DNA of 60,655 bases, counting the filler, from Dugesia japonica (taxonomy: Eukaryota), in assembly GCA_001938525.1 (NCBI GenBank). It is 6 parts of 6 records of this genome, joined end to end, with 100 filler letters (N's around TTAATTAATTAA, not from the genome) between each part and the next. Parts side by side here need not be neighbours in the genome. Positions count along the whole stretch, not along the records: positions 19,781 to 30,681 come from MQRL01599310.1; 5 more parts are not named here. One strand, given 5' to 3'. Positions 1-60,655 of the stretch are shown here, one piece after another; the stretch's first letter is position 1, and each line of letters opens with the position of its first letter. A model generated the notes under the pieces. The model ran no database searches and was not told the origin of the DNA. It saw only the letters and a list, made by a program, of their open reading frames with translations. A program made the position numbers and the translations under genes.

Positions 1-1658
1 ATAAAATGTCTGCAAAAGCAAATGAAGAAATTTCAATCTACTGTGAACTCAGTAGTGGTTGGAAAATAAAAAAGTATTGGAGCTTAGATTTATTTTGGTT
101 AAATATACACTAGTCATTTATTTATCAGGACGATCGTACATTGCAAGTCCAAAATCATTAGAAGAATCAAAGGCTATCAATAATGTTCAAAATAAAGATT
201 ATAAATACTTAATTTACAGCATTTTAGCAGTGTTAAAATATGATGTAGTCAAGAATAATCGTCATCGTCCACAATAATATGAATGCATTTTAAATGAATT
301 AAAATATAATGAGCAGAAGGTCAATAGAAATACTCCAGGATGCAGAAATGCATCGATTATTTGAAGTCGGAATTCGTGGCAGAATGACATTTGTAAGCAG
401 ACATTATGTACGGGCAGATGATAATACCTTTCTGCTTTATATAGATGTGAATAATTAATATGGTAGGGCCTTTACACAATACTTACCATATAAAGACTTT
501 GAATTTGTAGATAAAGTAGAAGAAATTTATCAACAGATTTTAAATTCAAATGAAAATTCTGATGTTGGATATTTATTGGAAGGTGATCTCGAAATACCTA
601 ACGAAAATTATGATAGATTAGATTCATTACCATTAGCTCCGGAACACAAATGCCCACCTGAATCAAAAGTGTAGAAACTGTTGTTGACACATGAACCTAA
701 ACAACACAATGTCATGTTTTGGATATTATTAAAGATATATATAAAACTGGGAGCTTGTGTAACTGCCGTACACAGAATAGTGAAATTTAAACCGGTTAAA
801 ATTATTTGCAAATTACATCAATGCAAATTTTATAAGAAGAGCCGCATCAAAAACTAAATTTGTAAAGGATTTTTATAAGCTTTTCAATAATGCGCTTTAT
901 GGTAAGACAGTGGAGAATTTGAAAAAGCGAATGAATCTTCGATTATGTAATAATGAAAAGAAATTTGTAACTTGTACTAGCAAAGTTACTTTTAAAAAGA
1001 CGTTAGATCTAGCCGATGGACTAAAAGCTGTGTTGCTGGATAAAAAGAACATTTGCTTGAATTGAACAATTTATATTGATCAAGTAGATCTAAGTAAACT
1101 GCAAATGTACCAGCTGCAATATCAAGAACTGAAAATGTATTGCCAATGTTTTTCATGTAAAATAGATATCATTGCAGGGGATACAGACAGTTTTTCCTTG
1201 TTTGCACTGGAGTAGACAAAATCCAGGTCTTGGCACAACTGAAATTAGATGGCTTGTTAGACACAAGCCATTATCCAAAAAATCATATACTCTATCCTTG
1301 TGAAGTAGCCAACAAAATCGGATTGTTTAAGGATGAAGGCCAAGGAGAAACCTATATGAAATGGGTGTTTTTAAGACCAAAATGTTATATTTTATAGAAG
1401 GAAAATTCTACCACAACAATGAAAGTAAAAGGAGTTAATCTGAAGAAAACTGCTATTCAATATCAAAACTATTTAAAGGTGTACAATGAAGACGATGAAG
1501 AAAATGGTAAAGAACAAAATACAATTATTCAGACTAGTTTTAGAACAATAAACCATCAATTATATACTATTACAAGCAAGAAACGTGCATTATCATGTAA
1601 AGATGATAAGCGTTTTTGGAGTGAAAGAAATATGAGCATGGCTTATAGACATTATTAA
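1..1658 (+). pseudogene. Polinton/Maverick (adintovirus-like) protein-primed DNA polymerase B relic, copy 1 (exonuclease region deleted)
   Basis: Across frames: N-terminal YIASPKSL..AINNVQNKD.KYLIYSILA, then a jump at ~315 to FEVGIRGR. Motif A LYIDVNN*YG..LPYKDFEF, motif B DFYKLFNNALYGKTVEN (868-918), motif C IIAGDTDSF (~1168-1194), then GLFKDE..FLRPKCY, KVKGV and DDKRF..MAYRHY*. Contains stops and frameshifts. Confidence 0.9.
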
Positions 1659-1660
1659 AT

Positions 1661-2129
1661 CTTAATGAATTAAATAAAATCTTGTTCACTATATTTTTTA
1701 GAAAAAATGAATTTCCTATCTTGAAAGTGAAGATAAAAAAGGACAGTATATTATCTCAGATTTATTTTTGTAAAGACAATGAATTATAAGATATTTGTTA
1801 TATGTCAAAAATTTATAATTCCATTAAATTTATTGATTTTGTTTGATATTATATTTTAAAGTTGATAATTTGATAATGAATTTCTCAATAAATTGTGAAA
1901 GTTCATGCTTCTTAATGAATTAAATAAAATCTTGTTCTCTATATTTTTTTAAAAAAAAATGAATTTCCGATCATGAAAGAGAAGATAAAAAAGGACAGTA
2001 TATTATCCGATATTTTTTTTTGTAAAGACAATGAATTATATGATATTTGTTTTATGTAAAAAATTTATATTTCATTAAATTTATTGATTTTTTTTGATAT
2101 TATATTTCAAAGTTGATAATTTGATAATG
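1661..2129. repeat. Direct duplication of ~220 bp (period 250)
   Basis: cttaatgaattaaataaaatcttgttc...gttgataatttgataatg occurs at 1661-1878 and 1911-2128 with scattered substitutions. Confidence 0.9.
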
Positions 2130-2679
2130 GATTATTTGTTATATAATTTTCAGGCAAGATGTGTAAAAGTCATAATTTACAATAAAGTGTAAAAGTTTCC
2201 GACTCGTGTGTAATAATTCACTAAAAAAACCAAAACATTTGAATTCGCGCGATTAAAAAACAAAAAAAATTCAATTTTTTAATTTAAAGTGTGAAAAAGA
2301 ATTGACAGCAAAGGTATGAATTTTTCACATCTCGGGTAAAAAGAAAATGTCTAGCTGCTTCCATCAAATAAGACGTTTACATATACATACAGATCATCGA
2401 TTAAGGTAACTGCACATTCTTTTAACAATAAAACTAGAAGAAATAAAACTAATAGAATTATGATGAAATTTCTAGATAAATTGTTACCAAAAGTCATAAT
2501 AGGAAAAAGAGATTTGAAAAAGATGAACATCTTGATATTACCAAAAATAGACTGTGTAACTGTAGATGAAATAAAAGTAACTTTCATGTTCAAAATGAGA
2601 GAGCTAACAGAAAACTAAACAACCCTGTATCTAAGGATCCAAAAAATAGGTCCTTATGGTTTTTTATTATGGTTTTTTT

Positions 2680-5600
2680 ATGCAAAAAATGTATATCGTA
2701 TGTCCTAATTGTCGGACATTAGGATTTGGCAAACATCAAAATACACATGAGGACCACCTATCTGGGTTCCCTAAAAATAAAAAACAACTATTAAAATCAA
2801 TTATAGATAGTGACGCAAATAGGAATATAAATGTAGCACATAAAACAATTGAGCTAAAAGTCAAAACTTAAAGATGAACCAGAAATTATTACCATTAAGT
2901 AAGAACCGAGAGAAGTTATACCTATAGAAGATGAACCGAAAATTAATATCAACAAGAAGGAACCTGTAGAAGTTATAATTATTGAAGATGAACCAGAAAT
3001 TATTACCATTAAGGAAGAACCGTTAGAAGTTATTATAATCGAGATTAATGAAGAAGCAATGAAAATAGAATCAGAAGAAGCTATCAACAGAGTACCAAAA
3101 GAAAGAGTAATCAGTAATGAAGTTCATATAACTTCAAAAGATTTAAATAATTTTTAACTAATTGATAAATTAGACGAAAAAGACATCATATTACAAGAAT
3201 TCATTGTTGCAGAAGAAGAAAGAAATCAAGTTGGTGGCACATTAAATCCAAGTGATACAAATTAAATTGTCATTATAGAAAGAGACTTATATAGATGTCA
3301 TTATAGAAAGAGACTTATATAGATGTCACCAAATTATAAAAATCTACATATCCAATTGGAATACTTATAAATTATACTACCAGAAAATTTGATTACCCAA
3401 CTGTTTAAAATAATAAATGAGATGAAAAAAGTAAAAATACAATTTGGAATCAACTTGGAATTTGTAAGGAATGAAGAGGTTCAAACTTGTAGAATATCAA
3501 ATAGAGCTGTTCAACTAAGTGATAGTTTTTTTTGAAGAGGGTATTGAACAAAAAAATTTCCATAAGGAGTAAGCTCGGTTCAAGCTGGATACTGAGCAGG
3601 ATTTCGGAAATGAATTTCAAAATCACAAAGATAAAAATTATAAGCAGACAGTCGAAATATAACTATATACCGACACCTGAAAATTTGGTAAAGAAAAAAG
3701 CAATTCTTCACGTTCAAAATAGAGATAATAAATGCTTTATTTACAGCATTTTAGCCATTACCAAGTATGACCAAATTCATACAAATAGATTTAGAGAATC
3801 AAATTATCATAAATATATATCTGAGAATGATTATAAAGAAACAGACATGCCAATAATTTGGATAATATCAGAAAATTCGTAAGAAAATGTCATAGACTTT
3901 CAATTCAAACGATCTGAAAGATAATGATCAAGATGTTTTCAAACATCCCAATTTAGATATCATCCGCAGATCCAAGGTGATTGATGGTGAGAAGATTTAT
4001 TTGTTGATGTTAGAAAAGGGTAAAAACTACCATTATACAGCTGTAGTTAACTTAGAAAGGTTAATGAATAGAGGTGATAAAACAATGGTACAAGGATCCA
4101 ATTAATATGGTGTCGAAATTGTTTAAACGGTTTTAGAAATAGCTTTTGAGAAACATCAAGTAATTTGTGAGAAGATTCAAACCGGAACAACATTATAATA
4201 CACCATGCCAACAGATAAAAACTTAGAGTTCAAGGATTTCTCTAAGACAATGACAATATCGTTCGTCATATATGCTGATTTTGAGTCAGTTTTTCCAACT
4301 GATGAAATATATTTTCAAAGTATAGTTTCAGCAGAACTTTTGTTAGTAAATAATTTTACTGACAAAACAACATATAAACAGTTTATTGATGATAACTGTA
4401 TATATGATTTTTTGAAGAAATTCAAGAAATAAATAGAATTATGGTGGCTCCGTATTACGAACAAAATGGAAATAAGCCAAGGGTATTATCAAGAGCAGAA
4501 GAAATATTGTTTGCTGTAGCAAAAATTGTTATTTGTGTGAAAATACATTGTCTACACCAGTTTGAGATCACAATTACTCTACAAGCCAGTATTTAGTCCC
4601 TGCATTTTCTAAATGTAACTGCAGTAGAAGTGTGAAAAAGCAACTACTTGTTGTATTTTATAATTTAAGAGGGTATGATTTATATCATATCATGAAATAT
4701 AAATTAAATAAATTTATATTCCAATAACAATGGAAAGGTTTCCATGCTAAATACTGCATGAAACTAAATTACCAATAATTAAGTTTATAGATTCATACCA
4801 GTTTATAAACTCTTCACTAGATTCAGCGGTAAAGTCCTTAAAAGCGACACCTTTGACGTTAAAAGAATTTAAAGATTTAAGAATTACAACGTCAAAAGGG
4901 ATAATTTCCATACAATTATGTAACCAGTTTTTAAGTTCTGGTTAAAACAACACAAAGGCCACCAAGATGGCAGAGGAAGAATATACAAAGGCAATGGAAA
5001 TGTGGAGAATCACCGATTGTACGAACCTTCTGGACTAGATGCTGGTTTATTTGAAATTGGATGTTTACTTACAGGCAGATTTCTTCCAACAGTTCAGATT
5101 GAAATCTATATCACACAAAACATTGGAGCCATTGAATTTCTTTGGCATACCGGATATGAGTTGGAGATCAGCTTTGATGTCATTGAAGAAATCAGTAAAA
5201 CTGTTGATGGATAACTACATGTATACCAATTTTGAAGGTGGTATAAGGGCTGGATTGACATTTATCAACAAACATTATGTTGCTACAAATGAAAACACAG
5301 ATTTGTTATAATTAGATATTAGCAATCTGTACGGATAGGCTCTTAGTCAATAATTACCATATAAAGACTTTGAGTGTGTACATACTGATTTAGAATCAGC
5401 ATTACACGAATGCAAGACGATAGATCTGGATGTGTTGTCGTATGGATACACTATGAAGGTAGATATGGTTATTCCTGAAGAAATCCATACCTATCTAAAA
5501 GATCTACCAGTAGCTGCAAAACATCGATGTACTCCAGGTAGTAAAGTTAAAAAGCTAATTTTGACTCATTACACTAAGAAAAATTATGATTTACATCAAA

Positions 5601-6183
5601 ATCCAGCTTAGATCGACACAGTTTCATTGGCCAATCGGTACTTGACTTGAGCAAATTACTAATGTGCCAGCTACAGTACATTGAGCTCGAGAAGTATAGA
5701 AAACCAGAAAACTGTACAATTAATATTGTAGCTGGCGATACTGACAACTTTTATCTGAAGATAATTGGTGTAAAACTAGAAAAACCTTTATCATTAATGA
5801 TAAAAGATGAATTGATGGATACATCGAATTATAGTAAAGAACATCCATTGAATAGTAATATGTAAACTTGGAAAGTTAAAGGATAAGAATAAAGAGAATA
5901 AGTATCAAGAATGGGTGTTCCTAAGACCGAAGTGTTATAGCCTGGTTAGCGAATAGCCAAATATGAAAGCTTAAGGCATAATACTAAAAAACACAAACAT
6001 TTCTCATCAGTCATACATTGACTGTTACAATGAGAATCAATCGGTCTCTGTTGATCAATTTCGGATTACCAGCAAGAATCACCAATTATTTAGTGTAAGA
6101 TCGAAGAAAATAGCTTTATCAAATAATGATAACAAAAGATATTGGTTAAATGAAAATGAAAGTGTACCTTATAGACACTATAA
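2680..6183 (+). pseudogene. Polinton/Maverick pPolB relic, copy 2, with a probable N-terminal extension
   Basis: GSSWILSRI..YIPTPENLVKKKAILHVQNRDNKCFIYSILA; ExoI FVIYADFES; endonuclease-VII-like CYLCE..RDH..KCN (~4525-4620); ExoII FYNLRGYD; KFIDSYQF; ExoIII YLKLDVYLQADFFQQFR; FEGGIRAG; motif A LDISNLYG; motif C IVAGDTDNF; FLRPKCY; DNKRY..PYRHY. The motif B segment is missing at ~5605. Linkage of 2680-3400 to the polymerase is inferred. Confidence 0.88.
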
Positions 6184-6874
6184 AATAAAAAAATACTTTT
6201 TTGCAAAAAACAAAATCTAGTCACATGAAGAACATCTAAAATATAAGTGGTATTTATTCATTTTTTAAGACATTAATTAATTCTTTATATTGCAGAAAAG
6301 AATAAATTTGTGTATATATATCTGAACGCTAAACCGGTCCTATTTAGCGTCATATCTGTGATATTTAATAAAAAATATATGTTATTTTGTTGTTATTTCT
6401 ATAATGAAATATTTTTTTTATGCATGAAATGTTATTTATTGTTCTATATCATGAATTTAGATTTGGTAATAGAACAAATGATTGAAAATATTGAATTAAA
6501 TTACCTTGATACATCATTTAAATTATCTACATCAGTTAAGCAAGATAATAAAATTTAATGTTCTCAAACAAGATTTTGATAATTAAGATTTTTTGATAAA
6601 TAACATAAAAAATAAACACAAATAACATCAAATGAAAAGAAATGTTTTTTTTATAACCAGAAAACTTCATGATCCTTTGAAATTTTTGTTTGACAGACCG
6701 GATTTAAACTAATAATTAATATTTGTTTTAAAATAAATAATAAAATTACCATTTTTGATCTCTAATAACTCGACATTGTCTTTGTTTTCCAAAAGATATA
6801 GACAAAGCTTGCACTTTGATATTAGCCTTTGTGCTATAAATTATTTCTGGGCTTTTATATGCACAATCAAAGTT

Positions 6875-7321
6875 TTATCGGTTTGCAGTTCTTTTCTTCT
6901 CTTCATTATTAATTTCATTTGCAGCTGTTGGTGAATTATGCTTAAAAAACTTTACCACATTTTTCATAAGAAATTTCATATTTTCTAATAACTTTGGATT
7001 GAATTTCAATTTTTCTTTGCATTCTTCTTTGCGCAAGACAACTAAACGGTCCAAAAATTGGTTTTCTATTAATGCATATAGTCCTTCTTGCATTTTCTTC
7101 TCCAACCTGTATCTATATAATAAGATCTCATTGTTTGAGATTTTTGTGATCGGAGACATAAACGGATCCAGATTGTAATGAATCTTTAATATTTCTGCTC
7201 TGTAAACTACACATCGTGGTAGGTTATCTGGACAATTTGTGGCATAGTTATGATTGAAAACCGAACAGATATTATACTTACCATCATTATCCTTCTGTGA
7301 ATTTTCATTAGCTTTTTGCAA
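6875..7321 (-). CDS. Unknown 148-aa ORF in the Polinton-like element (start uncertain)
   Basis: Intronless ORF between pPolB copy 2 and the repeat-rich terminus, convergent with pPolB. No domain recognised. Confidence 0.35.
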   Translation of the reverse strand: MQKANENSQKDNDGKYNICSVFNHNYATNCPDNLPRCVVYRAEILKIHYNLDPFMSPITKISNNEILLYRYRLEKKMQEGLYALIENQFLDRLVVLRKEECKEKLKFNPKLLENMKFLMKNVVKFFKHNSPTAANEINNEEKKRTANR

Positions 7322-7699
7322 ATTTCAATTTCTTTTATCAATAGAAATTGATGGAACGATGCGGTTTTTAAATCTTGCATTTCTAAAATAATGAAATAAT
7401 AAATAAAATTTCTGTTTATATACTCTTGTATGTGTATGAATATTATTGGTTCTAGATTGGAAAGAAATGTACTTGGAACCAATGGTGAACCATCTGTAAG
7501 ACGAAAAATTCAAAGAAGAAGAAGAAAATAATTGTTTTATTAATAAATGTATATTAAAGTATATAGTTTTCTTTTAAAAGAAATATTTACATATAATTAC
7601 AATAGAGTTGCAATAGAGATGCAACACACATTCATACAAAACTACATGCCTGTATATTTAAAAACCATTTAAATATTTCAACTTAAATGCAACTCATGA

Positions 7700-8331
7700 G
7701 CAAATTTAAAAAAAATTTAAATTTCCCACCACATTATTTGAAAATTAAAACAAAACTATATCTCTCCTCAACCAATCACCATCCGAACAATGAAATCAAA
7801 CAAAATCAAACACAAAATCAAACACAAATTCAAACACAGGCTCGATAACTAATAACCCTGTGCTATGACTTGTGCTATGTGTTATCGTGTATCTAGATAA
7901 CTAATAATACTGTGCTATGATTTGTGCTATGGGTTAACGTGGATCATTCATAAAAAGATTGAAAAAATTTCAAAAGAAAAGAGAAAAAACTTAACTATCC
8001 AAAATCTGATCTGATCTGATCAAAAAATACTTAAATCGAAAATGACTAGTAGCTGATACAGTTGATGTGAGCGCACAAACACAGTGATCCTTGCTAAAAA
8101 AGTAATATTTTGTTTTAATCAATCGCTAAAATAAAAATAAATTTTAAATTCCCCTCCAAAATATTTACAAATTAAAACAAAACTACATCTCTCCGCAACC
8201 ATTCCAAAACTGACCAATCAAATTAAACACAAATTCAAACACAAATTCAAACACAAATTCAAACATAAATTCAACCCCCCCGGGAAAGGGGTGCGCAATA
8301 ACTCATCTGTGTTTGTGCGCTCACATCTACT
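7700..8331 (+). mobile_element. Putative right terminus (TIR region) of the Polinton-like element
   Basis: Duplicated block 7715-7838/8140-8275 with (caaattcaaaca)n arrays, a ~51-bp tandem pair at 7845-7945 and a C/G tract. It ends ...CATCTACT at 8331 (reverse complement AGTAG..., the Polinton AG...CT rule) and abuts Gypsy pol directly. Confidence 0.6.
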
Positions 8332-8934
8332 TAATCATGGATTAATTATCTGAGTAGTTTAGACATGGTTTTGGAATATAGAAAAGGAATTCAACATGGT
8401 AACGCAGATATTTTATCTAGACCAAGATGTGAGGTGTGTGTACAGTGTGAAATGTCATATGTAGATGCCAAGAAAGGGAAGATTAAAACAAAAATACTGA
8501 ACATAATTGAAATGTAAAAAGAAGATCATTTTAACATTTTTGACGAAACAGATTTCATCAAGAAAATTAAAATTCCGGATGACAAACTACATGAGACAAT
8601 AGAAGAAATACATAAATTATTATGTTATGCATGAAAAGGTGTACGAATATATGTGAAACAAATACATTGCAAAGAACTTATGGAGCCCAGTGCAGAAGAT
8701 AGTTCGTAGTTGTGAAACTTTTCAAAAGACCAAAGTAGTGACAACATCAACTAAACAGAAGACAAAGAGATTAGAAGCTACAAATTTTTTTGAAGTCCTT
8801 TTCACAGATATATGTGGGAAACAAGTGGACCAAAAAAATACATTCTTGGAATAATCGATTATTACAGTAAATACCTGGTTCTTATACCATTGCCTAAACA
8901 AGAAGAGGAAACAATCTGAAAAGCTATTTCTGAA
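8332..8934 (+). mobile_element. Ty3/Gypsy pol relic (end of RNase H, integrase zinc finger and core)
   Basis: SWINYLSSLDMVLEYRKGIQHGNADILSR; HKLLC..C; FEVLFTDICG; YILGIIDYYSKY. Frameshifted. Confidence 0.85.
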
Positions 8935-9034
8935 NNNNNNNNNNNNNNNNNNNNNNNNNNNNNNNNNNNNNNNNNNNNTTAATTAATTAANNNNNNNNNN
9001 NNNNNNNNNNNNNNNNNNNNNNNNNNNNNNNNNN
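8935..9034. other. Artificial scaffold spacer
   Basis: 44 N + TTAATTAATTAA (stop codons in all six frames) + 44 N. Confidence 0.95.
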
Positions 9035-9039
9035 ATTAA

Positions 9040-10846
9040 TTAATTTATAATTTATTTATCATCTTATAACTATAAATGTTAAAAATCAATGGGAGTGACT
9101 AATTAATTTCTGAAAATTTAAATTTGACCAATGAAATTCCTTAGTAAATAGATCATTATTAGGAAATTCCTTAAAAAATAGGCCGTAATTCACTGAAAAT
9201 TAATTCGATTTGATCTCATTGAGAAAATTATTCAACTAAAATCATTGAAAACTGGCTNNNNNNNNNNNNNNNNNNNNNNNNNNNNNNNNNNNNNNNNNNN
9301 NNNNNNNNNNNNNNNNNNNNNNCAATCAACATTAAAGTTTTTTCTAAAACATAAAATTTATTAACATTTTATTAATTAAGGCCAACAAATTTGTAATATA
9401 CCCGGGAGCGAATTGTATTTTTATCATATGAGATTAACTAATTTAAATAACATAATTGACCAAATCACCCTTACCAAGAAAATTATTACTCCAAATAATC
9501 GAAAAATTATCCTTGTGAATAAATAATTGACCATAACCATCCAATCTTTGAGCACTATAAACCAATATCCGACCCCTGTCAACTAAAATCTGACCATTGC
9601 CAACTAAGGTCTGACCACTGTGAGTAAATAATTCACCAAATCATTCAAACCTAACACAAATTGACTAAATCCGAGTAAATAATTCACCGAATTCACCAAA
9701 AAATAATCCTTGTGAGCAAATAATTAACCAAGTTTACCTATAACGAGTAAATAATTGATCAACAATACCCAAACTGTGAATATAATTGACCAATATTACC
9801 TAAGCCAAGTAAATCATTGACTAAACGGAGTAAATAATTAACCAAAATTACCTAAACCGAGTAAATAATTGACAGAATCACCAAGAAAATAAGAAAACTT
9901 AACCATTTCCGACTAAATAACTTACCGATTTGCCCTAAAATTACCCAAATTGACCATTACCAAGTAAATAATGGACTAATAATGCCTAAACCGAGCAATC
10001 CTGAGAAAATATTGGACCAATAATACCAAAACGGGATAAATAATTGACCAAATTGTCCAAAGCTAACCCAAATTGACCACACCTGAGGAAATAATTGACC
10101 AATATTACCTAAACCGGGTAAAAAATGAACCAAATTACCCAAAAAATTACCAATCCCAAGGAAAACTTTGACCAATTCACTCAAAAATTACGCAAACCGA
10201 GCAATCCCGAGAAAATATTGGACCAAATTTATCTAAACCAACTAAAAATTAACTTTATTCGACCTCACCGAGGAAACTTAGGACAAAAACTACCTAAAAC
10301 CAATAAAAAATTACCCAAATTGACCAATCCTGAGGAAATATTCAAACAAATCGCCCAAAAATTACTTAAAACCAACCAAGTTTGCCCAAAATAACCAATC
10401 TCGAGAAAATAATTGACTAAATTCATCTGAACCAGCCAAAAATTGACATTATTCGACCTCATCGAATACATTCCCAACTAAATACACAGGGAAATATAAA
10501 GACAGTTACCGCCTAAAAAGCTTAAAAAATTTTCCCAACTAAATACACAGGGAAATTTAAAAAACAGATAATCCTATTACGTAAAATTTCACCGATGAAA
10601 TTAATCTGACGACATAATTTGTGTGCAAAAATAATTTCCCAACTAAATACATTGGGAAATACGAAAGCAGTTGCGTAATAATGTCGCAACGAAATTAATT
10701 ACATTGTGTAATGCACACAAATTTGTGCCGCCGCCTATTTACATTGGAAAAATACGAAAACACTTATGTAATAATCCGATTAAGTCAACGGGGGGTGGGG
10801 GGCTTGCCAAATGTGTGCTGTTTTCGTGCGCCACTATCTACCTACT
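9040..10846 (+). mobile_element. Non-coding repeat element arm with minisatellite-like subterminal array and AGTAG terminus (copy A)
   Basis: Degenerate (aaccgagtaaataattgaccaaattacc)-like units at 9450-10470. Ends gtgcgccactatctacctact at 10846. Homologous to 41385-42290 (inverted) and 48060-48570. Confidence 0.75.
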
Positions 10847-11774
10847 CAAGTTTGTTACCATAGCACTTTCCTATTAAACACCAAGGTTCAAGTAGCTTAG
10901 TACGCCACTATCTACCTACCATACTGTTTTCTTTTTTTCACCCCCAAGGAAGCGTTTTTTTTATAATACTTTTATAGACTATGTATAGACAGCTTTTAAT
11001 TCTAAGGTCAATGTTCTCAGATTCAAATTGAAAAATTTAATAGTAACCCTTGAGGTTTAAATGCTTAAAATGTCAAATATCTGAAAACCCAAGCATTTTT
11101 GCTGAGGACAACTAATACAGGAATTGTAGACAATTAAATTCTCTATACTTTACGTATTGAATTTTTGACATCACTTTTGAAAATGGTGGCTATAAACCGT
11201 ATTAAAAACTTCAAAGGGAACTATTTGTGCCGCCAACACACATACCAAGCATTTAAAAAAGACAGAAGTTCTTAGAATTAAATTTTGCGTCTATATGTAT
11301 AAAGTTGAATTTTCTAACACCTTTCTTTCCATGGCTAGAGGGGTGGCAAAGTGCACCACATATCTTTATCTCCGAAACGAAGCATTTTTCGGTAGTAGTA
11401 CTTTAAGTAGTCTATAGCCAGTTTTTAATTTCCGGAACAATGCAATTGGTTTCAAGTTTAAAGAATTTAAATTGCGCTCTGTAGAACCATTTTGTTTATT
11501 TTCTTTGTTCTTTTGTAACCTCTTCTTCTTACCAAATTTTTAGCNNNNNNNNNNNNNNNNNNNNNNNNNNNNNNNNNNNNNNNNNNNNNNNNNNNNNNNN
11601 NNNNNNNNNNNNNNNNNNNNNNNNNNNNNNNNNNNNNNNNNNNNNNNNNNNNNNNNNNNNNNNNNNNNNNNNNNNNNNNNNNNNNNNNNNNNNNNNNNNN
11701 NNNNNNNNNNNNNNNNNNNNNNNNNNNNNNNNNNNNNNNNNNNNNNNNNNNNNNNNNNNNNNNNNNNNNNNNNN

Positions 11775-12140
11775 ATGCCGTACTTCAGGAGAAAAGGAAA
11801 TCAGATTTGGCAAATCTATTGCCGGAAATAGAATTTAAGATAAATACCACAAAGCAGAAGATGACTGGAAAGAGTGCAGCTGATATCGTATTTGGAAGAA
11901 AATTAATAGAAAAAGGTGATACGAATCAGACATTTCAGAAAGAACTTAATAAAACATTTCAGAAACTACTAATAGAGAATTCGAAGTAGAATATTAAGTT
12001 ATCTTTAAGTTAGAAACAAGAAATAAAAGCCTAAAAATAGAAATAAAATAGATTTGAAGGTCCTTATCGATTAATTGAGAAAATTCAAGAAAAACAGTAT
12101 GCAGAATAAGGAATAAACGGAAAGCGATTAGAGAAGAAAA
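11775..12140 (+). mobile_element. Ty3/Gypsy integrase C-terminal relic
   Basis: LLPEIEFKINTTKQKMTGKSAADIVFGR and RFEGPYRLIEKI (GPY/F module). Confidence 0.8.
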
Positions 12141-13041
12141 TCTAGAAAGAAAAAATTATTCCAAATTTAAATTAATAAAGCTTGATTAAAATAATTATTA
12201 CTAGGAAAATTAGTTCTTTTACAATATATTTAATTAATTATTTATCTTTGATTATGTTATAAAAAATATGTCTTAAATTATTAGTTATGATATCGAAAAT
12301 AGATTACCTTTGGAAATTTTATCTACTAGTGGACATTTGAGTTTTTCAATTATTTGAAATCAAGCTGGACTTAGAAAAATTATTGAGCATTCTTTTAAAA
12401 GATTGCTGTATTTATTTTTAAAATTTCATAAAGAACTCTAATCAAAACATTATTTTGCAATGAAGTTTGAAATAATGTTGACTATTGACAAAATAGTAAT
12501 AAACGTAATGAATTGACACGACATGCAATTCGATTTACGCGTGCAATGAAGAGTGTTGTCACATGGTGTATAAATAGTAAAATAATTATATGCATATATT
12601 TTAGAATTAAACAAATCAAAATAAAAACTAAGAGTGCTAAAATTATAGTACTCAAATAATACATACAAAATTTGAAATCGATCAAAACATAATACATAAG
12701 TACAACTTTATCATTAAAATTATTTAAAAATATTGGACGCGTAATCTGTAATCGTAATAATTTAAATGGCACACGTATGAATACAGTTAATTATATGATA
12801 TGCATAATTCATTTAGACTTGATTTTACGAACCTGGAAGCATAAAATATTGTGAAATCACTATCCTTTATTTTCTTTTGTTGATAGAATTGAATAAATTT
12901 TTTTTACACACGATATCGATTACTTATTTGAACATTTGAATCATTGAATTCAGGAGTATCATCATATTCTTCAAGGAAATCGAAAGCATTTTTTATAATG
13001 GATCCTAAAGTAGGATGAAAATATATAGTATGAATGACGTT

Positions 13042-13111
13042 AATAACAACAACAACAACAANNNNNNNNNNNNNNNNNNNNNNNNNNNNNNNNNNNNNNN
13101 NNNNNNNNNNN

Positions 13112-13158
<47 letters not shown>

Positions 13159-13181
13159 TTAATAATAATAATAATAATAAA
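13042..13181. repeat. (AAC)n/(AAT)n microsatellite spanning a gap
   Basis: Direct reading of the sequence. Confidence 0.95.
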
Positions 13182-13261
13182 TGAACGCCATATAGCCCAT
13201 TCCAACAAGTTTTGATTTTCTAAAACTCCTAATTTCAATAAGAACTATTTCGTTATCAAAA

Positions 13262-14113
13262 TACATAATATATAATGCGTGTATAAATGTGTCTGTGTCA
13301 GTAACGCAATATTTTGATGAGTTATTTAATTAACTGGAAAAACATAAAAAATGTGATATTTACAATATACGGTAATACGCCGCTTAACGTAAAGAATGCG
13401 TTCCAAATTCCACGACTTCCCAATGCTATCAAAGGCTTTCAAATTTTTAAATTAGAAAAAAAAGTTTAAATAAATGGTATCAATTTTGTACGGAATATTT
13501 GAGTCACGTTATAGTGAAAATCAAGCTAAAAGGGATAACGATAAATGAGATATTACTGAATTTATTAAAATTTCTTTAAAAAAAGTAAAATTTCTATTTT
13601 AATTATAAATTTGTAAAAATATTACAATTTCAAAATAAATTAAATTGGAATAAAAAAAGTAAATATTAACTAAATTAATTAGAAAATAAATTTTAAAAAA
13701 ATGTTTCTTAAAGCATTTTTTGTATATGTTTATTTACAAACAAATAACGAGTATCCAAAAATGACGATAACAGTTCTTGAAATTTTCAAATATTCGTAGC
13801 TCTAACTCAATGCCCGAATCAATAAATCTAACAGTGTCAATTAGCAACACACTTTGTCAAGGAAAACTTTGAGATGATGCGCGTAGTTTTACAAAAAATA
13901 CTGTCATCAAATAGCTTTTACATTAAAATAAATAATATTTTCCATTTAATTAGAAATTGTAACTTAGAAAAATCAAAAGATTAATTTACATTGAAATTTT
14001 TCTACCATTTCTTACAGGTTACTCAAATTTCATTTAAAATATCGATATTTATTACACCCGAATTCCGGATTTAAAAAAATGAGAAAACTGTTATTTTCAA
14101 CGGGTTATTGCTA
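13262..14113 (+). mobile_element. Non-autonomous Helitron-like element with a nested Tigger-like MITE (~13370-13558)
   Basis: 5' tataataatgcgtg..gtgtctgtgtc and 3' aacgggttattgCTAG|T ends. The nested element has imperfect TIRs cggtaatacgccgcttaacg / cgataaatgagatattactg. Confidence 0.5.
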
Positions 14114-14929
14114 GTTATGTAATAGTACTAGGGTACGAACTTAATTATTATAAATAACTCGATTCCTGTCACACCTTTTCATTATTTAACCGACCACCAC
14201 CTAGCCGGCCTTTAATGATAATAGTGGATAATTATTGAACGGGTATCAAGCAATCACCGATATGATTCGGATTCTTTATAATCGAGTAATGGAAACTAGG
14301 AGTTTAATTTATCACAAATTCACAAAGACGCCAAGTCCTTGGATCCTGTTATTATTATCAAAAAACTCATGACCGAGGTACCAGAAACAGAAGGATATAA
14401 GTCATTATGTAGACTATTTAACCGTGGCATAGAAAATCATAAAACATTCGATCGTTAGAAAGTAACATTCCTTTCAAACACTATTCAAAATTATCTTAAA
14501 TTTGTAATTCATAAATCAGTTTTAAATTTAGAGTTTACAAAAGTAGATAGATAAAAGCCCAATGGCTCACTTCCTCCCTTGCCCACCAATCATGTTGCGC
14601 TTAGCTGATAAAGTAATTGAATTATGAATTTATCAACTGTATTAGGTAATCGGTGTGTACCGAAGATGACATCCATATAATATTATGTAATAATTGTGAA
14701 ATCACTAAGCAATCACAGGAAATTAATTTTTTTTGTTTAGATTAAGTGAAATTAATGATATATTTGTTTCAATTAACTAATTTTTAAGAAATTAAGAAAA
14801 TAGGGTTTAAAATTGCGGGATTTTCAAAATGTTTTTTCGACGTTCAAATGATTATTTACTCGCATTCCATGTGTAATACGTAACTATTTCCAAATACAAC
14901 AGTTTTTTCGCAAACGTGTCATTTTAACA

Positions 14930-15700
14930 TAACTTTAAGAAAGCAGTTAACGTTGTAGTCAATGGATTCAGAGCTATTTGTTGTACATTTGCAGCTGTAA
15001 AATAAATGCATTGTCCATTTTCTAGATGTACTGTTAAATGAACAACATCTAGACTTCGTTCATGTATGGGAGATGAAAGACTTCACCATGCAGATTAATT
15101 GCTGCTAATGTATCTTCCAGTCTGATACTGTGCTATTTCATCGATATGTCTGACCGCATGACTATTACTTCTTTCTGGTTGCACACCATAAACTACCATT
15201 CCGCTGCCTTTATCCACGTACTTACAAATGTATTTAATCGATTTAACAGAGTTACAGTATTCCACGGGCTTTATATGTTTTTGATGGCAAAGGCGAATAT
15301 GGAACAACCCACTAGTTTTCTACTTCGATGTCACCCTTTCGCATTATTATGATTACTAATTTACCACCATCTTCTGCTGATCTTCTTATGTATAAAGGAT
15401 ATCCATCGTTTCCTGTATATATGTTGGATACTAATGCTCGAGGATATCGCTTAAAGCATTTCCTGTCTATCATTCATGGTGAATTTGGATTCAATGTACC
15501 GTAAGGTTCATATATCATATTTTTCGTCACAACTTAATGAAAATCCTTATCATCGTCGGCATTGGGTAATTCAGCTCACATTGTCGATTTCGTTTGAAGA
15601 GATTTTGGCATAGAGCAAGATTAGTATATGGGAGTATGGCAATCCTCTCTTTTGACATTCCACTGAGTACATCATGCAGCTCACAGACTCATAAGCTGCA
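14930..15700 (-). mobile_element. Helitron Rep (HUH) domain relic
   Basis: YSVECQKRGLPYSHILI (EWQKRGLPHAH motif), VEYCNSVKSIKYICKYVDKGS (catalytic Tyr motif), DEIAQYQTGRYISSN, VHLTVHLENGQ. Confidence 0.92.
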
Positions 15701-16454
15701 TTTCATATTTGTTTCTTCGCATCTGACTAAATTTACCATCTTAACGTTGAAGTGATATTCATCGGATAGTGACCTTAACTCTTATGTAATATGGAGACAG
15801 ATACAATTAAATACAAGTCTGAATTACAAATAAAATTATTAAATCTACAAGAAAGTTCAAATATAACTAAAGAAGCTCAGTCTTCACTAAATAAAGAATT
15901 AGACAAAATTTTTCATTAAAATAAAGAAAAAGCTTCGATCAAAATAAAATGTATTTGTAAAAAAGTTCAAATTTTCGACAATGNNNNNNNNNNNNNNNNN
16001 NNNNNNNNNNNNNNNNNNNNNNNNNNNNNNNNNNNNNNNNNNNNNNNNNNNNNNNNNNNNNNNNNNNNNNNNNNNNNNNNNNNNNNNNNNNNNNNNNNNN
16101 NATTTTTAAATTAACTTTTTAAAACTTTTTATTCGATATTAATTTTTATATGTTAGGAATTTTTTAAATTTTCTTTACAATTATTATATTATATTACATT
16201 TAAAATTTTTAAATTTTGTGTTGTTTTTATACATAAATTTTAAATTTTGAAAATTTATTTTGTTTTTTTGTTTGACAAAATTGAACAAGAAATTAATTCC
16301 GAAGATGAAATAACTAAGAAAACCTTTCAAGAAAATTTCAAATATTGTAAATTAAATTCCATCTCTAACAAGTGACTTGCAAATGCTTAAGAAAACTTGG
16401 AAACAGCTTATTAGAGATTATGGGAATTTTAATTATGAAATTAATCGTCTAAAT

Positions 16455-16997
16455 CAGTGGTGGACAAATGGTGTCGCGAAAAAATTTTAAAAAAAACTTT
16501 TCACAACACCAAGCCCATACATCGCATTGATTTTCAATTTTACATAAAGTACAATAAGATTTTAATTTTTTTGAATATTTTCTGTCATTTCTTATGTTTT
16601 TCTAACTTTTTCACGGTTTACTATAATAAGGGCGCCATCAAAAGGGCGACATTAAAAAGAGCGCGCATTACAAAAGGTGACAATAAAAAAAGGCGAACAA
16701 TAATAAAGGCGAACAATAAAAAAGGCGAACAATAATAAATATTATATAATATTATTATATATTGAAATATTATATAAATTTTAAACTACGTACATTTAAA
16801 ATATTTCGATCNATATAAGTACTAATTAAATAGAAGTATTAGGATAAATTATTATAAGCAATTACTTTATAAAGCAATTAATTAAAGACATTAAATAACT
16901 GTTTTTGGTACTGTTTTAAATTGTGAAAAAATAAATTGGTGTCGCGAAATAAATTTACTTACGTGTGTCACGGGTTGAAAAAGTTTGCCCACCACTG
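16455..16997. mobile_element. hAT-type MITE with a nested MULE-like repeat end (16628-16738)
   Basis: TIRs cagtggtggacaaa / tttgcccaccactg; degenerate 8-bp TSD gtctaaat/gtatatat; nested (aaaggcgaacaat)n. Confidence 0.7.
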
Positions 16998-17414
16998 GTA
17001 TATATAATAGAACTAAAGATGACTTAAAAAACTATTAAAAATCGAAAATATGGAAGAAATAAATATAAAAATAATATAACAGAAGGTGTAATAAAAACGT
17101 GGTTATTCGCATTTTGCATTGAAGATATTTCTATTCTGCATATTTCTTGATGTCAGCCTCTACAGGTGTTGTTCCTTTACGTAGAACTTAAATTTATCAA
17201 ATAAATATTGCATGGAAACGCGAAACAAGTGTTTTGACCAGGGTACAATAGATTACCAGTTACTTTAATAATTCATAATTTGTATCGGACAATATCAATG
17301 TAATCCCATGTCTATTTTTGTCATAGACCGTAACACTTAGTTTCCTAGTCTATATTTCAGTTTACGAATGGCATTATTTTCAATCAAATACTCCAAATTA
17401 AAGATCATTAAGAT

Positions 17415-17929
17415 TTAACGTAGTCCTTATTATTAAACTTTTTCTTATTATTACATATCTTACCTTGAAAATCTACATTGTCTACAGCTGCAGATGAGTT
17501 CGGTTGACTAACTGTAGACATTGATGATTGAACTGTTTTAACGGGTGACATTTTAGATTGTAAAAATTCATTATCTGATGATTTTAAATGCTTTTCACAG
17601 ACAAATTCATTCATATTCTCACTATTTGTAATTAAATGAGGTCTGGAAATAATTACTTGATTAGAATGAGAAGATACATACCCGTGATTGACATCTGTGT
17701 CAAAAATAAAGTTATTCACAATTTGAAAATAACATACTTGCAAGAAATGCGTTGGAATTTACAGTTTTCGAATTTGGTGGAAGACATGTATTACTTAATA
17801 TAGTTGTTTGAGAAGACATTTTTTTCTTTTTAACTCGACACCAATATATAATTCCAATAAGAATAAAACATAGCACCAAAACAGCTCCTAGGCAGCTGAT
17901 TATTATTATAATGTTTGGATCCACAACTG
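17415..17929 (-). CDS. 3' part of an uncharacterised membrane protein: exons 17929-17738, 17694-17464, 17425-17415
   Basis: TM helix IIIIISCLGAVLVLCFILIGIIYWC followed by RVKKKK stop-transfer and a Ser-rich tail. GT-AG introns of 43 and 38 nt keep the frame. Upstream exons are unresolved. Confidence 0.65.
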
Positions 17930-18541
17930 CTGAGATTGTTCAATTAATATCCACAATTACAATTTACTTTGGTAATCAATCAATTGATGATTTTTAAATA
18001 CATAAATACATAAAACGCATGCATAAATTACACACTGTTAAATTATACAACAACCAATCATATTCGCTTTAGTGTAGAGCATGAGTACAACGTGCTATTG
18101 ATTAGTTATTGTTGAGGTAGTAGATGTGGGCAATTATGTGAAATTAGTATAAATTTCAAGGTAGATTACACATTAATGAAAATTGACATTGCACCAAAAT
18201 CATGTGAATTAAGCATTATACAATTTTAGTTTATTATTATTACAATCATTATTATTATTCTAAATTATTACATTGTAAATGTTACATTCGTTTACTGATA
18301 CATAATCTTACTAATAAACTTGGACACAAAATTCGTAATCGAATGTACCAATTTAAGAATTAGATTTTTTGACAAAAGCGGAATTTATTAGTGACATTGA
18401 TATTATTCGTCTAATGTAAAAAAATTAAAGTACTTTTTAATTTATTGAAAAAAAATTCTTGGACATTTTTAGTTTCCTAATTATTTTTAAAATGTTTATT
18501 CTGAATTATTGAATTTGTTATTTTTTCACATTAGTTGACAT

Positions 18542-19228
18542 CAGCGACGGATCTAGGAATTTTTATTGGGGGGGGGGCGATATAAAAACAATTACACCAT
18601 TTATTATGTAATCGGCAAGGAATTTAATTGTTTGTTTAAATAAAGTGAAATGAATGACTTTTGTTTAACTTTACTAAAATTAATAATATTTAATTAATTT
18701 TCACGGAAATCCGGTAGAAAAGTGCATTTTGTTAAAATATTTAATTTTTTTAAAAATAAAATTAATTATTTTCAAAATTAAGAAAATGTTTTTTTAAAAA
18801 TTTTTATTAAGGTTAAAAATTTCAAAAATTTAATTTTTTTCACGAAATTTTCGATTATATCATCTTCAGAAGTAGTGATTGATTTATCAAATTTTTTTAA
18901 TTTTTCATTTTTAGTATTTAATATTTTTACAATAGATAGATAGATCCTCAATTATTAAACCAAAATTTCAAACCAAATTTCTAAACCACTTTGTCGGTAG
19001 GGGATTTAATTTAGTGCGCATTATTTATCTACTTTTGAATATTATTTTTATCAAATTCATTTCGACATTTAGATACAAAATTGTTTTTAATCATTTCTTC
19101 TTTACTTTCTCAAAACAACAATCCTGATATTTCTGTGGGAAGTCGCTCCTTATCGTTATATAACTTTTTCTAAATTTGGTTATGGGAGGAACGATCGTCC
19201 CAATCGTCCCGCAGTGGATACATAGTTG
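18542..19228. mobile_element. hAT-type non-autonomous element
   Basis: Ends cagcgacggatct... / ...ggatacatagttg; 8-bp TSD gttgacat/gttgacaa. Confidence 0.65.
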
Positions 19229-19456
19229 GTTGACAAAAGTGGGTTTTTTCACTTAGACATAATTTTAGTGTTCTGGCTTATAATCAAAATAATATATGTT
19301 GTCAAAGTGTATCTTTTTTTAAAAAAAAAAGTCGGTACATAGAGAACATGATTTATTTGCCCATATGGACACCTGTCACGAATGTTTTAAATATGAATGA
19401 AATATTAAAAATTGTAATAAAAAATAATGTAATTGGAGATAAAGAAAATATATATT

Positions 19457-19680
19457 AGTAGTAGGAAAGGAGGACACGAGGACAGAAGGGGGGTACCAAT
19501 CTCCCGTTTCCATGGCAACCGCCTTAGCAACGGTATCTAGGTCATTGGTTACCATGGCAACCGTCCTTAGCAACGGAAACTAGGTCAAGGTCGTTTCCAT
19601 AGCAAACAAAAGTAGGTCAAGGTCATTGGTTACCATAAATTGTTTTGAACTTTAATTAATTTCAATTTAAAGAGATTTCA
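19457..19680 (+). mobile_element. Putative Polinton-type TIR start carrying clustered RFX X-box motifs
   Basis: Begins AGTAGTAGG; gtttccatggcaac (19506), gttaccatggcaac (19548), gtttccatagcaaac (19593) and ccttagcaacgg x2. Cut off by the scaffold end. Confidence 0.55.
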
Positions 19681-19780
19681 NNNNNNNNNNNNNNNNNNNN
19701 NNNNNNNNNNNNNNNNNNNNNNNNTTAATTAATTAANNNNNNNNNNNNNNNNNNNNNNNNNNNNNNNNNNNNNNNNNNNN
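19681..19780. other. Artificial scaffold spacer
   Basis: N44-TTAATTAATTAA-N44. Confidence 0.95.
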
Positions 19781-22700
19781 GATTTTCTACTAGCGATAGA
19801 ATTCCTTGAAATTCTACTTTTATTTTCCACTTCTCTCTCCAAATTATCATCTCCAGATGTAAGTTCATCTTCATTTTGAGATTCACTAAACATTGCTTTA
19901 TCAAAACTCTCTCGGCGAGATAAATCTTTCAACATGGAAGTATTTTGTTCATGCTTTGATTTTCTAGATAATCTAGATTTTCTATTAGGAGCAGGCATTT
20001 GATTATCATCAATTACTTCTGATTTCTTAGTGTTCATCGATTTTCTATTAATTGATTTCCTTCCAGTTGCATTTAATTCGTTATCATCTATTTGAGACTC
20101 TACTTCTGATGAATTTGGAAAAATTTTACTAGATCTAGAAATTTTAGATTTTCTACCCAATTTTAATTTTTCTGTATTTTCTAACAATTCTGTTACTGAA
20201 TTATCACCACGAGTTATCGAATTTTCAGACTTTCTACTAACAATAGAATTCCTAGAAATGTTATTTTTATCTTCCACTTCTCCCTCCAAATTATCATCTC
20301 CAGATGTAAGTTCATCTTCATTTTGATATTCACTAAACATTGCTTTATCAGAACTCTCTCGGTGGGATAAATCGTTCAATATTGTAGGATTTTCAACAAG
20401 CATTGATTTTCTAGATAATCGAGATTTTCTACCAGATTTAACTTTTGTATTTTCTAACAATTCTGAATTATCAATACGAGTTACTGATTTATCTGATTTT
20501 CTACTAACAATAAAATTCCTTGAAATGTTTTTTTTATTTTCCACTTCTCCCTCCAAATTATCATCTCCAGATGTAAGTTCACTTTCATTTTGAGATTCAC
20601 TAAAAAGTACTTTATCAGAACTCTCACGATAAAATAAATCGTTCAGCGTGGAATTATTTTCATCATGTTTTGATTTGCTTGATAATCGAGATTTTAGACT
20701 AGAATTAAAGATTTCCTTATTATCGGATTTCTCTGACATTGCATTGTTTGACTCTCCTTCTAAATTATCATCAGCAGATGTTAGTTCCCTTTCATTTTGA
20801 GATTTACTAAGTATTACTCTTTCTATGGAAGAGTTTCGCTCATGTTTTGATTTTCTTGATAATAGAGATTTTCTACCGCAATTCATACTTTCATTTTGTA
20901 TCAAATGTACTACTGAATTATCACCACGAGTTATTGATTTACCAGATTTTCTAATACCCATAGAATTCTTTAAATTTTTGATTGTGTCTTTTACTTCGGC
21001 TTCTAAATTATCCTCTGCAGATGTAAGATCACTTTCATTTTGAGATTCACTGAACATTGCTCTATCAGAACTGTCCCTATGAGACATTTCTTTCAACATG
21101 CTAGTATTTTCGACATGATTTGATTTTCTAGATAATCGAGATTTTCGATTAGACGCAGGAATTTGATTATCTTCAGCTACTTTTGATTTTTTTATCGATT
21201 TCCTATTAATTGATTTTCTCCCAGTTGCATTTAATACGTTATCATTTGGTTGAGACTCTACTTCTGATGAATTCTCTAAAAATTTACTGGAACTTCTAGA
21301 AATTTTAGAGTTTCTGCAGGAACTCTTTTTCGCATTTTGTAACAATTCTGTTACTGAATTATCACCACGATTTATTGATTTATCGGATTTTCTACTTACA
21401 ATAGAATTCCTCGAAATGTTATTTTTATCTTCCACTTCTCCCTCGAAATTATCATCTCCAGATGTAAGTTCATCTTCATGTTGAGATTCACTAAACATTG
21501 CTTTATCAGAACGATCACTATAAGACATTTCTTTTAACATGTTAGGATTTTCAATAAGTATTGATTTTTTAGATAATCGAGATTTTCTACCCGATTTAAC
21601 ATTTGTATTTTCTAACAATTCTGAATTATCAATACGAGTTATTGATTTATCTGATTTTCTACTAACAATAGCATTCCTCGAAATGTTATTTTTATCTTCC
21701 ATCTCTCCCTCCAAGTTATCTTCTCCAGATGTACGTTCATCTTCAATTTGAGATTCACTAAACATTGCTTTATCAGAACTCTCTCGGCGAGATAAATCTT
21801 TCAACATGGAAGGATTTTCAACAAACATTGATTTTCTAGATAATCGAGATTTTCTACCAGATTTCACTTTTGTTANNNNNNNNNNNGATTTTCTACTAGC
21901 GATAGAATTCCTTGAAATTCTACTTTTATTTTCCACTTCTCTCTCCAAATTATCATCTCCCGATGTAAGTTCATCTTCATTTTGAGATTCACTAAACATC
22001 GCTTTATCAAAACTCTCTCGGCGAGATAAATCTTTCAACATGGAAGTCTTTTGTTCATGCTTTGATTTTTTAGATAATCGAGATTTTCTACCAGATTTAA
22101 CTTTGGTATTTTCTAACAATTCTGAATGATCAATACGAGTTATTGATTTATCTGATTTTCTACTAACAATAGAATTCCTTGAAATGTTATTTTTATTTTC
22201 CAATTCTCTCTCCAAATTATCATCTCCAGATGTAAGTTCATCTTCAATTTGAGATTCACTAAACATTGCTTTATCAAAACTCTCTCGGCGAGATAAATCT
22301 TTCAACATGGAAGTCTTTTGTTCATGCTTTGATTTTCTAGATAATCTAGATTTTCTATTAGGAGCAGGCATTTGATTATCATCAATTACTTCTGATTTCT
22401 TAGTGTTCATCGATTTCCTATTAATTGATTTCCTTCCAGTTGCATTTAATTCGTTATCATCTGGTTGACTTTTTGAATTTTGTAAAATTTTACTAGATCT
22501 TCTAGAAATCTTAGATTTTCTCCCATTTTGTAACAATTCTGTTACTGAATTATCACCACGAGTTATTGATTTACACGATTTTCTACTAACAATAAAATTC
22601 CTCGAAATGTTATTTTTATCTTCCACTTCTCCCTCCAAATTATCATCTCCAGATGTAAGTTCATCTTCATTTTGAGATTCACTAAACATTGCTTTATCAG

Positions 22701-25700
22701 AACTCTCTCGGCGGGATAAATCTTTCAATATTGTAGGATTTTCAACAAACATTGATTTTCTAGATAATCGAGATTTTCTACCAGATTTCACTTTCGTTAT
22801 TGATTTACCAGATTTTCTACTAGCGATAGAATTCCTTGAGATTCTAATTTTATCTTCCACTTCTCCCTCCAAATTATCATCCCCAGATGTAAGTTCATCT
22901 TCATTTTGAGATTCACTAAACATTGCTTTATCAGAACTCTCTCGGTGGGATAAATCTTTCAATATTGTAGGATTTTCAACAAGCATTGATTTTCTAGATA
23001 ATCGAGATTTTCTACCAGATTTTCTACTAGCGATTGAATTCCTTGAAATTCTAATTTTATTTTCCGTTACTTTCTCCAAATTATCATCTCCAGATGTAAG
23101 TTCACCTTCACTATGAGATTCACTAAAAAGAACTTTATCAGAATCATCTCCATGAGAAACATCTTTTAACATGGAAGAATTTTCAACAAATTTTGATTTT
23201 CTGGATAATCGAGATTTTCGATTAGAGGCAATCGATTCTTGAGACAAAACATTATTTGATTTGTTGGAATTCACTGATTTTCTACTCACTCTGCTCGGTT
23301 TATCAGATGTTAATTTCTTAGATGCTCTTGTAACTCTAGATTTCCTTTCAGATGATTTAGAGGATTTTCTGCTCAGTTTTCCACTTGAAGATTCCTCTTC
23401 AATCAAACTAATTCTGGATTTTGATTTTCTCGATTTATTCAGTTTGTTATTATTTAACAATTCCTCATTGTTATTGAACAATTCAGTTAAACCGTCCATA
23501 CACACTGACTGTCTTCCTTTCATTGCCTCTTTCATTGATTTATTCTTTGCTTTATTCACTGCTTTCTTTTTTAATTTCCTACCGATCTTCAATGAAGGTT
23601 TATTTGTTTTAGTAACGGGATTAAGAAGTTCGAAAGGGAAAACCGTATTGGATATTCTCGATAATCTAATTAATTTTTTGAACGCNCTCAAATTGCTCGA
23701 AATTTCATTATTGTTATCGGTATTGTTGTCAGTGACAAGTTTCGACATTTTGGTAATTTGCTCACTTTCCAGCTGTTTGATATTCTCCAAATTCATGGAT
23801 TCGTTAGTGCTAAGCCTTTTATCGAATTTAGATGACTGTCGGACGACTTGGCCATCTAAATCAGCATTTTCCGATATCGATTTTTCCGAGTTCTTAGGAA
23901 TCGAGTTTTCATTTTCTACAGAATATTCGTATAAATCCATACTGTTCTTCTTTGGTGCACTAATTTTTTTGGAGATCTTTATGGAAGAATCGCTGGTAGA
24001 CAATCGATTTTTTGCTAATACTTTATCAGTAAATGAATCATTGATGTCGTCACTTTCAGAAGGAGATGAATATGTATTATCATCATTTATCGATTTCTCT
24101 AGAGATGTGTCACGTGAGATAACGCTATACTGATTTCCCAACGATTTCTGATCTTGATCAGGTAATTCATTTTCATCATCTGCGGATCCTGTAAAATCGA
24201 GTAAAGATTTCATTGGAGTGGCTCCCTTCTTCAAGGGTTGAATTGGAGGCAATTCTTTATCGAATTGCTCGGGGCTTAAATTAGGCCCAAATGAAACATG
24301 TCGACGAAGTTCTTCACTTTTCATTTGACTTAAATTCAATTTGCTTTTTCTCTTATTCTTATCGATCATTTTGTTTTGTATAGGAGTTACAAATGGACGG
24401 ACATTCAATCGTTTCACTGGAATAACCGTACTGATTTTAGTACTTGACACTGTTATAGGAGATATAGTAGGACTATTGGTTTCGTGGCATAATACCGAAT
24501 AAGTCGGGTGTTTCGGTGTCGACACAACAGGTTGACGTTGAAATTTCTTTAGTGGAACGACTGGACTGTTAACAACCTAGAAATTTCAATCATTTAATTG
24601 TTTAGTTTTAGGGAATTATATCGTTAATTTATATCAGCTTTTAATTTTATATCAACCCATCTGTACCCATCTGTACCCATTTGTACCCATCTGTATGCAT
24701 TTGAGTACGCTTTAGAAATACGAGAATGGAGTTTTTGGATCATTCAGAAGGTAATGGTGGNNNNNNNNNNNNNNNNNNNNNNNNNNNNNNNNNNNNNNNN
24801 NNTCAACTAATTAACTTGTTACTATGGACATACTCTCATTGCAATACAACAGAAACAAATGAATGGCGTAACATGCAGAAATGGTTCTAGAAGTCACCAA
24901 GTACTATCTCAAAGATAAAGAAAACTACTCATGACCTTCTGCTGTAGATGACGATGTTTGGTGACAAAGACCTTAAGGTAAAGTGCGTAAGAGATAACTG
25001 CAAATATGCGTGTTTCGTAATCAAAAGCTTTCGAACATCTGAAACTAATTGACAAAGTCAAGAAACTGTATAAATGGGTGATCTTACGGGAATCCAAATG
25101 AAAAAAAACTCTCTCCTCGAAAGATACTCCACCGATACAAAATCTAAGTTAGGATATGAAACCTGGCTCCAACCGATCACTTCTTGAATGTGAGAAATCA
25201 ATACGGTAAAGAAACAGCACGTGGTAAATTTGCATAGAATCCAATGATAATTATTTCTAATAAAACTTTTGTAATGGAATTAATTTCAAAATCCGCCATC
25301 ACTTTCCGAATGATCTAATATTAGTAAATTGTGCCTACTGTACTCCTTTGAGTACCGTATTTTCCAGCAAATAACGCGCAGGTCAATCTAGACTTCGCTG
25401 GCTTTCCCGGGTGTATACCATACATTATACACATTATACATATACAATATACACCTAAGAAAGGTGAAAGTTAAGTCTAGACCAACCTGCGGGTTACATG
25501 CGGGAAAATACGGAACGCTTCATTAATCTGGGAATGCAGTAATAAAATGTTAATAAAATGTTAACCACGAGCCAATTTTATTCAATAAATGTCTGTCTAA
25601 CACTGGTTCTCAACCTTTTTAGTATTAAGCACTGCTTTTAACCGGAAATTTAATAATTACTGCTGTTTATCCATAATAATAATAATAATAATATGTAAAT

Positions 25701-27273
25701 CATTGCTTGAATTTAATCGATTGCTCGCTCTTGAAAATAATGAAATCGTCTGCAATGCTGCTGTTGTTAACGGTTTACATATTAATTTCATGTTTATTCT
25801 AAGACACATTCTAAGATTTAATGTCGATTCTTATTAGTATTATTAGTTTTCTAGATCAGTGGTTGCCAACTCGTCGTCCGCGAATACTTTCCGTTAAAAA
25901 TGGTATATTTAAATCGATCTGATTCAGTTGATTATTTAAGAAAATATCGTTATATTCGCTATTTAACATCAGTTGCTAATACTAGGATATATTTTATGAT
26001 ATCCTGGATACTTTAAAGGTTCGAAGAATCAATTCCAAAGAGTTTTAGATCTGAAGAGAAAACTTATAAGGAAAGAAATCTTAGGATTTTGTTATTTTCA
26101 GCCAGGAAACTATTAAACAAATTAAACAAAGATTCCTAAGATTTTTTATATTTAAAATCTAAACTTGTAAACTTTTGGTAAAAGAATTAAATGTTAATGT
26201 AGGATTGAATACGAATAGAAGAGACAAAATAGCGTTATCTTACTGTGCTTTTCAATGGATATCTCTAGAAAGATTCCAGAACTTCGGGAGTTTTAATTAG
26301 TTGGTGGGGAAGTCCCAAAGGTTGGCGACGACTGATCTAGACTATGGATTCTAAATTACGGTAAATGTTACGATTCAGTTTCGTTTCGTAAAATTGTATT
26401 TAATTACAAATTTATTATAAAATATTCAAGTAATTATCAATCGTTATTAAACTAATTGTCAAATTGAAGGCCAATTTCAAATAATACACATTGCCTCATA
26501 AAGCAATGTCAATGAACGCAACCAGTCAAAAAATATCGATCGATGTTGACGGATTNNNNNNNNNNNNNNNNNNNNNNNNNNNNNNNNNNNNNNNNNNNNN
26601 NNNNNNNNATTAAAGTAGAAATTAGAAATAAATATCCGATAAATTAACTAAAGAACAACAATTTTCATTCTTTATCTTTAAGTCTGTAATGGAAAATTTT
26701 CCAATTATCTAACAGTAATTATTTAACCACAAATCAAATTTCGCGAATTACGTAACAACTTACGCTAGATTATTATTTAATCCCATAAGTAAATAATCAA
26801 ATAATAATTTACTAAAATATCTGTGTAAAGAATTATTATTAAATTTAGAATTCTCGAGTCAAATTAATTAAAATATAAAATTACCCTCAAATTATCTGGA
26901 AACCAAATCGACATAGAGGGATATTGAAATCGAAATGACCGAGTACCAAGAGTAAACACGGAATCGTGATTAAGAATACATGAAGATAGAACTTGTCTTC
27001 CTTCAATAAACGTTTTATATTGATCTGAACCTGTATGTGTTAGGTATGCATGTTTGTCATCATCAAGCCTCAAAATGCAATGATTGGAAGCAATTGAACT
27101 AGAATTAATACAACAATCGCATTCCTCGTCACTAAAACATTTTTGTGTTAAACTTTACGTGTATATTTAATTTTATACCTCCCAATGGTGAGTGATTCAG
27201 TAAACCACTTCAATGATGCACCACTTGTTCCATTATCATTAAGGAACGTTATTTGACCATTAAATTTAACCAT
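19781..27273 (-). CDS. MKI67: Ki-67-like proliferation marker protein: join(27273-27179, 27131-26885, 24576-<19781), 3'-partial
   Basis: Exons 1-2 give an N-terminal FHA domain (MVKFNGQITFLNDNGTSG..TIGSDEECD..NHC..LNHDSVFTLGTRSFRFQ; cf. Ki-67 LKHGDVITIIDRSFRYE). Exon 3 has the PP1-binding RRHVSFGPNLSPEQFDKELPPIQPLKKGATP (cf. RRRVSFGGHLRPELFDENLPPNTPLKRGEAP), one MDGLTELF (FKELF-like) motif and a long disordered repeat exon. Splice phases are compatible (2, then 0). Confidence 0.88.
24734..25316 (+). mobile_element. Internally deleted mariner relic in Ki-67 intron 2
   Basis: TIRs ggatcattcagaaggtaatggtgg / ccgccatcactttccgaatgatct; remnants FEHLKLIDKVKKLYKWV and LGYET. Confidence 0.65.
25355..25513. 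mobile_element. Pogo/Tigger-like MITE
   Basis: TA|ccgtattttccagcaaataacgcgcaggtcaatctagact ... agtctagaccaacctgcgggttacatgcgggaaaatacgg inverted repeats. Confidence 0.75.
25857..26334. mobile_element. hAT (Charlie-like) MITE
   Basis: TIRs cagtggttgccaac / gttggcgacgactg; flanks ttctagat/atctagac match the NTCTAGAN target preference. Confidence 0.7.
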
Positions 27274-28257
27274 ATGTTACCTAAATACTATAGATTACAA
27301 AAAAACTTAAAAATTAAAAACAAACCTAAAAAGAAATAAAGATTATATATTAATAAAATCGAAAATAAGAAATATCTGGTTTATTTAAACAATACTTTGT
27401 TTTTGAAATAAAGAATCATTTTAAAGTATTTATTTTTAAATTAATTCGAAAATATTAGACTATTTGATGGTAAAATTAAATTGTTTTCTTTAATTTTAGA
27501 TAGAATAATTTTTTTAATAATTAACTGCATTGATATTTTATGAATTAAAAATTATTTGCATCAATAAAAAAAATTATAGTGCAAAGTATTTACAAAAGTA
27601 AAAAAGATATTTTTAGATTTTTAAGCATATAATTTTTTTAATTTTTATTGAAATGGCATAAATGCAAAATAAATCAAAATTTAACTAATTAAATTGTTAT
27701 TAATATAAAAAACCAGTAAATTTCAATAATCATTGTCCTTAGTTTTTTGACAATGAATTTTTATGGAACTGAATACATTTCAAGAATTTTAAAATTGCAG
27801 TAATGACTGCAAATTGATAATATTGCACTTCTTAAATTTTAAAATAATTTTTTTGGTATTAAAACATTGTTGGGTGAATGATGAATAAATAAGATGCATG
27901 TATAGAAACGAGTAAACCAACCACGAAGAAAAAGTAAAGTATGGCTGAATTAAAAGAGTTGATTATATTGATCATATAACGCCATTAATACATTCCTTTG
28001 AATGATGAAATATTGTAATGTGTAGAATCCAATTTTTTAGAATAATATTGAAATTATTAGTATTAAAAATTTTCAATTTTTATGAATTTTTGTTTCTTAT
28101 TTCATTGTAATTTTGTACAATAATAACATTATTATTATCATTATTATTATTATTATTCATTATAATTATTATTATTATTTATTATAATTATTATTATTAT
28201 TTATTTATTATTGTTATTATTATTAATTTTTTCCAATTATGATGAACCCATAAAAAC

Positions 28258-30329
28258 AGTAGGCAGGTGCGTCATCACGTGACAAAAAATCAATAATTGC
28301 CTAAATTTTTTGAAAAATGTAGGTTTTATGCATTTTTAGACTATAAATGTTTTTTAATTTTTATATATTTTTATGGATTTATTGTGTTTTATAAATTTGT
28401 AATTTACTATCACCATTAGTGTTTCCGTTGTAATAACCACTTCATGTTTTTTAAAAAAAAATTTCGTTTTTTTGCAATTCACAACAAAATATGAAAATAG
28501 CTATTTTTTCATCTTTTTTGGAAATTTTCAAAACAAGTTCCTAAATAAAGTATAACTAAATAATATCAAAAAAATGGCTAGTAATTTATTTGTCTGTGAG
28601 AAATATAATAAAAATTCTAGTAAATGATAGAATTTAAATGAGCATAGAAAACATTATTTTATTAGAAAAACCAGAATATTTTGATTGTAATTAATGATGT
28701 AGGGATTTAAATCACTATCCGCACAAATATTTCATTTTAGAACATATTTAATAAAGAAAATTTCTAAAGATGATACAAGATGTGAAACATGTAACATATG
28801 TTTTATTAGAACAACTGAATATCAATATCATTTAAAAAGTAATGATCATTTAAAAGGGATAATGAAGAATTGTTGAAAATAAAATTTAAATGAAAATAAT
28901 TATTGAAAATTATATTTATTAGGATGATATAAAATTGGAAGAATATCAAAAGATTTCAATAAAAATCGACATGATCCAACACTTCTTTTATTTAAATAAA
29001 GTGGTTATATATTAGAAAAATATAAATTCTAATTCTTATTTTTGATTTTGGCAAATGCGGAAGATAAATATTTATTTTCAAAACTTGATAAGTCAATAGA
29101 AGTTCAAATGACTTTTACAAGCAATGGGAGAGTTTTATATAATACAAAAAAAATATTAGATGGATTTTATAATTATTTAAATACAAAAATTAAAAAAGCG
29201 GAAGTTCGTGAATCTGGGTTAATTCATCAAAAGTATATCAAATTTTATTATCATTATCTGAATGTTTCTTTAATTTGCTGTTTCTATTTAAAACTTTGAT
29301 TTACCTCTAAACCAATAATTAACCCCACAAATAAGGATAATAAATGTTTCTTTTGGGCGTTATTAGAATTTTNNNNNNNNNNNNNNNNNNNNNNNNNNNN
29401 NNNNNNNNNNNNNNNNNNNNAATAAAATAGGTTTAATAACATATTATACAAATCTATTTGGAGAGGAGCTCAGCGTTTTCTTGGAAAATGAAACTAATTT
29501 AAACTATACAAGTGAATTAAAATCCCATTATATTCTATGTACAGATGTTAGCACATTTTTAAAAAATAAAAAAGTATTTTCATGCTAGAATTGTTTAACA
29601 GCATTTAGTTATCAAAAAGCATTAGATAAACATCATATATTATGTTTAAATGATTAAACGGCCGAAAATATATTTCCTACTGAAGAATATTTAAAATATA
29701 ATAAAAGTGTATTTTAAAAATTGTCGTTTGAAATAATTGTAGATTTCGAAACATATTATATTAGAGAAACTTTATTAAAAATGAGAACAAATTTAGAAAC
29801 ACAGAAACTCTATTCACACAGAAATTATGATTTTTGGAATATATATCAAAAGTAATTATCAAAATTTAGTAAAATTGCAATATATAGAACATCATGGTAA
29901 AAATTCAGATAAATATTTGTTCGATCAGTTATTAAAATTAAAGAATGAATTTAAAACCATATTATAACTAATTTATCAATGAGAGATAAACCAACAGAAT
30001 TAGAAGATTGTTAAAAATCGTATACTATGGAAATCGAAATCTTCTTTTAAAAAACTAAATCAATTACATGAAAATTCAATGGTTTGCAATTATGATCATC
30101 GTAATGGGAAATTTAAATCTTGGGCATGCAACAAATGCAATTTAAGTGCAAAGAATGCATTTGTTCCATTGTACTATCAAAAGTAAAGCAACTAAGATAT
30201 TTTTAGAATTATTTAAAAAAAGGAAGAAATAACAAAAATAATGTAAAACCATTAGCGAAAACATAAAGAATATATTTCATTATAAATTGGATGTATAATA
30301 ATATCAGATTCATTTAGATCAGTGTTGTC
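28258..30329 (+). mobile_element. Left end of a third Polinton-like element: AGTAGG terminus plus decayed C2H2-ZnF/pPolB N-terminal half
   Basis: agtaggcaggtgcgtcatcacgtgac at 28258; zinc finger CETCNICFIRTTEYQYHLKSNDH (~28781); EVRESG; NPTNKDNKCFFWALL; IVDFET; DHRNGKFKSWACNKCNL; SDSFR. Many stops. Confidence 0.75.
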
Positions 30330-30681
30330 AGTAGGTAGATAGTGGCGCACTAGCCCACCCCCCCACCCCCCCGTGGAAAAATTTTTTTTTCGACAAATTT
30401 TTTTGCCGATAATTTTTTAGGTAGATAGTGGAACACTAGCCCACCCCCCACCCCCCCGTGGGAAAATTTTTTTTTTCGACAAATTTTTTTGCCGATAATT
30501 TTTTAGGTAGATAGTGGCGCACTAGCCCACCCCCACCCCCCACCCCCCCGTGGGAAAATTTTTTTTGACAATTTTTTTTTTGACAAATTTTTTTTTTGAC
30601 AATTTTTTTTCAAGAATTTTTTTTTTCAACAAATTTTTTTTTTAAAATTTGTTTATTTTACTTTGCGCGCGAATTTAAATC
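30330..30681 (+). mobile_element. AGTAG-type terminus with three ~90-bp tandem C-rich units, interrupting the pPolB relic
   Basis: aggtagatagtggcgcactagcccacccccc(c)acccccccgtggaaaa.. x3. The first 21 bp are the exact reverse complement of 10826-10846. Confidence 0.7.
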
Positions 30682-30781
30682 NNNNNNNNNNNNNNNNNNN
30701 NNNNNNNNNNNNNNNNNNNNNNNNNTTAATTAATTAANNNNNNNNNNNNNNNNNNNNNNNNNNNNNNNNNNNNNNNNNNNN
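30682..30781. other. Artificial scaffold spacer
   Basis: N44-TTAATTAATTAA-N44. Confidence 0.95.
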
Positions 30782-31315
30782 CTATTTTTAGTAACAGGGG
30801 GGGAGGGGGGGGTAGAAAAAGTGGAGGTTCAGTGCGGACATGTCTCACTACTGTAGTGAATGCACGAACACTGTGAGTGACTTATAAGCCAGCACAAGAT
30901 GATCCAGCACGAGAAGGTATGAAAATAATCTTCAAAGAATACATAACATCAATGTGATCTGAAAAGCGTTAACACGAAGATCCACTGGATCCCAAGTGAA
31001 GACATATTAGCACATAACATGCTTAAATTATTGCGTCTTTTAGGTTTACCACTAGACAACAAAATAAAAAGAAAGAAAATGGAATAGAAAAAAAGAAAAA
31101 TAAGCAGATAAACGGCAGAAAGAAAGCAAACAACCAAAGCCTAGAATCCTAGTTTTATAGATATTCAAATTTTCGATTATTGTCTTCTTCAGGAATATGA
31201 TGACTTTATGATAGATTTAATCGATATTAGAAAATTGTTTTAAAATTGTTTATATTTTATTAATAAAAGTAATCTTTTTCAATATTAATTTTTGCAAAAA
31301 ATTAAAATTACATAC

Positions 31316-34300
31316 CCATATATGACTGATAACGTTAACATTAAATGTTTTCCTTACTGAGCTTTCTTCTAACTCCAAAATACTTTTAGAAGTAGAAACA
31401 CTTGAGTTGTTAATCAATATATCTACTTTACCAACTTTAGTCTTCACTTATAAAAATATGCAAATATATAAAAAACGAAGTTTAAATTTTCATATTTGAA
31501 CTATTAATGTTTTGAGAAAAATTGACTGCTAACAACATATTTATTTCTAAACGGATTTGACATCCTTTTTTATATTGATGATGTAAAAATAAATATACAG
31601 GTCATTTATATGTTTATGAATGATAGCTCACTGGAATGCTAAGCCTTTCAAACTAGAAAAATTAGAACCAATTCTTCATTATTATAAGTTCTAGATATTC
31701 AGTTGTTAAGATTCGTATTTATTAAATTAACATAAAAGAAATTTATCAATACTAATTAGAAGGGAAATATTGAAAATATGAAGTTATAAGAATTTTTAAT
31801 TAATAATTTTTAATGAAATCTTTTAATATGGAGTTTTAAAAAGGTGTGTTTTGAAAATCATATACTACTGGTAGTATTTTTATTGTAATATTTTAAAGAT
31901 TGTATTTACGTTCAGTTTTCAAGTTAGTATAGTTATTTGTATTGTAATAATAAAAGAATTAGTAATTAGTTCAATTAAAAGACTTGAACTTTTCATAAGT
32001 ATTTATTACAACAAAAACTATTTATTAATAATGAATTATTTAAACAGATAATATCATTTAATATTAACAAATTTAAATCTTAATATCATTTTATAAATAA
32101 TTTATAACTGCACTTTCTCTCTTTAATTTTGATTTGCAATTTTTTTTAGCCATTCAAGTCTTCTGGGTTTAAGCTGTCCTGCATAATCTATAAGGACCTG
32201 ATGTGAGCTTATAAATTTACTAATTTTGTAAGGACCTCATTTCTGAAACCTTCTTTCTTTAACTTGTGTGGTTCTACTTTTACTCATACTTTTCCCCTTC
32301 TTCAAAATGTCTGGACTTTGTTTTTCATATTCGTATTTGCTTAAGTTTTGAACTGCTTTCTGTAAATTTCCATCTGCCAGTTTTTTCATTTCTTCGTGTT
32401 TCGGATTTCTTTCTTGTGATAATCCGTGTAAGATTATCCTTCTTCCAAAGATAATTTCAAAAGGAAATAAACCAGTCGATTTGTATTGTGTTGCATTTAT
32501 TACAAACTGAATTGGTGGAAGTAATCTGTCCAACCTGATTCCGTGCAGCCGTTCTTTATCGTTGTTGCTATCATATCTCGAAGTGTTCTAATATTGCTTT
32601 CTGCTAAACCATTTGATTGAAGTGGATATGGGCACGAAAAGTCTTGTTGAATCTCTTACTTTTCTGCAAGTGACCACATTAACTTTCCTTCAAATATTTT
32701 CGCTCTGTCGGTCAAAAATGATTGTGGCTTACCAAAACGATAAATTCAGTTTTCCTTTATTGCCTCAGCTACCCAAGTTTCATCCTGTTTACTTAACGCT
32801 ACGAATGACACTAACTTACTATACCTATCAACCATGACAAAACCATATTTCTTTTTAATTTTCACTTCTGGAAAGTAAGCGATATCCATGATAACCTGTT
32901 CCAATGGTCCTAAATCTGTTCTTGGAATAAGAAATTCCTTTGTTCGCCCAGTGTACGTTTTACGCATGTTACATATTATACATATATTTAGTTGATGTTC
33001 TACATTTCTTTGCATATTTGATCAAAAATAACTTACACTCAAATTCTTCGTCAGTTTTTGGCTTCCCACATGACATCACTCATCGTGTATAAAATCTATA
33101 AGGTCAGGTATTGATTTTCCTGCTAGTACAATTCTTTTACTGTCTCCTTCATTGATAATCAATATCTCATCATCCAACTCAAACTTTTCCAGTTTGGAAA
33201 AATATTTACTTTTTGGTCACCATTGTTCTGAGCTTATTATTTATCATTCCACCTTCAATATATTCAATGATTTCTCTCGTGTTTGGATCATTTTTCTGTA
33301 CTTCTTTAATTTGGCTTCTATCAAAGTTTGTTTTGTCTAAAGTGCTGATTCTTTTAATTTGAGAACGTTCCATTTGGCATCTTGATGTATAGTCTGACAT
33401 TGCGAACAAAGAATCTCTCATATCCTTAAAAGTCCATCAGCATTTCCACGAGCTGCTCCTTTTCGGAATTTTAAAATTAAATTCTTCTAAATTTGTTATC
33501 CATGTTTGAAACCGAGAACTAATGGGTTTACTAGTCTTCGTCATAATAGTCAATGCTTTATGATTCGTTCTTGCTCTAAATTTTTTGCCATACAAATAGT
33601 GTTTAAAATAAATCATAAACTCATGCAGAGCTAACAATTCCTTGCGAGTAACACAATATCCATTTTTCGTGATTGTTTAAAGTTCGAGAATCATATGCTA
33701 TAACCTGTTCCAATCCATTATCCATTATTTTACTCAAAACCCCTCCAATTGCTTTAAAACTAGCATCAGTATCCGATATCATTTCGCCTCTATTATTTGG
33801 GAAATTCAAAATCGGAGCACTACACAATTTTATCTTGAAATATTGAAAACTATTCTCACATTCTTTTGTCCATTCAATGTTCTTTTCTTGTCCTGTCGTT
33901 GCAATTTTGATGCCATAAATATATCTTTGTATGTTTCTATCATTTCTCTTACTTCTTGACTGACATTATTTAAAGTATTAAAGTCATTTATTTAACTTTT
34001 TCTGTATTATCGGTTAATAGATTTCCATCGTTTGAGTTAATAAAATCAACTTCAGTGATTTTCATTCCGAAGAGCTTCATCCTATCAATACCTCCGATAA
34101 AGTTTGGACAAATATTTCTAACAATTACTNCTTCTTTCTCTCTTAGTTTCCCATTCCATTGTAATTTCAGTTTAGTTTTCCTGATACATTTTTCTCCTTT
34201 TTCAAAAAACACTTCTGCTAGAACAATGTGTGACAGCGATGGATCAGGTGATCCAATTTTCCTCCACATATCCGAATTCATGACGGATATTGCTGCTCCT

Positions 34301-37300
34301 GAATCCCACAACATCTCAATGTCATATTCATTGCAGCGCATTAAACTCCATTCTCTTCCATCTCTTTTCTGAAACATCTTATCATCGAACATTAGTTTTT
34401 TATCTCAGAGTATTTTCTCTGTTATTGCAACCTCACTAATAAAATGGATGCAGTGGGTTGCTGATCGTTTTTTTTATCATCATCGTCTGAAGAAACATCG
34501 CGTATATACTCAATTTGTTCACTACTGTAAGATAACATATCATCCTCTTCTGCCATACATAATATCTTCGGAAATGTAGAATTTCTTATTCTAATTAATG
34601 GGCAATCTCGAAAATTATGACCTTCTTTTGCACAAATTAAACATTTGCCTTTTAATGAACAATTCATTCTTCTATGTCTTGTATCTTTACAGCAGAAACA
34701 TGCTACCGGTTCTAAAACTTCTTTGCGTGGAGGATTCATTCATTTGGCTTTACAATAAAGCTTTTTGGCTATACACTTCATCGAGTATCGAGAAAAATTA
34801 TTGTTTTTCGCCCGTCCTTGGGTCTGAATTTCATTTGCACAATACTGATTCTCTTTGAAAACAATTGGTCGACTTCTTGTACTTGGATCGTTTTGAATAT
34901 TCATTCGTGGATGAGTTTTTGAAAACTTTGATTAATAATCATCCTTGTTCATTGTATCTGCATAGCTGTGTTTTTACCACATTAACATAATATGTCCTTA
35001 TCAATTTATCCAAATTGTTAGCTAATTCTCGTCTTTGATTATCAGTAAGTTATGGTTAAAGAACAAAAGATTCTTGCAATCTTTCGCTTCATACACTATT
35101 AATTACAAATATTGTTGCAATTTCATCTAGAGTTTTTTTACTCGCAAAAACTTCGTTTACTATTTTTCTTACTCTTAACTCGAAATTACGATAATTTTCA
35201 GTTGGGCTTTGTTTAATCTTCTACAAAAGTGTTACTTTATCCACCAGTGTCTTTAAAATCACAAATGATTCACGAAACCATTTTTCGCAGACCTCGTTCG
35301 TCAAAATTACATCATCTTTGCATTTTCCATACATACATCTTTCGCATCTCATCTCATTAACATATCAAACGCGAATGATAACTCTATTTGATAGAGCAGC
35401 AAATTCTTTGGTAGTTTGAATTCATTCATCAGCTGCTTCAAATGAACCTTCGCAAAAACTTGGTATTGGGATAAGCAATTCCTATGTTGAAGATGGCAGC
35501 TTTGCAAATTTTTTTTGGCGATCATCTTTTCCTTTTTTCGTCAGTTAAAAGACTTAAACTTTCATAAATATTTATTAAAACGAAAACTATTTATTAATAA
35601 TGAATTATTTAAACAAATAATATCATTTATTATTAACAAATTTAAATCTTAATATCATTTTAGTTCGATTTAGTAATTATTTTGTAATTATTATTTAAAT
35701 TGTTGTAATAGTTGTAAGCGTTAATTGTACTTATTATTCTGTAAACTTTTAGAGTAGAACTGTATTAAAATTTTGACAGTTTATTTATAGGAAACCCAAC
35801 AAAACCGCATTTTTAAGAACGTATTTGCATTTTGTGCAAATTATTTTTTCCACTAAGAAATATAATTCCTAAAAAATAACAAGACATAATAAGAAACAAT
35901 TTTTTTAAAATTGTTTAAATCAATTAATTTATATATATTTTGTAATGGTTTCAACATTTTGAATTTTTAAATAATTAATATTGATTTTCAGAAAATAATA
36001 CAATCATCAACTGACAACATAACTTTCTTTATTACAACCTAACAGAATAATTTCAGAGGTACGAAAATTCGTGCCAAACTTTTGAACTCATGGGGCACTA
36101 AAAAATGTTATGTCGCTGAGAAAAATGCAAGATATATCCATACAATAAATAAATTGAAAGAGAGAGAATTTCATGACAGCTAATGGACCAAGACCAAGAA
36201 ATTCCAAATCACATGATAATATCAATACTGTGAAGAAATTAGCCGATAATGACCAAATAATTACTATCAATTCTCTCTGTGCGCAAACGTGCTTACGCTG
36301 GACAACAAAGTACAAAGGATTCTTTGTGATGATGTGAACAAGCAGAGTATTTGTGAGTGTCTGATAAGTTAAACAGCTATAAAAAAAATATGTGTGTAGA
36401 ATGTGTTGGATAAATTTTACAGGAGGTACATAAGGGTGTTGTTGTAATTTGAAGTCAAAGAGAAGGTTAAAAACATTCAACTTCGTGGAAGAAGTAAAAA
36501 TGTTCCTAGAAGAGTTCTTGGGAGGGCAGACAAGATACAAACTGACACATTAGATGAGCCGTTGCGAGATGTATATTAATCATTAAATGTTTTGTTTATT
36601 ATAAAAATTCGTTCTCAAAAAACACGATTTTGTCGGTCCCCTATATTTATAATACATTTTATTCATATAATTATTATTAATCATTGTTATATTATAATGG
36701 ATCTACTGTCATAATGATTACAGAAAAAGAAAATACTACTGATATTGAGCGTATTACTTGCATGAACAATGTGAAATTTAATTTTTCTATCAAATAAACG
36801 GATACATAAAACATCAAAATTCTGGTGAAATGGCGTAGACAAAAAGATCCAGCAGAATAAAAGACAAATGAATAACTTGTAAAGGCACGTTTAAGATAGG
36901 ATTTAATATTTTTGTCGATATAAAAATGTTGTCATTGTAACGAAACCAAGTGCTGGAGAGATCACTTGAAAGCATATTCAATATCAGATAAATCTTTATT
37001 GGCACCAATGTTAAAATCTTATAAAAGTCAAAAGTATTTAATTTAGAAGTTTCAAAAGTATATACTATTGCCCTCGAATTAATACTTAAAATTTTAAACT
37101 TAAAAGCTCTACAACTTTATTATACTAATATTAACAAATTTTACATAACTAGTTAACAAAATCTTTAACATACTCAAAAAATATTTCAGATTAAGAAAAA
37201 CCTAAATAAACAATGTCNATAAAATATAGAAACTATTCAGGACTTAATAAGTATTTCAGAGATAGAATCAAATGGTGAATTTCGTCAAAAATAGTATTAG

Positions 37301-37558
37301 TAGTTAAATGAATTGAAAGAATAGAATAATCAAAGAATAGTTTTTTTGGAAAAAAGATTGAATTTACCATATCTGCAGCATTGTTTATCTGAAAATTATT
37401 AGAAACATCAACTTGAATGCCCATAAAAAACAAATCAGATTGATATTGTTTACATTCATTTATCGTTTTTCGCAAACCATCGATATTGATATCCAACAAA
37501 ACTAGACGAGATCTCAGCTTAGCAAACCTAACTGCTAAAGCAGCTCCGACACCATTTT
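31316..37558 (-). CDS. Short-chain dehydrogenase/reductase (SDR16C; RDH10/HSD17B11-like), two internal exons 37558-37368 and 31447-31316; possibly a pseudogene
   Basis: NGVGAALAVRFAKLRSRLVLLDINIDGLRKT..VDVSN..INNAADM | VKTKVGKVDILINNSSV..VRKTFNVNVISHIW. First and catalytic exons were not found on this scaffold. Confidence 0.8.
31965..35662 (-). mobile_element. Decayed Ty3/Gypsy LTR retrotransposon in the SDR intron (RT core deleted)
   Basis: ~125-bp direct repeats at 31970-32093 and 35543-35662. Gag knuckles CFCCKDTRHRRMNC and CLICAKEGHNFRDC, protease LWDSGA, RNase H DTDASFKAIGGVL, integrase CIIC..MDIAY..VDRYSK..STGLFPFEIIFGR. PPT-like aaagagagaaag next to the 3' LTR. Confidence 0.92.
35788..36643 (+). 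mobile_element. Mariner-like non-autonomous relic
   Basis: Imperfect TIRs taggaaacccaacaaaaccgcatttttaagaacg / cgttctcaaaaaacacgattttgtcggtccccta; HTH-like remnant GPRPRNS..NINTVKKL. Confidence 0.6.
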
Positions 37559-37739
37559 CTTGCAATAAGAAAATAAATTTAAAATGTTCTATTGTAATTT
37601 TAAAAGCAATGTTCAAATATAAACAGAGCACAGAACTAAAATCAGAACAAAATCCTTTATTTGATAAAGTTGTTTAATTACGCTGATATACAAAATAAAA
37701 TAAAATACGTCAAAGATTTTCCATTCAAAAGATAATGAT

Positions 37740-38450
37740 TATAATTTTTTATTCAATATAATAGCCGTTTGCTGCTATTATCTGTTCAATTCTTGTCCTA
37801 AAATGTGAGCATACTACCTTTAGATTATCATAGTTCATAACTGAGAACCTGGCTTCAATAGCAGCCAGGAAAGAATTGATGTTTTGATGCATGTAATTGT
37901 TGGTTTGCCTCCTAAATACGCCACATACATAGTAATTCAAAGGATTTAAACCAAGACTGCTAGGAGACCATAAATCCTTTAACCAAAACATGTCAACATC
38001 GCATGTGACCAAATATTTTAATATGACTTGCGTGAGTAAGTGCACTATATAGTCGATAAACGTAAGGTCTCCATGAGGCCACAGTTTCCATACAAGGTTT
38101 TATTATATCTCTCAAAACTTCCTTTGTGACTGTTTCACCTTTCTGTAAAAAGAATGGTGGGATAACATCGTCTACACAGGAAACAACAGTCAAGACTTGA
38201 ACACTGGTCAGAAACTCAACCTTTCCCACAACACGTACATCCGCAGGACTGTAGGCAAGCCAATAACCTTTACTTCGGTTTACTTTTATATCCTCAGTGA
38301 ATTATTTATATCTGGTAACAACAAATGCGACTATAAGCTTCGAGTTTTAATGAGTGCAGATGAAACATGCAGCGAGCAACTTTTTTGAGCGTGATAACCT
38401 TATAGAATAGCTGACGGACTTTGACAGTGTGATAGATATACCTATCATTT
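37740..38450 (-). mobile_element. Tc1/mariner-superfamily (maT/rosa-like) transposase relic
   Basis: FWLKDLWSPSSLGLNPLNYYVCG (WPPxSPDLNPLDY), VCSHFRTRIEQIIAANGYYIE*, PPFFLQKGETVTKE. Confidence 0.85.
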
Positions 38451-39065
38451 TCATAAATAATACAAAGCATTGATTTTTCATTTGATTTTAATACCGAGAC
38501 CCTTTTTCCGGAGTGATATTTTAGTGTCTTTCAAAATCATAGCATATGCTCTTTTGATGAGCTTTACAATCCTTTTTACTTTTTCTCTAATCTTAATCTT
38601 CCTCATTGCTGTATAAGAGCCCTCGTCGGATTTCTTAATTCTCTTTGCAAAGTTAAATACTATTGCTCTTCGATATCTGAAAAATTTTATTTTTATAATA
38701 ATCGCACTATTATTGTATCCTACGGTTTAATTAATTTGTCTATTAGGTAATTTTAGAAATGCGTAAATTTTTGAATATTTTTAAAATTTAATGTAATAAG
38801 GTTTTTATTAAATTAATATTTATTAACATAAATTTATAAATGTAAATTTATACTTTAATTGTAGACATATNNNNNNNNNNNNNNNNNNNNNNNNNNNNNN
38901 NNNNNNNNNNNNNNNNNNNNNNNNNNNTTATAAAAAATATAAATTGCAGAAAGCAATTTTCGAAGTTACGTTCAGAAAAGCAAGAAAAATTTTAAAGAAT
39001 TATTTGTGTTTTAATAAAGTATTGAATTGAAACTTTTATTTTAATTGATTTTAATGAGAAAAAAA

Positions 39066-40770
39066 GTTGTCTCTTGTTTGTCATAAATTGTAATTTTTTA
39101 TCAACAATTTTTTATAATAAAAAAATTGTTGATAAAACATTGCATAAATTGTTATAAATTTTTACAAAAATTGATAATAAAAATGGTTGATAAAAAATTA
39201 CAATTACAAAAAATTACAAATTTTTAAACATTTAATACAAATATCAAAAAATAATTGTTATAAAATGAAATTTTATTTATTCAATTATAAATTTTATCGC
39301 ATTACTTATATTGATCATATAAGTTATTAATGAATAATTTTCATCATCAACCAATCGACCTTTCAAGTTGTTAATTCTTGTATCGGCGTCTATGTATTTT
39401 CTTTTTTTCATTTTCAATGGAAATCCAGCAATTGTTCGATCTATGCTGATGTTCATTTCAAACTGGATTTTTTAATGTTATCCAAAAGATTTGGATTAGT
39501 TTTTCCTATAGGTTTATTTAGCTTGCTACGAAAACCTTCCCCAAGCCTGTGTTATCAAAATGATTTCATATCTCTTTATTGAACATCGGCCTGGAGCTAG
39601 AAGTCCAATTATTGGTAATATATTCTAAAAAATTAGATATATTATGCTCTACATCCATTGATTTTGACATAATAATAGCTCAAGCATCCAAGAGTCTATT
39701 AATCGGTAATAAGGGCAAAGATATACATAATATCACTACTAATCTGAACTCGGTAGAGCTGGCATATAATTCTATGAGACCTGTTGAGTTTAATTTCTTC
39801 CACATAGCTTGCCCAAAATGAAAATAACAGCCCTTAATGACAGTTTCAGGCCAAGCTCTTCTAATCGCATTGAATGAAGCATACTCAAAATCCATCATTA
39901 ATTTGCTAAGATTAATAATTATATTATTGTCCCTTAACTTCAACACAATTTTTGAGAATATTCGTTCATATATTCGTTCAGCTTTATCCTTCAAGAAACA
40001 GTAGAAAACAGGTAAAGACTAATCTCTTAGCACAATATGAATAACGAAAAGCTGGTAGAAACGAGAGCCGACTGCTTATAATGTTCCATCTATATGAAAC
40101 ACTGCATTTACGAGGTTTAGCTTTGAAAGAAATAAAATATCAGCAAAAATCAACTCTTTTTTATTTGATAAATAATTAATAAAAATAAAATAGTTTCCTT
40201 CTAGTGTTTTACAAAGGTTGACATCAAGCTCAAAAGCTCTCTTGTTGTTAATCACAGGATAAATTTTGTGTTTTTGCGAATAAATTGACGATTTCATACT
40301 GTTAAATTATCTCATGTTATTCAATATCGCTGCTTTATCTGCGTTTTCAATCAGCAATGCATTTATTTTTATCATTGTCGTAAATCTTTTTTGCAGAATA
40401 GAAAGGGTGAGTAGCAACCATGTCTTGTATTTCACAGTTGAAATTGCTCTCTGTCTGTTCATGTTCTTTTGCAATGTAACTGTGAACTCAATTTATGGAG
40501 ATCAAAGCATCAGAGCTTATTTTCAATTTTACATTGCATTCTGGATTAATGCATCTCCAATAAATGAGTTCTTTATAAGTTGATGCTTTCTCAAACTTAT
40601 AATGATTAAAATTTTTTAATATCAAAAATTACTTACAAAATTAAAAATTCTATTTAAAAGAATAAAGAAAATAATAACTTTTCCAAATTTCAATAAATAT
40701 TATAACAAAATAAATTTATGATAAAAAGAATTTATGACAAAAAGAATTTATGAGAAACAAGGTTGCACTG
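39066..40770 (-). mobile_element. MULE (Mutator-like) transposon relic
   Basis: HIDGT..FYQLFVIH..PVFYCFL..MMDFEYASFNAIRRAWPETVIKGCYFHFGQAMWKK; imperfect TIRs cttgtttgtcataaatt / aatttatgagaaacaag with subterminal repeats. Confidence 0.9.
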
Positions 40771-40953
40771 AAACAAACAAATAAACCTAACAATGTTTAA
40801 ACGAAAAATTTTAAACTACATATAGAGAAAACTTCAAATTAAATTGTGTCCGAATTATAGTGTCGGACCCTATATATATGTATAGATAGTTTAATTTCAA
40901 ATTCTATGTTATGCTATGGAAGTCAGCCTGCAAAGCTTTATGGCTTACCAAAA

Positions 40954-41053
40954 NNNNNNNNNNNNNNNNNNNNNNNNNNNNNNNNNNNNNNNNNNNNTTA
41001 ATTAATTAANNNNNNNNNNNNNNNNNNNNNNNNNNNNNNNNNNNNNNNNNNNN
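40954..41053. other. Artificial scaffold spacer
   Basis: N44-TTAATTAATTAA-N44. Confidence 0.95.
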
Positions 41054-41330
41054 TCTGAAGTTGGAGGAGCCAAATTCGTTAGTAAAAGCGAAGCCATCAA
41101 ATGGTTTAAAATTTTCAATCTCTGGTATTACAGATCTTAATGATGAGCCACGTTCTGGAAGACCCTCAACAGTTAATTTCACAGCAATTATGCATTCTGT
41201 TGAGGATAATCCCTGTACCAGTGTCCGAAGGCTTTCAGATGAACTTCTTACATATTTTATGGCCATACTATTTAAATAGTATGTCCAGAAAATTTTAATT
41301 ATGGTCATATTATTTGAGTTGGTCAATATT
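41054..41330 (+). mobile_element. Mariner transposase N-terminal relic
   Basis: WFKIF..TDLNDEPRSGRPS..VEDNPCTSVRRLS. Confidence 0.8.
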
Positions 41331-41384
41331 GCAAATATTTTTCTTTAGAAAATATTTAAGAACTAGCCAAATGTATTAATAATA

Positions 41385-42290
41385 AGTAGATGGGTAGTGG
41401 CTGTCAGCCTCCGCACACATTTGGTACCCCCCGCTCCATTTACGTAATCGGATTATTACACAAGTGAGGCTGTATTTTTCTAATGTAAATAGGCGGTGTC
41501 ACATATTTATGTGCATTACATAATGTAATTAATTTCGTCGCGACATTATAACGTAAGTGAGGCTACTTTTTCCTGTGATTTTAGTTTGAAAAATTATTTG
41601 AACAAAAATTATGCCATGAGATTAATTTTATCGGTGAAATTTTACGTAATAGGATTAAGAGAGGCTACATTTTCCTGTGGTTTTAGTTAAGAAAAATTTT
41701 TTTTACACTTTTCCCTGTGTACTTTGTTAGGAAAATATTTTAGGCTTTTTAAGCAGCAATATTTTTTAGGCTTTGCAGTTGGGAATTTGCTCGTGAGTTT
41801 AAATTAGGTCAATTTTTGATTGGTTGAGACGAATTTGATGGAATATTTCCTCGGGTTTGAGCAGTTTGGATAAATTTGGTTGGATTTAGGTAATTTTTGG
41901 GTGATTTGGTCGAAAATTTTTTCGGTGAGGTTGAATGAGGTCAATTTTTTATTAGTTCAGGTGAATTGGGTCAAATTTTTCCTCGGTTTTGGTTCGTTTG
42001 GGTAATTTTTGGAAGATTCGGTCCATTATTTACTCGGTTTAGGAAATATCGGTAAATAACTTCCTCGGGATTGGTCAGTTTAGGCAATTTTTGGGCGTTT
42101 TGGTCGAATATTTACTCGGTATGGGTAAACTTGTTTAATGATTTGCTCACAAGGGTATTTTATATATGAAATTTGGTCAAATTTTTACTCAGGATTGGTT
42201 AATTATTTACTCGAGAATGGTTAATTTGGTTCATTTTTGAACAATTTGGCTGGAATTTTACTCGGGATTAGTCAGTTTGGATAATTTTTA
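41385..42290 (-). mobile_element. Inverted copy B of the 9040-10846 repeat family, with AGTAG terminus
   Basis: Starts agtagatgggtagtggc. 41440-41660 is the reverse complement of ~10570-10790, followed by the same degenerate array. Confidence 0.8.
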
Positions 42291-42379
42291 AAAAAAATCT
42301 TTTGTCGAGATTTTTACATCAATCGATGGAAAATTTGATGGAGATTATTTTTCACAAATAAACATTTTTCGAAAAAATT

Positions 42380-43520
42380 ATTTCTCATCTTTACATAAAA
42401 TAATTATATTTATTAGATAGAGAATTATTTGCTGATTCCAAATATGTTAATCTAAAATCACCAAAGTTTATTCGGAATTAAATACTTCAGGGTTTTGTGG
42501 TGAAAAATCTCAAATTTTGATATTTAGTTCGCAATTTTCTCTGCGTACAGAACTCGTATGGTTTCGAATTTAGTATTATTTTACTCAGGAGGAAAAAGTG
42601 ACTATGCAAAGTTTAAATATCGTCTCGTCAAAAAGGCTTCCTAACGAAGATATTCAGCTGTCATCTCGGATTTGGTAATTTTTTCGAAAATTAAAAAAGT
42701 ATCTCAAAATTCGCCATAGAGGTATCTATTCGATAGAGAATCTTTTACTTATTATAAATATGTAAGTCTAAAATTGTTAAATCTTATACATAAAAAGTTA
42801 TATATAAAATAATATGTACTTCATTTTGGGAGTCTGGGAAGAAATTATGAGTTTTAAAAAATATAACTAAAATCTAATTATAACATAGTCTATTCAATAG
42901 AGAATTTTACGTTGATTAGGATTGGTCTAGTTAGAAATCACCAAATCTNNNNNNNNNNNNNNNNNNNNNNNNNNNNNNNNNNNNNNNNNNNNNNNNNNNN
43001 NNNNNNNNNNNNNNNNNNNNNNNNNNNNNNNCTCAAATCGTAACAAAACATACATTATTCGATAGAGAATTCTTTACTGATCAAGAAAAGCATCACCTAA
43101 AATCACCAAACTCAATTTTTACAAAGAAAATTCGAAAAACCATAGTCAAAATCCCGATTACGCTTAATCGATACAAATAAAAAGTTATTTTTTATAATTT
43201 TTATCCAAATTTAATGATCTAAGTAGTATTAGATAAAGAATTCTTTACTGATCAAGAATATATACGGTAGAAATTTATGAAATTAAATTACTTTGAAAAG
43301 GGTTAAACCTTTTATTTCCCAATAATTAATTAAAAATATAAAGTATCTCTTTAATTAAAAACCAATCTATTTGATAGAGAATTCTACACTGATTACAAAT
43401 ATATTAACCTAAAATTACCACACNNNNNNNNNNNNNNNNNNNNNNNNNNNNNNNNNNNNNNNNNNNNNNNNNNATAAAAAGTTATATTGAAAAACAAGTA
43501 CATCATTTGGAAGTCTTCAA
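42380..43520. repeat. Degenerate ~160-bp tandem array (core gatagagaattctttactgat..ctaaaatcaccaaa)
   Basis: Core at ~42416, 42732, 42897, 43061, 43232 and 43373. Confidence 0.7.
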
Positions 43521-44251
43521 TGAATATAAAAATAGAATGATAATTTAATCGATAAGGTCAATTTTGAGTGGTATTTTAGATGAAATTTTACTCTTTACTT
43601 AAACTCAGTTATCAAAGTTATGTGCACTAGTGGCTCTGTGACTGGATTTATGTTATCAGTGCTCTGCTTACTGTTCTATCAATAGTTTTCTTAAATTTAC
43701 TCATCACTAATGGTAAATTTACTGTTTAATTAGTGTTTAATTATTTATTCTCTTCTATATTTTCTATTTGTAATTTGAAAATTAAATTAGATAATGTGTA
43801 TTTTAATTCGTTTTCTATTTGTATAGTAGAAATTTAAAATTAAAAATTTACAATAGAAATTTGTTATTAAATATTAATAATTTTGAAAAGAAATTTGTAA
43901 TTATTTATTGAAAATATCTCCTATAATTGATTGAATAAATTAAGTATAATGAATATATTAATTTGAATGTGTAATTTGATTAAAACTAAACTTTTGTAAG
44001 TAAACATTTTACGAATGTATGCAAGATGAATGAATAATATGTTGCAATACATACAAAGTGTGTGTCCATTACAAATGTGAGAATAGTGCAATACTAATAT
44101 CACTTAGATGACATTCTAATATTACTCAAAGAAAGTAATACGTGGAAATTATTGATTCTGATAATAATATGTTTCATGACCCACTAATTCTTTCATATAA
44201 TTACTTGGTAAACATTGGTTTCAATTGTTAAAATTATTAGTGAAAATATCT

Positions 44252-44410
44252 AAACATACACAATACTCGTAAGAAACCGCGATATCAACACAATACTAGC
44301 TACCATCAAGTCTTAAAACATAAAGCTCGCTACCATTAGGTTTTAACACTAACAACAGTTATATTCACACAATACGCGCTACCAACAGCTCTTAACATAC
44401 ACAACTCTCA
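44252..44410. repeat. ~37-bp minisatellite (aacatacacaatactcgctatcaacagctctt); second array at 46078-46286
   Basis: Four to six degenerate units at each locus. Confidence 0.8.
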
Positions 44411-44498
44411 TTATATAATAATGTTTGCATTATAGTCTAAATTTTGATTTTACTAAAAATGCCCTTGATAATTAGGTATTTAGAAGAAAATACAAAAT

Positions 44499-44945
44499 GA
44501 AAACCAAGGAGCAAGCAAAGAGACTAATATGCAAGCAGGGCTCAGATGAGAAGCAAGTAAATAGTGAAGAATTTTATCGAATGGAATATCTATATTTCAC
44601 AAGACAAACCTATTATTTTCATGTTAAAACCTATATTGAACTCAAATTATAATTGACTTAATCCTTATCCAATATAATAAACCATGTGTTATAACTATTA
44701 TTTGAAACTTAATAAATAAATATAAAAAGAATTTCTATTTTCTATTTGGTTTTAATGCATATTTTCCGAGACCTCTCTTCAATAATCTTTAAAAAGTGCC
44801 ATATATTAATAAAGGAAGACAATAAGACTGAGTGAGACCTAGTATGATATGCATTTTATATAAAGTAATAAAACTATTTCAGTATATTTTAATCATCTCT
44901 GCTTCTATGTTTGATCCTTGGTTCTCGGCTTGCTCATTGGTTTTA
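44499..44945. mobile_element. Unclassified MITE-like element
   Basis: Inverted repeat aaaaccaaggagcaagc (44500) / gcttgctcattggtttt (44928-44944). Confidence 0.45.
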
Positions 44946-45029
44946 TGGGATTCCTTTTCCTTTTGATAGCCAATATTCAAATACAAAGTTAGAAAATAAT
45001 AGTTCAACATAAAAATTATTGATCTCGAC

Positions 45030-45840
45030 ATTAAAAATATTAGTTTCGATAGAGAAATCTATGGTTTCATAAATAAAAACAGAGTTATATCATGAAAATA
45101 TTGGTTTTAACAAAAAAATATTGGTTTTATAATGAAACTATTGGTTTTATTATTGAATGTAATACCAATAAATTAGATATATTCAATACACTACATTAGT
45201 ATTTATTAATATTTTCAATATTTCGATCATTACAGGGCAAGCAAGTAATACTTTTTCAATTATTTCTTATTCAAATTACGTTTCCCTTCATTCTCAGTAA
45301 GTTTCTTTGCTTTAAGTTAGAAAAATGAACAAGACTGGGAAGAAGCTAATGTCAATGATGACAAGAAAGAGTGAGATAGTATTATCAAATTTACATGAAG
45401 TTAAATAATTTTATCCGAAATTAACATGATTGAAAATTTACTAGAACTTTTTTCTAACCGTTGAAAAATCACACAAACTTTTAAAATATTGTTGAAAATT
45501 TGTTAGAACTTTTCTAAAACTAGTTGGAATTTAAGGAATTTTTCTAAAATCACAAAATCATATGTAAAAGAGTTGGAAAATAATTCTAAAATTTACAAGA
45601 ACTTTTTAAAATTCATTAAAATAAGAAAAGGCTTCGATCAAAATAAAATTTTAAAATTCGTTGAAAATTTACATGAACTTTTTTAAAACTAGTCAAAATT
45701 TCCACAAACTTTTCTAAAGTTGGTTAAAATTTACACGAACTTTTTAATCATCATTGCAAATTTAGAGGAACTTTTTAATCATCATTAAAAATTAACCACA
45801 AATTTTTTCTAAAGTTAGTTAAATTTTACATAAACCTTTA
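45030..45840. repeat. Minisatellites: ~22-bp aaaatattggttttat units (45030-45155) and ~32-bp gaaaatttacangaactttttctaaa units (45430-45840)
   Basis: Direct reading of the sequence. Confidence 0.7.
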
Positions 45841-47689
45841 TGTGATAATGACTCTAATACTGACAAGTGACTATACAATCTACTAATGGTTTTCTCAATC
45901 AATTGTTCTTTGATTGTACTATCAATCAAACCAAATAATTCGGTCAATCATTCACAAATTTCCCACCTTAATATAATAAAATCCTTTGAAAATTTAGGTT
46001 CATTCGAACTAATGTACATTAGTCACCTATTAATCATACTTAGAATAATATTAGTTATCATAAGATTTATGTCATAGTACACAACTCTCGCTATCACCAA
46101 GTTTTAACACACATAATATTCGCTATCAACAGCTCTTAACATATACAATACTCGCTATCGTAAAGTATTAATACATAATACTCGCTATCAATGAATATTA
46201 ACATACACAATGCTCGCTATCAACAGCTATTAACATATACAATTCTCATTATAACCAAGTGTTAACATACACAATACTCGCTATCATAATTTACTAATTC
46301 AGTAAATGGGTAAATCTCTTCATCGCTTATTTCATATAGTCGACCATAAAATACGCACTGAATATATACTTTAAAACTATTACCCGGTTAATTATTCACA
46401 TATTTTCACTTTAATATAGAAAATACCTTTGAAAATAGATTTCTAATGTATTTATTCACCTATTAATCATCAACTTGTAATATAAATTAATTCTTTCATT
46501 CATTAAAATTCTAAGTATTCATGAACTTAATATTTACCTTTAAAATTAATTAATTAATTAAATTTTCGAAGAAATTTTATTCAATCAATTAAAATTTAGA
46601 ATAAACATATACTTATTTAATTCTGATTTAATTTTGAAACTGTAAATTATAAGTATTTTCCTCTTTATAATTAATTTTAACCAATAATACAAATTGTTTT
46701 AAATTAAAGTGTTTTATGTTATAAAGTAGTATCTGTAATTTATTTACTATTTTAAATTATTGTTGTATTATAATTTATTCAATTTAATTTCAAATATATT
46801 TGTTTTAATATATTTCGATAAACACATTCATTTTTTATTTCAAATTTTTTCAAAGTAAGTAAGTGTTTTATTTTAAAATTTATATTGTTAATTTTAAATA
46901 ATTAGAAAAGTTATGAAGATGATAAAATTTACATGAAAAATATGCAAGATGAAGAATATGAACTTAATAACCATAATGATGAGGTTAGTTTATTTATTAT
47001 TCTTTTAATCAATATAATCTCATAATTTAAATAATTATTATTATCATTATTAGAATTTTATTATTTTATTTGATTTATATTGAATTCTTTGAATAATTAT
47101 CATTATTAAATTATTACTATTATTTGATTATAATTAATTGATAATTAAATTATTACCCTTATTTAATTTAAAATGCTTGATTTTTATTCTTTTAATTATA
47201 ATTAGTACTATTTTTTAACTAAATAAAATTGAAATTAATCAACATATTTTATTTTGAAAATTATTTAAATAGTTTATCATTTATAATACTAAATTTTAAC
47301 CTTGAATTTTTCAAAGGTCTCACGTTGAAGATTGTAAAAATACAAATTAGATTTTTTTAACGAAAATTTTACTTTTTTGAAATAAGATTTAATGAATTAA
47401 TATATGAATTAATTTTATAATTATAATTTTAAATAAGAATTAGACTTTTATGAATATGAATTACTTTTAGAATTATAATTTCGATATTAGATTTAGACTT
47501 TTCTTTATTATTGTTATTGCATTTTTATTATCATAATTAACCATTTATTATTATTAACCATTTATCATTATTATTTGATTATTATTGATGACTTTTTCCT
47601 TGGTAAATTTATTATAAATTTACTATTATATTTTGATTATTGTTATTTAATATTTAATTAAATTAAATACATACATTGGATTTGATAAT

Positions 47690-48030
47690 GGTGAGTTGAA
47701 ATTTCATTTCATTTTGCGGATCCGTGTCTAGCCAAGTATTGGCGATGATGACTCACTGTTTTTATTTATTAAAGATATTTGTAGCAGTATGCATTCATGA
47801 CCGGATGTGAACGGTTGGAATCACTGCTACCGGAAATGTACATAGCTTACTTGAGCTCAGCATAGTTAACATTATACAAGCTGATCGATATGTTCATAAT
47901 TGAACGGACTCGATAGGAAGCTAAGGGTCTTGAGCGTTAACAATTTGAGACTGAATGTGAACTGTCGGAATAATGGCTCGATTGTACTAACCGAATGAGT
48001 TAATGTATGGTATGGAAAGAAAACAAGCTA
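47690..48030 (+). ncRNA. Candidate structured RNA, unclassified (strand uncertain)
   Basis: GC-enriched island with serial hairpins, no ORF of 60 aa or more, box-C-like ATGATGA at 47745 and CTGA at 47881/47951. Confidence 0.35.
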
Positions 48031-48059
48031 TTATTGAAATCAAAATATCAAAATAAGTT

Positions 48060-48570
48060 GTCATTTATTATTTATTTTATTTTTCATTTTATAACTATAA
48101 AAATTCAATGGGAGCGACTAAGTTATTATTGAAATTTAAATTTTACCAATAAAATTCTTTAGTAAATATATCATTATTAAGACATTCTTTAACAAAAAGA
48201 CAGTAATTGACTGAAAATTGATCTAATATAGTAAAATCATTAAAAATTGGCTGAATATACTAAAAATAAGAAATAATTACCCTTAATAAACTATAATCCA
48301 CTTCATCAATGAAATTTTCAATTGAAATTAAAATTCTTTCTAAATTTTAAAATTTATTAATATTTTATTAATTAAGTTCAACTAATTTTTTAATGTACTC
48401 GGGATTGACTTGTATTTTTATCATATGAAATTAACTAATTTAAATAAAATAATTGACCAAGTAACCCGTAACAAGAAAATTATTGCCCCAAATAATCGAA
48501 AAAATAACCCTTGTGAATAAATAATAGACCATAATCATCCAAATAATCAGCAAATAATTAACTAATTTTG
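48060..48570 (+). mobile_element. Copy C of the 9040-10846 repeat family (internal part)
   Basis: Collinear with 9040-9545 (caatgggag(c/t)gactaa.., ttttatcatatga.attaactaatttaaataa.., ccttgtgaataaataat). Confidence 0.85.
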
Positions 48571-48583
48571 TCTTTACGTCTCA

Positions 48584-49033
48584 TGTTAATGATTCCCTGA
48601 GTTTTCAAAACCCAACTAACACTGGCTATTTAGTAAGATCAGTCATATTCAAGCAAATTGTACTTCAAAGAAACAAGTTTTATTCGTTCTTCAAGTTTAT
48701 TCAAAAAAATCGACACTAATATTGTTAATAGCTTTGTTAATAAATTTCATACACCAATTAGCTGACAATTATCTCTCGCCGATATCAAGAAATATCAAAA
48801 TAATTGCCATTCGATTAATAGTGAGATTCAGAAGATTACGAAGATAATTACTAACTTCGTCTACTATAAATACGCAGGGGATCTCATTAAAAAGAAACTG
48901 ATCAAGTCAATTCGTGATTTATCAAAATCAGTTAAACAGTATCCTGATAAAGTCAATTCATCAGTCACAATAAATTCTCCAAGAAATTCCTTCGACGATT
49001 TATTTATTCAATCTTCAGCGTAGTCATTCAACA
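48584..49033 (+). mobile_element. Possible solo LTR
   Basis: TGTT...AACA ends with internal TATAAATA (~48865) and AATAAA (~48969). No TSD found. Confidence 0.3.
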
Positions 49034-49474
49034 AGAAAAGGGTATCAGTGTCTTTATGTTATTATATATTTTTATGACGTAAAAATTAAATTATTTAAAC
49101 TATTGAAGTCTTGTTTTTATTTATTATCGATACATTTAGATACTAATAAACCATGATAATTTAATCATGATAAAATATGAGATCGTGTAAGATAAAATAT
49201 TAAAAATAAACCCCTTTAGATAAACGATCTATTGCTAATACCAACATCATGGTTATCTGTCCTGTTTAGTATTATTATTACTATTGTTGGGTTTTTAGGA
49301 TTTTTATTTTTTTCACTTTAAGTCACTCTCATTCACCTTTAATTGATTATCACCTAGTCTAGGGGCAACCTAAAAACCTCAAGCGTTTGCATCATCTCTA
49401 TGATGTGCCCCTCTCTTTCCTCGGGTTCAGCGCGACTTTGCGGTATCGCGTCTTATTAGGATTACTGAACCCTA

Positions 49475-49574
49475 NNNNNNNNNNNNNNNNNNNNNNNNNN
49501 NNNNNNNNNNNNNNNNNNTTAATTAATTAANNNNNNNNNNNNNNNNNNNNNNNNNNNNNNNNNNNNNNNNNNNN
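49475..49574. other. Artificial scaffold spacer
   Basis: N44-TTAATTAATTAA-N44. Confidence 0.95.
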
Positions 49575-50470
49575 CTTGACTCTTCCCCGGAATCATTGAA
49601 TATTTCTTCATATCTTTTCAGATCTTTTTATTTTTATATTATATGTAGCCTCTAATAATTGATTGGTTTGCTGCCGCTTCACTTCTGCTATCTGATATCA
49701 TCGTTTATATAGCATTATTTATAGCCTTTTTTCTTTTGTCCGTTGATGAATTGATCAATTCGAATAATATCGTCTGGGTATTTATATTTGACATGAATTG
49801 TTTTATAGTTTTTTAATACTTGTTACTATTTAAATAATCCATTTTCTTGATCTGTTTTACTTTTGTAATCAATAATAATACTGTCATTTTTGCTAGAACT
49901 TTCATCCTATTTGATTTCTTGATTAAACTTTGTATTCTAAAATTGTTAGATATTTTGTCTTTGTTGACAGTGTTCATTCTCTTTGAAAATCGCGATATAT
50001 GTCTAGTATTCTTACAATTATTGCATCTTTTAAGCTTTGATTAGTTTCTTGCAACATATCTTTCTTCTTTGTAATTTAAGCATTCAGATCTTTATTTTCA
50101 ATTATTTGACGTTTTTTCGTGGTTAACATATTTTTTTTCACCGGTTTTATTTTATATTTTAAACCAGAAATTTATTTCTTTAAAATTTTTATTTCATGCT
50201 ATCCTTGGGCATACATATCTTTAGAGATCTTTATTACATAATAATTTTCAGATTTTTTGTCTTCTTTTTATTTAGGTTAAACGCTTTTTTCAGTAATTTT
50301 GGCTTCATCAATTCAATCGCTTTAACGGGGTTTCGATTGTTAATCCCTTTTAAAAATATATTAATCAGGGTCCATTTTTTGTATTATGTCATCATAATCT
50401 GGGAATTGTTTTATGTCTGCGAATTGTACGCTCATTAAATATTCACAAAAAGACAGTTTCCCGTGTTTCC
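49575..50470 (-). mobile_element. LTR retrotransposon gag-protease relic (Gypsy-like)
   Basis: Knuckle remnants KCLNYKEERYVARN and RCNNCKNTRHISR; IFNDSG protease-like motif at the scaffold edge; TGG-initiated PBS-like tggaaacacggg at ~50468. Confidence 0.55.
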
Positions 50471-52688
50471 AATNAAGCATATTAATTATTAAAGTTATCT
50501 TTGTCGTTTTTGTGCTATATAATTTAATCCTCTCTTCTTTAATTTACTCATAATTTCACTTATTGTATTTAAATATTTGTTATTGATTTATTCTAACACA
50601 GCATTTTTTACTAAACTATTCATCAATTTTTAGGCTTTTTCTGTTTGTCTTGATATATTTTGTTCTGTGAAAAATTTCTTTATTTTACATAAATGATTGT
50701 GGGTGTTGTCATTTATCTGAAACTGTTTGTGAAATATAGTACTTCTCTGAAGGAATTTAAGAAATTCTTTGAAAACTTCTCTTGAGACCAAAGCAAGTTA
50801 ATAAGCAATACAAAAAAATACTTTCAAAAACACAGATTAGATGTGACGTAATATGTTAATTAATTCAAATTAATACTATCTATTTCTACATTTATTCTGT
50901 TTCAAGTTACCTAAAAATCATATGACTTAAAAGAAGGAATATAACACATCTTAATAAATAAAAGTTCTGACACAATCTTATTTTATGATACAATAGGATT
51001 ACAAAATTTATCCTTCATAGTTAATATAACAAAATACTTAATTGATTTCAATTTTAAGGTACAAGGAAAAATATGATTATTATTAAAATATATAACTAAG
51101 TTAAACCACGCAAGTATAGTCCAGTTTCTTTTAGAAATTTAGTTAAAAAACGAAGATTTAACACACTTTCAATGTAAACGAATAAAGTTTATGTGAAAGC
51201 GCATTATAATAAAAAAAAACACTAGAAAATAAAAGAACAAATTTTTCAAAAAAGTTTGAGGATTTTTAGTTTTTGGAAAATTCTTTGTTTGCTTGGAAGA
51301 AATGGCAAATCAGTGCAATTCAGATTGTGGTTCTGTATTTTATAAATATTTACCTGTTTGAAAAAAAATTGCTAGTAGAATATGGTTTGGTGTAAATAGT
51401 TATAGCATAATAACGGAAATAAATATTCTGTTAAACTCAGAATTACTGATATCAGTTACCTTGGATCAGTTTTTTAAAATTTATTACTGCAAACAACATC
51501 ACTCACGATAATGAAAATTGGTAGATGAGAAGAAAAGTTAACTTCAGGAAGAAGATATTACTTATTTGTTATCATTATTTATAAAAGTTTTTATACCAAT
51601 TATTTATACAATTTTTAAAGTAAACATTTAAGAACATTAACGTCTTAGTTTTAATAGAACTCACATAATATTTGGCCCAAGCAGTCTTCGATACTGTTTT
51701 TATGATACTATATTGCATTTTTATTTGCCAAAATTGTTAGATAAATTCCTACAGATATTCTTAAATGGTGTCAGTAACCAAAAGACAATCGCTTTCACTA
51801 GCATTTACTTGACAAGTTCTAATAATTATAATTCAAATTAGACGTTTCAATAGATATAAAATCAAAATTTTGAACATCCAACAATTATTTTCGCTATAAT
51901 TGTAATTGTAAAATCATATTTATTTATAAATTTGATGTGTTATGAAAGCCCAATCCATGTTAATTTTATGGAAACATTTCTAAAACATTTAAATTAGGAA
52001 TACATAATGTAAGTGATAGCACGAAGAATAATATAATGAAAACACTTTTGAAAATTTAGTATTTACACTTTAATAATTTTTTTTGTTTATTTTCAATCTT
52101 TAAGTATTTTCTTTTAAAGAATTTGATGTTGAATAAACACTTGTAAATTTGCTATGTGAGATTTCATGACAAATAACAACATATAAAGAGAAGCAGCAAA
52201 TTCTCTGAATCCTGAATTAAAAATCGATTATAATTAAATGAATTCTGGATTTGTCCTTTCAGATAGGTTCGTTTTAAATTTTAGTTTACCGAAATTTAAT
52301 TGAACGTGATGAATATATTTCAATCCATTTCCATAAAGTTAGCTTTCATTTTGTTAGACAGATAACATTTCCATTTGATTAAAGTGATTTGTGTCTGAAT
52401 AACTAATAAATTAATGAAACTAATTCAGAAGATTAAATTATATTAAAATATATTTCATACATAGAGGCAGAAGGAAGAAATTTAAGAGACACTATTCTCA
52501 ATTTGAAAGTGAAATAGTATAGAAAACGGATCATTTAGAGTGTGTCCAAAATGGAAATAAAATAGGGCAATTACATGACTTTAAACTATAAAAATATCCA
52601 ATAAAAGTTATCAAATTAAAAATCAAAAATAAAACCAGTTAAAAGTTTGTTTATTTGCACAAATATTTATTTATTCTCACTATCGTAC

Positions 52689-52699
52689 TTGGCGCGAAA
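52689..52699 (-). promoter_or_regulatory. Consensus E2F site TTTCGCGCCAA
   Basis: ttggcgcgaaa in otherwise CpG-poor AT-rich DNA. Confidence 0.35.
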
Positions 52700-54401
52700 T
52701 AAAGATTTACATATGGAAATCGAGAACGGTAGGTTACTGATTATTTAGTATTTAAAAAAAAGAGAAATTCTAATGAATCTTGTGAAAAAATTCCAATTAT
52801 ATCATATCTTTTAAAAGGATTAAATAAATCAATTATTTTTATTGATTTATTCTAAATATTATCTAGAAATTTTGGAAATTTTTTTCTGTATAAAACGTTA
52901 TTGATTAATATTAATTGAAATTAAACCGTAAATTTTATACATAACCTAGAAAGTTTAATCAATAAAATGTTTGAAAAATAAAAAGTTAAATTTGAATCAA
53001 AATCTATTTTTATTTTTATTAAAATAAATTAAATTAGTAACTGGTATTTATAGCTAACAGGAATGCTATAGTTTTTAGTAATTATTTTTATAGTTTATTT
53101 TAAAACCCGGATTTTTATAATTCACAGCCTTTTGTATTGCTGCCATAATTATTTTAAATAATTTAAGCTAAAAATTTTTAATATATTGATTATTGGTATT
53201 TATTTTAAAATTTATTCACATTGATAAATTAATATTAATTTATTAGAATTGATATTATTACATTAAAATAAAAGCTTCGATCAAATTNNNNNNNNNNNNN
53301 NNNNNNNNNNNNNNNNNNNNNNNNNNNNNNNNNNNNNNNNNNNNNNNNNNNNNNNNNNNNNNNNNNNNNNNNNNNAGGTCGAAAATTCGAAATACTATCA
53401 AAAACAGAAATAATTTGATCGAAGCTTTTATTTTCATGAAATCTCAAAAACAATTATTCTCGCAATAATTGTAATTGATATTATTATTACTTTAATTGAG
53501 AGCACTTAAACTATAACGATCTTAGATATATCTTTATGGTTAAATCTGATTTCGTCGAATTTCTGCAAATTATTAATAATAATAATTTCAATCATTTCTG
53601 TTTAAAAAGTGGCAATATTCTTTAAAAAAAGATTTAACGCCTGTTTTAAGTATATTACATTTGATTAATAGTGGCAAGTATGAGTCGTTTCATTCAAATA
53701 TAAATTTAAAGATTAAAAAATTTTGGACAAAAATTTTTCAATTAGTATTATTTAAGAATAATTTACTAGATAATTATAACTTAGTTTTTAAAAAATTATT
53801 TGTTAATTACTACCGAGAAAACAAATCATTTTCTAAATTAATCGTTTGTATGAATTTGGTTAATTCCTAGAAGACTTTAAGTAAGATTTTTACGAGTTAT
53901 TTTAAATTTATGAGCCACACATGGATTAGTATAGATATAAATAAATTAATATTAAACTGTCGTTATTAACAATAATTTTTTAAATAATTGATTATTATTT
54001 GATAATATAAAGTCAATATATTATTTACAAAAAATGTATATAAATAAATACCTGGAATTTATTTAAAAAAATATCCATTATCAATAATTTTTTTACGAAA
54101 TTTATTTGCAAATATACATGAATCAATAATGAAATGTTAGTCTGCTTTCAGGTTACTTCTCTGTTAATAGTGTTTTTGAATTATTGGATTTCCTTAATTA
54201 TATAGGTTTCGTAGATTTTGCACACTAATTTACTATGGGCACAATCGTATTTATTATGAGTAGTTAGTTTGTTTACCGACTAAACTAGTTATTGATTCCA
54301 GAACAGTAGCAAAGTAAGGAATAATTTCAAATTTTTTAACTTTTCGATTACTTTTTGGGTTTTCTTCATTTTTAGAATTTCAGATAAACTTTCGTTTAAC
54401 T

Positions 54402-55912
54402 ATGAAAAAATTTTTCAAATTATCAGCTTTAACTAAACCAGCTTCTTTTATTGCTTCGAAACTTGGCAAAAAGAAGCATTCGGTTAAAGATGATTTTGAA
54501 GAAGTTTCGGAATTACCTGACTTAGACCTTAAGGGTGATAGTATTTTTGAGGAAAATGTTATACAACAAGCAAGTGCTCCTGTTGATGAATCTTTAGTTG
54601 ACCCTCTGAAAAAGATGGACATATTAGAAAATCGTAATCCAGGTCTTACATTATTAATAAATCAGTCTGACGAAACATTTTCTTCTCCTTCATTTGATCC
54701 TTACTTTGAAAGTTCACAAATTAAAATTCCAGAACCTGTATCATTAAACGTTTCTTCTGTTAGCACTGTAAAATATTACGAAAAACCTGAAAGAAATTTA
54801 ACATTACTGGGCAAAAAAGCAAAAAAAATCGAAGAGGATGGTTAGGCTGTTAAAATTTTAATGAATTTTCTTTAAACAAACCAATAAAATTTTTAATCCA
54901 TTTTAGATATTATGCAGAAAAAAGTCGATGAATTGGAAAAGGTTTCAGAAAAGCAGGCAAATGAAATAAATGAACTAAAATCGATATTAACCGACTGCTT
55001 AGTTCGAATCACCAATCTCGAAGGTGGTTCAAAAACAACTAAGGAGAAAAGTTCCCCAACTCCAAATTCATTGAAAATTACGTCACCAAAAGGTAGTTTA
55101 TTCTAGTATAAGAGGATTACTATGTTTTCCAGCAAAAGATGTTCAATTACGAAAATCAATGGTGAGTCCCAGAACTCCAGTAAAAGCTACAAGATTGTCA
55201 GGAACACCTACTCGTAGAAGCACAAGTGATTTGGCTAAGTAATTATTAATCTTTTTGATTAATCTGTAATTAATTGTTTTGTCAATAATGAAAATTTTAG
55301 ATTTAAAGTTTATAATATGAAATAATGTCAATAAAACTTTTTATCTATTGATTATGATTGAAAGAGATAATTCTATCTAAAAAATTACGTGGGTTTGTAT
55401 GTAAATGAGAAATAAATCACTAACAGTATAATGTTGAATATTTTTTTTCTTTAGTCAATATTTAGCGATAATCTCAACATTTCAGTTTAATTTAACAAAT
55501 CTAATAGAAAATAATGAAATTGACCATGAGATTTAACAATCCTTACTCTACAATTAAAATAATTTCCAATACTAACCATAAATTGAGGCATACAATTTGA
55601 ATGTCATTTTAAAAAATTTACATCTGATACTTTATCAATAATTTTTTAAAAACGAAAATACTTGTAACCAATTTTCTCAGTCTATAATTAATTTTAATAG
55701 GAAGAGATATTATTAAATATAGCTATTTTCAAGAAAATTTTGAATATTGAACTTGATTAATGAGCTTTATAGAAGATCGAAAACACTGCCCATATTCAAA
55801 AGACCCTGGAAACCACCAGGAGGTTTGATTATATGTCCAATTATTATTAAAAGGGGAAATTTGAACAGATCGAAAAGTCTTGATCAACAAAAGCAAGTTT
55901 TGCTTGCTTATG
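54402..55912 (+). CDS. EML/EMAP-like protein N-terminus: exons 54402-54840, 54907-55092, 55133-55238, 55773-(55822 or ~55912); 3' end unresolved
   Basis: Phase-consistent GT-AG introns of 66, 40 and 534 nt. KVDELEKVSEKQANEINELKSILTDCLVRITNLE resembles the EML trimerisation coil (EML4 RLSALESRVQQQEDEITVLKAALADVLRRL), followed by a basic SP/TP-rich region. Confidence 0.65.
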
Positions 55913-55959
55913 AGGTTTTGGTTTTATTTTTAATGATTAGAAATTAGTGGGTTATAATA

Positions 55960-57227
55960 TTAGGTGTATGCAATAATTTTTAAAGCTTGAAAATTGATTG
56001 TCTTAATAGTATTATATTAAATCGATCAAAATTTTTGCCATCCTTCTGTCAAATAAACATTATCTAACTATAATTTTCAGTATGCTTCATTTATAAATAA
56101 TGTTATAACTTTTTCATTTTAAGTATTGATTATGTCGAAATTTATCCCAAAAAAGCAATTTGCAGGAAACTTTGGTTTTTTGCTTCTATTTGTAAAAGAT
56201 TATCATGGGAAGTCAACAAATGCTGTCAGGAGCATATGGTGATTGCAGTCCTTCGATTTAAACGTTTCTAAACGTGATGTATTTGACACCGATAACTAGA
56301 AACATCCAGGATAATCAAAAAAATTGAAGATATGAAATTGGAAGTTTTAATCGACCAAGACTAAATGCAAAAAAGACTTGCAGAATCATTATATGTTAAT
56401 CAACAACCCAGTCAACAATCTCTAGGCGTTTGAAGATTATGAGAATAATTCAAAAGCAAGAAAATTGGATCCTGTATTAGTTGAAGCCGAGATACGTGGA
56501 AAGGTGTTATATGATTTAGGAAATACTTCTTCAAAGACACTAAAAAAAACTACTTACATTGTATCATCACAGGTGATGAAAAATAAATACGATTCAATAA
56601 TCCGAAGCGTATGAAATCGTGATGCATACTAGGCGAATCATTAAAGCGATTGCAAATCCAAATATCCATAGCACCAAACTGATTCTCTGCATTTGGAGGG
56701 ACCATGTGTCATAAGTATATTATAAACTGCTCAAACCCAACGAAACCATCCTGTGAAATTATGCAAACATCAATTAATGCAAGTAAGTAGAGCATTAAAG
56801 GAAAAACGCCCAGATTGCAAGAAAAGGCATGACAAAGTAAATCTTACAGCATGATAACGCTCGTCCACATACTGCAAAAATTGTCAAAAACACATTAGAA
56901 GTACTTAAATGCGAAGTCATACCACACCCGTTACATTCCCCAGTTATTGCTTCTTTGGATTTCAATCTATTTCTATCGATGATACCCAGTCTGAGCAGCG
57001 CTTCCACTTCAATGAGGGTACCAGAAAATCGGTCGAATCGTGGATGTTGCGTTCTTTCGCCGTGGAATTCACTGTTTAATAGAAAGATGGGGGAAAGTAG
57101 TGGACAGTGATGGACAATATTTTGAATGAGATATTTGTAATAATTTTTTATATTTGAACCGTATTTATCTACTTTTTTTGAAAAGAATTCTGTATCACAA
57201 CCCTTATAAATAATTGCATACACCTAA
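55960..57227 (+). mobile_element. Full-length but dead mariner element (1.27 kb)
   Basis: TA|ttaggtgtatgcaata ... aattgcatacacctaa|TA; MSKFIPKK, ITGDEK, LQHDNARPH, HPLHSPVIASLDF; many stops. Confidence 0.93.
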
Positions 57228-57655
57228 TAATATTTATAAAATGCTTATTTTAACCAGTAAAAATTATTGAAAAATTTTCAGTTTTTATAGAGATTTTTAC
57301 AAATTACTCAAGTTCGTACAATAAACTGATTAGTCATCGTTGCATGTTTACGCATATTTTTTATTAATATTAATTTACTCAATCATTAATAATAATGAAT
57401 GTGTGAAATCAGTTTTCTTATTGAAATTTCTCATAATTGTGTGAAGTTTTTTGTTTNNNNNNNNNNNNNNNNNNNNNNNNNNNNNNNNNNNNNNNNNNNN
57501 NNNNNNNNNNNNNNNNNNNNNNNNNNNNNNNNNNNNNNNNNNNNNNNNNNNNNNNNNNNNNNNNNNNNNNNNNNNNNNNNNNNNNNNNNNNNNNNNNNNN
57601 NNNNNNNNNNNNNNNNNNNNNNNNNNNNNNNNNNNNNNNNNNNNNNNNNNNNNNN

Positions 57656-57716
<61 letters not shown>

Positions 57717-57727
57717 CAATAATAATA
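57656..57727. repeat. (AAT)n microsatellite
   Basis: Direct reading; extends into a gap. Confidence 0.95.
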
Positions 57728-57789
57728 AAAGTGACAGATAATAAATATCCATAAAAAAAATGAATCGCTTGAATCAGAGCTTGGGGCAT

Positions 57790-58900
57790 TGATAAAAAAA
57801 CCATAATCCGTGTGAGCACCCTGTGACTATCTTTATAGCTCCCGAAAATTATGAGGGCTTGCCTAATTTTTGCAAGAGATGAGTATTCCTTAAAATCTCC
57901 TGTAAAGCATTCAAAATGCTTGCATGCCAAGATGAGATGTTGCCAATCATGACCTGTGGCTACTTAACATATGAAACTCTTAAATCTGTTCGATTAACGA
58001 ATCACTGAGCTGGCTCTCTTTTAATACCAACAAATTAAAACTCAAAAACTAGTGGTCCAAGGTTCATGATGCAATGGCATATCTAAATCGTGAGCTTTTG
58101 TTACAAGTGTAATTTAAGCGAAATGAACTGGGAATTTGCTTGCAGGTTATCGATTGAATCAATGAAGGAAATTATATAATTTCCTTNNNNNNNNNNNNNN
58201 NNCATGTCTTTTAAATTGGAAACACACTAGGAAGTGAAATGACTTGTTTAAAAATGGTGCAATTTCCATTGCAATTGCCTTATCCCATTTTTCTACTAAA
58301 CCTTTGTTTGATGGTTTTCAAAAACTTGAGCATTGGCGGCTCATCCATAGGGTAAGAACAAACACCAGTGATGTATGTAGCAATTAGGGTATGCGTTTTA
58401 AATGCTGCAGGAAGTTTTCTTACCATTTGGAAACTCAAGAGCACATTTTTTGTCAATGTGCACTCTCATCAGCATTCTGCACAGAACGCCACAATGATGT
58501 GCTTGAGTTGCTTGCTAAGTTTTTAGAGCCAATACAAGTTTCAAAGTCATTATTGATCGGACCTGTGATCTTGTTAACAGGATTGATCATGTCGACTTGT
58601 AGTTTATATGAATAAGCATATTATCCTACTAGATGTGATGACCTCTTACAACAAATCAATAATCTAAAATTAGCGAGGAATACAAACAATTCAAGGAGGA
58701 TATTCAGAAAAACTTTCCAAATTAGAAAATCCTCCTTGAGACGATCTCAGTATTGTTTCTGGGATCATGGTGTGTTTAAAATACATTCAAACATGTTGGG
58801 TTCCGCAAAAATGTGATTAGGAAATATGCTCTTATCTCGATCAGGAAATGCATAACCTGGCCGAGTAGGAAATGGAGTTTCCACAACGGACAGGCTGGCA
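57790..58900 (+). mobile_element. RLE-type non-LTR retrotransposon relic (R2/R4/NeSL group), 3' part
   Basis: HRVRTNT..CCRKFSYHLETQEHIFCQC (CCHC knuckle)..ERHNDVLELL, then IILLDV-like endonuclease remnants. Confidence 0.75.
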
Positions 58901-60655
58901 CTCTTGAGATTGAAGAAATTCAATTGGAGTAGAGCCGGATTGTCTGATGTAGAAGTTAATTAGGGTTTCCAAAATTTCACACAATTTTCTTGCGCACATT
59001 TCTTATTTCTTCTCTTCGTTTAGTTTGACAGCTTTACGGTGGCCGAACCTGGATATGATTAAGCCTGGGGAGGATTTTCTAGCCTGCAAGAATGCTTTGT
59101 TTATCGCGACGTGTTAAATTCTTGTAGTTCACAATTGTGAAAGTTAGAATGAACAATATATTATAGTGATTGAATAACTAACAAAATAAATTAACGAATA
59201 TTTTCTCGAACAATTTATTTATCCAAATAAAGAACACAAATTTATGTAACGAATCAGTTATAGAACTAAAAAAACTAAATAAAAACCAAATTTTTAAACG
59301 ATTTATATAATCAATGAACAATTATACATTAAAATAAAATAAATTAAAAATTTTGGTCACAACTCAAATCATAAACATTTTTGATTTTGATTTTTTAACT
59401 ACATCTGTTTCAAAATTTTAAATGTAAATTTATGCAAAAGAAATTTTAATCAATAATTATATTAACAGTTTAAATTTTTATCAAAATATTCATTATAACA
59501 AGAGTTTTAATGTTTTATAACTGGGAAAAATACATTACATTTAATCATTGGGCTTTTATTTTAATATTTGAAAATTATGCAAAAAGTTTTAATTATATAT
59601 ATTTCGTTACAATTTGAAGAATAATCATTTTAGGAACACCAGGAGCGATAACTTGAAATCATAATTTAACACCATTGGAAAATAAATGAATTTCCAATTG
59701 AATATTTTTAATTTTCATATTACTTGATTTTTAATAAAAATATTTGGATGAAATATTCTCATCTATTCAGTTTTCAATAAATTCCAATTAATTTATTACT
59801 CGTTAATAAGTTAAAAATTGTTTATAAAGCCTCAATTCTTATGCTAATTTCATGAAAATCAATTTTCTATCAACTCAAGATTATTTTTATCTTCTAAAAC
59901 ATTATGATCGGCAAACGTTTTTGTTACGTAGATTCCCCATTAAAATTAATTAAAATTGAGGTAACCAAAATTTAACGAGTTTTTATGTTGGGCTACTTTA
60001 ATAGATTTGTAAGAATTAATTTCNNNNNNNNNNNNNNNNNNNNNNNNNNATTTTAAACTGATGAGAATTTTAATTTTATAGATTTATTTTTTATATTGAT
60101 AATAACAACCATTCATGATGGTCGTCATGGAAATATTTTAATAAAATTAGGTCAAAATAGAATGAATAATCATTGCTAATAATATTTGTTTGCATGCGAA
60201 CAGATAACACACATGTTATTACTTCATTATGAATTATTCCATATATATTGACTGATCCAAATTCCGCGCTGCAACTATTTTCTGTCAAGCAATATATTTG
60301 ATTGATATGGTTGGTTGCTTTTATTGTGCTGAAATAGTTCTTTCCAAATATTAAATATAAATAGCAAATCGATTTAAACTGCTGATTTGATGAAATTGAG
60401 CAATTAATCTTACGATTTTGGTTAATCTTACGATTAAATTGGTTACGATTTGGTTTGCGAACTTTGCCTTACAATTACTGATTACAATTACTTGTTTAAA
60501 TCGGTGCGTGTGCTTATTTTCTTTATCTAGATAACGAGTTTTTGTGATTTTACAATTGAAAAACTTTAAACAATGGTTAACGTATTTTGTAAATTTATTA
60601 ATGGATTTCATTTCAAGTACATAGTTCTACTTCAATAATTGTCGATAGTAAAATG

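Follow-up and report, generated by a model that had tools for sequence, protein, structure and literature searches.

A probable Ki-67 homolog of Dugesia japonica with charge blocks encoded in its repeat array

Gene structure and splicing

The window, which is the whole stretch of DNA analyzed (60,655 nucleotides of Dugesia japonica, filler included; GenBank assembly GCA_001938525.1), contains at positions 19,781 to 30,681 a piece of MQRL01599310.1 that carries a minus-strand gene. Two short exons encode an FHA domain, and a large third exon encodes a PP1-docking motif followed by a long array of charged repeats. We consider it likely that this locus is the 5' two-thirds of an expressed, non-vertebrate Ki-67 homolog in an AT-rich genome. 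The features of the gene are as follows.

27179..27273, minus strand: coding exon 1, with the ATG at 27273; 31 codons plus 2 nt; start of the FHA domain
27132..27178, minus strand: intron 1, 47 nt, GT-AG
26885..27131, minus strand: coding exon 2, bulk of the FHA domain (Pfam FHA, PF00498)
24577..26884, minus strand: intron 2, 2308 nt, GT-AG, containing two assembly gaps and a repeated element
19781..24576, minus strand: large coding exon, open to the piece edge; the C-terminal part of the gene lies beyond
24064..24567, minus strand: S/T-P segment (model residues 118-285), holding all eight S/T-P sites of the model
24208..24306, minus strand: PP1-docking motif, an RVxF-type RHVSF and then a Ki-67/RepoMan-type extension (Pfam PP1_bind, PF15276)
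23476..23499, minus strand: MDGLTELF motif

Exons 1 and 2 are joined in an RNA-like contig of run X14, with 107 letters on the shorter side of the joint 27131|27179 (CT..AC on the plus strand), and the same joint is present in raw RNA as well, in a single read from each of runs X22 and X23, which contribute two reads apiece at the locus. The intron 2 joint, 24576|26885 (listed as 24574|26883, with the cut moved by +2; ends CT..AC), is carried by one X14 contig with 27 letters on the shorter side, which is under the 31-letter threshold, and it was not found in DNA run X2. X14 covers the exons well, with a depth of about 36 as against 0 to 3 in the introns, and one of its contigs (23112-24577) extends from the start of the large exon into the first repeat unit. 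Between 24576 and 19783, one frame of the minus strand is free of stops for 1598 codons, compared with 90 and 297 stops in its other two frames. The FHA exons and the PP1/repeat exon lie on one transcript, as the sequence-only reading had supposed, through GT-AG joints in RNA-like contigs. Open reading frames at 29042-30183 and within the intron gave nothing above the Pfam cutoff.

The gene has a sole close relative, P0001 (UniParc UPI00060F8460; 1839 aa, full length), which is 40% identical over the 460 N-terminal residues of the large exon that were searched. The product of exon 1 is collinear with the P0001 N-terminus, P0001 is collinear across the second splice joint as well, and its FHA and PP1 motifs have the same spacing as in Dugesia. 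Word-index searches returned P0001 alone for the Dugesia N-terminal part, and only P0001 itself for P0001 residues 1-235; its cluster has one member, and it was not found on contigs of the collection. The short Logan proteins P0004, P0011, and P0017 were considered as further close relatives and rejected as members of this lineage, being S/T-P-rich and 27-29% identical to P0001.

Identity of the FHA and PP1 region

Exon 2 matches Pfam FHA PF00498 with an E value of 2.6e-8 (34.6 bits versus a cutoff of 20.7), and the best solved matches of the orthologous FHA domain in P0001 are the human Ki-67 structures 2AFF and 1R21 (E 1e-4), with kinesin FHA domains ranking behind them. The PP1 motif matches PP1_bind PF15276 (E 6.5e-11), and its alignments with PP1-bound peptides have E values of 1.5e-6 for human Ki-67 (5J28) and 1.3e-6 for RepoMan (5IOH). 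An exhaustive library search gave 222 matches, many of them in two stretches which, where checked, correspond to the FHA domain and the PP1 motif. The closest relatives by the FHA/PP1 part are flatworm proteins, and the named matches include Ki-67 of Xenopus, a gecko, a snake, several fishes, and camel, together with a Styela Ki-67-like protein and a spider 'Antigen KI-67'; the Dugesia protein's own N-terminus ranks the same Ki-67 set. The earlier assignment as a Ki-67-type gene thus holds, with an FHA domain and a PP1 motif that are spliced together and annotated Ki-67 proteins among the best matches.

It is highly improbable that this is instead an FHA protein outside the Ki-67 family with a chance PP1 motif, or a relative of RepoMan/CDCA2. 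Such a reading would account for the absence of a Ki-67 repeat match and for a protein that departs from typical Ki-67 in being almost neutral and having few CDK sites, and the PP1 motif fits RepoMan as well as it does Ki-67. However, RepoMan is without an FHA domain, the best solved matches of the FHA domain and many of the named library matches are Ki-67, and a recent preprint (bioRxiv 10.64898/2026.06.18.733134) uses this very order, an N-terminal FHA domain, then the PP1 motif, then a long disordered region with repeats, as the architecture of Ki-67. We rejected membership of the RepoMan/CDCA2 family because an FHA domain is present and is spliced to the PP1 exon.

The repeat array and its charge blocks

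Most of the large exon is occupied by the array, which contains three spacer modules and an assembly gap.

19781..23223, minus strand: charge-block repeat array; as assembled, 12 main units and three spacer modules
22360..22524, minus strand: spacer module 1
21151..21315, minus strand: spacer module 2
19987..20157, minus strand: spacer module 3
21876..21886, no strand: assembly gap, 11 N inside unit 6; in frame as written

When split at the basic motif, the units are 59-92 aa long; with the spacers, these lineage-specific repeats make up a disordered array of more than 1100 aa. Aligned units have a mean column identity of 72%, their DNA copies are 77-97% identical, and Tandem Repeats Finder reports periods of 207, 234, and 267 nt. 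At least 12 units, each pairing a basic with an acidic block, had been proposed; 12 were counted, and the strings quoted for them were found verbatim. The spacer motif DN(E/V)LNATGRKSINRKS likewise recurs three times as noted (22411-22458, 21196-21243, and 20038-20085), and the three modules form a higher-order repeat with a spacing of about 1.2 kb. The units probably arose by repeated tandem duplication and homogenization within this lineage. AlphaFold, run on two units from single sequence only, predicted no secondary structure (pLDDT 52, pTM 0.11).

The continuity and copy number of the array are unsafe. The gap with its flanking letters (2 nt, 11 N, and 2 nt) makes 15 nt and keeps the frame, and the gap-bearing unit as written matches the short-form unit 2 in length, at 78 aa. 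The end of the piece at 19781-19984, however, shares 97.5% identity with the flank at 21887-22090, which starts in the same repeat register; we therefore conclude that the assembler broke twice at one branch point. None of the contigs listed bridges the gap, and the reads did not resolve it. That the array is in part a product of assembly, with the number or order of units wrong where near-identical copies were not separated, is a real possibility, if one we lean against: an alternative joint, 22468|22524, occurs in DNA and RNA contigs alike and depth over the array is uneven (32-233), but the units differ by 3-23% in DNA, many contigs from independent runs fall on the array, and the frame is open throughout. 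Such an error would affect only how many units are counted; that the array exists, and what kind of array it is, would stand.

Each unit has RKS-rich basic blocks (+5 and +4) on either side of one acidic block (-9), and the consensus unit of 89 aa has charge segments of +5, 0, -9, +4, -3, and +2. Because basic blocks flank an acidic block in each unit, the array is a block polyampholyte even when unmodified. Its net charge, taken in 15-aa windows, has a variance of 12.2, compared with 5.5 +/- 0.7 in shuffled sequences, a contrast for which z-scores overstate the significance since the 12 units are mutual copies. The array of camel Ki-67, which was taken from the library search and used in place of human Ki-67, has a variance of 4.8 unmodified and 5.5 with all S/T-P sites phosphorylated, which supports the proposal that the Dugesia blocks are constitutively encoded.

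The 1145-aa array contains no S/T-P sites, as had been noted from the sequence, together with 92 [RK]x[ST] and 66 [ST]xx[DE] motifs. With just 13 prolines in the array, about three S/T-P sites are expected by chance, and we do not regard their absence from the array as significant in itself. In the homolog comparison below, the observed/expected ratio is 0.93 at a proline content of 2.3%; in an AT-rich genome, low proline accounts for the lack of these sites, which need not have been selected. All eight sites of the model lie ahead of the array in a cluster about 100 aa past the FHA domain and around the PP1 motif, in a segment that contains a block well conserved with P0001. The whole model has a net charge of +46 over 1707 aa, and the highly basic composition, many CDK sites, and charge reversal on phosphorylation that typify Ki-67 were not found.

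Compared with 124 other proteins in a set of 125 homologs, P0001 among them, the Dugesia protein and P0001 rank first and second for sparsity of S/T-P sites (213 and 204 aa/site; the next highest value is 74 and the median 30 aa/site) and have the lowest proline content. For charge segregation they rank fourth and first, respectively. Most of the homologs are strongly basic whereas the Dugesia protein is nearly neutral, and it could behave differently from them.

The P0001 array resembles that of Dugesia in plan. Its unit has a GRKSRKS start (GRKSR..RKS), a hydrophobic patch, and an acidic run, with no S/T-P sites, and an L-x-G-x-x-E-L-F motif lies ahead of the array in both proteins. In contrast, P0001 has units of 42 aa with a homogeneity of 91%, the net charge of its array is acidic (-47 to -55, according to where the bounds are set), and P0001 has a second array with RGRPKK AT-hook-like motifs, which score 14.9 bits with Pfam AT_hook (cutoff 17.4). 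Profile comparison of the two units with hhalign gave no alignment (0.5%), and a common origin of the arrays is plausible from their common GRKSR..RKS start.

An alternative that we find doubtful is that low-complexity sequence in an AT-rich genome has expanded here and is evolving fast and for the most part neutrally, the blockiness and the lack of S/T-P sites being side effects of composition and of the copying of one unit. The dN/dS between units is 0.15-0.93 with a median of about 0.6, the S/T-P ratio and proline content fit such an account, the units are unalignable even to those of P0001, a word-index protein search with the array found no match at E <= 0.01, and repeat units differ widely among Ki-67 homologs (10.64898/2026.06.18.733134). 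Nonetheless, dN/dS is below 1 in 10 of 10 pairs and the frame is open over 4.8 kb, and the Dugesia and P0001 arrays, unalignable as they are, keep the basic-hydrophobic-acidic order and their high ranks for charge segregation. Charge clustering is also conserved across homologs in the same survey (10.64898/2026.06.18.733134).

The sequence-only reading further envisaged an inverted phospho-control, in which acidic blocks are deepened at CK2-type sites, basic blocks are erased by phosphorylation at R-x-S sites of the Aurora/PKA type, and PP1 bound in cis reverses this. The sites are plentiful and the PP1 motif is genuine. The serines of the RKS triplets do not vary from unit to unit, and these triplets are the one element common to the P0001 unit. 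Adding a charge of -2 at all basophilic sites reduces the positive blocks from 14 to 0 and the variance in 35-aa windows from 27 to 9.8, and the same change at CK2-type sites raises that variance to 52.8. However, counts of this kind come automatically with RKS-rich and acidic blocks. The stricter R-x-S-hydrophobic form is found at just 26 sites, and blockiness is barely altered when these are phosphorylated; invariance in recently duplicated units says little about selection. The proposal rests on motif counts, and we regard such control as quite improbable.

Comparison with other Ki-67 proteins

In the current model for vertebrate Ki-67, mitotic CDK1 phosphorylation creates alternating charge blocks in the repeats, which drive condensation at the chromosome periphery. 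We infer the cellular function of the Dugesia homolog from its architecture: by analogy with vertebrate Ki-67, the long charged disordered region is probably what forms the brush or condensate in a protein of the chromosome periphery and nucleolus. The C-terminus beyond the piece edge would tether the protein to chromatin, judging from the RGRPKK repeats of P0001 only. Charge blocks that CDK1 makes in mammals are hard-wired here, and any CDK input is probably limited to the region around the PP1 site. A more speculative reading, and one we think unlikely, is that in a sparsely sampled animal lineage, that of Dugesia and P0001, the CDK-gated blocks of Ki-67 were made permanent and CDK sites dropped from the repeats, with condensation of the coat at the chromosome periphery either constitutive or switched by basophilic kinases at the conserved RKS triplets and opposed by docked PP1. 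If true, it would provide a natural test of the Ki-67 charge-blockiness model.

Non-vertebrate Ki-67 homologs have been described in tunicates, molluscs, insects, flatworms, fungi, and others (bioRxiv 10.64898/2026.06.18.733134). Their FHA domain and PP1 motif are all that makes them recognizable, and they have disordered, lineage-specific repeats whose units turn over while charge clustering is conserved; all of those surveyed have S/T-P sites, from one per 8 to one per 128 aa, and they are mostly basic, with CDK phosphorylation reversing the charge (10.64898/2026.06.18.733134). Because such homologs and their conserved charge clustering are already reported, the gain here is incremental. Unlike them, the Dugesia protein and P0001 have about one S/T-P site per 210 aa, with none in the repeats and no enrichment over composition. 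Two features of the survey, S/T-P sites throughout and a basic net charge, are accordingly not universal among Ki-67 homologs. With blocks stronger than those of a fully phosphorylated mammalian array and no CDK sites in the repeats, the Dugesia homolog is a natural variant for testing the charge-block model, and raises the questions as to whether condensation is constitutive, whether chromosomes are still individualized, and how the system is switched off at mitotic exit.

Similarity to the 122-aa vertebrate Ki-67 repeat is undetectable. The units have no match to the Pfam Ki-67 repeat family (K167R) at E <= 1, a negative outcome that had been anticipated, and hhalign gives 0.1% probability against the Ki-67 repeat. 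A camel-repeat model run with --max scores -2.8 bits on the Dugesia protein model, whereas it does find gecko, Xenopus, and Styela (1e-8) and, weakly, Hymenolepis. The contention that the array is unlike the vertebrate repeat is upheld, but not that it evolved independently or convergently, which is indistinguishable from divergence beyond recognition. The MDGLTELF motif is exactly at the position reported for it, but its resemblance to the Ki-67 repeat core L-x-G-F-K-E-L-F is by eye only and it has no score with the Ki-67 repeat model (--max); P0001 has QGVQELF at the equivalent place.

The Dugesia protein shares with RepoMan/CDCA2 the PP1-docking motif family PF15276, and differs from it in having both an FHA domain and such a repeat array. 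As in vertebrate Ki-67 (camel, gecko, Xenopus), an N-terminal FHA domain is followed by an RVxF-type PP1 motif and a very long disordered repeat region with segregated charges. In contrast to vertebrate Ki-67, the repeat units are shorter than 122 aa, the array has no S/T-P sites compared with 72 in that of camel, the protein is close to neutral where vertebrate Ki-67 is strongly basic, and the charge blocks exist without phosphorylation.

Structure and expression of the gene

The gene lies on the minus strand of the piece at 19781-30681 (MQRL01599310.1), where GC content is ~30% over 19781-24500 and 16-23% over 27300-30300. A large coding exon, which contains the repeat array (19781-23223), reads from 24576 to the piece edge at 19781 as 1598 codons with no stops, and stops number 90 and 297 in the remaining frames of that strand. 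It is preceded by two short coding exons, referred to here as the FHA exons.

27273-27179, minus strand: short coding exon 1, upstream of the large exon, with canonical splice sites
27131-26885, minus strand: short coding exon 2, upstream of the large exon, with canonical splice sites
21876-21886, 23686, 24761-24802, 26556-26608 and 29373-29420: runs of N in the piece

Sequencing run X14 behaves as RNA, because its depth is high over the exons (~36 over the large exon, 15-26 over the FHA exons) and 0-3 over the intron, whereas the DNA run X2 is even over all of them. An X14 joint, 27131|27179, excises a minus-strand GT-AG intron of 47 nt, with 107 letters on the shorter side of the joint; the same joint is present in one raw read of each of the RNA runs X22 and X23. 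A second X14 joint, 24576|26885, removes a 2308-nt GT-AG intron and is not present in the DNA run; its shorter side is only 27 letters, under the 31-letter rule for joints, and it coincides exactly with the predicted sites, keeps phase 0, and lies where the only close relative, P0001 (UniParc UPI00060F8460, 1839 aa), is collinear. An X14 contig at 23112-24577 connects the N-terminal part of the large exon with the first repeat unit. Because these joints and this contig tie the FHA exons to the repeats, the concern that the repeat-bearing exon is not spliced to the FHA exons does not hold.

Just upstream of the ATG, an X14 contig jumps from 27285 to 27331-27360, omitting 45 nt (27286-27330) with no GT-AG at the cut; the leader is very AT-rich here, and the omission may reflect an indel and not an intron. 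Within the 2.3-kb intron, DNA contig depth at 24672-25439 is two- to fourfold the flanking depth, and many contigs diverge into unrelated sequence at 24860, 25053-25055, 25189 and 25247; these behaviors point to a repeat dispersed in the genome or the remnant of a transposon, and a Pfam scan of the ORFs in this segment gave nothing above cutoff. Several short ORFs (20% GC) are present on the plus strand at 29042-30232, one of which has a weak, sub-threshold Endonuclease_7 match (E 0.027) and may be a decayed mobile-element fragment. Simple and tandem repeats in the piece are as follows.

24655-24703: 10-nt simple repeat ACCCATCTGT, ~4 copies, ~80 nt upstream of the large exon acceptor
28128-28225: (ATT) run, ~31 copies
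30332-30654: tandem repeat of an 86-nt unit whose cores are C-rich, then 15-16-nt repeats rich in T where the piece ends

Membership in the Ki-67 family

The architecture of Ki-67 is an FHA domain, a PP1 motif, and a long, repeat-bearing disordered region, and the proposal that the window gene encodes a Ki-67 homologue is supported by domain, structure, and library matches. Pfam FHA matches exon 2 (E 2.6e-8) and Pfam PP1_bind matches the large exon (E 6.5e-11), both above curated cutoffs. Among solved structures, the PP1 stretch (24208-24306) aligns with the RepoMan and Ki-67 peptides in complex with PP1 (E ~1e-6), confirming that the PP1 motif is real; RepoMan lacks an FHA domain, whereas the window protein has one. 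The FHA domain of P0001, the orthologue, is best matched by the human Ki-67 structures 2AFF and 1R21, with kinesin FHA domains behind.

Searched exhaustively, residues 1-235 of P0001 had 222 matches at E <= 1e-3, many of them in two stretches, which correspond to the FHA domain and the PP1 motif in those checked. Named matches include Ki-67 of Xenopus, gecko, snake, several fishes and camel, together with proteins of the flatworms Hymenolepis, Schistosoma and Trichobilharzia, a spider 'Antigen KI-67', a snail protein and a Styela Ki-67-like protein. With the window N-terminus, flatworm proteins are top-ranked, although by a margin (3e-26 versus 2e-22 for gecko) too narrow to assign a phylum.

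The repeat array and its charge pattern

When split at the basic motif, the array resolves into 12 main units (59-92 aa each) and three spacer modules, and it contains the strings quoted in the sequence-only reading. The aligned units have a mean column identity of 72% and are best conserved in an R-K-S-R-L-S-R-K-S block and an F-S-E-S-Q...E-L-T-S-G-D-D-N-L-E block; their DNA copies are 77-97% identical, with Tandem Repeats Finder periods of 207, 234, and 267 nt. The spacer motif occurs three times at a spacing of ~1.2 kb, and segments of up to 922 nt align at 84-91% identity at offsets of ~1.17 and 2.37 kb, so the array has a three-fold higher-order repeat, as had been described. Between units, dN/dS is 0.15-0.93 (median ~0.6), which indicates weak purifying selection. 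A single-sequence AlphaFold run on two units gave pLDDT 52 and pTM 0.11 without secondary structure, consistent with a disordered array.

The gap at 21876-21886 bears on how many units there are. As written, 2 nt, 11 N, and 2 nt (15 nt) lie between the last full codon upstream, ending at 21889, and the first full codon downstream, starting at 21873, so that frame is kept; at this length the gap-bearing unit is 78 aa, equal to the short-form unit 2, although this agreement is no proof of continuity. The gap flank (21887-22090) and the piece end (19781-19984) are 97.5% identical, both starting at one repeat position, past which the units go on in at least three different ways; this position is therefore a branch point where the assembler stops. 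Among the contigs listed for the window, none bridges the gap. The count of "at least 12" units is a description of the assembly and not a measured copy number, and the unit number is unreliable. Contigs of both X14 and X2 also share a joint, 22468|22524, that passes over 55 nt where spacer module 1 begins; because it is present in DNA too, splicing is ruled out, and the joint probably reflects allelic variation, a paralogous copy of the spacer, or an error in the local assembly.

The consensus 89-aa unit has successive charge segments of +5, 0, -9, +4, -3, and +2. Net-charge variance of the array in 15-aa windows is 12.2, compared with 5.5 +/- 0.7 when shuffled (kappa ~0.25); the z-scores make this look more significant than it is, the units being copies of each other. 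The array of camel Ki-67 (P0117) has a variance of 4.8 unmodified and 5.5 once -2 is placed on all of its S/T-P sites, and the unmodified window blocks thus exceed those of a fully CDK-phosphorylated mammalian array, in keeping with the description of hard-wired charge blocks.

S/T-P sites are absent from the 1145 aa of the array, although only ~3 would be expected because it has just 13 prolines; the eight sites of the model all lie within aa 118-285, around the PP1 motif. Among 125 proteins (the window model and 124 library matches of >=900 aa, P0001 included), the window protein and P0001 rank first and second in S/T-P sparsity (213 and 204 aa/site; median 30, next highest 74) and have the lowest proline fractions. 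Their observed/expected ratios by composition are 0.93 and 0.94, i.e. no enrichment, against a median of 2.2, and low proline, in a genome that is AT-rich, contributes to the scarcity in an unremarkable way. In charge segregation P0001 ranks first and the window protein fourth.

The suggestion that phosphorylation controls the array in an inverted manner is speculation. Placing -2 on 92 [RK]x[ST] sites does reduce the positive blocks from 14 to 0 and the variance in 35-aa windows from 27 to 9.8, and -2 on 66 [ST]xx[DE] sites raises it from 27 to 52.8, but these figures restate the make-up of the RKS-rich and acidic blocks; -2 on 26 stricter R-x-S-hydrophobic sites produces little change. The serine of the window PP1 motif is presumably at the position where Aurora B blocks PP1 binding in Ki-67 and RepoMan, and offers a lead.

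Comparison with known Ki-67 repeats and homologues

The array is unlike the 122-aa Ki-67 repeat. The Pfam Ki-67 repeat family has no match in the window protein at E <= 1, and a custom model trained on 15 repeats taken from library matches of the mammalian Ki-67 type (10 from camel), run with all filters off, scores -2.8 bits on it and -2.7 bits on P0001. This model detects repeats in gecko, Xenopus, and Styela (1e-8), with a weak match in Hymenolepis, and it has no match at MDGLTELF (23476-23499), the one FKELF-like motif that the sequence-only reading placed ahead of the array. Profile-profile comparison of the window units put the probability of a match at 0.1% for the alignment of mammalian-type repeats and at 0.5% for the P0001 unit, and a word search of the protein library found no relatives of the array. 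The array is thus lineage-specific at the sequence level; it may have arisen independently, as the sequence-only reading held, or have diverged beyond recognition. Separately, the repeat-like stretches in the tunicate Styela clava (P0016) and the weak match in the tapeworm Hymenolepis diminuta (P0002; E 2e-5 in a small database, with proline-rich composition) hint at a possible origin of the vertebrate-type repeat before the vertebrates themselves.

The P0001 unit differs from that of the window in being 42 aa and very homogeneous, but shares its order of GRKSRKS, hydrophobic patch, and acidic run, and is also without S/T-P. P0001 has a second array at residues ~1290-1620, of ~45-aa units each with an AT-hook-like RGRPKK or RGRQKK; Pfam AT_hook matches three stretches at 14.9 bits, below the 17.4 cutoff. 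This may be the chromatin-binding tail replacing the vertebrate C-terminal domain, and its window counterpart falls beyond the piece edge.

A June 2026 preprint (10.64898/2026.06.18.733134) describes non-vertebrate Ki-67 homologues, recognized via the FHA domain and PP1 motif, with lineage-specific repeats and conserved charge clustering. The repeat units it reports vary widely (29 aa in Xenopus, 15 aa in Ciona), and by its account S/T-P sites occur in all homologues, from 1 per 8 aa to 1 per 128 aa, and most homologues are basic. The window gene joins this already described set, and together with P0001 extends its range to ~1 S/T-P per 210 aa, with the repeats free of such sites, a net charge close to neutral, and the strongest charge segregation intrinsic to the sequence.
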